Origin: Saprospiraceae bacterium
GTDB lineage: Bacteria > Bacteroidota > Bacteroidia > Chitinophagales > Saprospiraceae
Reading direction: 5' to 3'
DNA length: 42,522 nucleotides
NCBI GenBank assembly: GCA_033762055.1
Contig: JANRLZ010000061.1
Location: 1-42,522 of the forward strand
Part shown: one piece after another, positions 1 to 42,522 of the stretch
How the letters are laid out: the number at the start of each line of letters is the position of its first letter
Numbering within the stretch: the stretch's first letter is position 1
Notes under the pieces: generated by a model
Databases searched by the model: none
Seen by the model: only the letters and a program-made list of their open reading frames with translations
Told to the model about the DNA's origin: nothing
Made by a program: the position numbers and the translations under genes

Positions 1-245
1 ATGACCCCAAAAAACCATTTGAAAATTAAAACACTCCTCCGCCCCGGATACCAGAACGCCAACAAACCTTAATCCATGTTCTCCCTATGTGCTTCAAAAC
101 CCCAAAAACCATTTGAAGATGACGGTTGATAATTTCCAAAAAACACCCACCACCTGAAACCCCTTTGCCCCTCGCCTTCCGCCCCAGAAAACTATTTGAA
201 AACATTACCCCCAATCAACCAACCCAGTTTGCCATTTGAAAGTTA
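1..245 (+). repeat. Four dispersed copies of a roughly 20-nt motif (consensus about CCCCAAAAACCATTTGAAAA) in a G-depleted, C/A-rich non-coding stretch
   Basis: The core CCATTTGAA occurs at 15-23, 109-117 and 232-240, and as CTATTTGAA at 192-200. The first three copies share the CCCCA(A/G)AAA prefix. I counted about 25 G in the first 240 nt against abundant C. The only ORF here (26-214, minus) looks spurious. Confidence 0.5.
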
Positions 246-247
246 GT

Positions 248-287
248 CAGCCAACCCAGGCGTAATGCCGGGTTGGCTGTTTTTATT
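248..287 (+). terminator. Rho-independent terminator (plus-strand sense)
   Basis: A perfect 10-bp stem, CAGCCAACCC (248-257) with GGGTTGGCTG (270-279), has a 12-nt loop that can extend the stem by GGC/GCC. It is followed by TTTTTATT (280-287). Confidence 0.7.
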
Positions 288-306
288 GGGGGGAATGATT
301 TTCCCG

Positions 307-1647
307 TCACTCCCTGATTAATTTTTTTGCGGCGCGGCCCTGCGGCGTGGTTATTTCCACAAAATACAGGCCGGCCGGTTGTTGGCTCAGATCGAACGAA
401 ACACGATGCGTACCCGGGAGCCAGGTTTGGGCGGCGCGTTGCAGGATCATCCGGCCGTCGGCGCCGATCACGCGAAAGGCCATTTCCTGCGCCTTTTCAG
501 ACTGAAATTCCACCCAACAAACGCTATTGGTCGGGTTGGGCAACAGACGCCAGGCGGTTTCCTCGCCGTTGACGCCCGGCAGTCCACTGCTTTCGAGTAG
601 TCCGCTACGCGGCCCCGCCAGCACATTGCGCATGAGTTCAACCTGGCCTTTGGTAAACATGTTCATACAATCTTCGCTGGAGTAATCCATAAAATTTTCC
701 ACCAGATCGGGCACGTCGTCGTTGTAAAATACTTCTACCTGCTCGCAGGTGTTGCGGGTTTTATCACAATTAAATTCCGATTGCGAGTTGGCATACGGCG
801 TATCATCTACCCCGTCGCTTTCGGCGCAGTTAATGGGCCCAAACAAAACGCCATAGCCCAAGATATGCCTCAGTCCGAGGAAGTGCCCCACCTCGTGTAC
901 GGGCGTACGTCCGCGCACAAGCAGGTTACCGCCGCCGGCCGGGTTGGGCAGCGGGTTGGGGTTGTTGCGTCCCATCATGCGGTAATCAATCACCACACCG
1001 TCTTCATCGGCGCTGGGCGCGCCGGAGTCGGGAGGCCAGTTGGCCAGGTTGTTGGGCGGGAAGGCAAACCCGAGAATTTGTCCTATCGGGATGCCGAAAA
1101 TGGTCGTAGGCTGGATTTTGCAAACCCAGATGTTGAGATATTTTTCGGTATCCCAGGCGTCGGAGCCGCCTTCATTGTCGTGTTTGAGTTCGCTGAGCAG
1201 GCTGTTGCCCAAAATATCAAGTGAAAAAAGTTGACTGGTTTGTACGCGTACGATTTGTTGCAATTCAAAATGAATATCGGCGTTGCCGGCTACCGGCTGA
1301 AAAAGCGGCCGCAGGTTGGCGGTATCGGCGTTTTGGCGGTTAAAATCCTGGTTTAATATGTCAATCTGGTTTTCGATAATGCTGTCGGCCAGATTTTCTG
1401 CTGCGGCATTCCAGACGACATGCACGACGACCTTGATGTTCAGCGGCGAACGCTCGCCCGCAACTGCAGGCCGGCGGCGGGCTTCTTCGAAGGTTTGATC
1501 AAAAGCCGCCTGTAATTCAGGGTATTTTTCCCGTATAACGTGCGAAAAAACCGTATTACCGCAAAGGATACGCGGCGGGGTGTTTTGGGCAAAAAGGGAG
1601 GCGGCGCCGGACAAGGCGAGCAAAATGACAATCAAAATTTGTTTCAT
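307..1647 (-). CDS. Secreted M43-family (metzincin, pappalysin/cytophagalysin-like) zinc metalloprotease with a T9SS C-terminal sorting domain
   Basis: The N-terminal signal peptide is MKQILIVILLALSGAASLFAQ. The metzincin motif HEVGHFLGLRH is present. The C-terminal ~80 aa (LLPNPTNS...AGLYFVEITT...KKLIRE) resemble the Por/T9SS CTD. Confidence 0.8.
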   Translation of the reverse strand: MKQILIVILLALSGAASLFAQNTPPRILCGNTVFSHVIREKYPELQAAFDQTFEEARRRPAVAGERSPLNIKVVVHVVWNAAAENLADSIIENQIDILNQDFNRQNADTANLRPLFQPVAGNADIHFELQQIVRVQTSQLFSLDILGNSLLSELKHDNEGGSDAWDTEKYLNIWVCKIQPTTIFGIPIGQILGFAFPPNNLANWPPDSGAPSADEDGVVIDYRMMGRNNPNPLPNPAGGGNLLVRGRTPVHEVGHFLGLRHILGYGVLFGPINCAESDGVDDTPYANSQSEFNCDKTRNTCEQVEVFYNDDVPDLVENFMDYSSEDCMNMFTKGQVELMRNVLAGPRSGLLESSGLPGVNGEETAWRLLPNPTNSVCWVEFQSEKAQEMAFRVIGADGRMILQRAAQTWLPGTHRVSFDLSQQPAGLYFVEITTPQGRAAKKLIRE

Positions 1648-1685
1648 GGAAAAAATTGGATGTTGGTGAGCGTATGCTGGAGTAT

Positions 1686-2711
1686 TTAATTCCCCGAAAT
1701 TTCCACCTCCTCACGTACGGCCTGCCGACGGTCGCGCAAGACCGCAATACCGGCATTTAATTCAAAACCGATCAGCAGGATCATACAATTCATTTGAATC
1801 CAGATCATCAGCACGATAAGCGTGCCGATAGAGCCGTAGAGTTTGTTGTAGTTGCCAAAATTATCCACATAAAATGAAAAAGCCGAGGAAATAAGGATGG
1901 ACAACAGGGTGGCCAGCATAGCGCCCGGGTTAAAAAAAGGAATGGGGCGCCAGGTAGAAGATCCAAAGCGATAAATGGTGGAGAAAGTGGTGTAAAAGAG
2001 CAGAAGTACGGCTACCCAGCGAAGGGCGGAAAAGGCGAATTCGGTGAGTGCGTCTACGTGTATATATTGGAACACAAAATTCAGGATCGTATCGCCCAGA
2101 ATAATCAGCAGCATGGAAGCCACCAGCACAAAAGCCACCAGAAACGTCAGTTGAATGGAAATCAGGCGTTTATGAAATTCGCTGCGCTGTTTGAAGGTCG
2201 TCGGATAATCTTTTTCCAATCCCTGCATCATCGAAAGCATGCCGTTGGAAGCAAACCACAAGGCCAGAAAAAAACCAAAAGACAACACGCCGCTGCGCGG
2301 AATGGTAGCGATGTCTTTGACCGTTTTGAAGATCATATCGCCCGCACTGCCAGGCATGATTTCCTTGATGGATTTTTGCAGCATTCCAAAAAAATCCATG
2401 CTGATGGGAAAATAAGGCAGCAGGGAAATCAGCACGATAATGCCTGGAAAAATAGCCTGAAAAAAGCTGAAAGCCATGCTGTTTGCGCGGGTCACCATGG
2501 CGTCTTCTTTTACTTCATCATAAATAAAAGAAACCAGGTTGTAGAGCGGGATGCGTTTTAGCCCGGGCAAAGAATGTGTTTTCGACCATTCCAGCACCTT
2601 GAGCCAAAGGGGGTGCCGGGTAAAAAAGTGAACGACGCGGGTAAAAAAGTCGGGCTTTCGCACAGCGGGAGGGGGCGGATCGGTGTAATAACCTGTCTGA
2701 AAAGCGGCCAA
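1686..2711 (-). CDS. YihY/BrkB family integral membrane protein
   Basis: This 341-aa polytopic membrane protein has family-typical segments (ANSMAFSFFQAIFPGIIVLISLLP, LIVLMIWIQMNCMILLIGFELNA). Confidence 0.7.
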   Translation of the reverse strand: MAAFQTGYYTDPPPPAVRKPDFFTRVVHFFTRHPLWLKVLEWSKTHSLPGLKRIPLYNLVSFIYDEVKEDAMVTRANSMAFSFFQAIFPGIIVLISLLPYFPISMDFFGMLQKSIKEIMPGSAGDMIFKTVKDIATIPRSGVLSFGFFLALWFASNGMLSMMQGLEKDYPTTFKQRSEFHKRLISIQLTFLVAFVLVASMLLIILGDTILNFVFQYIHVDALTEFAFSALRWVAVLLLFYTTFSTIYRFGSSTWRPIPFFNPGAMLATLLSILISSAFSFYVDNFGNYNKLYGSIGTLIVLMIWIQMNCMILLIGFELNAGIAVLRDRRQAVREEVEISGN

Positions 2712-2800
2712 AGTTAGCGCAGTATTTTCAATTTTTCCGGCATTCTGTAGAAGCGCCTTTCTCTTTCGTAATCCGCCCTACCTTGTGCCGTTTTTCACCC

Positions 2801-3868
2801 ATGACGTTCCGGATTTTTTGCCTTGTTGCTTTCCTGTTTTTTTTTCGCTTGAATACCTGTGCGGCTCAATCGGCGGCGCGAGATTCTTCCCTGCGTTTTT
2901 TTGGGGTTCCGCTTCTGTTTTACACCCCCGATACCCGATGGGGAATCGGTGCGGCAGGCATACTTACCTTTCCGACCCACCCGCTTCGCTCCAGCGTTAC
3001 CTTTAATTTTTCCATTACCCAAAACCGACAGTTGTTGATTTTTATGCCCTACTCCTGGTTTGGCAACAACAACCGCTGGCGGGCTTATGGCGAATTAGGC
3101 TGGTATCGTTATCTGTACCAGTATTTCGGTATCGGCAACCGGACGCCCAACGACTATATCGAAACCTATACGGCGCGTTTTCCCCGTATCCGTATCACGG
3201 CAGCCAAACGCCTCAAAGCGCCTAATTCATTGGGAATTCGTTTTTTTCTCGACGATTTTCATATCGTCTCATCCTCCGAGGGCGGCGAAATAAACGCGGG
3301 CACGGCGCCGGGCGCGCGTGGCGGCGTATCGTCGTCGGTCGGTCCGGTTTGGGTCTATGATTCGCGCGACAATGCTTTTTTCCCGCGGAAGGGCTGGTTG
3401 GCCGAAGGCGTTTTTACCGCAGATCATCGCCTTAGCGGCAGCGATTTTTCCTTCGTACGTTGCTCGCTGGATATAGCCCGTTATTTTTCAGTAGGGAAAA
3501 CCGTGCTGGCAGCCCACGGCATTGCCATTTTTACTGCCGGCGATGTGCCGTTCTTTCAAATGCCGCAAATCGGCGGACCAAGGCGTTTGCGCGGGTATCC
3601 GGACGGAAAATACCGCGACCGCCATTTGCTGATGGCGCAGGCGGAATGGCGGTTCCCCTTGTTTTGGCGATTTAAAGGGGTGTTTTTTGGCGGCGGCGGC
3701 ACAGTAATGGGCCGGCCGGGCGAAAAAGCCCGGTTCCGCCCCAACGCCGGCGCCGGACTGCGGATCGAGTTCGACCGGCGACAGAAACTGCATCTCCGCA
3801 TTGATTACGGCATTGGCAAAGGCGCCGGCAACTCGGGGTTTTATGCCACAGTGGGAGAGGCGTTTTGA
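2801..3868 (+). CDS. Omp85/BamA-like outer-membrane beta-barrel protein (surface antigen D15-type domain)
   Basis: I chose the ATG at 2801 (MTFRIFCLVAFLFFF..CAAQ signal); the ORF-track start at 2783 is a TTG. The protein has an alternating beta-strand pattern with abundant G, Y and R, and ends in an aromatic residue (..YATVGEAF). Confidence 0.6.
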   Translation: MTFRIFCLVAFLFFFRLNTCAAQSAARDSSLRFFGVPLLFYTPDTRWGIGAAGILTFPTHPLRSSVTFNFSITQNRQLLIFMPYSWFGNNNRWRAYGELGWYRYLYQYFGIGNRTPNDYIETYTARFPRIRITAAKRLKAPNSLGIRFFLDDFHIVSSSEGGEINAGTAPGARGGVSSSVGPVWVYDSRDNAFFPRKGWLAEGVFTADHRLSGSDFSFVRCSLDIARYFSVGKTVLAAHGIAIFTAGDVPFFQMPQIGGPRRLRGYPDGKYRDRHLLMAQAEWRFPLFWRFKGVFFGGGGTVMGRPGEKARFRPNAGAGLRIEFDRRQKLHLRIDYGIGKGAGNSGFYATVGEAF

Positions 3869-3876
3869 GGGGAGCC

Positions 3877-4860
3877 CTACCGCTTTCGCTCGGTCACGAA
3901 TACCAGCAAATCGCGCAAAGACTGCCGGGCCGGACTTTCGGGCGCAGCGTCGAGCAGGTCGAAGGCTTCCTGGCGAAAGCGGTACATCGCCTGGCGGGCA
4001 TATTCAAGTCCGCCGCTTTGTCGGACGAATTGAATGACTTCCGATACTTTTTCAGGGCGGTGGCTTTCGTTTTTGACGATGTTGATAATGCGGCGGCGTT
4101 CGCTTCGATCGGCCTGCGAGAGCGCATGGATGAGCGGCAGGGTCATCTTTTTTTCCTTGATGTCAATGCCAAGGGGTTTTCCCACATCGTCGTCGCCGAA
4201 ATCGAACAGATCGTCGCGTATCTGAAAGGCCATGCCGGTTTTTTCACCAAAGAGCCACATGCGTTGACGAATCCCTTCATCGCCCGGTGTGGTACTTACC
4301 GCGCCGGCGCAGCAGGCTGCCGCAATGAGCGAGGCCGTTTTCTGGCGGATAATTTCGTAATAAAGATCTTCGTGTATATCGAGCCGTCGGGCTTTTTCCA
4401 TTTGCAACAATTCACCCTCGGCCATTTCCTGTACAGCGCGACTTACAATTTCGAGCAGGGCAAATTGCTGGTGTTTGACCGAAAGCAACAGTCCTTGCGA
4501 CAATAAAAAATCGCCTACGAGAACGGCGATTTTATTCTTCCACAGCGCATTGATGGAAAAAAAACCGCGCCGTTCGTTGGCGTCGTCTACCACATCGTCG
4601 TGTACCAGCGAGGCGGTATGCAGCAGTTCGACGAGAGAAGCGGCGGTATAGGAAGGCTCTCCGAGCGGGCCGAAGAGGCGCGCACTGAGCAGTACCAGCA
4701 TGGGGCGTACCTGTTTGCCTTTGCGCTGCACGATATACCAGGTAATTTTATCGAGCAGGGGCGTTTTACTGCGCATGGCATCACGAAAACGCAACTCGAA
4801 AGTGTCGAGTTCGTCGGCGATCGGCTGTTTTATGGTATCCAAGGACATGGCGAGGGGCAA
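3877..4860 (-). CDS. Polyprenyl diphosphate synthase (trans-isoprenyl diphosphate synthase, IspB-like)
   Basis: Two Asp-rich motifs are present, LVHDDVVDD and FQIRDDLFDFG. The 327-aa length fits the family. Confidence 0.85.
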   Translation of the reverse strand: MPLAMSLDTIKQPIADELDTFELRFRDAMRSKTPLLDKITWYIVQRKGKQVRPMLVLLSARLFGPLGEPSYTAASLVELLHTASLVHDDVVDDANERRGFFSINALWKNKIAVLVGDFLLSQGLLLSVKHQQFALLEIVSRAVQEMAEGELLQMEKARRLDIHEDLYYEIIRQKTASLIAAACCAGAVSTTPGDEGIRQRMWLFGEKTGMAFQIRDDLFDFGDDDVGKPLGIDIKEKKMTLPLIHALSQADRSERRRIINIVKNESHRPEKVSEVIQFVRQSGGLEYARQAMYRFRQEAFDLLDAAPESPARQSLRDLLVFVTERKR

Positions 4861-4993
4861 ACCTACGATAAGGAAAGCGCAAAAGAAAAATCAGTGCGGT
4901 CCTATTGGGAAAAGTTTGCCCTAAAAACAGCGTTGCAGGGATAATGTTGGAGCAGGGCGGTGGCGATCCGCGTTTTGCCAGGGCCGCGTCCGG

Positions 4994-5707
4994 TCAACGC
5001 CCCGTGAATTGAGAAGGCTTGGCCGGACGCGGTTCCAGAGCGGCAAATACCAGTTCTTCCAGAAACCCGGCAACTTTAAGGCTGTCTCTTTTGCCACCAA
5101 AATCGGTCAATGACGGCAGGTGTTCCATAAAATAAGGTTGAAAGTGCGACATCTCCACCACAGAGCTTGCCAAAGAACGGGGGTAAGCATACGTCGGGTT
5201 GTACTCACTGAATATTTGGCCGATGTGCCTGCATAAATCTTTGTAGGGTTTGAATAAACGCTCTTCGTTGATGGAATCCACCTGTTTGGTCAGGTAAGTT
5301 TTGCTGCTCTCAGCCAGCACGATTTCGTAGAGCGCTTTTTTGTCAATATCAGTATCGTCCGACCATTCCGGCAGGCCAATGGTCAGGATTTCGATCAGTT
5401 TGCGGATTTTCATAGCCGGGTCGGTCGTATTCTGTACCAAAACCGTGGCCTGGTATTCAATGTAATTCCAGTACCAGCTGAGAAAGTAAAGCAGCAACCG
5501 GTGTTTGTTTTCAAAATACCGATAGATACTGGCTTCAGTCGTCGGAATCGCCTCGGCCAATTTTTTGAACGTAAACTGTTCGTAGCCCAGGTCGCGCATC
5601 ACCAGGATGCCTTTTCGCACAATATTCCGCCCGAGTTCGCTGCTTTCCGGATTGCGGAGCGTAAGGTTGAGGGCTGGTTGAATGTTGATAATTATATTCA
5701 TAAACAA
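4994..5707 (-). CDS. TetR/AcrR family transcriptional regulator
   Basis: The N-terminal HTH segment FTFKKLAEAIPTTEASIYRYFENKHRLL is typical of TetR_N. The rest of the protein is helical. Confidence 0.75.
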   Translation of the reverse strand: MFMNIIINIQPALNLTLRNPESSELGRNIVRKGILVMRDLGYEQFTFKKLAEAIPTTEASIYRYFENKHRLLLYFLSWYWNYIEYQATVLVQNTTDPAMKIRKLIEILTIGLPEWSDDTDIDKKALYEIVLAESSKTYLTKQVDSINEERLFKPYKDLCRHIGQIFSEYNPTYAYPRSLASSVVEMSHFQPYFMEHLPSLTDFGGKRDSLKVAGFLEELVFAALEPRPAKPSQFTGR

Positions 5708-5880
5708 ATGACAATGTGTTTATTATCCAAAAAATGCAAAACAATCATGAAGTCGACGACCTGATTTTGTCGTGTATTGGCAAAAAAAAATTGCGCAATA
5801 ATAAAACAAGATTTAAGCGTTTGGGTTTAATGTTCGATAGTTTTACTATTACGATTAAAAGTTTAACCAAAATACAAGCC

Positions 5881-6630
5881 ATGAACCCAAGGCGCAGCAA
5901 GATTTGGACGTTCGCAGCGATCCTGTGTTTATTGATAGCGGCGGACAGTCGGGCGCAGGCATTTTCCGGACAAACGGATGCGCCGCAGGCCTTGCAATGG
6001 GCTGCCCGGCAGGGCTTGCGTGCCGATTCGCTGTTGCACGATGCCGTGCGTGGCAGTGAGGCGGTAGAAATATTTACCCGCCTTGCAGAATGCTACCAAA
6101 TTTTCGATGCCGTAGCGATGGCCGGTTTTTATTGCACGGAAGTGAGGGCGGCGGCAGAATCAGGGCGGCGGCAATGCGATGTAATCAATTATTTGCTGGG
6201 CAAAGATCTTAACTCTAAAGTAGAGCGGGTGGTGGCGGCCAGGCGACAGGCCAACCGACTGCGCGAAGCGGCACTGGCGTGTTTGCAGACGGCAAAACCC
6301 GTCGCTGATGCAAGTGAAAAAGCGCCTTTTACCCTGCCTGACATCATTCGTCAGGATGCCTACCTGGCCGAACTTGATTTGGCGGATGGTTTGGCTTCGG
6401 AAGACCTGCACATTGTTTCGCAGAAAATCGAACATGCCATTCGCTTGCTGCATGATGTGGAGCACCTGGCGCGCACGTTCGATTCGTGTTCAAAGGTCCT
6501 GCAAATCAGCAATGCGGCTATTCTGCGCTGTGAGTCGGCGCTGGCGGCGCCCAACTGGCTGGAATTACGTCAGGCCGTGCAGGAAGCCATTTCGGAGGTA
6601 AAAAAAATTCAGACAACTGCCTGTTTTTAA
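5881..6630 (+). CDS. Hypothetical secreted, predominantly alpha-helical protein
   Basis: I chose the ATG at 5881 because it gives a signal peptide (MNPRRSKIWTFAAILCLLIAADSRAQA). I recognise no family. The gene is divergent from the TetR gene and lies upstream of the SPFH gene. Confidence 0.5.
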   Translation: MNPRRSKIWTFAAILCLLIAADSRAQAFSGQTDAPQALQWAARQGLRADSLLHDAVRGSEAVEIFTRLAECYQIFDAVAMAGFYCTEVRAAAESGRRQCDVINYLLGKDLNSKVERVVAARRQANRLREAALACLQTAKPVADASEKAPFTLPDIIRQDAYLAELDLADGLASEDLHIVSQKIEHAIRLLHDVEHLARTFDSCSKVLQISNAAILRCESALAAPNWLELRQAVQEAISEVKKIQTTACF

Positions 6631-6675
6631 ACAACCCCATTCGACCTATTCATTTACCAATAAAAAACGCAAACA

Positions 6676-7482
6676 ATGAAAAAGACAGCATTTCCCTTGA
6701 GATCGAGCCTGTTTTTGCTGGCTATTGCATTTTTCTTTACACAATGTACGGTGGTTCGCCAGGGTGAGTTTGGCGTAAAACGCACATTTGGCCGATTCAG
6801 CGACAATGTGTACACCAGCGGATTGCGCACATTCAATCCCTTTACCAGCACTGTGATAAAAGTCTCTTCACAAACAGAAAATCTGGAGGTGTCGCTGAAT
6901 ATTCCTTCACAGGAAGGTTTGACGATCCAGAGTGAAGTTTCCATCCTGTATCGGGTTACCAAAAAAGAAGCGCCCGATCTGTTGCGTAATGTAGGACTGG
7001 AATACGAAGAAAGCCTGATTCTGCCGGTCTTCCGTTCAGCGGTTGCCGATGTGACCTCGAAATATTATGCAAAAGACATGCACTCCGGCAACCGCGCAGA
7101 GATTGAAAATGCTATTCGGGAACTGATGATGAAAACGCTGACCGGGAAAGGAATTCTGGTGGAAAATGTGTTGTTGAAAAGCATTTCATTACCCAAAAAC
7201 CTCACAAAAGCCATTGAAGACAAACTGGAAGCCGAGCAACAGGCGCAACGCATGGAATTTATCCTCCAGCAAGAGAAACAGGAGGCCGAACGCAAACGCA
7301 TCCAGGCCGCCGGCGAACGCGATGCCAACAAAATCATCGCTGAAGGCCTGACAAAAGAGGTGTTGCAGTTCAAGGCACTTGACGCCTGGCTCAAATTGAG
7401 CCAATCTTCCAATTCAAAGGTGATTATTACCAATGGCACCGTACCGATGGTCATGGATCCGGAAGGAACAACCAGACAATAA
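6676..7482 (+). CDS. SPFH/Band 7 (prohibitin-like) domain lipoprotein
   Basis: A lipoprotein-type signal is present (LLAIAFFFTQC). The SPFH core runs GEFGVKRTFGRFS...TIQSEVSILYRV, and a C-terminal coiled-coil segment reads EAEQQAQRMEF..EAERKRIQAAGERDANKI. Confidence 0.8.
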   Translation: MKKTAFPLRSSLFLLAIAFFFTQCTVVRQGEFGVKRTFGRFSDNVYTSGLRTFNPFTSTVIKVSSQTENLEVSLNIPSQEGLTIQSEVSILYRVTKKEAPDLLRNVGLEYEESLILPVFRSAVADVTSKYYAKDMHSGNRAEIENAIRELMMKTLTGKGILVENVLLKSISLPKNLTKAIEDKLEAEQQAQRMEFILQQEKQEAERKRIQAAGERDANKIIAEGLTKEVLQFKALDAWLKLSQSSNSKVIITNGTVPMVMDPEGTTRQ

Positions 7483-7605
7483 GCAAGACGCAAAGCAAAA
7501 AACAAACAGCGGAAAGTCTTGAAATTAGGTGAGAAACCGTCGTGAATTTACATGCGGTTGATGAGTTTAAAGGTTCGTACCAACAGTGTACCCGTGGTAG
7601 TCAAA

Positions 7606-7640
7606 GGGTGGCCAAAAAAGTTTGGCCGCCCTTTTCTTCT
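7606..7640 (+). terminator. Rho-independent terminator after the SPFH gene
   Basis: The stem GGGTGGCCAAA with TTTGGCCGCCC is 11 bp with one G-U pair and an AAAG loop. It is followed by TTTTCTTCT. Confidence 0.65.
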
Positions 7641-7800
7641 GTTTCGACTGCTATGTTTCCGAACGTTCTCTCATGTTATTAAAGCGCCATTTTATCCCGA
7701 ATAATTGATTTCTAATCTAAATTTTCCAACATTAGACAACACGCTTTGTTCCTTTGCATCGCTTCTTTGAAAGAACATTTCCAAATCAATAATAACAACA

Positions 7801-8526
7801 ATGAAAAAAACGCTCTTTTTTGCAGCATTCCTCTTTATTTTCTCCGGCTTCGCCCAGGCACAAACCGCGGAAGAAATCGTTGCCAAACACATTGCAGCCA
7901 TCGGTGGCGATAACTGGAAACGCGTGGAAGCGGTAAAATCCGAAGCCAAAATCTCCGCCGACGGCGCTCCGGGTATGTCTATTATGATGACCATGGTTGC
8001 CGTACGCGACAAATCGCTCCGTATGGACGTATCTGTGATGGGCATGACACAAACCACCGTGCTGAATGGCGACGGCGGATGGGCTACCAACCCTTTCATG
8101 AACAAAATGGAGCCGGAGCCGCTTACTGCCGATCAGGTGAAAGCCATGCGCGACATGACAGACGTGGACGGCACCTTGATCGGGTATAAAGACAAGGGAT
8201 ATACCCTCGAATACGTTGGCACAGAAGACGTAGATGGCACAGAAGCCATTAAAATCAAGGTATCCAAGGGCGACAAACGCTATGAATATTCTTTCTTCGA
8301 TCCAAGCAGTTACTACGAAATCAAGAACGTGCGCGTTGAAGAAATTGACGGCAAAGAATCCGAAACAGCCACGATCTATTCCAATTTCAAATCGCAGGAC
8401 GGACTGGTATTCCCCTTCACCATCCAGCAAGCCGACCCGATGATGGGCGGTTCCACCGTAACTGTTACCGGCGTGACGATCAATCCGATGGTAGACATGA
8501 AAACTTTTGAAATGCCTTCGAAGTAA
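7801..8526 (+). CDS. Secreted LolA-like / outer-membrane lipoprotein-sorting-like protein (uncertain family)
   Basis: The signal peptide is MKKTLFFAAFLFIFSGFAQAQ. The 241-aa protein looks beta-rich. The N-terminal AEEIVAKHIAAIGG..W motif reminds me of LolA-fold proteins. It sits immediately upstream of the BNR protein. Confidence 0.4.
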   Translation: MKKTLFFAAFLFIFSGFAQAQTAEEIVAKHIAAIGGDNWKRVEAVKSEAKISADGAPGMSIMMTMVAVRDKSLRMDVSVMGMTQTTVLNGDGGWATNPFMNKMEPEPLTADQVKAMRDMTDVDGTLIGYKDKGYTLEYVGTEDVDGTEAIKIKVSKGDKRYEYSFFDPSSYYEIKNVRVEEIDGKESETATIYSNFKSQDGLVFPFTIQQADPMMGGSTVTVTGVTINPMVDMKTFEMPSK

Positions 8527-8552
8527 TCACAACCCGTGATTTCCTCTCTACG

Positions 8553-8629
8553 ACCGCAAAGGCTCGTCTGTACAATGGTCATTCCCAAGGGATACTCCGT
8601 TCGTTACGCGCCGCCTTTGCGGTTTTTTT
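8553..8629 (+). terminator. Long-loop hairpin with a T-tract (terminator-like or small structured element)
   Basis: An 11-bp perfect stem, ACCGCAAAGGC (8553-8563) with GCCTTTGCGGT (8613-8623), encloses a 49-nt loop. It is followed by TTTTTTT. Confidence 0.45.
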
Positions 8630-8684
8630 ATGTACGGGCTGTCTAACGTTTTTTGACGGATTTCCTTCTTACAAATTCTTGAAA

Positions 8685-11600
8685 ATGAAACAGATAATTT
8701 CCATTTTTACCTTTTTCGGCTTACTGGTCGGCGGGCTGAACGCCCAAACCAAAATCACTTCTTCCACATTCGGCGCCATAGAAGCCCGCAGTATCGGTCC
8801 GGCTGTCATGGGCGGCCGTATTACCGCCATCGAAGGCGTCAATAATACGCCCAAAATCATCTACGTAGGCACTGCCGGCGGCGGCGTGTGGAAATCCACG
8901 ACGGCCGGGATGACCTTCGAACCTGTTTTTGAAAAATATCCGCAAAGCATCGGCTGCCTTGCCGTTGATCAAAATAAACCTGAAACTGTATGGGTAGGTA
9001 CCGGCGAAAGCAATATGCGCAACAGCGTTGCTGTCGGGCTGGGCCTCTACAAAACCACCGACGCCGGTCGCAACTGGACCCGTGTCGGGTTTGAAAATTC
9101 GGAACATATCTCCAAAATCGTCCTTCACCCGACCGACCCCAATGTGCTCTATGTAGCCGTTCCCGGCAAACTGTGGAGCGACAGCCCTGACCGCGGCCTT
9201 TATAAATCTGCCGATGCCGGCAAAACCTGGGAAAAAATTCTGTACACCGACGAAAAAACCGGCTGCGCCGATATCATCATGGACCCCCGCAACCCGGATG
9301 TTTTGCTGGCCTCCATGTGGCAGTTTCGCCGGACGCCCTATTCATTTGTGTCGGGCGGCCCCGGCAGCGCGCTCTACAAAAGCACGGATGGTGGCAAAAA
9401 CTGGCGTAAAATCAGCAACGGCATTCCCTCCGGCGAAATCGGTCGTATCGCACTGGCACTGGCCCCCAGCGCTCCCGACAACATGCTGGCCATCGTTGAA
9501 AGTGAAAAAACCAGCCTGCTCATTTCATCCGACGGCGGCGAATCCTGGAAATACCAAAGCGCTTCCAGCAACGTAACCGCGCGCCCCTTCTATTTCAGCA
9601 CCCTCGTGGTGGATCCTAAAGACCCCAAAAGAGTGTATCGCCCCGCTTTCTCCCTGTCTATCAGCACCGACGGCGGCTACTCCTTCAGCGAAGCCAGCAA
9701 TGCCGGCGGGTGGGTACATTCCGACCATCACGCCCTCTGGATCAATCCGAACAACACCCACCACATGTACCTCGGCACCGACGGCGGAGTGTACATGAGC
9801 CTCGATCAGGGCGTCACCTGGACACACCTCAATACCCTGCCGGTATCGCAGTTTTATCATGTTTCGGTGGATAATAAAACACCCTATAATGTGTATGGCG
9901 GCTTGCAGGACAATGGTTCCTGGCGCGGCCCCTCGCAAAGCGTCGGCGGGATTGACAACAGCGACTGGCTTAGTCTCTTTGGCGGCGACGGTTTTTGGGT
10001 GCAACCCGATGAAACCGACCCCGATATTGTGTTTTGCGAATTTCAGGGAGGCGAAGTGTCGAAAGTAAATCTGCGCACCAACCAATCACAACTCATTCAG
10101 CCACAGCCGGGAAAAGGGGAAGAGGAATATCGCTGGAACTGGAATACTCCGCTGGTAAAAAGTCCGGTGAATCCGAAAATCCTGTACATCGGCAGCCAGC
10201 ACCTGTTTAAAACCGGCGACCGCGGGCACAGTTGGCAGCGCATCTCTCCCGACCTGACGACCAACAACAAGGAAAAACAAAAACAGGCCGAAAGCGGTGG
10301 CGTTACCGTGGATAACACCAGCGCCGAAAACCACTGCACAATTTTCAGTATCGGCCCTTCACCGCTCGATGAAAACCTGATTTTCGTGGGTACCGACGAC
10401 GGCAATATCCAGGTAACCCGCGACGGCGGAAAAAACTGGGAACTGATTTCAAACAATATTCCCGGCGTGCCGCCCGGCACCTGGGTAAGCCGCGTAACCC
10501 CCAGCCGTTTTGACCGAAATGTGGTGTACGCCACTTTCGACAACCATGCCTACGGCGACATGAAAACTTACGTGGCCAAATCGGCCGACGGCGGCAAAAC
10601 CTGGACCAATATCGGCGCCGACAAAGTACTGCAAGGCTATGCGCATGTGATCGTTGAAGACCTGCAAAACCGCGAGTTGCTTTTCCTCGGCACTGAATTC
10701 GGGCTGTATATCAGCAACGACGGCGGGCAATCCTGGGTGTTGTACAAATCCAAATTGCCTGAATATGTGGCCGTACGCGATATCGTGATACACCCTTCCA
10801 CCAACGACCTGGTGTTGGCCACACACGGCCGTGGTATTTTTATCGTGGATGATATTTCGCCCTTGCGGCGACTGGGGAAAGACATTCTCGAAAAAGACGC
10901 CGCGCTGTTGCCTACCCGTCCGGCGGTCGTTAGCAGCGGTCATTATGGACAGGCTTTCCCCAGCACCGACTCCTATGCCGGGCCAAATACGCCGGAAATT
11001 GCCACCATCCAATATTATCTCAAAGACCGCCTCAATACCGGCGATGTCACGGTAGAAATTATTGACCAAAACGGGAAAGTGATCGCTTCCATGCCTGGTA
11101 CCAAGCGCAAAGGGGTCAATTTCGTACGCTGGGATATGCGTACCGCTCCGCCGCGTGCGGCGAAAGGGGTCATTTCACAGGGAGAAATTGGCATTTACGC
11201 CGGTTTCATCGGTCGCCTGGTAATGCCCGGCACCTACACCGTTCGCCTGAAAGCAGGCAATTTTACGGACGAGGGTAACATTACCTTGCTTCCCGATCCT
11301 TTGCAACCCGAACTGGATTATGCCAAAAAACGCGGTATTTCCGACGGGCTTTTTGACATGGTCGAAGACCTCGGTTTGCTTGAAGCCCAGGTACGTAACC
11401 TGAAAGACAGTGTAGACCAGCGTATTTCGCTTACGAAAGACAAAAAACTGACGGCCAGCCTCACCCAGTTGAGCGGCAATCTGGATGCTTTCCGGAAAAC
11501 GCTGACCGAAACCATTGAATCAAAAGGGATTACCGGCGAACAACAACTGCGCGCCAAGGTCGGCAAACTGTATGTTTACACCGAGTTTTCCGACAACATG

Positions 11601-11846
11601 CCCACTCAGTCGGTCATGGACGGAGCGGTGGTGATGCGCGATGAATTGAAGCAGGCACAAGCCAAAGCCCAGGGGTATTTCCAAAAAGACCTGGCTGCAG
11701 TCAATGCCATGCTGGCGAAAGCCAAACTGCCGGCCCTCAAGGTGATTGACAAATCCGAGTGGGAAAAACAAAACGGGCAATCGGCGCCGGCGGTGATTAA
11801 ACCATTTTGGTGGCCGAATCTGACCAAGCAAACTGCAGAAGAATAA
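8685..11846 (+). CDS. BNR/Asp-box repeat, sortilin/VPS10-like beta-propeller protein (glycosyl-hydrolase-like), secreted
   Basis: I chose the ATG at 8685 (MKQIISIFTFFGLLVGGLNAQ signal); the ORF-track start at 8679 is a TTG. About ten SxDxGxxW Asp-boxes are visible, for example TTDAGRNWTRV, SADAGKTWEKI, STDGGKNWRKI, SSDGGESWKY, TRDGGKNWELI, SADGGKTWTNI and SNDGGQSWVL. Confidence 0.8.
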   Translation: MKQIISIFTFFGLLVGGLNAQTKITSSTFGAIEARSIGPAVMGGRITAIEGVNNTPKIIYVGTAGGGVWKSTTAGMTFEPVFEKYPQSIGCLAVDQNKPETVWVGTGESNMRNSVAVGLGLYKTTDAGRNWTRVGFENSEHISKIVLHPTDPNVLYVAVPGKLWSDSPDRGLYKSADAGKTWEKILYTDEKTGCADIIMDPRNPDVLLASMWQFRRTPYSFVSGGPGSALYKSTDGGKNWRKISNGIPSGEIGRIALALAPSAPDNMLAIVESEKTSLLISSDGGESWKYQSASSNVTARPFYFSTLVVDPKDPKRVYRPAFSLSISTDGGYSFSEASNAGGWVHSDHHALWINPNNTHHMYLGTDGGVYMSLDQGVTWTHLNTLPVSQFYHVSVDNKTPYNVYGGLQDNGSWRGPSQSVGGIDNSDWLSLFGGDGFWVQPDETDPDIVFCEFQGGEVSKVNLRTNQSQLIQPQPGKGEEEYRWNWNTPLVKSPVNPKILYIGSQHLFKTGDRGHSWQRISPDLTTNNKEKQKQAESGGVTVDNTSAENHCTIFSIGPSPLDENLIFVGTDDGNIQVTRDGGKNWELISNNIPGVPPGTWVSRVTPSRFDRNVVYATFDNHAYGDMKTYVAKSADGGKTWTNIGADKVLQGYAHVIVEDLQNRELLFLGTEFGLYISNDGGQSWVLYKSKLPEYVAVRDIVIHPSTNDLVLATHGRGIFIVDDISPLRRLGKDILEKDAALLPTRPAVVSSGHYGQAFPSTDSYAGPNTPEIATIQYYLKDRLNTGDVTVEIIDQNGKVIASMPGTKRKGVNFVRWDMRTAPPRAAKGVISQGEIGIYAGFIGRLVMPGTYTVRLKAGNFTDEGNITLLPDPLQPELDYAKKRGISDGLFDMVEDLGLLEAQVRNLKDSVDQRISLTKDKKLTASLTQLSGNLDAFRKTLTETIESKGITGEQQLRAKVGKLYVYTEFSDNMPTQSVMDGAVVMRDELKQAQAKAQGYFQKDLAAVNAMLAKAKLPALKVIDKSEWEKQNGQSAPAVIKPFWWPNLTKQTAEE

Positions 11847-11853
11847 GTAATAG

Positions 11854-11994
11854 CGGGAAAGGCGGGCGTCACATCGAGGTATGACATTTAAAACATGCAT
11901 GGATCATCCAGATCCATACATGTTCTAAAGCGGCGATTAAATTTATTTCCGATAAATTTGCCGTTCTTATTCCTTCATCCGCTCGCCTTTCCCG
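11854..11994. repeat. Nested inverted-repeat element in the BNR / trpR-like intergenic region
   Basis: The outer 15-nt inverted repeat is CGGGAAAGGCGGGCG (11854-11868) with CGCTCGCCTTTCCCG (11980-11994), 14/15 complementary. An inner 14-bp palindrome pairs AACATGCATGGATC (11892-11905) with GATCCATACATGTT (11911-11924), 13/14. A third 8-bp inverted repeat pairs AAATTTAT (11939-11946) with ATAAATTT (11952-11959). Confidence 0.6.
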
Positions 11995-11999
11995 TATTT

Positions 12000-12254
12000 A
12001 TGCTTTACCAACTGTTCCAATCTTCGCTGAGCGAAAGCGATTTTAACGAGCTTTTGCATCTGACCTTCACCGAACACGAACGCGCCATGATGCTCGAACG
12101 ATGGCGCATTTTCGACGCCTTCGAACGCGGCCTTTCACAGCGTGAAGTAGCCCGGGAAGTGCCCTGTAGTATCGTTACCGCTACCCGCGGCGCCAAGGTT
12201 TTCAGAGAAAACAAGGAGGCGGTCAAAAAACACCTCGAACGCTGGCGACAATGA
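12000..12254 (+). CDS. TrpR-like (YerC/YecD family) DNA-binding protein
   Basis: I chose the ATG at 12000 (84 aa). The segment ERAMMLERWRIFDAFERGLSQREVAREVPCSIVTATRGAKV matches the Trp-repressor-fold HTH. The upstream in-frame extension overlaps the palindromes and looks non-coding. Confidence 0.65.
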   Translation: MLYQLFQSSLSESDFNELLHLTFTEHERAMMLERWRIFDAFERGLSQREVAREVPCSIVTATRGAKVFRENKEAVKKHLERWRQ

Positions 12255-12260
12255 CCGTCG

Positions 12261-13586
12261 CTATACCCGCGTAATTTTTGCGCCGATGGCATTGAGGCGC
12301 TGGTCAATATGCTGGTAACCCCGGTCAATTTGGTGCACATTGTGAATCACACTCTTGCCATTGGCAGATAAGGCCGCTATCAATAACGCCTGACCAGCCC
12401 GGATGTCGGGAGAAGTCATTTCGATACCGCGCAAGGGGTATCGCCGGTCTAGTCCGATGACAGTGGCGCGGTGCGGGTCACAAAGAATGATCTGTGCGCC
12501 CATGTCAATCAGTTTATCCGTAAAAAACAGGCGACTTTCAAACATTTTCTGGTGTACCAGCACACTCCCGCGCGCCTGTGTGGCGGTGACGAGTATGATT
12601 GACATCAGGTCGGGCGTAAATCCGGGCCAGGGCGCGTCATAAATGGTGAGGATAGAACCATCAATAAAGGTTGCAATTTCATAATGCTCCTGAGCGGGAA
12701 TGTACAGATCATCGCCTTTTTGCTCGATTTGAATGCCGAGTCGCTCGAAGGTGTAGGGAATGATACCGAGGTGTTCGATACCGGCGTTTTTGATGGTGAT
12801 CTCGCTTTGTGTCATGGCCGCCAGGCCGATAAATGAGCCGATCTCAATCATGTCGGGCAGGCAACGGTGTTCCGTTCCGCCTAATTGACTCACCCCTTCA
12901 ATGTGCAGCAGATTGGAGCCTACGCCTTCGATTTTGGCGCCCATTCGCTGAAGCATTCGGCAAAGTTGCTGCACATAAGGCTCGCAAGCGGCATTATAAA
13001 TGGTGGTTTTCCCCTTGGCCAGCACTGCCGACATGACCACGTTGGCGGTACCGGTCACGGAAATTTCATCCATGTGAAGGTAGGCGCCCCGGAGTCCGCC
13101 AGGCGCTTGCTCTACATAGTAAATATCTTTTTCGTCGTCGTATTTGAATTCGGCGCCGAGCTTCTGGAAGCCCAAAAAGTGCGTATCAAGGCGACGGCGC
13201 CCGATCTTGTCGCCGCCGGGTTTGGGCAGTGTGGCCCGTCCAAAACGCGCAAGCAAAGGTCCGATCAGCATAACCGACCCGCGCAGCCGCTGGGCATCGC
13301 GCATAAATTCTTCCGAGCGCAGATACTGTATGTTGACGGTACCGGCACAAAACCGATAGGTGTCAGGAGCAAGCCGCTCCACCGTCACGCCAAGGCCGCG
13401 CAACAGTTCAATGAGTTTGTTGACATCCAGAATGTCGGGTACATTGGAAATGGTAACCGGATCGTCGGTGAGCAGAACGGCGGATACAACTTGGAGGGCT
13501 TCATTTTTGGCGCCCTGGGGTTGAAGTTCGCCGCGCAGCGGCTGACCTCCAATTACTTCAAAACTGTCGAGTTGCATGAATGACAA
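12261..13586 (-). CDS. murA: UDP-N-acetylglucosamine 1-carboxyvinyltransferase
   Basis: The 441-aa protein has MurA-typical segments (QPQGAKNEALQVVSAVLL, LPKPGGDKIGRRRLDTH, PGFPTD-like WPGFTPDLMS, and a C-terminal GYQHIDQRLNAIGAKI). Confidence 0.9.
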   Translation of the reverse strand: MSFMQLDSFEVIGGQPLRGELQPQGAKNEALQVVSAVLLTDDPVTISNVPDILDVNKLIELLRGLGVTVERLAPDTYRFCAGTVNIQYLRSEEFMRDAQRLRGSVMLIGPLLARFGRATLPKPGGDKIGRRRLDTHFLGFQKLGAEFKYDDEKDIYYVEQAPGGLRGAYLHMDEISVTGTANVVMSAVLAKGKTTIYNAACEPYVQQLCRMLQRMGAKIEGVGSNLLHIEGVSQLGGTEHRCLPDMIEIGSFIGLAAMTQSEITIKNAGIEHLGIIPYTFERLGIQIEQKGDDLYIPAQEHYEIATFIDGSILTIYDAPWPGFTPDLMSIILVTATQARGSVLVHQKMFESRLFFTDKLIDMGAQIILCDPHRATVIGLDRRYPLRGIEMTSPDIRAGQALLIAALSANGKSVIHNVHQIDRGYQHIDQRLNAIGAKITRV

Positions 13587-13942
13587 ATGGCTGGAAACGG
13601 GTTCGCGTTGGCAAGGCGGGCAAAGGTAGGCAGTCGTTCCAATATGGCTACACGGTGATTGCTGTGATTTATGGGATAACTGCTAACGGTTATATCAAAA
13701 ATTGAACCCTGCAAAAAAAAACACACAGACGCCGGGTTGTGCCGGTCAGACTTCGCAAAGTTGACGTACAGGACAGGAGAATCGGGGTCGGGAAGCCAGC
13801 GATGTTGCCGGACAAGTCAACGGCACACTGTTTCCTTGAGTCGGTCGCGTGTCCTAAAAAATGAGTGTTCGAGTCGCCGCAGAAAATCGGCGCCTGTGTG
13901 CTCGCAAAGGTAGACGGATCCTGGTCAAAAAACAAGCGGGAA

Positions 13943-15619
13943 TTATTTCACCCGGATGCCCATCAACTGCCGCCCGCCCTGATCGAGCAGCAGTTTGTTC
14001 CATGCGCCATTTTCATCGGGGGTAAATTCCAGTTCGCCATCCACTACTTTCAGGAAAAAGCGCGTAGGCGTCAAGGCAAATATTTCCACGCGCGGCTGTC
14101 CGGTAGCCTGGCAATACAACTGCGTTCCTTCATGACTGATGGTAATATTAAAACCGGGCATCATCAGGTATTCGCCATCGAAAGGAGCGATTTGCGCTTC
14201 GGTAAGCGCCAGTTCGGGCCGGGCGGCAGGCAATGGCTGATCGGTTTTAACCCATGCGTTTTCAGCGGCCGAGCGGTCGCTGACGTTGGCCTTGATCACT
14301 TTTTTTCCACCGCTTTTTTCCCGGAGAAATTCGATGCGGGCAAATGAGTTTTCAAAGAAAAAACGGTCGGCGCCATAGTTCAACAGTTTGAACCGCGAGC
14401 CGCCTTTCCGCATCGAATACAGTTCGCCGTTTTCAACGGTGATAAAACGCTGTTCTTTTTTGTCGTTTTCATACACCCCAACATAGTCGTTCAACAACGC
14501 CGGATTGATGGCCACGGCTTCGGGCTGATATGTTTTACCTGTAAGCAGGGCGGCAATGCGCGGACTCAGTTCGCGGGGCGGTTCGCAGTCGCAATTGGTC
14601 AGAATGGCCACGCAGACCTCTTCTTTGGGCAGATAAAGTAAATCGCTGAGAAAGCCGTGGATGCCGCCGCTGTGTTCTACCGTTGGACTTCCGAGCAGGT
14701 TGCCGAGTTGCAGGCCGTAACCGTAATTAGTGGCTGTGCCATTGCTGAGTACATACGAAGTGGTGGCTTTTTTCAGTGATTCGGGCTGGAGCACCTTTCC
14801 GCCGTGGAGCGCGCGCGTCCAAATCCACAAATCTTCCACCGTTGAAAGCAGCGAGCCGGCAGCATAGGGTTGTGTCATGCTGAGAAAGGCGGCGTTGGCA
14901 TACGTACCTTCGTTGTCGGCCTGCGAATAACCCGAAGCGCGGTTTTTGATGAGCGGTTGCGTGTCGCCATAGTAAGAGTTTTTCATGCCAAGGGGCATGA
15001 AAAACTGCTCACGGATGTACTCGGCATAGGTTTTACCCGATACTTTTTCGATGATATAGCCGAGCAGGATGTATCCTGAGTTGTTGTAACGGTATTCGGC
15101 GCCGGGATCAAAATCCATGGGCTGATCCTTGAAATAAGCAACCAGTTCTTCCGGCGTAAAATCTTTACGGTGGGTTTGTTCGTCCCACTCTTTCATGCCG
15201 GTGTAACTTTTGATCCCCGAGGTATGGGTGAGCAGGTGCTCGACCGTAATTTTTTTGCCGTGCGTAGGGTAATCAGGCAGAAATCGGGTGAGTTCGTCCT
15301 GCAAGGAGAGTTTTCCTGTTTCAGCAAGGCGAAGAATAGCGGCAGCAGTAAACTGTTTGGTGATCGAACCGATGCGGAAAACATGGTCGGTGCGCAGCGG
15401 CACATTCAGTTCGAGATGGGCCATGCCAAAGGCCTTGTGATAAATGATTTTGCCCTTTTGGGCCACCAATACCGCAGCGCCCGGAGCGTCGGGTTTGAAA
15501 TGTTCTGCGAATAATTGGTCAATACTGGTTTCGAGCTGGGCCGGGGTGCTTTGCGCCGGCAATTGGGCGCTGCTCAGGAACCATCCGAGCAGCCATGTGC
15601 CGAAAAGAAGTTGTTTCAT
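13943..15619 (-). CDS. Secreted serine hydrolase of the beta-lactamase/PBP (class C-like) family with a C-terminal extension domain
   Basis: I chose the ATG at 15619 (MKQLLFGTWLLGWFLSSAQLPAQ signal). The SxxK motif is present in RIGSITKQFTAAAIL, and YxN is present in YNNSGY. Confidence 0.8.
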   Translation of the reverse strand: MKQLLFGTWLLGWFLSSAQLPAQSTPAQLETSIDQLFAEHFKPDAPGAAVLVAQKGKIIYHKAFGMAHLELNVPLRTDHVFRIGSITKQFTAAAILRLAETGKLSLQDELTRFLPDYPTHGKKITVEHLLTHTSGIKSYTGMKEWDEQTHRKDFTPEELVAYFKDQPMDFDPGAEYRYNNSGYILLGYIIEKVSGKTYAEYIREQFFMPLGMKNSYYGDTQPLIKNRASGYSQADNEGTYANAAFLSMTQPYAAGSLLSTVEDLWIWTRALHGGKVLQPESLKKATTSYVLSNGTATNYGYGLQLGNLLGSPTVEHSGGIHGFLSDLLYLPKEEVCVAILTNCDCEPPRELSPRIAALLTGKTYQPEAVAINPALLNDYVGVYENDKKEQRFITVENGELYSMRKGGSRFKLLNYGADRFFFENSFARIEFLREKSGGKKVIKANVSDRSAAENAWVKTDQPLPAARPELALTEAQIAPFDGEYLMMPGFNITISHEGTQLYCQATGQPRVEIFALTPTRFFLKVVDGELEFTPDENGAWNKLLLDQGGRQLMGIRVK

Positions 15620-15845
15620 GCTTGAAAAAAATTGGTTGAAAATTTTTCGGCGCTGATTTGGATGTACTTGCACCGCAAAGGCCCGGGAATTAAGCGGCAA
15701 TTCCGAAAAGGCTCGACCAGCTGGGAGATATTATCGGCGTTCTGTCTGTTTTTGCCCACCTGACAATGCAGCCATCAATACGCGCCAAAGCTCTTTCCCG
15801 TTTTTCATTCCGGGGCGGTACATTTGCGCCACAACTGAGAAAACT

Positions 15846-16373
15846 ATGCTCGCACCGCTCCGCTCACTTTTGTTTAATAAAGCCTTACGCGAATTGCTGA
15901 ATTCACAAAAAAGAACCCGGCAGGTTCATACGTTCGACAGCGCCCGCAGCGTCGGACTTTTGTTTGATGCCACTGACGCAACCTCGCGGAAAGAAAGCCT
16001 CGAATTCGCCCGATCTTTGGAAAAACAGGGGAAAAAAGTGCGCGTACTCGGCTATTTTAATACAAAACCAGGAACGGAATCGCCTGATTTCGACGCGTTT
16101 TTTGTAAAAGAAACCGGCTGGACGGGCAAACCAAACAGCGAAAAAGCCGAAAAATTCATCCGTGAAAAATTCGACTTGCTGCTTACCCTCAACCCCGACG
16201 AACACCGGCCCCTGGAGTGGCTCGCCGCAGCTTCGCAGGCGGCGTTTAAAATCGGTTTTGCCACGCATCGCCCCAACGATTTTGATATCCAGCTGGAAAC
16301 GCCCGAAGGCAAAGGCATCCGCTACTTTACCGAACAACTCGCGCTTTATTTAGGTAAAATTGTCCTGAAATGA
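15846..16373 (+). CDS. Conserved hypothetical protein, translationally coupled to dapA
   Basis: This 175-aa ORF has a stop that overlaps the dapA start (ATGA at 16370-16373). I recognise no catalytic motif. Confidence 0.5.
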   Translation: MLAPLRSLLFNKALRELLNSQKRTRQVHTFDSARSVGLLFDATDATSRKESLEFARSLEKQGKKVRVLGYFNTKPGTESPDFDAFFVKETGWTGKPNSEKAEKFIREKFDLLLTLNPDEHRPLEWLAAASQAAFKIGFATHRPNDFDIQLETPEGKGIRYFTEQLALYLGKIVLK

Positions 16374-17257
16374 ATTTACATCAAAAATTGCGCGGCACCG
16401 GCGTCGCGCTGGTTACCCCGTTTAAAAACGGCGCGATTGACTGGGATGCGCTCGAACGCGTCATCGAACATACAATCGCAGGCGGGGTGGAGTTTCTCGT
16501 CAGCCTCGGCACCACCGGCGAATCCAGCACCACCTCTGAGACCGAGCAGCGACAAATTCTTGATTTTACCATCAAGACCAACCGGGGTCGCTTGCCGCTG
16601 GTGGCCGGCGTGTTCGGCGGAAACAACACCGCCGCCATGGTGGAAAAAATTCAACACTTCAATTTTGAAGGAATAGATGCCCTGCTCTCCAGCAACCCGG
16701 CCTACAACAAACCCGGACAGGAAGGTATTTTTAAACACTACATGGCTTTGGCCGATGCATCGCCACGGCCCCTTATCATTTACAACGTACCCAGTCGCAC
16801 CGCCTCGAATATGAGCGCGGAAACCACGCTGCGCCTGGCCCATGCCAGCGAAAAATTTATTGCCGTCAAGGAAGCCTCTGACGATATTTACCAAATCATG
16901 AAAATCATCAAAGGCCGCCCCGACCACTTTCTGGTGCTCAGCGGCGATGATTTTATCACGCTGCCACTCATCGCCGCCGGCGGCGACGGGGTCGTGTCGG
17001 TCATCGCCAATACCCTGCCGCGACCATTTACCGACATGGTGCGCGCCGCTTTGCGCCAGGATCTGCCCACCGCCCGCGCACTGAATTTCAAACTGCTCGA
17101 ACTGTACAAACTGCTTTTTGCCGAAGGCAATCCGGTCGGCGTAAAAGCCGCCCTCGAACTGCAAGGCCTTTGCAGCCGCGAAGTACGCCTGCCCCTCGTG
17201 CCCATGACCGAACAGGGCGTGCACGATATTATGGAAAGGATGAGGGATGAGGGATGA
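16370..17257 (+). CDS. dapA: 4-hydroxy-tetrahydrodipicolinate synthase
   Basis: DapA hallmarks are present: GTGVALVTPF, VSLGTTGES, YNVPSRT and the lysine region AVKEASDD. Confidence 0.9.
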   Translation: MNLHQKLRGTGVALVTPFKNGAIDWDALERVIEHTIAGGVEFLVSLGTTGESSTTSETEQRQILDFTIKTNRGRLPLVAGVFGGNNTAAMVEKIQHFNFEGIDALLSSNPAYNKPGQEGIFKHYMALADASPRPLIIYNVPSRTASNMSAETTLRLAHASEKFIAVKEASDDIYQIMKIIKGRPDHFLVLSGDDFITLPLIAAGGDGVVSVIANTLPRPFTDMVRAALRQDLPTARALNFKLLELYKLLFAEGNPVGVKAALELQGLCSREVRLPLVPMTEQGVHDIMERMRDEG

Positions 17258-17264
17258 GGGATGT

Positions 17265-18434
17265 TCAATTCCCCTGCTCAAAAACGACCGAAAGCCGGGT
17301 TTTTTCCCAGTCCACCTGCATGATATTTCCGGAGGGGCCAGGTACAATAGAAATATGCAGTTTTTCGACATGTTCGGGCAGCGATTCTTCTTTCATTTTT
17401 ACCCGCAACACATCAGTGGCAGGGTCATACTCTGTTCCCCAGATTTTTGTTTTACTGTTGAAACAAAGTTGCCAGTCTGTTTCGCCGGGCAAGACGAACA
17501 AGCTGTAGGCGCCCGCCGGCAGTGTTTTATTTTCGATAGCGACAGCGGAAGAAAAACTGATCTCTGTGGCATTATTGGCGCCAAGCCGCCAGAACTTCCC
17601 TTTCGGTACAATACCGCCAAACACTTGCCGACCCCTCGCCGACGGACGCCAGTAGTTGACCGTTATTTTTTGTTTATCCTGTTCAAAGACCAGGGTATCG
17701 CGGGTGGAAACCACCAGCGGCGCGGCGCCGGAAAGTTGTTTGCGCAAGAATTGTTTTTTTAACGCCTCAAAATCGGCATCCCGGTAGGCTTTGGCGTTGA
17801 AATTGAGGGACGACCCCAGCGCATCTATCGAGAGAAGGCGGTCTTTTTTATCCAAATACAGGGTGATGGCCCCCATAAAACTACTGCGAACCAATACTTT
17901 GCGCTTTTCCAGTCTTTTTACCGTGAAATCGCGAGAGCCGATCGGGTTCACATGTTTAAAAAGCAGTGAATCCCCTGTTTTTTTGGGGGCACGGAAACCA
18001 TAAAACGGAAAAAGCTGAAAACTGGCCGCGTCGCCGCTATTGGTCAGGATACAATGCCCGGCATAGGCGCGTCTGGTTGTTTTTCCGTCGCGGGTAAGCA
18101 GAATAACCATAGAATCGGCAGTCGTGCTGAGTTCGGTGTGTTGTACAGTCTGCCATTCGCCGGAGTTGACCGGGGCCATGACCCGCGACGACAAACTTTT
18201 CAGGTTCCCATTGGGGAAAAAGACGCCTTTCCCTTCAGTAAGTCGTAAACCTTGCGGAGTAGAAAGGATGTCGGAGCGGAAGCTGTCGCCTCGAATTTCG
18301 AAACGATGAATGAAGGTGGTATCCGTTCCAAGTGTGATAATCAATACGCCGGCGTCGTGAATCGGTGCTTGCGCATATAGTAGCCCCAAACGGCAAACGA
18401 ATGCGAGCAGCAAAAGTTTTTGTTTGAAATTCAT
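17265..18434 (-). CDS. DUF2911 domain-containing secreted protein with an N-terminal extension
   Basis: A signal peptide is present (MNFKQKLLLLAFVCRLGLLYAQ). The C-terminal region WRPSARGRQVFGGIVPKGKFWRLGANNATEISF...LPAGAYSLFVLPGETDWQLCFN matches my memory of DUF2911. Confidence 0.65.
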   Translation of the reverse strand: MNFKQKLLLLAFVCRLGLLYAQAPIHDAGVLIITLGTDTTFIHRFEIRGDSFRSDILSTPQGLRLTEGKGVFFPNGNLKSLSSRVMAPVNSGEWQTVQHTELSTTADSMVILLTRDGKTTRRAYAGHCILTNSGDAASFQLFPFYGFRAPKKTGDSLLFKHVNPIGSRDFTVKRLEKRKVLVRSSFMGAITLYLDKKDRLLSIDALGSSLNFNAKAYRDADFEALKKQFLRKQLSGAAPLVVSTRDTLVFEQDKQKITVNYWRPSARGRQVFGGIVPKGKFWRLGANNATEISFSSAVAIENKTLPAGAYSLFVLPGETDWQLCFNSKTKIWGTEYDPATDVLRVKMKEESLPEHVEKLHISIVPGPSGNIMQVDWEKTRLSVVFEQGN

Positions 18435-18519
18435 AGCTTTCTAATTTTTATTTTCAGACTTGTTGCGGCGGGGTTAATAATTTTCGGATAGGACAAATTC
18501 TTCCATAATCGCGAATCCT

Positions 18520-19554
18520 TCATCCCTCCTCCATCTCTTCCCAGGCCTGGGCCAGATCCTTGCGACCGATCATGTTTTGGCGGTTTTTCGCGGGACTTTC
18601 CTGTATTTTTTTGTGTAACTCCAATTGTCGGGGCGAGAGCAGGGCTTCGGGCGACCGGTTTTTCCCAACGAGGCTGTTGGCGCGGGCGGCTTGCAGACTG
18701 GTCATGGGGATAAAACGATACGTGGTTTGAGCCAGGTAATACTTGGGCGCGCGATCGGGGCGGAAGCCTTCGTTTTTGGCGCAGCTTTGGAAGTTTTGCG
18801 CAGCGGTTTGACGCTCGAGTTCGGCCCGGGAAGTAATGGCCGGATCGAACTGCACTTTTACCACCTCTTTGCCCCCCTGGAAGCCGGGTTCGGTTTCAAT
18901 AACGCCCGGCAGGCTGCCGAAAGCGGCTTCTCCGTTCCAGAAGCAGTACATGGAAAAAGTAGCGGTTTGCAGTCCGGCCTCGCGGGCGGCGAGTTCTTCT
19001 TCCAGCAATTCGAAGTAGGGCGGCACGGGTGTTGCCGCCCATTCCAGGGCGCGGCGCATACCGTTGACCAACTGGCTGGAGGAATTGAAATTGGTCATGC
19101 GCAGCACCAGATCGCGCTCGTCGTCGGGACGAAGGATGCGTACCACGGGGTTGTTCCAGGCCGGTTCGCCAAAACGGCGCAGGATTTCGGCGTCTTTTCC
19201 GCCTTTGTTGTTGTAAATGCAGACGGGGGTAAAACAGGTTTCAATTGCTTCCACGATCAACGGGTGCGAAAGCGTGTTGTTGCCGTAGCGGGTACAGTTG
19301 GCGCAGCCCGGCACTTCCTGAAACAACAAAAGCAGGGGTTTGCCGCTTTTTTGTGCCTGCGTTTTGCCCGCGTCGTAGTCGCGCAGCCAGCGCACTTTGC
19401 CTAATTCTTCAGGCTGTTCGGGTGATTTTTGTACCGGCAATACCGGCGTTTTTGCCTGTTCCGGAGTGGCGCCGGCCGCTTGTTTTTCCCCTTGAAAAAC
19501 CACGCCCGTGAGAAGGGCCAACGGAAGAAAAAGGAGGGTTAAAAATTGTTTCAT
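18520..19554 (-). CDS. Secreted thioredoxin-fold protein with a VPGCxxCT motif (Cys form of the VPGUxxT (seleno)protein family) fused to an MsrA-like domain
   Basis: I chose the ATG at 19554 (MKQFLTLLFLPLALLTG signal). The redox motif is LFQEVPGCANCTRYG. The downstream segment YCFWNGEAAFGSLPGVIETEPGF resembles the MsrA GCFWG region. Confidence 0.55.
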   Translation of the reverse strand: MKQFLTLLFLPLALLTGVVFQGEKQAAGATPEQAKTPVLPVQKSPEQPEELGKVRWLRDYDAGKTQAQKSGKPLLLLFQEVPGCANCTRYGNNTLSHPLIVEAIETCFTPVCIYNNKGGKDAEILRRFGEPAWNNPVVRILRPDDERDLVLRMTNFNSSSQLVNGMRRALEWAATPVPPYFELLEEELAAREAGLQTATFSMYCFWNGEAAFGSLPGVIETEPGFQGGKEVVKVQFDPAITSRAELERQTAAQNFQSCAKNEGFRPDRAPKYYLAQTTYRFIPMTSLQAARANSLVGKNRSPEALLSPRQLELHKKIQESPAKNRQNMIGRKDLAQAWEEMEEG

Positions 19555-19646
19555 GTGAATTCTGTTGAACATTTCCGAAAATTCGGGTTTATGATGCCAA
19601 TATTGTGTTTTTTCGCCCTCTAAATTAAACGTTTTTTTCCGCCATT

Positions 19647-20348
19647 ATGGAATGGATTACCAATCCCGACATCTGGATCGCATTTTTTACGCTTTGTGCC
19701 CTTGAAATTGTTCTGGGTATTGACAACATCATATTTATCTCCATTCTAACCAGTCGCCTGCCCAAAAATCAGCAGCAGCGCGCCCGGCGAATTGGTTTGG
19801 CACTGGCCATGTTTTCACGCATCGCACTGCTGTTTTCATTGGCCTGGCTCATGCAACTGACCACCCCTTTCATACATGTGATGGGACATGACATCAGCGG
19901 GCGTGATCTGATTTTGTTGTTAGGCGGCTTGTTTTTGATGTACAAAAGTGTGCGGGAAATTCATGCCAAAGTAGAAGAAGCCGACGAACCCGCTGAAAAT
20001 GTCCGCAAGGCGAAATTTGCAGCGGTCATTTCACAAATAATATTGATTGACATTGTGTTCTCCCTCGATTCGGTCATCACAGCCGTGGGCATGGTCAACG
20101 ATATTGGCGTTATGGTGGCTGCCGTGGTTACTTCCGTGGGCGTCATGATGCTGGCCGCCGGCCCGATCAGCGACTTTGTAAGTCGCCACCCGGCAGTGAA
20201 AATTCTGGCCCTGGCCTTCCTCATTATGATTGGCGTTGCCTTGGTGGGTGAAGGACTTGGTTTCCACATTCCGAAAGGCTACATTTACTTTTCCATGGCA
20301 TTTTCTGTGGCGGTGGAATTTATTAATATTCGAATTAAAAGCCGTTGA
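19647..20348 (+). CDS. TerC family integral membrane protein
   Basis: The 233-aa polytopic protein has the TerC-typical segments LEIVLGIDNIIFISIL and LIDIVFSLDSVITAVGM. Confidence 0.8.
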   Translation: MEWITNPDIWIAFFTLCALEIVLGIDNIIFISILTSRLPKNQQQRARRIGLALAMFSRIALLFSLAWLMQLTTPFIHVMGHDISGRDLILLLGGLFLMYKSVREIHAKVEEADEPAENVRKAKFAAVISQIILIDIVFSLDSVITAVGMVNDIGVMVAAVVTSVGVMMLAAGPISDFVSRHPAVKILALAFLIMIGVALVGEGLGFHIPKGYIYFSMAFSVAVEFINIRIKSR

Positions 20349-20352
20349 ATTG

Positions 20353-20383
20353 AGCGCAGGAACCATAGCCTGCGCTATTTTTA
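20353..20383 (+). terminator. Rho-independent terminator after the TerC gene
   Basis: The stem AGCGCAGG (20353-20360) with CCTGCGCT (20369-20376) is followed by ATTTTTA. Confidence 0.65.
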
Positions 20384-20419
20384 CGTACCGCCCGTTTTCG
20401 GCCGGCAGCCCGTTTTTTT

Positions 20420-22651
20420 ATGACCCATTCGCTTTATCGCCTGTTCCATCTTGCGCTCCTTGCGTGTGTTCCCTGGACGCTTTCCGCCCAAAAAAACATC
20501 ACGCTGGAAGACTGTTTTTCCTATTTCAAATTTTACCCGCAAACAGGCGCCAACTTTCAATACCTGCGGGATGGCGTTCATTACGCTGAGGCGGATAATG
20601 ACGGAAAAATCCACCTTCGCGATGTGCGGAATCCGGCATTCGATTCCATTATTCCGTTAAAATTACCCGACGAACTAAAGGGTTTTGATGAATTTGAATT
20701 TAGCGACGATGAAAGCAAAATCATGCTGCGCACCGATGCCGAACCGGTGTACCGCCACTCGGTAAATGCCCGTTATTTTGTGTACAACCTCGCCACCCAA
20801 AGCGTCGAACCGGTGTTTGAAAAAGGCAAACAACAGTTTACCGCCTTCTCTCCCGACGGAGAAAAAATAGCGTTTGTGTTTAATAATAACCTGTATTTCA
20901 AAGACTTAAAAACCAGAAAAACGATACAGGTGACGCACGACGGCGCCGCCAATAAAATTATCAACGGCTTGCCCGACTGGGTGTACGAAGAAGAATTCAG
21001 CCCGGTTGACGGCGACGGCATGGTGGCGACACAATGGAGCCCCGACGGCTCGCTGCTGGCATTCATCCGCTTTGATGAAAGTGCGGTGCCGGAATTCAAA
21101 ATGAACTGGTACGAAGGGGCGATGTATCCCCGTCAAAGCGCTTTCAAATACCCGAAAGTCGGCGAAGCCAACTCGGTGGTAAGTGTGCATTTATTCGACA
21201 CGAAAACAGACGGCATGGTAGGCAAGGTGATGGGCCTGGAGGCTGATGATTACTGTCCGCGAATCCATTTTACGCCCGACAACCAGTTGGTCGTGACACG
21301 TCTGAACCGCCGACAGGATACGCTCGACCTGCTGCTTGCCCTGCCCGATCGGGTCATGTACGATCAGGAAGACCGGACGAACTGGATTCCGACGCGCTTG
21401 CTGCTGGAAGAAACCGACCCGGCATATGTGGAAATCGAGTTGAAAAACAAGCTGGTTTTTTTGAAAAACCGCCCGCACTTCCTCTGGATGAGCGAGCGAA
21501 ACGGCTGGAATCACATTTACCGCTATCCCTTGCAACCCGCCGCTGCAGAAACACCGGTAGCCCTGACCGGCGGGAATTTTGATGTAACCGCCTTTTATGG
21601 AGTGGATGAAAAAAATGGCAAATTTTACTTCCAGGCTGCTACGCCCACCCCGCTCGAGCGGCAACTCTGGGAGGGCGATCTGAACAGCGGCGCCCTGCGC
21701 CTGCTCACGCCGCCGGGCGGGACGCATGAGGCCGATTTTAGTCCGACGTTCGATTATTTCACCCATGTCTGGTCGAATGCCAACACCCCGCCGGTCGTCA
21801 GCATCTGCGACCGCAACGACGATACGCTTCGGGTACTTACCAAAAATGATCGTGTACGCAAACTCCGACAGGAGTACGGTTTTGTCGCCAAGGAATTTTT
21901 CCAGTTTCCCCTGTCCGACGGCACCCTGCTCAATGGCTGGATGCTGCGCCCGGCTACGCTTGATTCGCTGAAAAAATATCCGATCCTGTTTGATATTTAC
22001 GGCGGCCCCGGTTCGCAAACCGTTCAAAATCAATACGATGGTTACATGGACAGCTGGCGACAAATGCTGGTACAGAGAGGATACGTGATCGTCAGCATTG
22101 ACAACCGCGGCACCGGAGCGCGGGGGCGCGATTTCAAAAAATGCACCCAATTACAATTGGGGAAACTGGAAACTGAAGACCAGATTGCCGCAGCGCGTTA
22201 CCTGGGTAGCCAATTCTGGGCCGACCCCAACCGGATCGGTATCTGGGGCTGGAGTTTCGGCGGCTACCTCAGCACTTCCTGTATCCTGAAAGGCGCCGAC
22301 GTGTTCAAGATGGCCATCGCCGTCGCGCCGGTGACCAACTGGAAGTGGTACGACACGGCGTATACAGAGCGTTACATGCACACCACGCGCGACAACCTGT
22401 CGGGCTACGAGGAAAACTCGCCGGTCAATTTTGCCGAGCGCCTTCGCGGCGACAACTACCTGGTCTGCCACGGCATGACCGACGACAATGTGCACTGGCA
22501 GCAAGCCGTGGAAATGATCAATGCCCTGATCAAGGCCAACAAACAGTTTGAAACCTATTATTACCCCAATCGCAACCACGGCATTTACGGCGACAACGCT
22601 ACGCGCCACCTGTTCAGCAAACTGACTGATTTTATTCTGGAGAAATTGTGA
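20420..22651 (+). CDS. Dipeptidyl-peptidase IV (S9B family serine peptidase)
   Basis: The 743-aa protein has a signal peptide, an N-terminal DPP-IV propeller region, and the catalytic GWSFGGY with downstream D..V and H residues (CHGMTDDNVH). Confidence 0.85.
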   Translation: MTHSLYRLFHLALLACVPWTLSAQKNITLEDCFSYFKFYPQTGANFQYLRDGVHYAEADNDGKIHLRDVRNPAFDSIIPLKLPDELKGFDEFEFSDDESKIMLRTDAEPVYRHSVNARYFVYNLATQSVEPVFEKGKQQFTAFSPDGEKIAFVFNNNLYFKDLKTRKTIQVTHDGAANKIINGLPDWVYEEEFSPVDGDGMVATQWSPDGSLLAFIRFDESAVPEFKMNWYEGAMYPRQSAFKYPKVGEANSVVSVHLFDTKTDGMVGKVMGLEADDYCPRIHFTPDNQLVVTRLNRRQDTLDLLLALPDRVMYDQEDRTNWIPTRLLLEETDPAYVEIELKNKLVFLKNRPHFLWMSERNGWNHIYRYPLQPAAAETPVALTGGNFDVTAFYGVDEKNGKFYFQAATPTPLERQLWEGDLNSGALRLLTPPGGTHEADFSPTFDYFTHVWSNANTPPVVSICDRNDDTLRVLTKNDRVRKLRQEYGFVAKEFFQFPLSDGTLLNGWMLRPATLDSLKKYPILFDIYGGPGSQTVQNQYDGYMDSWRQMLVQRGYVIVSIDNRGTGARGRDFKKCTQLQLGKLETEDQIAAARYLGSQFWADPNRIGIWGWSFGGYLSTSCILKGADVFKMAIAVAPVTNWKWYDTAYTERYMHTTRDNLSGYEENSPVNFAERLRGDNYLVCHGMTDDNVHWQQAVEMINALIKANKQFETYYYPNRNHGIYGDNATRHLFSKLTDFILEKL

Positions 22652-22680
22652 GGGGAAGGGGTGACTGGAACCACTTCTAT

Positions 22681-22697
22681 CGCAGCAATTTGCTGCG
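22681..22697. terminator. Short hairpin between the convergent DPP-IV and ATPase genes (weak terminator candidate)
   Basis: The stem CGCAGCA with TGCTGCG is 7 bp with a 3-nt loop. There is no clean T-tract on either side. Confidence 0.3.
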
Positions 22698-22698
22698 C

Positions 22699-24414
22699 TT
22701 ACTCACTTAGTTTTTCCAATTTAGCAAATAGCGCGTGAACATTCTCATGAATCTCGTCATGGTGCATATTGCTGGCTACTGTTGATCGGTCAATAATGAG
22801 ATTTGATACCTTCCGAATTCTTTGAAATAAGGAATCTTCTTTATCAAATAATATTTTTTTTCCGTTTACTTCTTCGAAGATATTTGCCTTGGTGTCAAAC
22901 CATGTTGAATTTTTTGGAAGCGAAAGTCCCTGTTCTTCAAAAAAAACATCAACAATGTCTTCTAACGGCATTGAAATTTGATTAGATTCATCTATATTAA
23001 GTTTATCAAGGATTGCTCTTTTCCAGGCATTTGGGACAAGTAAATAATTTTCAATATTCTTTCTTTCCCATTCAAAAATTGCAGGGTTGTTTTTTTCCGG
23101 ATGATAAGTTTCTTCTGAATCATAATCAAAAACCATCAATTTCTTTACAAGAGGATTGATTTGGCGCAATCCCTTGAAATGGCGTTCAGAATCTTTTTTC
23201 ATTGATTCTTTCGTTCCACCTCCCATTATACGGGGGTGAAACTTTGCAAAAATCTCTGCCTTTTTCAAAATTACTGCCCAAGATCTTAAAATTCTTTCAT
23301 CGTCTTCTCCCTCAACGTAAATGATATAAGGAGACTGAGATGTTTGACTTATTGTCAAGTTGTCTATTTCTGAAAGGGCCGTAATAATCTCCGTTGTTGA
23401 TTCTATTCGCTTGTGTTTGTTTGAGAGTACAGATATGATGGAATCAACGTTAACTCCTTTTATGAACTCTTCGGCATGGGTTGCGATCAAAAATTGGACA
23501 GTTTTCTTTTGTTTGAAAAACTGAATAATTTTTCTCTGTAAATTTACGTGCATATGCGCATCAGGCTCATCCAAAAGTATGGTCGTTAAACCCGGATAGC
23601 CATAAAAGAAAGCGAGCAGTGTAAGTACTTGGTGAAACCCACTTCCCCCTGAAATGATATCAAATTCCTTTCCGCCATAGACCGAGTATGTAACTCCAAT
23701 ATCAGTTCCCGTACCGCCTTTTTCATATTCTGGAGGATTTAGCGTTACACCGAACCATTCATGCATAACAGATTTTAGCTCTGCCCAATCTTGATTTTCT
23801 TTTAAAGAAATTGTTTTCCCGTTGCGCTCTTTGCTGATTACTCTGAAAAGCAGGTTTCGCAAGACCGACCCTGGCTGTGCTTTACCGACATTTCGTCTTA
23901 TCACTGCATCATCGTACCAAATCTCAGTAGGCTCAAGGCCTGAAAAGGGTGGTACGTATAAGATTCTTGGATAAGCATCTGATTTTCGCAGCTCATGAAA
24001 TTTTTCCCATCCAAGTTTTGGGATTGCATAAACAGATTGAGGTGTTTGATAGCGCAGGTTAACGCCGAAAGAAAGGTGCTCTCCCAAAGAACCTCGCCAT
24101 TCGAGGTTAATCTCTATTAAAATATAGGGTTGCCCCTTTTTTTGGGTTTCTTTATTTTTCCATAAAAGATTAAACTCAGGCAAAGGCAAAGCCGTAAAGT
24201 TTGGGAGTACAATTTGTATACCGCTCTCCCCTTTTTTATTGGGCCTTCGGCCAAATTCATCAATACAATATTGCCAAATAGCCAGCGCTTGCAATACCGT
24301 ACTCTTGCCGCTATTGTTTTGCCCTACCAACAAGTCAAAATCTGTAAAATCATAAACTTGATCTTCAATTTTTTTGAAATTTGTTAGGGTAACTCTCTTG
24401 AGCATTTTATTCAT
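22699..24414 (-). CDS. ABC-type (AAA_15/AAA_21-like) ATPase fused to a Toprim/DUF4435-like C-terminal domain; OLD-family or fused PARIS (AriA-AriB)-like candidate defence nuclease
   Basis: ATPase motifs are Walker A GQNNSGKST (aa 31-39), signature-like SGGSG (aa 255-259), Walker B ILLDEPD (aa 279-285) and H-loop ATH (aa 311-313). The C-terminal domain has YVEGEDD (aa 366-372), FDYDSE (aa 429-434) and IENYL (aa 454-458). GC is markedly lower than in the flanks. Confidence 0.7.
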   Translation of the reverse strand: MNKMLKRVTLTNFKKIEDQVYDFTDFDLLVGQNNSGKSTVLQALAIWQYCIDEFGRRPNKKGESGIQIVLPNFTALPLPEFNLLWKNKETQKKGQPYILIEINLEWRGSLGEHLSFGVNLRYQTPQSVYAIPKLGWEKFHELRKSDAYPRILYVPPFSGLEPTEIWYDDAVIRRNVGKAQPGSVLRNLLFRVISKERNGKTISLKENQDWAELKSVMHEWFGVTLNPPEYEKGGTGTDIGVTYSVYGGKEFDIISGGSGFHQVLTLLAFFYGYPGLTTILLDEPDAHMHVNLQRKIIQFFKQKKTVQFLIATHAEEFIKGVNVDSIISVLSNKHKRIESTTEIITALSEIDNLTISQTSQSPYIIYVEGEDDERILRSWAVILKKAEIFAKFHPRIMGGGTKESMKKDSERHFKGLRQINPLVKKLMVFDYDSEETYHPEKNNPAIFEWERKNIENYLLVPNAWKRAILDKLNIDESNQISMPLEDIVDVFFEEQGLSLPKNSTWFDTKANIFEEVNGKKILFDKEDSLFQRIRKVSNLIIDRSTVASNMHHDEIHENVHALFAKLEKLSE

Positions 24415-27400
24415 GTGGCATTTTTTTTTACCAAAGTTACTTCAATGTCAAATTGAATTCCATCATCTAAGGTGACTTTTTCAGCATTTTGCAAATTTTC
24501 AAATATCAACTCATCCGCCAGCACTTCCGACTGAATATAATCGGCAAATTTTTCCACGGCCGGTACGATGGCCGGGTGGCGTTCGATGCGTACGGCGATG
24601 CGGTCGGTGACGTTGAAATCCTTGTCCTTGCGGATATTCTGGATACGGTTGACCAGGTCGCGGGCGGTACCTTCGGCCAGCAGCTCGTCGCTCAGGTTGA
24701 CGTCGAGTGCTACGGTGATGGAACCATCGGAGGCCGATTTCCAGCCCGGAAGATCTTCCGTTTTGATGATGACATCTTCGAGCATAATATCGTACTCGCT
24801 TTTATCGAGCGTGATATGGTAAAATCCGTCGCGCTCCAATTTGGCGAGGTGATGGTCGTCCCAGTAGCGGATGATCGCGCTGACGTACTCCATGTCCTTG
24901 CCGACCTTGGCGCCCAGGGTTTTAAAATTGGGGCGCCCCGATTTTTTCAGCAAGCCGCTGGCATCGGTCACATATTCGAGCGCTTTTACGTTGATTTCGC
25001 TCAAAATCAGGTCTTTCACCGTATCCACTTCGCGGATAAATGCCTCATCGAGTACGGGCAGCATGATTTTTTGGAGCGGCTGGCGTACGCGCAATTTTTC
25101 TCTTTTTCGCACACTAAGCGCCAGCGAACAAATGCGTTGCGCATAATCCATCCGTTTTTCCAGGTCTTTGTCCACCTTGGTCGGGTCGGGCTGAACAAGA
25201 TCGGTAAGGTGTACCGAATCGTGGCGCAACGGTGTGTTGCCGGCTTTGGCGGCATCGCGGATGGGCGCTGTGAGGTTGCGGTAAAGCCAGTCGGAAAAAT
25301 ACGGCGCTACCGAAGCCATGAGTTGTGTCGTCACCATCAGGCATTCGAACAGCGTTTGGTAGGCAGCTAATTTGTCGTCGTTCATTTCGCCTTTCCAGAA
25401 ACGGCGACGCGAGAGGCGAACGTACCAGTTCGACAAGTGTTCGTCCACAAAATCCTCGATGGCGCGGCAGGCGCGCGTCACGTCGTAGTCATCCATCGCA
25501 ACGCGGTAATCGGCCACGAGGGAGTAGAGTTTGGAGATGACCCAGCGATCCAGTTCGCTGCGCTGGTCGTAGGGAAAAACCTTGCGCTCGTCGTGTTTGA
25601 ACCCGTCGAGATTGGCGTAGAGGGCAAAGAAATTGTAGGTGTTGTACAAAGTGCCGAACAACTTGTTGCGCACCTCGATGATGCCTCCGGTGTCGAATTT
25701 CAGGTTGTCCCAGGGGTTGGCGTTCGACATCATGTACCAGCGCGTTGCATCGGCGCCGTAGGTAGAAAGCGTATCGAAAGGATCCACCACATTGCCTTTC
25801 GATTTCGACATTTTTTCTCCGTTTTTATCCAGCACGAGGCCATTCGACACCACATTTTTAAACGCCACCGAATCGTACACCATACCGGCAATGGCGTGCA
25901 GGGTGTAAAACCAACCGCGGGTCTGGTCCACGCCTTCGGCAATGAAAGTGGCAGGATAAGCCACCTCGAAAGGCGTTTTAAACGGTTTGTCATCGCCCTT
26001 TTTTAATTTTTCATAATCAAGTCCCCACTGCGCGTACGGCATCGAACCCGAATCGAACCACACGTCTATGAGGTCGAGCTCGCGGCGCATGGGCCGACCG
26101 GAGGCCGATACCAGCACTACCTCGTCAATAAACGGCCGATGCAGGTCGTCGGGAAGGGTTTGTTGCAACCCGAGGCGGGCGTTGGCCTTTTCCATTTCGG
26201 CGCGCAACTCGACGGTCGAACCGATACAAATTTCCTCCTCGCCGTCGTCGGTGCGCCAGATGGGCAGCGGAATGCCCCAGTAGCGCGAGCGGCTGAGGTT
26301 CCAGTCCTGCAAATTATCGAGCCAGGCGCCGAAACGACCGGTTCCGGTGCTTTCCGGCTGCCAGTTGATGGTACGGTTCAGTTCGGCGAGCCGTTCTTTG
26401 GCCGCAGAAGCGCGCACAAACCAGGAGTCGAGCGGATAATACAGCACCGGCTTGTCGGTACGCCAGCAATGCGGGTAGCTGTGTTTGTATTTTTCAATTT
26501 TAAACGCCTTGTTATCTTCTTTCAGGCGCAATGCAATGAGCAAATCGGTAGGTTTGAAGCTCTTGTCTTGCTGTACTTCGGCGTCGTAATATTCGGCTTT
26601 GACAAATTTTCCGCCGAATTCCGGCACCTCGTCCACAAATTTCCCCTGCTTGTCCACCAGCGGGAAGGGCAGGTCAGGCGATTTTTCGTTGGGCAAGCCG
26701 AGGAATGGCATGCCGGCCGCTTTTACGGCCCTAAAGTCGTCGGCGCCAAAATACGGAGCGGTATGCACCACGCCGGTGCCGTCTTCAGTCGTTACCCAGT
26801 CGCCCGGAATGACGCGGAAGGCTTTTTCTTCGAGTTCGGGAGTGGAGGCAGCAGGGGTGGGGAGCAATTGTTCAAATTGAATTCCCACCAGGTCTTTTCC
26901 GGCAATACCCGCCCGGGCGATGCGGTAGGGAAGCACTTTATCGCCGACTTTAAATTGGTCAAAATCCTGATTTTCGCCTTCGGCGGAAAAGTAGGCCGAA
27001 AGACGCGCTTTGGCGAGGATCACGCTGAGCGGCTGTCCGGTGTAAGGGCTCAGGGTTTGAACTTTTACGTATTCGATTTGGGGGCCCACGGTAAGCGCCA
27101 CGTTGGAAGGAAGCGTCCAGGGGGTAGTCGTCCAGGCCAGTACGCGGAGGTCTTCATTTTCCGTGTCAAAAAAGCGGGCGGAATGTTCATTTTGCCGCAC
27201 TTTGAACATTGCCACTACCGAGATGTCGGTCACTTCCTTATACGTTCCCGGCATGTTCAGTTCGTGCGAGCTGAGTCCGGTTCCAGCAGCCGGGGAATAG
27301 GGCTGGATGGTGAAACCTTTGTACAGAAAGGATTGGCCGTCGGCGGCTTTTTTGTTGTAAAGACGCTGGAGGATGTACCAAACCGTTTCAATGTATTCGT

Positions 27401-27857
27401 TTTCGAAAGTGATGTACGGGTTGTCGAGATCGGCCCAGTAACCCATGCGACGGGTGAGGTCGTCCCACAGGTTTTTATAACGCATCACGGTTTGGCGGCA
27501 GGCGGAGTTGTATTCTTCCACCGTCACCTTTTTGCCGATGTCTTCTTTGGTGATACCGAGTTCTTTTTCGACCTGAAGTTCGATGGGCAGTCCGTGGGTA
27601 TCCCAACCGCCTTTTCGTTCCACCCGGTAGCCTTTGAGGGTGTTGTAACGGCAAAAGAGGTCTTTCACCGTTCGGGCCATCACATGGTGGATGCCGGGTT
27701 TGCCATTGGCTGAAGGCGGACCTTCGTAAAACACAAACGCCTGGTCTTTCGGGCGTTGGCCGACGGATTGTTCAAAAATCTTTTCTTCTTCCCAAAACTG
27801 TCGGACTTCAGCGTCAATGGCCGGCAGGTTGAGATGTTTGAATTCGCGGTACATCAT
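24411..27857 (-). CDS. ileS: Isoleucine--tRNA ligase (type 2)
   Basis: The 1148-aa protein has a HIGH-type motif (PSANGKPGIHHVMA), KMSKSKGN, and a CP1 editing domain region. Confidence 0.95.
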   Translation of the reverse strand: MMYREFKHLNLPAIDAEVRQFWEEEKIFEQSVGQRPKDQAFVFYEGPPSANGKPGIHHVMARTVKDLFCRYNTLKGYRVERKGGWDTHGLPIELQVEKELGITKEDIGKKVTVEEYNSACRQTVMRYKNLWDDLTRRMGYWADLDNPYITFENEYIETVWYILQRLYNKKAADGQSFLYKGFTIQPYSPAAGTGLSSHELNMPGTYKEVTDISVVAMFKVRQNEHSARFFDTENEDLRVLAWTTTPWTLPSNVALTVGPQIEYVKVQTLSPYTGQPLSVILAKARLSAYFSAEGENQDFDQFKVGDKVLPYRIARAGIAGKDLVGIQFEQLLPTPAASTPELEEKAFRVIPGDWVTTEDGTGVVHTAPYFGADDFRAVKAAGMPFLGLPNEKSPDLPFPLVDKQGKFVDEVPEFGGKFVKAEYYDAEVQQDKSFKPTDLLIALRLKEDNKAFKIEKYKHSYPHCWRTDKPVLYYPLDSWFVRASAAKERLAELNRTINWQPESTGTGRFGAWLDNLQDWNLSRSRYWGIPLPIWRTDDGEEEICIGSTVELRAEMEKANARLGLQQTLPDDLHRPFIDEVVLVSASGRPMRRELDLIDVWFDSGSMPYAQWGLDYEKLKKGDDKPFKTPFEVAYPATFIAEGVDQTRGWFYTLHAIAGMVYDSVAFKNVVSNGLVLDKNGEKMSKSKGNVVDPFDTLSTYGADATRWYMMSNANPWDNLKFDTGGIIEVRNKLFGTLYNTYNFFALYANLDGFKHDERKVFPYDQRSELDRWVISKLYSLVADYRVAMDDYDVTRACRAIEDFVDEHLSNWYVRLSRRRFWKGEMNDDKLAAYQTLFECLMVTTQLMASVAPYFSDWLYRNLTAPIRDAAKAGNTPLRHDSVHLTDLVQPDPTKVDKDLEKRMDYAQRICSLALSVRKREKLRVRQPLQKIMLPVLDEAFIREVDTVKDLILSEINVKALEYVTDASGLLKKSGRPNFKTLGAKVGKDMEYVSAIIRYWDDHHLAKLERDGFYHITLDKSEYDIMLEDVIIKTEDLPGWKSASDGSITVALDVNLSDELLAEGTARDLVNRIQNIRKDKDFNVTDRIAVRIERHPAIVPAVEKFADYIQSEVLADELIFENLQNAEKVTLDDGIQFDIEVTLVKKNAT

Positions 27858-27971
27858 TTCGATTGGTTCGATTTTTCGATTGATTCGATTTTTCGATTGA
27901 AGGATAAAACCAATCCTGACCGAGCGAAGCGAGGAGAACGCAATCGGATCAATCGAAAAACCGAACCAATC
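27858..27971 (-). promoter_or_regulatory. Structured ileS 5' leader: a 30-bp stem made from TTCGATT-type repeats that ends 3 nt upstream of the AUG
   Basis: Arms 27861-27890 and 27942-27971 are 28/30 complementary; in RNA sense the two exceptions are one G-U pair and one C-A mismatch. The proximal arm contains a perfect 17-nt tandem repeat, TTCGATTTTTCGATTGA x2, at 27867-27900. Confidence 0.55.
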
Positions 27972-28011
27972 AAAAACCCCGCTCGGCGCACACCGGGCGG
28001 GGTTTTGTGTT
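27972..28011 (-). terminator. Rho-independent terminator downstream of cysS (bidirectional in form)
   Basis: A 10-bp stem, CCCCGCTCGG (27977-27986) with CCGGGCGGGG (27993-28002), includes one G-U pair. It is flanked by AAAAA on one side and TTTTGTGTT on the other. Confidence 0.7.
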
Positions 28012-28157
28012 CTTCCAACATCATAACCTCGTCAGGTGTGCAAACCGTGGCGAATAATAATGCTGTTGGAAATTATGACTTGTAACATTTTGCTGCAAAG
28101 GTAAAAATTCGACGATCAAAAAAGTCCCGGAGAAAAAGTTTTTGGAGGATTTATTTC

Positions 28158-29663
28158 TTAGGCTTTCGCCCAGCTTACGCCTTCTTTTCCGTCTTTTACC
28201 GTAATTCCGACTTCGGAAAGCGCGTCGCGAATTTTGTCGCTGGTACTCCAGTCTTTCTGGGAGCGTGCCTGGGCACGAATTTCCAGAATCAGGCTCATCA
28301 ACCCTTCCACGGTGCCATGGTCGCCGGCGGCAAGCGTTTCATCCTGCAAGCCGAAAATGTCAAACAGGAAAGCGCTGAACACCGTTTTCATCCGTTCGAT
28401 CACCCAGGGTGAAATGTCGGTCGCTTCGATCTGTTGATTGACTAATTTGTGTACATATCCGCCCATTTCATTCAGCGATGCAATGGCAATAGCGGTGTTA
28501 AAATCGTCGTCCATCCCGCTGTAAGCCGCTTCGATGAGGTCGAGAATAGCGCGGTCGGTTGCGGTTTCGGAACCGTCGAAATCGCGGGCATTTACCGGCA
28601 GATTTTGCAGCAACCGGTTGGTTTCCATGATTTTCAGAAACCCCTTTTCGGCGGCCAACAGACCGTCATCGGTAATATCCAGTGTGCTCCGGTAGTGGGC
28701 CATCAGCATAAAAAAGCGCACGGCCATCGGCGAGTAGGACTTGCTGATGTGCTCGCTGTCGCCCGTAAACAATTGGGTGGGCGTGATGGTATTGCCGTCG
28801 CTTTTGCTCATTTTTTTGCCGTTGAGCAGCAGCATGTTGGCGTGCAGCCAGTAATTGGCTGGATGGCAATCGCAGGCGCCGTGGTTTTGGGCCACTTCGT
28901 TTTCGTGGTGCGGGAATTTGAGATCATTGCCGCCGCCATGGATATCGAAGGTTTTGCCCAGGTATTTGGTACTCATGGCCGAGCATTCCAGGTGCCAGCC
29001 CGGGAAGCCAACCGACCAGGGGCTGTTCCACACCATAATGTCTTGCGGACGGGCTTTCATCCATATCGCGAAATCGGCGGGATGGTTTTTCTCGTCCTGG
29101 TTTTTGAGTTCGCGTGTTTCGGTGTAGAGGTCTTCGAGTACCCGGCCGCTTACGGAGCCATAAACACCGGGATTTTGGGTAGCGAATTTGGGCACATCGA
29201 AATAAACCGACCCGTTTCGTTCGTAGGCCAGTCCGCGATCGAGGATTTGTTGCACCATTTCGATTTGTTCGGGGATATGGCCGGTTGCGCGTGGTTCGAT
29301 GCTGGGCGGCAGGGTGTTGAAGATCCGCATCATGTCGTGAAACCCGACGGTGTATCGCTGCGCCACTTCCATGGGTTCGAGTTGGGCCACTTTGGCGCCC
29401 TTGGCCATACGATCTTCGCCATCGTCGGTGAGGTGACCAACGTCGGTGATATTGCGCACGTAACGTACTTTATAGCCGATGTGCAACAGATAGCGGTAAA
29501 TGGTGTCGAAGCTGCAAAAAGTACGGCAATTGCCAAGGTGTACGTCGTTGTACACGGTAGGGCCGCAAACATACATCCCGATATGACCGGGCGTAATGGG
29601 GTTGAAAACTTCTTTTTTGCCGGAAAGGCTGTTGTAAATCTTGAGCGGGCGTGGTTCAGTCAT
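28158..29663 (-). CDS. cysS: Cysteine--tRNA ligase
   Basis: The 501-aa protein has the HIGH region [18 protein letters not shown] ([10 protein letters not shown]) and zinc-binding Cys and His positions. Confidence 0.95.
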
Positions 29664-29752
29664 AAGGCCGCAAAGATAAGATTATCCTTGTTTTCACAGC
29701 GCCTTGCGGGCTGGTGAATATCCACATTTGCCCGCAGTCTTCAGACATTCGG

Positions 29753-31243
29753 CTACTCTACCTCCGTGACTTTAAGCATGTTGGTTTGCAGGCGTTTGTT
29801 GATGGGCATGGAGCCGGTATTGATAAGCGTATCGCCTTTTTTGACGAATCCGCTTTCCTTGAGAATGTCGGTGCAATCCTGGATCGTTTCGTCGGTTGTG
29901 GTAAACCGGTTGTAAAAGAAACACTGTACGCCCCAGAGCAAATTGAATGCACCCAGCGCAATCTGTGAGCCGCTAAAGATAAAAATTTGCGATTTGGGGC
30001 GGAAACTGCTGAGTTTAAAGGCCGTATAGCCCGAGGAGGTATGCCCGACGATGCCTTTGGCGCCAATTTCTTCGGCCACGTTACAGGCGCTGAAACACAC
30101 CACATCGGAGTGATAGAGCATGAAGTTTTTAGAGGGGGTGGGCCGACGGTTGTTGATTTGCGGCCAGTATTGCTTTTCTGCCTCCGTGATGATTTTGCTC
30201 ATGTATTGGATCACAAGCGCCGGGTGTTTGCCTACCGACGTTTCGCCGCTCAACATCACGGCGTCGGCGCCGTCGAGCACGGCGTTGGCCACATCGGTTA
30301 CTTCAGCGCGGGTAGGCGAGGGGTTGTTGATCATACTATCCATCATCTGCGTGGCTACGATCACCGGGCGGGCGTATTGCATACACATGTGAATAATGTC
30401 CTTCTGCGTCATAGGCAGTTGTTCGATCGGCATTTCCACCCCGAGATCGCCGCGCGCCACCATGACGCCGTTGCAGGAGCGAATAATTTCGCGAAGGTTG
30501 CGCACCGCTTCCGGCTTTTCAATTTTGGCCATTACCTTGGCCTGATGGCCGGTTTTTTCAATGGCTTCTTTCACCGGTTCAAGGTCGGAAGCGCGGCGCA
30601 CGAAAGAAAGCGCGATCCAGTTGACCGGTTGGGTGAGGATAAATTCGAGATCTTCCCGGTCCTTTTCGGTCAGCGCCGGCAATTTTACATTGGTATCGGG
30701 CAGATTGACGCCTTTGTTGCTGCTCAACACACCGCCATGGAGGGATTTAAGGCGAACCGTATCTTTTTTATTGGTTTCCACGACTTCAAATACCAGTTTG
30801 CCATCGTCCATCAAAATACGTTCACCCACCTCGCAGTCTTCGGCAAACTGATCGTACGACATATAAATATTGTCTCTCACCCCTTCGGCTTTTTCGTCGT
30901 TGGTGATGGTGATAATATCGCCTTCTTCAAGATGGAGGGCATTGTCCTTGATTTTGCCCACCCGGAGCTTGGGCCCTTGCAAATCGGCTAGAATACCGAT
31001 GTGCAATTTGTATTTTTCATTGATGGCCAGAATCCGGTCAATAACGGCCTGGTGGTCTTTGTGCGATCCATGGCTGAAATTGAGGCGAAACACATCCACC
31101 CCGGCTTCCACGAGCTCCAATAGTTTCTCCGGCGCGCTGCAAGCGGGGCCTACAGTTGCGACAATTTTTGTGGATTGTGATCCATCTTTGCGCAGGGATG
31201 ATTTGTTTTTCTCAAGCAATGCTGCCGCTTCCGAGAGAGTCAT
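29753..31243 (-). CDS. pyk: Pyruvate kinase
   Basis: Pyk hallmarks are present: TKIVATVGPA, FRLNFSHG, MVARGDLGVE, and a C-terminal alpha/beta domain. Confidence 0.9.
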   Translation of the reverse strand: MTLSEAAALLEKNKSSLRKDGSQSTKIVATVGPACSAPEKLLELVEAGVDVFRLNFSHGSHKDHQAVIDRILAINEKYKLHIGILADLQGPKLRVGKIKDNALHLEEGDIITITNDEKAEGVRDNIYMSYDQFAEDCEVGERILMDDGKLVFEVVETNKKDTVRLKSLHGGVLSSNKGVNLPDTNVKLPALTEKDREDLEFILTQPVNWIALSFVRRASDLEPVKEAIEKTGHQAKVMAKIEKPEAVRNLREIIRSCNGVMVARGDLGVEMPIEQLPMTQKDIIHMCMQYARPVIVATQMMDSMINNPSPTRAEVTDVANAVLDGADAVMLSGETSVGKHPALVIQYMSKIITEAEKQYWPQINNRRPTPSKNFMLYHSDVVCFSACNVAEEIGAKGIVGHTSSGYTAFKLSSFRPKSQIFIFSGSQIALGAFNLLWGVQCFFYNRFTTTDETIQDCTDILKESGFVKKGDTLINTGSMPINKRLQTNMLKVTEVE

Positions 31244-31568
31244 GGTGGTGCAAATAATTTTAAGTGTAAATTCTACAATAAGTAGATGGCCGCAAAATTA
31301 AAAGAATATAGCCAACCGACATGAATAACAAAGCAATAATTTATGCAAAAAAACGATTTGTAAGCAAAAATAGCACGGGGCCGACAAAACGGAGAGGAGA
31401 AACCTGTCATGCACAAACCTTCTAAGTGTTAATTTTACAAAAAGTATGTTTTGCCCCTTTTTGCTGTAATCCAAAAAAATACGGGTAAAATGTTTGATAA
31501 ACCTGCAGGGTTGCGTTCCTTTGCACCCTGAAAAATTGACTTTTTTTCACCAACAAGTTTTGAAAAAC

Positions 31569-31808
31569 ATGGCAAACGTAGCCGACCGCGTAAAAAAAAT
31601 CATCATTGACAAACTGGGTGTTGACGAATCTGAAGTAACCCCCGGTGCCAGCTTCATCAACGACCTCGGCGCCGACTCGCTCGATACCGTAGAACTCATC
31701 ATGGAGTTCGAAAAAGAATTCGACGTGTCTATCCCCGACGAACAAGCTGAAGGTATTCAGACGGTAGGTCAAGCAATTGCTTACCTCGAGCAAAATGTCA
31801 ATGCCTGA
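31569..31808 (+). CDS. acpP: Acyl carrier protein
   Basis: I chose the ATG at 31569 (79 aa). The phosphopantetheine attachment motif is [16 protein letters not shown]. Confidence 0.95.
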
Positions 31809-31858
31809 TTTTAAAGGATTGGCTGGTTCTTAATAGGCCCGCTCCTTTTGGCGAAAAA

Positions 31859-31888
31859 GCGGTTCAAAGCACCCTTGCTTTGAACCGC
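31859..31888. terminator. Bidirectional rho-independent terminator (acpP and the convergent GATase gene)
   Basis: A perfect 13-bp stem, GCGGTTCAAAGCA with TGCTTTGAACCGC, has a CCCT loop. It is flanked by AAAAA upstream and TTTCATTTTCTCTTT downstream. Confidence 0.8.
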
Positions 31889-31902
31889 TTTCATTTTCTC
31901 TT

Positions 31903-32709
31903 TCAGACATAGACTTCCGACAATTCTTCCACCGCATGGTCTAAAAAAGCCGGAATCAATGTCTCGAATGTGCGCTGTATTTTTTGCGGATTGGCCAGAT
32001 CGCGGATCATCCGGTCATATCTCGATTCGCCGTGTTCTTCCACGATCGATTTTTTGCGCTCTTCTTCCATAAAATACTGCAAAAGTCCTTCTGGGTCTGC
32101 TTCCGGATGAAATTGTGTGCCAATTATTTCCGGGCTAAACCGGATGGCCATAATGGCACGCTCATAATGAACGTGCGGGCGCAATTTTTCCAGACATAGA
32201 ATTTCTGCCCCCATTTCCCGAAATCGCTTGAGACGAGGCTCCGTTACCTGATACCGCCGAAAATCGGCGATGTAAAACGGGTCGGGCAGGTGATCAAAAA
32301 AAGGTTCGCTTTTACCTTCATGCGTTTTGTACACCGGGTATGTGCCAAACGACATTTTGTAACGCTGCGACACCTCACCCAAACCAAAATGATGACAGGC
32401 CATCTGAAAAGAATGGCAAATAAAAAACACGTACTTTTTTTCTTCAAACGGGCGTAAATTGTGCTGCCACAAACGTTCCATCAAATCAAAAAAAGGCGCC
32501 TGCCATTGCCCCCCGCTTTCAAGCGGATCGCCGGGGCCTCCGGAAAAAACGTAAATCTGGTACGACAAATCCGGAATTTCGCATTTAGCCCTGACATCAA
32601 AATGGTCATATTCCATAACCCCGGCATAGCGGCCCAGAATGCTCTTAAGCATCGGGATACCGCGATTCTGTTCGCCGTTGTACATATCTATTAACGCAGC
32701 ACGAAGCAT
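31903..32709 (-). CDS. Class I (type 1) glutamine amidotransferase-like protein
   Basis: The nucleophile-elbow region is FFICHSFQMACHHFG. The His-Glu region is IGTQFHPE. Confidence 0.7.
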   Translation of the reverse strand: MLRAALIDMYNGEQNRGIPMLKSILGRYAGVMEYDHFDVRAKCEIPDLSYQIYVFSGGPGDPLESGGQWQAPFFDLMERLWQHNLRPFEEKKYVFFICHSFQMACHHFGLGEVSQRYKMSFGTYPVYKTHEGKSEPFFDHLPDPFYIADFRRYQVTEPRLKRFREMGAEILCLEKLRPHVHYERAIMAIRFSPEIIGTQFHPEADPEGLLQYFMEEERKKSIVEEHGESRYDRMIRDLANPQKIQRTFETLIPAFLDHAVEELSEVYV

Positions 32710-33124
32710 GATATATTCTGGTTGAAAAGTTGAAAAGTGAGTCGCTTTCGTTCTCTGTTTTTTAGAATTTTGAAGACAAATGAAACAAGCCGCCGCCGAA
32801 AAAGGTTAAGCGCCCGGTTAAAAATGACAGAGATCACATCCCACTGTCGAAATACACAGCCCCTTTGCAACCTCCGTCGAAAATCATTCCAACGTCCCGC
32901 TTCCGGATGAAAAAAACGTTAGAAGTCATCTCAAAAATACCTGTCAGGTTAAAGTGGTGTATGGAAGCCGAATCCTGCGTTAATTTTTTTCACCACAGGC
33001 GCCCCTACGATTCAAAAAATTGCCTTGCCTTCGACTTCTATTCACTCATTTTAACTCCGACGCCATTTTTTAGATACTAAGTTGGTTCACCACTAGACAA
33101 TCACTGTATTAAAACACTTCACCC

Positions 33125-33469
33125 ATGTCTCTCGTACAAGAATTCAACGACTACCGCTCCCGCATGAACGAGCGTATTCTGGCACACGACAACAAAGTAA
33201 TCAAACGCTTCTGGAGCCTCGACAACCAAACCTATCAGGAAGGCGCGCTCGATACACGCACCAAGGAATTGCTCGGCTTAGTGGCCTCCATGGTGCTGCG
33301 CTGCGACGATTGTATCAAATATCACCTCGGCAAATGTCACGAACTTGGCGTCAGTACCGATCAGATTTTTGAGGTTTTTGCCGTAGCCAATATGGTCGGT
33401 GGTTCCATCTGCATCCCCCACACCCGCCGCGCCGTAGAATACTGGGAAGCGCTTGAGGAGGGTTTATAA
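33125..33469 (+). CDS. Carboxymuconolactone decarboxylase (AhpD-like) family protein
   Basis: The 114-aa protein has the CxxC motif (RCDDCIKYH) in the typical CMD helix context. Confidence 0.7.
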   Translation: MSLVQEFNDYRSRMNERILAHDNKVIKRFWSLDNQTYQEGALDTRTKELLGLVASMVLRCDDCIKYHLGKCHELGVSTDQIFEVFAVANMVGGSICIPHTRRAVEYWEALEEGL

Positions 33470-33539
33470 TGTTTATTAGGTTTATCGTGTTTAGGGGGGT
33501 TGCTATAAACCTCCCTAAACACTATAAACTCTCATCAAC

Positions 33540-34277
33540 CTATTCAACAATAACCACTTTTTTCAACAAGCGCAATCCGACAGACAATTCCACCGTCGTG
33601 TTGCGGATTCGGCGTTCGGGAATACTATATGAGCCGCCTGGATTACAGGGGTCTATCACATTCGGGATGGCATTTTGGCGGTATTGCGGCGTAACGTCGG
33701 GATGTACCGAAAGTTGGACCTGTCCGCCCACCAGTTCGGAAAGGTCAAACTCTATGCCGCCTCCGATGGAAAAGCCCCCTGTCCAGCGTTGTACTCCGCC
33801 CATCAGCGGGTAAAAACCCGGGTTACAATTGGCAACCGGGCCACGCAGGTCATCTACATTGGTGCTGTAGGTGTAATCGGCGCGAATACCGCCAAAGTAA
33901 AAATAGCGCGCCTGGCCACTGTTACTTTCGCGGAAGCGCTGTTTGGCGCCGAGGGAGAATGAAAAATTGTTGAATTTGAATCGTTCGGTTACCGTCGTAC
34001 TCGGGGTATTGTTGATGATATTGATAAAACGGTAGCGCGTAGCGCTGCCTTTTACATGGTAACCCAATTGCATGTAAAATGACCCGCGATTGTCCTCGTT
34101 ATTAATCGTCTCAAGGCTGAGTGCGGCATGGTACTGAAAAAGGGGTTCGCGGCCCGAAGAATTATCCCACTTTTGCAAACCCGCCGTAGGCCCAAATTGG
34201 ATTACATAAGCAGTGCTTTGGGCCTCAATTCGTCCAAAAATAGCAAAAATGAGCAAAAGTGTAACTGTAAATCGCAT
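33540..34277 (-). CDS. Small outer-membrane beta-barrel protein (porin-family/OMP_b-brl-like)
   Basis: I chose the ATG at 34277 (MRFTVTLLLIFAIFGRIEAQ signal). The protein has alternating amphipathic strands, abundant G, Y and F, and a C-terminal hydrophobic strand. Confidence 0.55.
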   Translation of the reverse strand: MRFTVTLLLIFAIFGRIEAQSTAYVIQFGPTAGLQKWDNSSGREPLFQYHAALSLETINNEDNRGSFYMQLGYHVKGSATRYRFINIINNTPSTTVTERFKFNNFSFSLGAKQRFRESNSGQARYFYFGGIRADYTYSTNVDDLRGPVANCNPGFYPLMGGVQRWTGGFSIGGGIEFDLSELVGGQVQLSVHPDVTPQYRQNAIPNVIDPCNPGGSYSIPERRIRNTTVELSVGLRLLKKVVIVE

Positions 34278-34443
34278 TTTTATGCTGTTTTTGTGGCGAA
34301 AATAAAGCATTGAACGAATTCTGCCCCATGAGTTATCAAACCCTTCCTTTAACCCCCAGCTTTTCTTTTATTTTTGCCATCCAAATTCACGCTTGTTGTA
34401 TGAAGGGAAACGCTTCAATCCGTTTCCAAACATCATCCTAACC

Positions 34444-36165
34444 ATGAATAGAACAAACCCGACACAGCCCCTCACATTCGACGATTTTCTTTATTCCCGC
34501 CCCGACATGGGGGAGGTATCCCAAATATTTGAAAAACACCTTGCCCGTTTTGAATCGGCAGGCGATTTTGAGCAACAACAGGAAGCGCTCAACAACATTG
34601 TAGCCGTCAGGGAAGAATTTTCTTCCATGTTCAATCTGTGCTACGTCCGGCATACCATCAATACCGCCGACCCTTTTTATGAGTCGGAAAATCAGTATTT
34701 TGACGAATATTCTCCTTCTTTTGAAGCGCTGAACAACCGGTTTTTCCGCACCTTGCTCGCCTCTCCATTTCGGGATGCCCTCACCCTGAAATTTGGAAAT
34801 CACCTGTTTACGCTGGCTGAAATTTCGCTCAAAACTTTTCAACCGGCCATTCTGGAAGACCTGCAATTGGAGAATGCATTAAGCACCGAATACACCAAGA
34901 TAAAGGCGCGTGCAAAAATTGAATTCGAAGGAAATACCTACAACCTGAGCAACATGCTTCCGATCGAACTTTCCGATGATCGGGCGACGAGAAAAAAAGC
35001 CACCGAGGCCAAATGGAATTTTTACGCTGAAAATACCGAAGCCATGGAATCGCTCTTCGATCGCATGGTAAAACTCCGACATGGCATGGCTCAAAAACTC
35101 GGGTTTAACAGCTTTACCGAGGTCGGCTATGCCCGTATGCGCCGCTCGGATTATACCCCCGATATGGTGGCCAATTTCCGTAATCAGGTACGAGATCATA
35201 TCGTCCCGATAGCGACCGAACTGTATGAACGACAGCGCAAAAGATTGCAAATCAACAAATTAAAACATTACGACGAAGAATACAAATTCCCTTCCGGAAA
35301 CCCCAAACCCATCGGCGCCACCGATGAAATCGTGGCCAATGCCGCTCGCATGTACCGCGAATTGAGCCCCGACACCGACGAGTTCTTCACACGGATGCAA
35401 CAGGCAAATCTGATGGATTTGGTGAACCGCGATGGCAAAGCCACCGGCGGATATTGCACCTTCATCAGCAAATACAACGCCCCGTATATTTTTTCCAATT
35501 TTAACGGCACCAGCGGCGATATTGATGTGCTCACCCACGAGGCCGGCCATGCTTTTCAGGTGTGGAGCAGCCGCCATTTCCCCTTTGAAGAATACCTCTG
35601 GCCAACCGCCGACGCCGCCGAAATTCATTCCATGAGCATGGAATTCTTTACCTGGCCCTGGATGCATTTGTTTTTCGGCGACCAAACGGAAAAATACTAT
35701 TTCATGCACCTGGCCGGCGCCATTCAGTTTTTACCATACGGCGTCGCCGTAGATGAATTTCAACATCTGGTGTACGATAACCCCGACATGAGCCCGGCTG
35801 AACGAAATGCCGCCTGGAAAAAACTGGAACAAACCTATTTGCCGCATCGCGACTACGACGGCATCGCCTACCTCGAAGGCGGCCGTTTTTGGCAAAAACA
35901 AAGCCACATCTTCAACTCCCCGTTTTACTACATTGATTATGCACTGGCCCAAATCTGCGCTTTTCAGTTCTGGGTTAAAGACCGGCACGACCACCCCTCC
36001 GCCTGGACCGATTACCTCCGGTTGTGCCAGGCCGGTGGTAGTCGTTCGTTCTTGCAATTACTCGAACTCGCTCATTTAAAATCGCCTTTTGAAGACGGGT
36101 GTGTACAGTCGGTCGTAGGAGAAATTCGCCGGTATTTGAACCAGGTTGACGATACGAAGTTTTAG
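34444..36165 (+). CDS. M3 family oligoendopeptidase (PepF-like)
   Basis: I chose the ATG at 34444. The zinc motif THEAGHAFQ (HExxH) has a downstream E in SMEFF. Confidence 0.8.
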   Translation: MNRTNPTQPLTFDDFLYSRPDMGEVSQIFEKHLARFESAGDFEQQQEALNNIVAVREEFSSMFNLCYVRHTINTADPFYESENQYFDEYSPSFEALNNRFFRTLLASPFRDALTLKFGNHLFTLAEISLKTFQPAILEDLQLENALSTEYTKIKARAKIEFEGNTYNLSNMLPIELSDDRATRKKATEAKWNFYAENTEAMESLFDRMVKLRHGMAQKLGFNSFTEVGYARMRRSDYTPDMVANFRNQVRDHIVPIATELYERQRKRLQINKLKHYDEEYKFPSGNPKPIGATDEIVANAARMYRELSPDTDEFFTRMQQANLMDLVNRDGKATGGYCTFISKYNAPYIFSNFNGTSGDIDVLTHEAGHAFQVWSSRHFPFEEYLWPTADAAEIHSMSMEFFTWPWMHLFFGDQTEKYYFMHLAGAIQFLPYGVAVDEFQHLVYDNPDMSPAERNAAWKKLEQTYLPHRDYDGIAYLEGGRFWQKQSHIFNSPFYYIDYALAQICAFQFWVKDRHDHPSAWTDYLRLCQAGGSRSFLQLLELAHLKSPFEDGCVQSVVGEIRRYLNQVDDTKF

Positions 36166-36193
36166 CCTGCAACCTCATCACAGTATTTTGCTC

Positions 36194-36850
36194 ATGCGTT
36201 ATCTGATTTGTCTGACCATTTTTTTATTCGCTGCCGCATTTCGTCCCGGCGGAGCCCCTCCCACACTCAAACTTGCCCTGCTCAAATACAGCGGCGGCGG
36301 CGATTGGTACAATGATGTAAACTCCCTCAAGAACCTTGCACGTTTTTGCAACGAAAACCTGCGTACCAACTTCGATGCAAGCGATTATGCAACGGTTGAA
36401 CCCGGCAGTGCTGAAATTTTTAACTACCCGATTATTTATGCCACCGGCCACGGAAATATGTTGTTTAATGATTTGGAAGCCCGCAACCTGCGAGCCTACC
36501 TCGAAGGCGGCGGCTTTTTGATCTTAAACGACGATTTTGGCCTCGATCCCTTCGTCCGCCCGGCCATGAAAAAGGTGTTTCCCGAACTCGATTTTGTGGA
36601 ATTACCATTCAGCCATCCGATTTACCACCAAAAATTCAACTTTAACAACGGGATGCCCAAAATTCACGAGCACGACGGCAAACCTGCACAGGGTTTCGGC
36701 CTCATCTACCAGGGGCGCCTGGTTTGTTTCTACAATTTTGAAACCGATCTCGGCGACGGTTGGGACGATGTGCACAACGACCCCAAAGAACTCCGCACCA
36801 AAGCCCTGCAGATGGGCGCCAACATTGTGCAATTTGCGTTTGGACAGTAG
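36194..36850 (+). CDS. DUF4159 domain-containing protein
   Basis: I chose the ATG at 36194, which gives an N-terminal hydrophobic segment. The segment LKYSGGGDWYND...GGFLILNDDFG matches my recollection of DUF4159. Confidence 0.55.
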   Translation: MRYLICLTIFLFAAAFRPGGAPPTLKLALLKYSGGGDWYNDVNSLKNLARFCNENLRTNFDASDYATVEPGSAEIFNYPIIYATGHGNMLFNDLEARNLRAYLEGGGFLILNDDFGLDPFVRPAMKKVFPELDFVELPFSHPIYHQKFNFNNGMPKIHEHDGKPAQGFGLIYQGRLVCFYNFETDLGDGWDDVHNDPKELRTKALQMGANIVQFAFGQ

Positions 36851-36882
36851 TTTGGACAGTAAAGTGGGTCCGTTTAAAATGC

Positions 36883-36921
36883 AGAAGGCGAGGGTTGGTC
36901 AACCCCCGCCTTCTTTTATTT
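36883..36921. terminator. Bidirectional rho-independent terminator (DUF4159 gene and the convergent Cys-rich sORF)
   Basis: The stem AGAAGGCG-A-GGGTTG with CAACCC-C-CGCCTTCT spans 36883-36914. It is followed by TTTATTT on the plus strand and by GCATTTTA on the minus strand. Confidence 0.7.
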
Positions 36922-36943
36922 CAGCCGTGATGGCGTTGCGCGC

Positions 36944-37117
36944 TTATTCTTCGCAGCAAGGCAGGTCACAGCAGGGCATGTCGCAGCAGCTTTGATCGGC
37001 TGTCGTGCATTCGCTGGTGGGAACACAACATTCCGAACCCATAGCACCGGAGAAAGAAAAAGCGATTCCGGCGGAAAGAAGCAAAGCAGCCACTACGGCC
37101 AACGTTTTATTTTTCAT
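36944..37117 (-). CDS. Unannotated 57-aa secreted Cys-rich acidic peptide
   Basis: My manual translation is MKNKTLAVVAALLLSAGIAFSFSGAMGSECCVPTSECTTADQSCCDMPCCDLPCCEE, ending in TAA. It falls below the 60-aa cutoff of the ORF track. It has a signal-peptide-like N-terminus, 9 Cys in the last 29 residues, an A/T-rich start context, and a terminator about 30 nt after the stop. Confidence 0.55.
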   Translation of the reverse strand: MKNKTLAVVAALLLSAGIAFSFSGAMGSECCVPTSECTTADQSCCDMPCCDLPCCEE

Positions 37118-37219
37118 TATGTAAAATGCATTGAATGTGAGAAGAATGGGAGACCGGAGAACATATCCGGCTGTCCCGTTTGAATAGGTGCTGCACGAAA
37201 GCAGCGCATCAGAAAAGAC

Positions 37220-37582
37220 TCAGGCAGTCATAGCGGGTGGCTTCCAGATGGAACGCAAGACTTGTTGCGGACAAAAATGCTGGATATTACTCGGCAAACC
37301 CGAGTTTGTTTCTGCAGAAACCGGGGCAGCATGAATCACCGGACGTTCCGGCACCAAACATAGACAACAGCAAGGGCCGTTGGAACAACACACCGGCAGG
37401 GCACAATCCTTGTTCTTTTCGCAATCATTTTCTTCGCCCTGCCCGGAGCAATCGGTAACGCCACTCGAAGAAATTAGCACGCAAATGCCTGCCATAAAAT
37501 CACAATTCTCGTTCACCGCTCGCGGGGGAGCGGTGGACTGCAAAAGCGAAATGGAAAAAAGAATGGCGAGCAAACGCTCCAT
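37220..37582 (-). CDS. DUF6660-like small Cys-rich protein
   Basis: The 120-aa protein has an N-terminal hydrophobic segment (MERLLAILFSISLLQ), the Cys cluster CALPVCCSNGPCCCLC, and a C-terminal SIWKPP motif. The last resembles the IWQPP(K) ending I recall for DUF6660. Confidence 0.5.
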   Translation of the reverse strand: MERLLAILFSISLLQSTAPPRAVNENCDFMAGICVLISSSGVTDCSGQGEENDCEKNKDCALPVCCSNGPCCCLCLVPERPVIHAAPVSAETNSGLPSNIQHFCPQQVLRSIWKPPAMTA

Positions 37583-37762
37583 GTGTCATGGAATTGTCAG
37601 CGCAAAAGAAAAGACAATTTTGAAAAAGTTGCATGTTCGGGCAAATAAACTTTGACGGACAGGCGCCGACGATCACGAAAAATCATCAAAATCCTGCCGA
37701 TTAGATTGTAGGAACGCAAGACGTTTTACCTTCGCAGCGCCCTGAAACAGGGCATTTTTTCA

Positions 37763-39043
37763 ATGCGCATCCTTCTTCTTGGTTCCGGTGGCCGCGAACA
37801 TGCAATGGCATGGAAACTGGCACAAAGCAAACGTTGTTCCCAACTGTTTATCGCACCCGGCAACGCCGGAACGGCTGCCTGCGGCCAAAACATCCCGATT
37901 TCCCCGCTCGACTTTCCGGCAGTGGAAAAGTGTGTGCTGGAAAACAAGATTGAAATGGTGGTTGTGGGCCCCGAAGACCCGTTGGTACGAGGTATTTGGG
38001 ACTATTTTCAGGAGCATTCCGCATTAAAAAACATACCGCTGATCGGCCCTTCCAAAGCCGGGGCCGTACTGGAAGGCAGCAAAGCCTGGAGCAAAAAATT
38101 CATGGCCCGTCATGGAATCCCGACCGCTGCCTATCGCGAATTTACCCTCGATGAACTCGAAGAAGGTTGTCAATACCTGAAAGATCATGCCCTGCCCATT
38201 GTTTTGAAAGCTGATGGACTGGCAGCCGGGAAGGGAGTGGTGATTTGCCAAAGTCATGCTGAGGCAGAAACTGAATTTCGCGAAATGCTGGGCGGAAAGT
38301 TCGGCGCAGCCGGCGAACGAATTGTGGTAGAAGAATTCCTGAGCGGCATTGAATTCAGCGTTTTTGTGCTGACCGATGGAAAAACCTACAAAATTCTGCC
38401 GGAAGCCAAGGACTACAAACGCATTGGAGAAGGCGATACCGGCCCCAACACCGGCGGCATGGGGGCCGTAAGTCCCGTACCGTTTGTAGATGAACAAATG
38501 TGGGATAAAGTGGAAAAACGAATCATTCAGCCGACGGTTGCCGGCTTGAAAAAGGAAAAAATTCCGTATAAAGGCTTCATTTTCTTTGGGTTAATTAAAG
38601 TGAATGACGACCCTTATGTCATCGAATACAACTGCCGCATGGGCGACCCCGAAACCGAGGTCGTTCTTCCCCGCCTGAAAAACGACCTGGTGCAACTTTT
38701 CGAAAATTGCGCCCGTGGCACGCTCGGTCGGATAAAAATTCGCTGCGATCGGCGCTATGCCACCACCATCTTTCTGGTGAGCGGCGGCTATCCCGGCGAT
38801 TACGAAAAAGGGAAGATCATGACGGGATGGGAGAAAATAAAAGGCAGCCTCCCGTTCCACGCCGGTACCGCTGTCGGTAAAAATCCGGGAGAGGTCGCAA
38901 CTTCGGGAGGGCGTGTACTGGCGCTCACCAGCTATGGGAAAGACCTCATCGGCGCTCTTCGAAAATCAAAACGCAACGCCAAAGTCATCCAGTTCGACGG
39001 CAAATATTATCGCCGTGATATCGGAAAAGATCTCGGCGCATAA
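37763..39043 (+). CDS. purD: Phosphoribosylamine--glycine ligase
   Basis: PurD hallmarks are present: MRILLLGSGGREHAMAWKL, the ATP-grasp region VLKADGLAAGKGV, and EYNCRMGDPE. Confidence 0.95.
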   Translation: MRILLLGSGGREHAMAWKLAQSKRCSQLFIAPGNAGTAACGQNIPISPLDFPAVEKCVLENKIEMVVVGPEDPLVRGIWDYFQEHSALKNIPLIGPSKAGAVLEGSKAWSKKFMARHGIPTAAYREFTLDELEEGCQYLKDHALPIVLKADGLAAGKGVVICQSHAEAETEFREMLGGKFGAAGERIVVEEFLSGIEFSVFVLTDGKTYKILPEAKDYKRIGEGDTGPNTGGMGAVSPVPFVDEQMWDKVEKRIIQPTVAGLKKEKIPYKGFIFFGLIKVNDDPYVIEYNCRMGDPETEVVLPRLKNDLVQLFENCARGTLGRIKIRCDRRYATTIFLVSGGYPGDYEKGKIMTGWEKIKGSLPFHAGTAVGKNPGEVATSGGRVLALTSYGKDLIGALRKSKRNAKVIQFDGKYYRRDIGKDLGA

Positions 39044-39082
39044 TCTGCCGGTTCGGAACGTCCATTTCAAATACCTTTCTCT

Positions 39083-39508
39083 ATGAGACTTTTACTTTTT
39101 TCAATCGGTATGCTGGCTGTTATGCTGATTGGTCCGGCTTGTAAACAAACGCGGTACACCGCCGACAAACTTCCTGAAAAACTACTGCGCTGGGGTTCCG
39201 GAGGTGGCGTGGTAGGAAAGGAAAAATCCTGGATACTCCTCGAAAACGGGCAAATTTTTGCCACCGACATCATGGGAAAAACCACGGAGTCCAACAAAGT
39301 GAGCGGTAAAAAAGCAAAATCCCTGTTTAAAACCGCCGAGGCGCTGGGCATCGCCAAAATGGAATTCAATCATCCCGGCAATCTCTATTATTTTCTTGAA
39401 TGGCAGAACGGCGATATGGTGAGCCGGATAGTTTGGGGAGATAAAAATTTGCCGGTGGACAAATCCGTCGAAGCGCTGTACAACGATCTGAATGCGTTGT
39501 TGAAGTAA
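39083..39508 (+). CDS. Hypothetical lipoprotein
   Basis: A lipobox-like signal is present (MLAVMLIGPAC). The protein is 141 aa and I recognise no family. Confidence 0.5.
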   Translation: MRLLLFSIGMLAVMLIGPACKQTRYTADKLPEKLLRWGSGGGVVGKEKSWILLENGQIFATDIMGKTTESNKVSGKKAKSLFKTAEALGIAKMEFNHPGNLYYFLEWQNGDMVSRIVWGDKNLPVDKSVEALYNDLNALLK

Positions 39509-39570
39509 CTTCCTGATGCCGCGTCCGGCCAACGCCTCGTGAATGGGGCATTGACCGAACGCGGCACTAA

Positions 39571-40446
39571 TCACTTTCGCGACAGATAAACGCCCAACAA
39601 AATGACCACGGTTCCCAACAGGTCAGTAGGGCCAATAGTTTCACCGTCAAATGAGCCAATTAGGAGGGCGCCAATGGGCAGCAGATAGGTTACTGAAGTG
39701 GCAAAAATGGCGCTGGTACGTTGCAGCAACCAAAAATACAGAATGGATCCGACCACCGTGCCCATAGCGGCGAGGTAAAAAATATAACCCAGGCCTTTGA
39801 ACCCGTCGGGATGTTGCATGGCGGCATTCCATCCATCCGACCACCATAATCCGATCAGAAACAGCCCGCCGGTAATCACAAACGCCGCCGAAGCAATACC
39901 TGCTGCAGGCAAATCGCGCAAATGCCGGTTCACCGTGTGTGCATTCACCGCATAACATATCGTAGCCAGCACACACAAGCCGGCAAAAAAAGCATCCCCT
40001 GATAGGCCGTTTTTCCCATTGAACAAGACCAAGATCAGCGCTCCTGCCAGTCCAATTGCAACACCTAATATTTTCTCTCGCGAAATTTCCAAAGAAAAAA
40101 AGACCACACCGAGAAGCAGGGTGAACAGCGGCGTCAGCGAGTTAAGTACGCCGGCCAGACTGCTGTTTACGTGTTGCTGCGCCACTGCGAATAAAAAATT
40201 GGGAATGGCAGAACCGCAAAAAGCCACAATTATCAGCGGTTTCCAGCGCCGCCAGTCAATTTTCGACCAGTAAGCCGCCGCAATGGGAAGGTAAACAGCC
40301 GTAGCAAGTACCATACGCCACATGGCCATTTGCATGGGAGTAAAAATGGCCACCGATTTTTTGATGAATAAAAAAGAAGCGCCCCACATGGCCGCCAGAA
40401 AAAACATTAAAAACCAGTCGAAAGCGGAAGGTTGGCGCGTGGACAT
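39571..40446 (-). CDS. EamA/DMT superfamily transporter
   Basis: The 291-aa protein has about 10 TM segments and duplicated EamA-like halves. Confidence 0.75.
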   Translation of the reverse strand: MSTRQPSAFDWFLMFFLAAMWGASFLFIKKSVAIFTPMQMAMWRMVLATAVYLPIAAAYWSKIDWRRWKPLIIVAFCGSAIPNFLFAVAQQHVNSSLAGVLNSLTPLFTLLLGVVFFSLEISREKILGVAIGLAGALILVLFNGKNGLSGDAFFAGLCVLATICYAVNAHTVNRHLRDLPAAGIASAAFVITGGLFLIGLWWSDGWNAAMQHPDGFKGLGYIFYLAAMGTVVGSILYFWLLQRTSAIFATSVTYLLPIGALLIGSFDGETIGPTDLLGTVVILLGVYLSRK

Positions 40447-40495
40447 AGAGAAGGGTAAGGTAAATAAATAGGGTTTGTGCCTGCGCCTTTACCCA

Positions 40496-41248
40496 TCATT
40501 TCACGGTTTCGTCGGTGGCGGCTTCGCCAAAATCGTTGACGAGCAACAAAACCACCCGGCGGTTCCATTTGCGGTTTTCAGGGGCGTCGGTACGGTCGTC
40601 GGTTTCGTCTTTGTTGGGCAGTACCGGGTTGGCTTCGCCAAATTGTTCGATCAACATGCGGTCGGGGCGGATACCCTTGTAAGCCAGGTAGTTACGCGCC
40701 GACCGGGCGCGTTGGGCTGAAAGACGGCGATTGGCTTCGGCGCTGCCCACCCCGTCGGTAAAACCGTGTATGCGCAGTTTCAGCGCCGGATTGTCGCGCA
40801 ACTGTTCAAAAAAACGATTGAGTACTGTTTTTGCATCGGGAGTTAGGCTGTACCGGCCAAATTCGAAGTAAATCGTATTGGTTGTTTCTTTCCGCTGTGG
40901 ATCCTGGACATATACCGTGCCGTTGCGAAAATACGGGCAACCCGCACCGCACAGCACACGTTGTTCTTCCAGATCAATGATCAGAGCATACGGAAAACCT
41001 TTGACAACCATTTCCTTGCGCACCACCTCGGCTTCATCACGAGTTTTGTAGGCGCCGGCAAAATACCGGTAAAGCCCCAGCTGATCGGTCGTTTCAATGT
41101 AGTTTTCAACCCCGTGATCCTTAAAAAATTGCGGGTTCATTCTTTCGCCGTAGGCAGCAATTTGCACACGAAAATCCTGTGCGAACAGAGGCATTTTAGC
41201 CAAAAAAACTGCTGCAAAAAACAGTATGGGGGGGCAAAACCGCTTCAT
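40496..41248 (-). CDS. OmpA-family protein with an N-terminal SPOR-like domain
   Basis: I chose the ATG at 41248 (signal MKRFCPPILFFAAVFLAKMPLFAQ). The SPOR-like segment is FRVQIAAYGERMNP...AGAYKTRDEA. The OmpA_C motif is IHGFTDGVGSAEANRRLSAQRARSARNYL. Confidence 0.75.
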   Translation of the reverse strand: MKRFCPPILFFAAVFLAKMPLFAQDFRVQIAAYGERMNPQFFKDHGVENYIETTDQLGLYRYFAGAYKTRDEAEVVRKEMVVKGFPYALIIDLEEQRVLCGAGCPYFRNGTVYVQDPQRKETTNTIYFEFGRYSLTPDAKTVLNRFFEQLRDNPALKLRIHGFTDGVGSAEANRRLSAQRARSARNYLAYKGIRPDRMLIEQFGEANPVLPNKDETDDRTDAPENRKWNRRVVLLLVNDFGEAATDETVK

Positions 41249-41396
41249 GGGAATCGAGTTACGGAAAATTTCAAGGTACAAAAATACCGAAGTTCGCTTG
41301 TAACGAAGGGATTATGCAAAAAGTCACAATATGAGCCTTGTCTGCCCGGATTTGTTTTATGCCGACAACATCACCGTATTGCCGGCACTAGCGTAT

Positions 41397-42522
41397 TTAC
41401 AACCACCTCACCAGATCAAAATCCTGTCGGTGCGGTAACAAGGCATTTTTGGGATATAAGCGAAACCCGTATTCAAACACGCCGGCCGTACGCGGCACAA
41501 AAGAACACGTAAATACCACTTCCGCGCCTTTTTTACTTTTCAGTTCCATCGCCTCCGAATAGAGTAACTCCAGTTCTTTTTCGGAATGGCGTTTGTAAAA
41601 AACAACTTCAAGGCCGACATCTTCCGGACTCAGGTCTTGCAGATTCAACGTGGCCGTTGCTTCAAACTTGTCGCCCAGGGGGAGAGAGCGATTGAATGTA
41701 TCGGGCGCCTGTAAGTCAATCAGTTCGATGGCTTGCCAACTGCGTTTCAGTTTAGTTTTCCAGGCAGCCAGCTGGCGGGCGAGTGTGTATTCTTTTTGTT
41801 TGAGCTGCTGACTGCGTTTGGCTAATTTGCTGTAGAATCGCACTTCATAATCATCGAGCATGCGGCCCATGACAAACTCCGGCGCGATTTCGGCAATTGT
41901 ATTTTTAATATGACTGATCCATCGCTCCGAAATGCCGTTTTTATCCTGTTCGTAGTAGGTCGGAACGATGTCGTTTTCGAGGATGTTGTAAATCGTTTCG
42001 GCATCGAGCTCGTTTTGAAGGGCCGGTTGGTCGGGGTAGGTATCCTTTTCCGGCAATGCCCAGCCGGCCCCGGGGCGATAGCCTTCACACCACCAGCCAT
42101 CCAGGACCGAAAAATTCATGACACCGTTCATCACGGCTTTCATCCCCGAAGTGCCGGAAGCTTCTTTTGGGCGGGTAGGATTGTTGAGCCATACATCCAC
42201 GCCCTGCACGAGCAATTTGGCCATTTCCATGCTGTAGTTTTCAAGGAAAATGACCTTGCCCCGGAAGTCGGGGTTTTTGGTGACGTTATACACCAGCCGA
42301 ATAAACTCTTGTCCCCCCTTGTCGGCGGGGTGCGCTTTCCCTGCAAACAAAAAGATGACAGGGCGCTCGGGATTGTTTACAATTTCGGCTAAACGTTTTT
42401 CATTGGTAAACAACAAGGTAGCGCGTTTGTAAGTAGCAAAACGGCGGGCAAAACCGATGACGAGCGCGTCGTCGCGCAGGGTATTGATGATTTCAAAAAT
42501 GCTGCGGGGATTCTCGCCGCGC
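41397..42522 (-). CDS. glgP: Alpha-glucan (glycogen/maltodextrin) phosphorylase, GT35, C-terminal part (5' end lies outside the window)
   Basis: The PLP-lysine signature EASGTSGMK is present. The reading frame stays open to the window edge upstream of the ORF-track Met. Confidence 0.8.
   Translation of the reverse strand, partial: RGENPRSIFEIINTLRDDALVIGFARRFATYKRATLLFTNEKRLAEIVNNPERPVIFLFAGKAHPADKGGQEFIRLVYNVTKNPDFRGKVIFLENYSMEMAKLLVQGVDVWLNNPTRPKEASGTSGMKAVMNGVMNFSVLDGWWCEGYRPGAGWALPEKDTYPDQPALQNELDAETIYNILENDIVPTYYEQDKNGISERWISHIKNTIAEIAPEFVMGRMLDDYEVRFYSKLAKRSQQLKQKEYTLARQLAAWKTKLKRSWQAIELIDLQAPDTFNRSLPLGDKFEATATLNLQDLSPEDVGLEVVFYKRHSEKELELLYSEAMELKSKKGAEVVFTCSFVPRTAGVFEYGFRLYPKNALLPHRQDFDLVRWL

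Follow-up and report, generated by a model that had tools for sequence, protein, structure and literature searches.

Known OLD-family and related systems

The closest described relatives of the protein reported here belong to the OLD family, in which an ABC ATPase is joined in one polypeptide to a C-terminal Toprim domain carrying a Glu and a DxD motif. Previous studies showed that genes of class 1 OLD usually stand alone and outside defence islands (PMC10568477), and the solo class 1 OLD of Vibrio cholerae (Vc OLD) is a defensive DNA nickase; an anti-phage role has been demonstrated for just two of these class 1 (solo) nucleases, P2 Old and Vc OLD (PMC12392090). Two questions have been raised explicitly in the field, namely whether a solo OLD protein is sufficient for defence and what connects the fused ATPase-Toprim proteins with PARIS (PMC10568477). 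[quoted passage not shown]

Menshen NsnB is an OLD-ABC ATPase without a long coiled-coil insertion; it ends in DUF3696, and Menshen requires the DUF262 protein NsnA and the effector NsnC (PMC12065111). As cited in the same source, the nuclease domains of the restriction-linked PrrC and RloC are regulated by ABC ATPases (PMC12065111); their likeness to our candidate is a functional analogy drawn from the literature alone. 'Backup suicidal effectors' tied to restriction systems have been described as well (PMC12839542).

In this study, we analysed one stretch of DNA of 42.5 kb (the window) from a Saprospiraceae bacterium, in which an ORF of 571 aa (22699..24414, minus strand) was recognized from the ORF list, GC3, and homologs as encoding a single-chain OLD-family ABC ATPase-Toprim protein. 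The domain identities of the protein are established. The gene adds an uncharacterised member to a defence-gene type that is already known (OLD) and does not represent a new kind of system. The preliminary description had considered an undescribed subtype, which is fair only at the level of the clade, whereas the combination of an OLD-ABC ATPase with a Toprim is well known.

A strain-variable cassette between ileS and the DPP-IV gene

The gene lies between ileS and the DPP-IV peptidase gene, and its ATG start codon shares bases with the stop codon of ileS (ATGA). It has a GC content of 0.375 and a GC3 of 0.334, compared with 0.53 and 0.65 in ileS, DPP-IV, and cysS. The composition and codon statistics proposed in the preliminary description place the GC minimum of the 42.5 kb (0.369) at the candidate gene, about 4 sd under the mean of all 1716-nt segments (mean 0.505, sd 0.032). 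The low GC that it reported for the gene holds; the flanking genes have means of 53%, slightly less than the approximately 60% that it gave for the flanks.

By tracing close DPP-IV homologs, an empty site was reached in four assemblies (L210-L213), where 175 nt stand in place of 1857 nt (22656-24512) in the window. The flanks of these assemblies are 98.1% identical to positions 18518-22655 and 99.05% identical to positions 24513-27886, and the breakpoints are sharp, one at the DPP-IV stop codon and the other inside ileS at 24512/24513. According to this comparison, the foreign cassette of 1857 nt (22656..24512) contains the candidate gene, with 43 nt of spacer on one side and the substituted 3' end of ileS on the other. 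The empty site in a 98-99% identical strain proves that the cassette DNA is foreign and horizontally acquired, and the cassette is strain-variable. The reading of this lowest-GC stretch of the window as a foreign single-gene insertion was thus correct, and the junction comparison suggested along with it shows that the gene is not present at this locus in all relatives. None of the GTDB relatives shares the cysS-ileS-DPP-IV arrangement, and none served as an empty site; a homolog of the candidate gene was found within 6 kb of ileS in none of 80 related species.

Neither an integrase nor a partner gene was detected in the 42.5-kb window, scanning it for tRNA genes and Rfam elements gave no matches, and direct or inverted repeats flanking the cassette were limited to short chance-level matches, none of them at the breakpoints. 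This agrees with the preliminary description, which had regarded the gene as stand-alone, with no partner gene, integrase, or flanking repeat visible. Because the cassette has its own homologous ileS tail, without an integrase or target duplication, it most likely entered through recombination, with the 3' ends of the two neighbouring genes, ileS and DPP-IV, serving as anchors. The locus represents a clean natural case in which a defence-type gene was gained or lost at strain level and the end of an essential gene (ileS) was replaced without any recombinase or repeat.

Recoded ileS tail and possible expression signals

The cassette substitutes its own AT-rich tail for the last 98 nt of ileS, and this recoded 3' end (24415..24512, minus strand) was delimited by GC content and by the empty-site comparison. 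The last 120 nt of ileS have a GC of 0.35 in the window versus 0.50 in the empty-site strain. In other relatives, the value ranges from 0.47 to 0.60 in 12 of 13, the outlier being L018 (0.36), whose tail is poorly aligned. The tail in the window retains homology to IleS tails, with 5 aa of additional length. A search for the donor of the AT-rich IleS tail made no lineage stand out, and the tail showed no resemblance to the sequence upstream of other family genes.

Within this tail, 17 nt 5' of the ATG, TAACTTTG (24432..24439, minus strand) matches the Bacteroidota -7 promoter element, and it is kept, together with the A-run behind it, in L001 and L003. Since the motif occurs across the whole window about as often as chance predicts (25 observed versus 25.8 expected), TAACTTTG is put forward here as a putative promoter element. 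The ATGA coupling to ileS is conserved in the same way as the -7 box. Transcription would probably rely on read-through from ileS across the conserved ATGA overlap, on a promoter that the cassette carries in its recoded tail of ileS, or on a combination of the two. The gene had earlier been described as riding on the ileS transcript, which is consistent with the ATGA overlap and incomplete, given the replaced ileS 3' end and the -7 box that the cassette carries. Directly past the stop codon, a short inverted repeat, GCGCAGCAAATTGCTGCG (22681..22698, minus strand), was read from the sequence; it is not followed by a T-run and was not called as a terminator by the terminator scan. The sigma-70 promoter and terminator scan, of a type ill-suited to Bacteroidota, gave results at chance level.

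ATPase half

The N-terminal half (aa 1-340; 23395..24414, minus strand) was confirmed by Pfam and PADLOC profiles and by Foldseek on the predicted structure as an OLD-type ABC ATPase (OLD-ABC / AAA_15 / AAA_21 type). Pfam matched AAA_21 (5e-18; 66.6 bits, cut-off 27), AAA_15 (4.9e-16; 59.7 bits, cut-off 32.1), and SMC_N (3.2e-10), and both AAA_21 and AAA_15 were matched by 37 of 37 homologs. Among the PADLOC HMMs, Menshen NsnB gave the best match (4.7e-26; aa 4-342 on profile 1-305 of 345), followed by AriA (1e-20), and the Foldseek matches comprised PtuA, GajA, Thermus OLD, and SMC heads (E 1e-10 to 1e-12).

The Walker A motif is GQNNSGKST (K37; 24298..24324, minus strand), with G31, N33, N34, G36, K37, and S38 invariant in 37 homologs. 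An ABC signature-like SGGSG (aa 255-259; 23638..23652, minus strand), which reads (S/A)GGSG across homologs, has G257, S258, and G259 invariant. It is followed by the Walker B and D-loop ILLDEPD (aa 279-285; 23560..23580, minus strand), where L280, D282, E283, P284, D285, A286, and H287 are invariant, and by the H-loop histidine H313 (23476..23478, minus strand), invariant together with A311. In the monomer model, the stretch from Walker A to the signature, inspected for an inserted dimerisation domain like that of class 1 OLD, shows only short helices (135-144, 181-193, 208-221) and a low-confidence loop at aa 158-180 (23875..23943, minus strand; pLDDT <50), which lies within PPFSG...GKxQPGSVxRNLL. 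Despite the low pLDDT, this region contains the invariant residues P155, P156, F157, S158, E164, D168, G177, K178, and Q180-V184.

Toprim half

The Toprim core (aa 361-460; 23035..23334, minus strand) was recognized from the domain model, Foldseek, and PADLOC HMMs. It carries the acidic motif EGEDD (E368...D372; 23299..23313, minus strand), with E368, G369, and D372 invariant, and a DxD motif, D430-Y-D432 (23119..23127, minus strand), with both aspartates invariant. The spacing of E368 and D372 (4 residues) equals that of AriB E26 and D30, and the distance from E368 to D430 (62 residues) equals that from AriB E26 to D88. A further conserved block, EWxRxNIENY (aa 448-457; 23044..23073, minus strand; E448, W449, R451, N453, I454, N456, and Y457 invariant), may contribute to the second metal site or to substrate binding. 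The core is followed by a helical C-terminal region (aa 461-571; 22702..23034, minus strand; model pLDDT 90-97) with invariant G518 and K519.

The model of the C-terminal domain (pLDDT 91.5) best matched the C-terminal regions of class 2 OLD (6njx/6njw/6nk8; E 4e-4 to 3e-3, probability 1.0), which also have a helical domain and align over ~240 columns, followed by AriB (8ux9_A; E 7e-3, probability 0.96) and then GajA. TM-scores were 0.46-0.53 to the class 2 OLD C-terminal regions and 0.25-0.33 to AriB. When the C-terminal half was searched alone, PADLOC returned AriB (1.2e-6; profile 4-119 of 236) and AriAB (3.9e-7), the only significant sequence-profile matches of the Toprim half; AriB cuts tRNA and not DNA (PMC11464382), which counts against a reading as DNA-directed defence. 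The HMM alignments of GajA and AriAB extend from Walker B into the EGEDD motif. Pfam OLD-like_TOPRIM (PF20469) was unmatched by the protein in the window and was matched by only three of 25 family C-terminal halves at E 0.034 or worse, which also counts against the explanation proposed below. A search of the C-terminal model against viral structures (BFVD) gave nothing significant (best E 0.077). Against PDB sequences, the whole-protein family profile matched ATPase domains only, and the C-terminal profile matched nothing meaningful, with no AriB or OLD C-terminal region among the results.

Taken with the structural matches, the model supports the C-terminal half as an OLD-type Toprim nuclease domain of predicted activity. 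The motifs quoted in the preliminary description, GQNNSGKST (K37), SGGSG, ILLDEPD, ATH (H313), YVEGEDD (E368), FDYDSE (D430/D432), and IENYL (454-458), all lie where it placed them, and its N-terminal ABC ATPase and OLD-type C-terminal Toprim are both borne out by the profile and fold matches above. Of the searches it proposed, structure prediction with Foldseek returned the OLD, GajA, and AriB folds, and Pfam returned AAA_21 and AAA_15, while DUF4435 stayed below its cut-off and OLD-like_TOPRIM was unmatched.

Conservation, spread, and gene neighbourhoods of the family

More than 100 full-length homologs were found at 53-85% identity. All key motif residues are invariant across 37 homologs, with a mean column identity of 62%, and the window and L001 agree at all 108 positions that are invariant in the family. 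The ATP-binding, ATP-hydrolysis, and Toprim acidic residues are thus kept across the family and in both cassette-bearing lineages. Between the window and L001, dN is 0.096 and four-fold degenerate sites are saturated; because of this saturation of synonymous sites (pS 0.77), no dN/dS value is given for the cassette. When clustered at 50% identity, proteins with the Toprim domain of the clade, which escapes the Pfam Toprim families, form 445 clusters.

The family forms a distinct clade in which most genes are solo. Roughly three quarters of the sampled loci are solo, and most copies are located among housekeeping genes at varying genomic positions. In tblastn searches, no family match was found in phage genomes, and plasmids yielded only ATPases at 21-29% identity; this absence from sequenced phages and plasmids, like the housekeeping surroundings of most copies, counts against a defence reading. 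A Type III-like Mod (methyltransferase) gene stands directly upstream at 12 of 56 loci (~20%), and the downstream neighbours include ResIII (4 of 62 loci) and UvrD helicase (6 of 62). Such Mod, ResIII, and UvrD contexts of relatives count for a defence reading. One Mod-X-ResIII operon sits on an integrase/primase element. PDB sequence searches with the ResIII-like and the UvrD partner gave no match, and the latter is at most a putative GajB-like protein.

Comparison with OLD classes and other systems

Like class 1 OLD (P2 Old, Thermus scotoductus OLD, Vc OLD), the candidate stands alone, without a helicase, reverse transcriptase, or other defence gene next to it. The preliminary description had considered its placement unusual for a defence gene; however, standing solo among housekeeping genes is a hallmark of class 1 OLD (PMC10568477). 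The candidate is also similar in size (571 aa versus 528 aa in the Thermus OLD chain), its whole-protein fold matches Thermus OLD (6p74; E 2e-10), and the two-metal acidic constellation is present in both. It differs in that the class 1 signature is degenerate (PMC7049728), whereas the signature-like motif of the candidate is conserved, and in that Thermus OLD has no C-terminal bundle (PMC7049728), whereas the candidate has the helical region after the Toprim core. The PADLOC Old and Pfam OLD-like_TOPRIM models match the candidate weakly or via the P-loop alone.

The Toprim plus helical C-terminal layout of class 2 OLD (Gabija) is the best C-terminal fold match of the candidate, and GajA aligns with its whole model over ~660-690 columns, although the GajA HMM matches are modest (E ~1e-13 to 1e-15) and partial. 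Gabija includes the UvrD-like helicase GajB, whereas no helicase occurs in the window, in L001, or at most family loci. Class 3 OLD (retron) was rejected, with no adjacent reverse transcriptase and no Rfam ncRNA in the window. Menshen membership was likewise rejected: NsnA, NsnC, and DUF3696 are absent, the candidate ends in a Toprim, its neighbours are ileS and DPP-IV, and the match to NsnB is confined to its ATPase half. Relatives of the candidate between Type III-like mod and res or UvrD resemble BREX/RM-like operons that have recruited OLD-ABC and Toprim modules, in line with the 'backup suicidal effectors' theme (PMC12839542); the copy in the window, in contrast, has no R-M neighbour. A likeness to Hma (helicase-methylase-ATPase), for which there was a single weak HmaC match (E 0.0055), is not claimed.

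Proposed function and alternative explanations

From the profile matches and the structure models, we propose with moderate confidence that the locus is a horizontally acquired, strain-variable cassette encoding an OLD-type, ATPase-gated Toprim nuclease that would block a phage or mobile element. The protein would most likely function as an ATP-regulated two-metal nuclease in phage or mobile-element defence. The ATPase head would serve as sensor and switch. The heads would probably dimerise head to head in an ATP-dependent manner, since none of the signature-like, Walker B, and H-loop motifs has been lost; we purely infer this step, as we do the identity of the trigger. The head would then gate the two-metal Toprim active site (E368/D372, D430/D432), and the replication of the phage or other mobile element would be blocked. 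The partners of the operon-borne relatives act on DNA (helicases, methyltransferase), which favours a DNA substrate.

It is somewhat unlikely that the gene is instead a merged PARIS (AriAB), whose ATPase would sense a phage anti-restriction protein (Ocr, for example) and whose Toprim would cut host tRNA anticodon loops, bringing translation to a halt and leading to abortive infection. The whole protein matches the PADLOC AriAB model (7e-20), as do 16 of 25 family C-terminal halves, with 12 of 25 matching AriB, and AriB is among the C-terminal fold matches. Moreover, the acidic-residue spacing and the merged ariAB clades described above agree with PARIS (PMC11464382), and relatives in R-M operons would fit an 'anti-anti-restriction' role (PMC12839542). 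However, the AriAB alignment spans only about positions 320-537 of the 694-position profile in the candidate and all relatives tested; in the HMM search alone, that of the candidate falls into two stretches, the better covering 334-537. Pfam DUF4435 (PF14491) fell short of its cut-off of 27 bits with a score of 19.5 (E 8.7e-4), was sub-threshold in two of 25 family members, and was absent from 19 of 20 remoter relatives, the remaining one (P0208) giving a sub-threshold 16.3 bits. AriB was not found in the PDB by sequence with either family profile, its TM-scores are lower than those of class 2 OLD, and the compact ATPase half is nearest to NsnB rather than to the AriA models. The assignment to PARIS/DUF4435 in the preliminary description is therefore weakly supported.

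Mod-X-ResIII operons occur among the nearest relatives beyond the L001 lineage, at 58-59% identity, one solo relative retains just an 81-aa remnant of res, and homologs of Mod, Res, and UvrD are missing from the 42.5-kb window, as would be expected if the candidate were an orphan, the middle one of the three genes of a Mod-X-Res or Mod-X-UvrD system, useless without its partners. Yet most sampled loci are solo, the gene is intact, two lineages with saturated synonymous sites have preserved every invariant residue, conservation extends to the -7 box and to the ATGA coupling with ileS, and partners could sit elsewhere in the genome, so we consider such an orphan improbable. Even less probable, to the point of being hardly credible, is a non-immune housekeeping or accessory ATPase-nuclease of DNA repair or chromosome maintenance (RecF/RecN/SbcC-like, or archaeal Cran1-like). 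The ATPase does resemble Rad50/SMC/RecF heads, a mean column identity of 62% is high for a defence gene, and an archaeal OLD-family ATPase works in the cell cycle (PMC12796447); but a strain of 98-99% identity lacks the gene, no copy lies at the ileS locus in 80 related species, the gene is foreign in composition, its genomic positions vary, and its relatives are linked to R-M genes and an integrative element. The archaeal ATPase, having a non-defence role, also counts against the defence reading proposed here (PMC12796447).

Beyond the OLD-type nuclease proposed for this locus, an unlikely but wider reading is that the clade might form a separate OLD class, a portable 'restriction guard'. Operon copies would fire upon blocked restriction, solo copies would sense anti-restriction factors directly, and the cassette would pass between related bacteria through homologous recombination that uses the 3' ends of conserved genes as anchors, taking the recoded tail of ileS along. 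As the clade is widespread, both solo and operon-embedded, it could link OLD classes 1, 2, and 4, and its occurrence alone as well as in Mod-X-Res and Mod-X-UvrD operons provides a natural test of partner dependence.

Insertion of an AT-rich cassette between ileS and the DPP-IV gene

The candidate gene of this Saprospiraceae bacterium (Bacteroidota) encodes a 571-aa protein on the minus strand (22699-24414); start codon and ileS stop codon overlap as ATGA, and the gene ends 47 nt from the stop codon of the convergent DPP-IV gene. The gene has a GC content of 0.375 and a GC3 of 0.334, compared with 0.53 and 0.65 in ileS, the DPP-IV gene and cysS. When GC is computed for every 1716-nt segment along the 42.5 kb (mean 0.505, sd 0.032), the lowest value, 0.369, falls at this gene. 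The single low-GC gene noticed in the preliminary description was thus confirmed, and the observation is strengthened: the cassette now has precise boundaries and is polymorphic between strains, being present in some and absent from others.

In 80 representatives of related species, whose IleS is 50-88% identical, no homolog lies within 6 kb of ileS, and these genomes provide no empty site because the cysS-ileS-DPP-IV arrangement is absent there. An empty site was reached via close DPP-IV homologs, which led to four independent assemblies (L210-L213) that are 98.0-98.5% identical to window 18518-22655 and 98.7-99.1% identical to 24513-27886, the latter over as much as each contig covers. These assemblies have 175 nt in place of the 1857 nt at 22656-24512, which shows that the cassette is foreign DNA. 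Both breakpoints are sharply defined: the first coincides with the DPP-IV stop codon, and the second falls within ileS after ...GTGCTGGCGGAT. A duplicated target site, an integrase, a tRNA and meaningful repeats in the flanks are all absent. The cassette takes in the final 98 nt of ileS; the resulting tail is still recognisable as an IleS tail, AT-rich (GC 0.35) and 5 aa longer, and that of the empty-site strain is GC-normal (0.50), like the tails of relatives. The cassette-less strain has, between DPP-IV and ileS (L210 about 4260-4315), a perfect inverted repeat of 11 bp (GCAGACAGGGC...GCCCTGTCTGC) that is probably a bidirectional terminator and that the cassette removed.

Protein architecture and fold

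The N-terminal half (aa 1-340) is an ABC ATPase of the OLD-ABC type, matching Pfam AAA_21 (5e-18), AAA_15 (4.9e-16) and also SMC_N, with NsnB (4.7e-26) and AriA (1e-20) as best PADLOC matches. Modelled in full (pLDDT 80.7), the protein finds its structural matches in PtuA and retron ATPases, GajA, Thermus OLD and the heads of SMC proteins (E 1e-10 to 1e-12). All motifs quoted in the preliminary description were found at their residues, and across 37 aligned homologs the key residues do not vary. A loop rich in invariant residues, PPFSG...GKxQPGSVxRNLL (aa 158-180, window 23875-23943), is the least confident part of the model (pLDDT <50) and may be an interface or sensing element.

The C-terminal half reaches no Pfam family at its cut-off (DUF4435, 19.5 bits vs 27). 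Modelled alone with the family alignment, it gives a confident fold (pLDDT 91.5, pTM 0.87). The top PDB matches of this fold are the C-terminal regions, Toprim plus helical, of Xanthomonas and Burkholderia class 2 OLD nucleases (E 4e-4 to 3e-3, TM 0.46-0.53, probability 1.0), followed by AriB of two PARIS complexes (E 7e-3 with probability 0.96, E 1.3e-2 with probability 0.92; TM 0.25-0.33) and by GajA. The sole significant sequence-level matches of this half are PADLOC AriAB (3.9e-7) and AriB (1.2e-6), which match 16 and 12, respectively, of 25 C-terminal halves in the family. The invariant E368, D372, D430 and D432 are spaced like E26, D30, D88 and E90 of AriB (PMC11464382), and the two-metal scheme of OLD nucleases also fits them (PMC7049728). 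The preliminary interpretation is supported in part: the reading as a defence-type ATPase-Toprim nuclease holds.

Family extent and genomic contexts of relatives

A word-indexed search yielded more than 100 full-length proteins of ~570 aa (53-85% identity), labelled as Bacteroidota, Bacteroidales, Cytophagales, Odoribacter or Cloacimonetes, or generically ('AAA family ATPase', 'ATP-dependent nuclease'). The C-terminal-half profile matched 445 clusters at E ≤ 1e-3 (135 at E ≤ 1e-10) among 1.84 billion representatives, and most of these are fusions 530-620 aa long. Pfam DUF4435, run on twenty of the remoter relatives, gave one sub-threshold match (P0208, a 229-aa stand-alone protein, 16.3 bits vs 27). 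For nine of ten distant relatives, the PADLOC scores with NsnB, AriA and AriAB were no more than moderate (1e-16 to 1e-29), P0208 gave no match, and the AriAB alignment was always limited to profile positions ~300-550 of 694. The near-absence of DUF4435 and the partial AriAB alignment argue that the family, as judged from sequence, is a distinct clade of ATPase-Toprim proteins and not the canonical merged PARIS clade; the proposed PARIS/DUF4435 membership is not established.

No relative was found in sequenced phages, and plasmids gave distant ATPases only. The closest matches in IMG/VR viral contigs (55% identity) span the ATPase half only. In two of them (L093 6001-8219 and L094), the homolog is a 343-aa ORF whose end coincides with the domain boundary. 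The next ORF overlaps it by 4 nt and encodes a different ABC-ATPase-like protein (396 aa), and a helicase-like ORF (421 aa) is encoded on the other strand; the Toprim half may have been swapped for another module.

The first contexts looked at were solo genes amid unrelated housekeeping genes. In the neighbour analysis of 85 loci (80 metagenome, four found earlier, and the window), recurrent partners occur in a minority. A methyltransferase lies directly upstream on the same strand in 12 of the 56 loci with enough upstream sequence; it carries N6_N4_Mtase and best matches Type III Mod subunits in the PDB (6k0w_B, 4e-20; EcoP15I Mod, 1.3e-13). Downstream, a ResIII protein is found in 4 and a UvrD-family helicase in 6 of the 62 loci with enough sequence, and one solo relative keeps an 81-aa remnant of res. 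The UvrD-family partner (L150 6820-7926; homologs P0271-P0390), which has no sequence match in the PDB, often carries an N-terminal RelE/HigB-like domain (PF05015; JGI name RelE), an unusual toxin-like/helicase fusion. No Mod, Res or UvrD homolog is present in the window.

At three loci (L205-L207), a protein 58% identical to ours is encoded by the middle gene of an N6_N4_Mtase - ATPase-Toprim - ResIII operon; this gene starts 11 nt downstream of the methyltransferase gene and shares 4 nt with ResIII. The operon follows an integrase, a D5-type primase (D5_N/DUF5906) and an HTH_17 gene on an integrative element (L205 600-15800), a mobile carrier of the three-gene form; AAA_24, DUF3871 and RadC genes come after ResIII. 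At another locus (L008), the family member is closely followed by a Fic gene, and a GmrSD_N (DUF262) ORF with an 89-aa AAA_15 fragment (182-977), ~5 kb upstream, may be the remains of a Menshen-like or GmrSD-like system.

RM-like and BREX operons have been described to recruit OLD-ABC plus Toprim modules as backup effectors (PMC12839542), so the operons seen here represent a known theme. OLD classes are defined by gene context, by which the window gene is class 1, and its solo placement, previously called unusual, is typical. The candidate departs from characterised class 1 OLD proteins in two respects: a signature-like motif is retained, and the Toprim core is followed by helices (PMC7049728). 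Class 2 (Gabija) is suggested by the C-terminal fold and by the UvrD partner of some relatives; the sequence profiles point to class 4 (PARIS). It is a new, uncharacterised protein of an already known type, an OLD-ABC ATPase with a Toprim domain.

Divergence of the cassette between two lineages

A second lineage (L001-L003), with flanking DNA ~83% identical to the window and IleS 91% identical, shares the arrangement, the AT-rich ileS tail and the ATGA overlap, and its candidate protein is 85% identical. Differences at four-fold degenerate sites between the window and L001 reach 0.64 in the candidate gene (0.32-0.48 in cysS, ileS and DPP-IV), so its synonymous sites are saturated. All 108 family-invariant positions are nevertheless identical between the two copies, and the gene is therefore under purifying selection. 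Amino-acid identity is 92% in the ATPase half (window 23395-24414) and 74.5% in the Toprim/helical half (22702-23394), the opposite of what is expected for an ATPase acting as a fast-evolving sensor.

Nucleotide identity is 77% across the cassette (window 22656-24512, L001 9900-11760) vs 82-88% in the flanks, and both alleles hold a GC3 of 0.30-0.33 within genomes of GC3 0.65. The alleles look older than their flanks, and we infer that they were exchanged when the conserved ends of the neighbouring genes recombined. Relaxed codon selection combined with an AT-biased mutation pattern, or selection for AT-richness, may be responsible instead of allele exchange. In the wider family, gene GC is below that of the flanks in 62 of 63 loci (mean difference 0.07), and GC3 rises to 0.7-0.8 in high-GC hosts; the window copy is therefore an extreme, little-ameliorated case.

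Predicted function and expression

The protein would most likely function as an ATP-regulated, two-metal Toprim nuclease in defence against phages or other mobile DNA. DNA is the favoured substrate, because the closest fold is that of class 2 OLD regions, which cleave DNA, the partner enzymes found in relatives act on DNA, and the solo class 1 OLD of Vibrio cholerae serves in defence as a DNA nickase (PMC12392090). Cleavage of tRNA, the activity of AriB (PMC11464382), is a serious rival, to which the sequence-level affinity of the Toprim half to AriB would point. A cell-cycle role has been reported for an archaeal OLD ATPase (PMC12796447).

Since the ATGA overlap is conserved, the gene may be expressed by ileS read-through; it may also be expressed from a conserved putative TAACTTTG -7 box within the recoded ileS tail. 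This motif occurs at chance frequency across the window, with several copies just upstream of ORF starts. TAnnTTTG motifs at 29671-29678, 31293-31300, 34369-34376, 15819-15826 and 13621-13628 precede the starts of cysS and other ORFs by anything from a few nt to a few tens of nt and, at a total count no higher than chance, are consistent with Bacteroidota-type promoters with very short leaders.

Follow-up and report, generated by a model that had tools for sequence, protein, structure and literature searches.

Positions 36944 to 37117 of a 42,522-nt stretch of Saprospiraceae DNA (hereafter the window) contain a short reading frame rich in cysteine codons, and it was asked whether this frame is a genuine gene and, if so, what its product might do. 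Small proteins below ORF cut-offs are routinely missed, and the frame studied here is a clean example. A reading made from the sequence alone had taken it to encode an acidic exported peptide, for which metal coordination, a disulfide-knotted structure, or a RiPP precursor were considered as possible roles.

The small gene and the layout of its locus

An ATG-started ORF of 57 aa was found at 36944..37117 on the minus strand, and its translation, MKNKTLAVVAALLLSAGIAFSFSGAMGSECCVPTSECTTADQSCCDMPCCDLPCCEE, was identical to the one given by the sequence-only reading. The peptide begins with MKNK followed by a 17-residue hydrophobic stretch. Its tail (residues 26-57, 32 aa) contains 9 Cys, with four CC doublets among them, and 7 Asp/Glu, as had been claimed for a core of roughly 32 aa, and it is devoid of Lys/Arg. 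The description of the ORF as unannotated held for the ORF track of the window only, as homologues are listed elsewhere as "hypothetical protein" in several NCBI MAGs. Model scans and a profile search of the PDB returned no Pfam, NCBIfam, or PDB sequence match to the peptide. The features of the locus are as follows.

36883..36914, no strand assigned: terminator hairpin with a 14-bp stem and a 4-nt loop, common to the small gene and the converging DUF4159 gene
36944..37117, minus strand: small gene, encoding a 57-aa Cys-rich exported or membrane-anchored peptide (ORF, orthologues, dN/dS, RNA contigs)
36944-36946, minus strand: stop codon of the small gene
36947..37042, minus strand: codons 26-57, acidic Cys-rich tail (motif CC..C..CC-DMP-CC-DLP-CC)
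37049..37117, minus strand: codons 1-23, MKNK and hydrophobic helix (Sec signal peptide or uncleaved signal anchor)
37118..37219, minus strand: intercistronic spacer of 102 nt, spanned by RNA contigs
37148..37177, minus strand: spacer stem-loop about 30 nt upstream of the ATG of the small gene (RNAalifold, fold)
37220..37582, minus strand: partner gene, encoding a 120-aa protein with an N-terminal hydrophobic helix and a Cys cluster (family alignment)
37583..37762, no strand assigned: divergent intergenic region shared with purD (37763-39043, plus strand), from the gene layout

The neighbours in the window encode IleRS, CysRS, pyruvate kinase, an M3 peptidase, DUF4159, PurD, and an EamA transporter, and the GC content is 50.6%. 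The small gene lies 102 nt 3' of the Cys-rich 120-aa ORF at 37220..37582 on the same strand, which agrees with the placement reported earlier, and the DUF4159 gene converges on it, ending at 36850. No enzyme-like gene adjoins the small ORF at the window locus. The order of purD, partner, and small gene was kept in about 27 loci, and in all loci but L027 the partner immediately precedes the small gene.

A terminator had been predicted about 30 nt past the stop codon of the small gene. A perfect 14-bp stem was located there, at 36883-36914, between the converging genes and 30 nt past the stop; the region folds at -30.4 kcal/mol (z = -4.56 against shuffled sequences), and the hairpin is kept in the relatives L001-L003 with one loop change. 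The intercistronic spacer also folds better than shuffled sequences (z = -3.4). In relatives, its stem-loop has the consensus CGGAAC-N4-GTTCCG, where an RNAalifold alignment of 11 orthologous spacers gave six pairs, three of them with compensatory changes, and the stem-loop is followed by a conserved AACTTAAACTGAAATTTCACATC stretch. It carries no U-tract and the RNA contigs described below run through it; it may influence how the small cistron is processed, how stable it is, or how it is translated. When 36700-37900 was scanned against Rfam, the terminator hairpin gave a miRNA match attributable to chance, and there was no other match, the spacer stem-loop included.

The divergent region at 37583..37762, where no Rfam element was found, is presumed from its position to contain the promoter of the gene pair. 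A sigma-70 promoter match near the small gene was discounted: it overlaps the ATG, and the promoter motifs of Bacteroidota are unlike those of sigma-70. The spacer also includes a 30-aa ORF (37117-37209, minus strand; MRCFRAAP...) that ends in TAATG, overlapping the start codon of the small gene. Its counterpart in L001 is in frame with the small gene and is not conserved as a protein, and the ORF is probably not coding.

Conservation, selection, and transcription

A search with the single peptide sequence identified only one near-identical protein (93%), which occurs on three JGI contigs with the same neighbours. For the upstream 120-aa protein, 12 homologues were found at 44-73% identity, several of them from Saprospiraceae MAGs, and each of the homologue contigs that were fetched carried a 60-61-aa ORF on the same strand, 3' of the partner gene, with the form MKNKxLAxxAAxLLSAGIAFxF...CC...CCDMPCP...CPIPCC. 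Scanning one genome per GTDB species for the 120-aa family gave 19 loci, all in MAGs of Saprospiraceae, Lewinellaceae, or Chitinophagales. Of the 25 loci compared at that stage, 24 carried an intact small ORF at a distance of 30-150 nt after the partner. A metagenome scan then added six further loci, and the small ORF was likewise intact at this position in L031-L036 and L041-L043.

Only two loci departed from the arrangement of an intact peptide gene with its partner upstream. One is L027, where the partner was lost. The other is a Lewinellaceae MAG from a long-read assembly (L023:6470-6660), where a 7-nt tandem duplication (GAATCCT GAATCCT) shifts the frame of the small gene, which represents either a recent pseudogene or an assembly error. 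The distal part of the L023 gene still encodes ..CCDLPCPIEDCPVPCCQASEACCSK in the +1 frame.

Differences in length among the orthologues were in whole codons, and the frame remained open across amino-acid identities of 43-93%. Between the window and L001, 19 synonymous and six non-synonymous differences were counted (pS 0.50, pN 0.046), giving a dN/dS of approximately 0.06, while other close orthologue pairs had values of 0.09-0.5. The small gene is therefore shown to be under purifying selection. The loss of frame conservation and the frame-disrupting indels that the sequence-only reading had named as grounds for doubt were thus not seen in 24 of the 25 loci. A profile built from 18 peptides matched 40 protein clusters, with E-values down to 1e-26, all of them labeled "hypothetical" and without a Pfam domain; such an alignment-based profile search is required to collect homologues of the peptide, as the single-sequence search is insufficient. 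The family is confined to uncultured Saprospiraceae, Lewinellaceae, and Chitinophagales, and it is unnamed and undescribed. The small gene is conserved across a whole clade of abundant wastewater bacteria.

Transcription was observed in four activated-sludge metatranscriptome runs, all from one study. Contigs at least 99% identical to the window covered 36941-37399, a region that includes the small ORF in full, the spacer, and the 3'-terminal half of the partner gene, and that was one of only three regions in the 42.5-kb window covered in all four runs. The flanking DUF4159 and purD genes had no coverage by same-organism contigs in these runs. The only variant inside the ORF was a synonymous change (37103 C>A, ACG to ACT). 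This coverage points to an abundant transcript extending over the two genes, to be read with the provisos that the RNA contigs are assembled and strandless, that contig depth is a poor measure of expression, and that DNA carry-over is possible. In 4/4 runs, the contigs start within the partner gene (37290-37399) and never reach its 5' half, which may reflect an internal transcript 5' end, a stabler 3' fragment, or lower upstream coverage.

The other two regions covered by same-organism contigs in all four runs were 7780-8543 and about 31566-31841. The former contains the gene of a 241-aa exported protein (7801-8526, plus strand), with near-full-length contigs in 4/4 metatranscriptomes; with depths of up to 15, its apparent expression exceeds that of any other part of the window. 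The latter adjoins a GATase gene. A greedy ORF list places a 123-aa ORF there on the opposite strand; judging from the synteny with L004 and L005, which encode a PP-binding (acyl carrier) protein at this position, and from a loose contig end that encodes DLGADSL, the region is probably an acyl carrier protein gene on the plus strand.

Since relatives keep the frame open with a bias toward synonymous changes and RNA contigs cover it, it is virtually certain that 36944-37117 is a genuine gene. A chance ORF, or a 3' untranslated part of the partner transcript, might be suggested by the shortness of the frame, the lack of a Pfam or NCBIfam match, and the frameshifted relative L023. Such a reading does not account for a frame kept open at 43-93% identity with indels in multiples of three, for dN/dS values of approximately 0.06-0.5, or for 40 protein clusters recovered by profile at E-values down to 1e-26, and it is effectively refuted by these conservation data.

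Gene callers misjudge the family at several loci. At L004:6502-6663, L042:1000-1227, and L043:3377-3601 (all minus strand), a spurious opposite-strand ORF is annotated in place of the true small gene, which it overlaps. A JGI model (L001:10001-10264) lengthens the orthologue to 87 aa from an upstream ATG; this 87-aa model was rejected, as the extension is not conserved and falls in another frame in the window.

The partner protein and the two membrane helices

The partner has an invariant N-terminus of the form MERLLxxLFS...PP, a Cys cluster (C-x-P-x-CC-x2-GPCCCLC-x-VPERP), and a C-terminal motif (F-x-PQQ...SIWKPP). The partner family appears to be small, because its profile retrieved only 14 proteins from 1.84 billion representatives; a profile search of PDB sequences gave no match. 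The sequence-only reading had hinted at a connection to DUF6660 (PF20365), and this hint stood in part. In a scan of the window protein, 12 homologues, four paralogues, and nine distant representatives against the DUF6660 model (gathering threshold 27 bits), the partner gave no match at E <=10, and no Pfam or NCBIfam model matched the family even at E <=10, with only a bridging sequence, P0066, obtaining a score. P0066 was the weakest of the 14 profile matches (E 2.5e-4) and itself belongs to DUF6660, scoring 37.5 bits against the cut-off of 27. An hhalign comparison of the partner family with P0066 gave a probability of 95% and an E-value of 3.5e-8 over a stretch that includes CC..VP....F-x-P....SIW[KR]PP; this link depends on one bridging sequence and mainly covers the C-terminal 48 columns.

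By these sequence comparisons, the partner is a remote relative of DUF6660 that falls outside the family by the threshold of DUF6660 itself. Both share an N-terminal hydrophobic helix, a central Cys cluster with CC, and a C-terminal F/Y-x-P...SIW[KR]PP motif. In contrast, the Cys cluster is CSPFCxCQCC in DUF6660 and GPCCCLC in the partner, which also has no His-rich stretch.

A similar comparison can be made with CopL (NF033807), a small Cys/His-rich protein that is the first in its metal-resistance operon (copLAB in Xanthomonas) and is described as activating cop expression under copper (PMC10312155). P0066 reached only a sub-threshold 21 bits with the CopL model (cut-off 40), and the 13 partner homologues scanned at 40 bits had no match. 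The partner thus differs from CopL, and the similarity, by way of P0066, is two steps removed and below threshold.

In the examples that were fetched, the genomic contexts of DUF6660, a family of small Bacteroidota proteins, are related to metals. On plasmids of Flavobacterium and Hymenobacter, DUF6660 genes precede CusA/CzcA pumps, and on an Ornithobacterium plasmid one precedes a TonB-dependent receptor and a heavy-metal P-type ATPase. On the contig of P0066, the DUF6660 gene lies 3' of a FUR-family regulator. The window copy of the partner is located between purD and DUF4159 and does not head a heavy-metal efflux or ATPase operon, and no MKNK small-peptide gene was found in the DUF6660 loci that were inspected. 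No paper in the literature search mentioned DUF6660 or HYC_CC_PP.

Additional observations were made at these loci. On the contig of P0066, a 70-aa protein with ten Cys (L037:179-391; ..GDCCVYCSYGSIPCPP..) is encoded immediately before the FUR-family regulator and the DUF6660 gene. CzcA-type RND pumps of approximately 1450 aa are found beside DUF6660-like genes at L028:6864-11258, L039:2440-6798, and L040:6489-10892, and the pump of L028 has both an ACR_tran and an OEP domain, so that a single polypeptide joins an inner-membrane pump with an outer-membrane factor.

Codons 1-23 were the most conserved part of the peptide, with a median pN of 0.167 in the N-terminal 23 residues in contrast to 0.329 in the tail. 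In the family alignments, M1, N3, K4, A10, L13, L14, G17, A19, and F22 were invariant or near-invariant. The conserved Cys columns of the tail were C30/31, C44/45, C50, and C54/55, where most relatives have CC...CCDMPCP...CPIPCC in place of the CC..C..CC-DMP-CC-DLP-CC of the window.

A Sec-type N-terminus had been proposed for the peptide, and MKNK with its hydrophobic stretch fits this description. Conserved G17, A19, and A/S21 would also fit the -5/-3/-1 pattern of signal peptidase I, with SGA|M likewise present in the window. A cleaved signal is nevertheless not secure, because signals that are discarded are seldom better conserved than the rest of the protein, and the conservation of the helix also fits a retained anchor. 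The helix of the peptide may therefore be a membrane anchor that contacts the equally conserved helix of the partner, instead of a cleaved signal. In the partner, the helix is followed by an invariant Pro-Pro, and cleavage after A-x-A would leave Pro at +1. Proline at this position blocks signal peptidase I, so that the sequence favours an anchor in the partner as well. By the positive-inside rule, both Cys-rich parts would most simply be placed outside the cytoplasm.

AlphaFold2 modelled only the N-terminal helices of the two proteins (pLDDT 49 and 56), with the helix of the peptide at residues 4-23 and no confident fold for its tail. Such low model confidence would be expected if the Cys regions need a ligand or disulfides in order to fold.

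Paralogous pairs and the proposed function

Distant peptides (P0041, P0047, P0050, and P0053) and distant partners (P0058-P0065, which have WHPP instead of WKPP) were again encoded as adjacent pairs, in L026, L028/L029, L030, L041, L042, and L043, and the L028 partner matched the partner family with an hhalign probability of 97.4%. In L028/L029, genes for ACR3 (TIGR00832, 456 bits, cut-off 283) and a metallophosphoesterase lie just ahead of the pair on its own strand, and a CzcA-OEP/CzcB pump comes after it; in L028, the ACR3, metallophosphoesterase, partner, and peptide genes are spaced by 30 nt or less or overlap, and this is the only paralogue near a CzcA pump. In L027, the peptide gene ends an operon of ArsR, ArsM, ArsN, TBDR, MIP, and metallophosphoesterase genes (ArsM 344 bits, cut-off 263). 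This locus is a second copy in a Chitinophagales MAG, where the partner is reduced to a C-terminal remnant (L027:5886-5951; ..YTQSFYESIWHPPAREVG up to the stop codon, ..SIWHPPA..) and the peptide gene is intact. In L030, the pair adjoins an ArsR/SmtB-type regulator.

Tight spacing on the same strand with verified ars genes was thus found for the paralogues of L028 and L027, in contrast to the window copy, and no metal genes were found near the pair in L026, L041, and L043. From the three metal(loid) contexts and the three without metal genes, we conclude that the pair is a self-contained unit, recruited into ars/czc islands more than once and not confined to them. A tblastn search of plasmids with a paralogous partner and a paralogous peptide returned no matches, and a literature search found nothing on Cys-rich ars proteins of Saprospiraceae.

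From this context and the remote homology, the pair is proposed to form a two-protein module of the envelope, and we consider the chances evenly balanced that its thiols bind soft metals or As(III). The idea of metal binding is supported indirectly, because DUF6660 genes precede CzcA pumps and metal ATPases and because paralogous pairs occur in ars/czc operons. The small gene is the second gene of a conserved two-gene module and is apparently co-transcribed with the partner as gene 1. Its MKNK and hydrophobic N-terminus would direct the peptide through Sec, to be cleaved or kept as an anchor, so as to leave the acidic 32-aa tail with its four vicinal Cys pairs on the periplasmic side. The thiolates of the tail would bind soft metal ions or As(III), and the tail may work with the Cys cluster of the partner, through a predicted interaction of the two proteins, as a buffer, as a chaperone to or from transporters, or as a sensor in the envelope. 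If the pair does bind metals or arsenite there, it would represent a new kind of thiol-based periplasmic buffer, of relevance to how metals and arsenic are handled in activated sludge.

Known thiol systems offer partial parallels. Like the bacterial metallothioneins and periplasmic thiolate proteins (SmtA/BmtA, MymT, CopG), the peptide is small, acidic, and dominated by Cys with CC/CxC-type spacing, and the absence of a confident fold when it is modelled alone is what a fold that depends on metal would lead one to expect. The classical metallothioneins of bacteria reside in the cytoplasm, and CopG carries a CxCC cluster. In contrast to these proteins, to which it has no sequence relationship by Pfam, NCBIfam, or PDB matches, the peptide has an export or anchor helix and an obligate partner gene.

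Vicinal Cys pairs also serve to bind As(III) and Hg(II) in ArsD and in MerT/MerF. ArsD is a cytoplasmic As(III) chaperone with Cys12-Cys13 and other CC pairs that works with ArsA, and MerT, MerF, and MerP transfer Hg(II). The peptide resembles these relays in its dominant CC doublets and in having paralogues beside ACR3, ArsM, and ArsR, and it resembles the small Mer membrane proteins in a single membrane helix with thiols. However, no homology to either was detected, no ArsA is present here, and no HMA or Mer domain was found. By analogy, the peptide functionally appears most like the thiolate metal-binding small proteins, with the export or anchor helix and the obligate DUF6660-like partner as its new elements.

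Counting against the metal reading, the window copy and most of the orthologues are located among housekeeping genes, between purD and DUF4159, and the cysteines may simply form disulfides in the oxidizing periplasm. A disulfide-rich structural or accessory peptide of the envelope with no metal role, such as a small subunit with one membrane pass whose conserved helix pairs with that of the partner in the service of an envelope complex, redox sensing, or stress signalling, is rather unlikely in our view. It would agree with the greater conservation of the helix than of the tail, as for specific membrane contacts, with a core-like, syntenic locus of high apparent expression, and with the majority of contexts being unrelated to metals. 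However, it leaves unexplained both the paralogous pairs in tight ars/czc operons and the relation of the partner to DUF6660, and vicinal CC pairs form disulfides poorly.

In a more specific proposal, the pair would be a hitherto unrecognized thiol system of the envelope in uncultured Saprospiraceae and Lewinellaceae: the peptide, a highly expressed "periplasmic metallothionein" of the core genome, would buffer or hand over soft metals and As(III) with its DUF6660-like membrane partner, and specialized paralogues would serve in operons for arsenic and heavy-metal resistance. This proposal is tentative, and we hold it to be somewhat doubtful.

A RiPP-type precursor had also been suggested; it would here have a Sec signal, and its Cys would be modified by enzymes encoded elsewhere in the genome. 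The model for such a peptide is the bufferins, Sec-signal RiPP copper metallophores that require MNIO and DUF2063 genes in their operon and have precursors of the DUF2282 or BUF_6/12Cys type (PMC11626156). Their existence shows that such metallophores occur, and the small precursor-like size of the peptide, its many Cys, and its possible Sec-type signal would agree with the idea, as would the combination of a conserved N-terminal part and a variable C-terminal part, which recalls a leader and a core; the bufferins are likewise small, exported, Cys-containing, and linked to metal stress. The sequence-only reading had noted that no maturase is adjacent, which was true of the window locus and extended to more than 35 loci, where, among the called neighbours, neither MNIO (DUF692), DUF2063, radical-SAM, nor any other maturase gene adjoined the peptide gene. 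In addition, the bufferin precursor family (DUF2282) was not matched in Pfam, and the only constant neighbour is the 120-aa protein, which has no enzyme-like fold. The RiPP alternative thus found no support and is improbable.

Even less probable, to the point of being barely credible, is that the cell secretes the peptide as a Cys-rich bacteriocin or toxin and that the upstream gene encodes a protein for immunity to it or a helper. A cassette of two small genes, one of which encodes a Cys-rich peptide with an export signal, bears a superficial resemblance to such systems. The fixed chromosomal position in many species, the strong purifying selection with no sign of diversifying selection or mobility, and the occurrence of paralogues in ars operons all speak against it; furthermore, there is no dedicated transporter, and the acidic tail is unlike most membrane-active bacteriocins.

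If the metal reading is true, the pair would provide the first functional handle on DUF6660 and on the W-x-PP group of proteins in Bacteroidota metal operons. Further small proteins rich in Cys and His, each with a helix at the N-terminus, are encoded in the same Bacteroidota metal operons (L028:6399-6803, L038:9983-10312, and L039:1351-1722). They have no Pfam match and end in aromatic-x-PP (..LFQPPRV, ..SIWLPPKI). The one in L028, a 134-aa protein ending in LFQPPRV, was suspected to be DUF6660-like and was rejected, as it fails the Pfam model and hhalign showed it to be unrelated to the partner family. A wider group of W/Q-PP proteins may exist.
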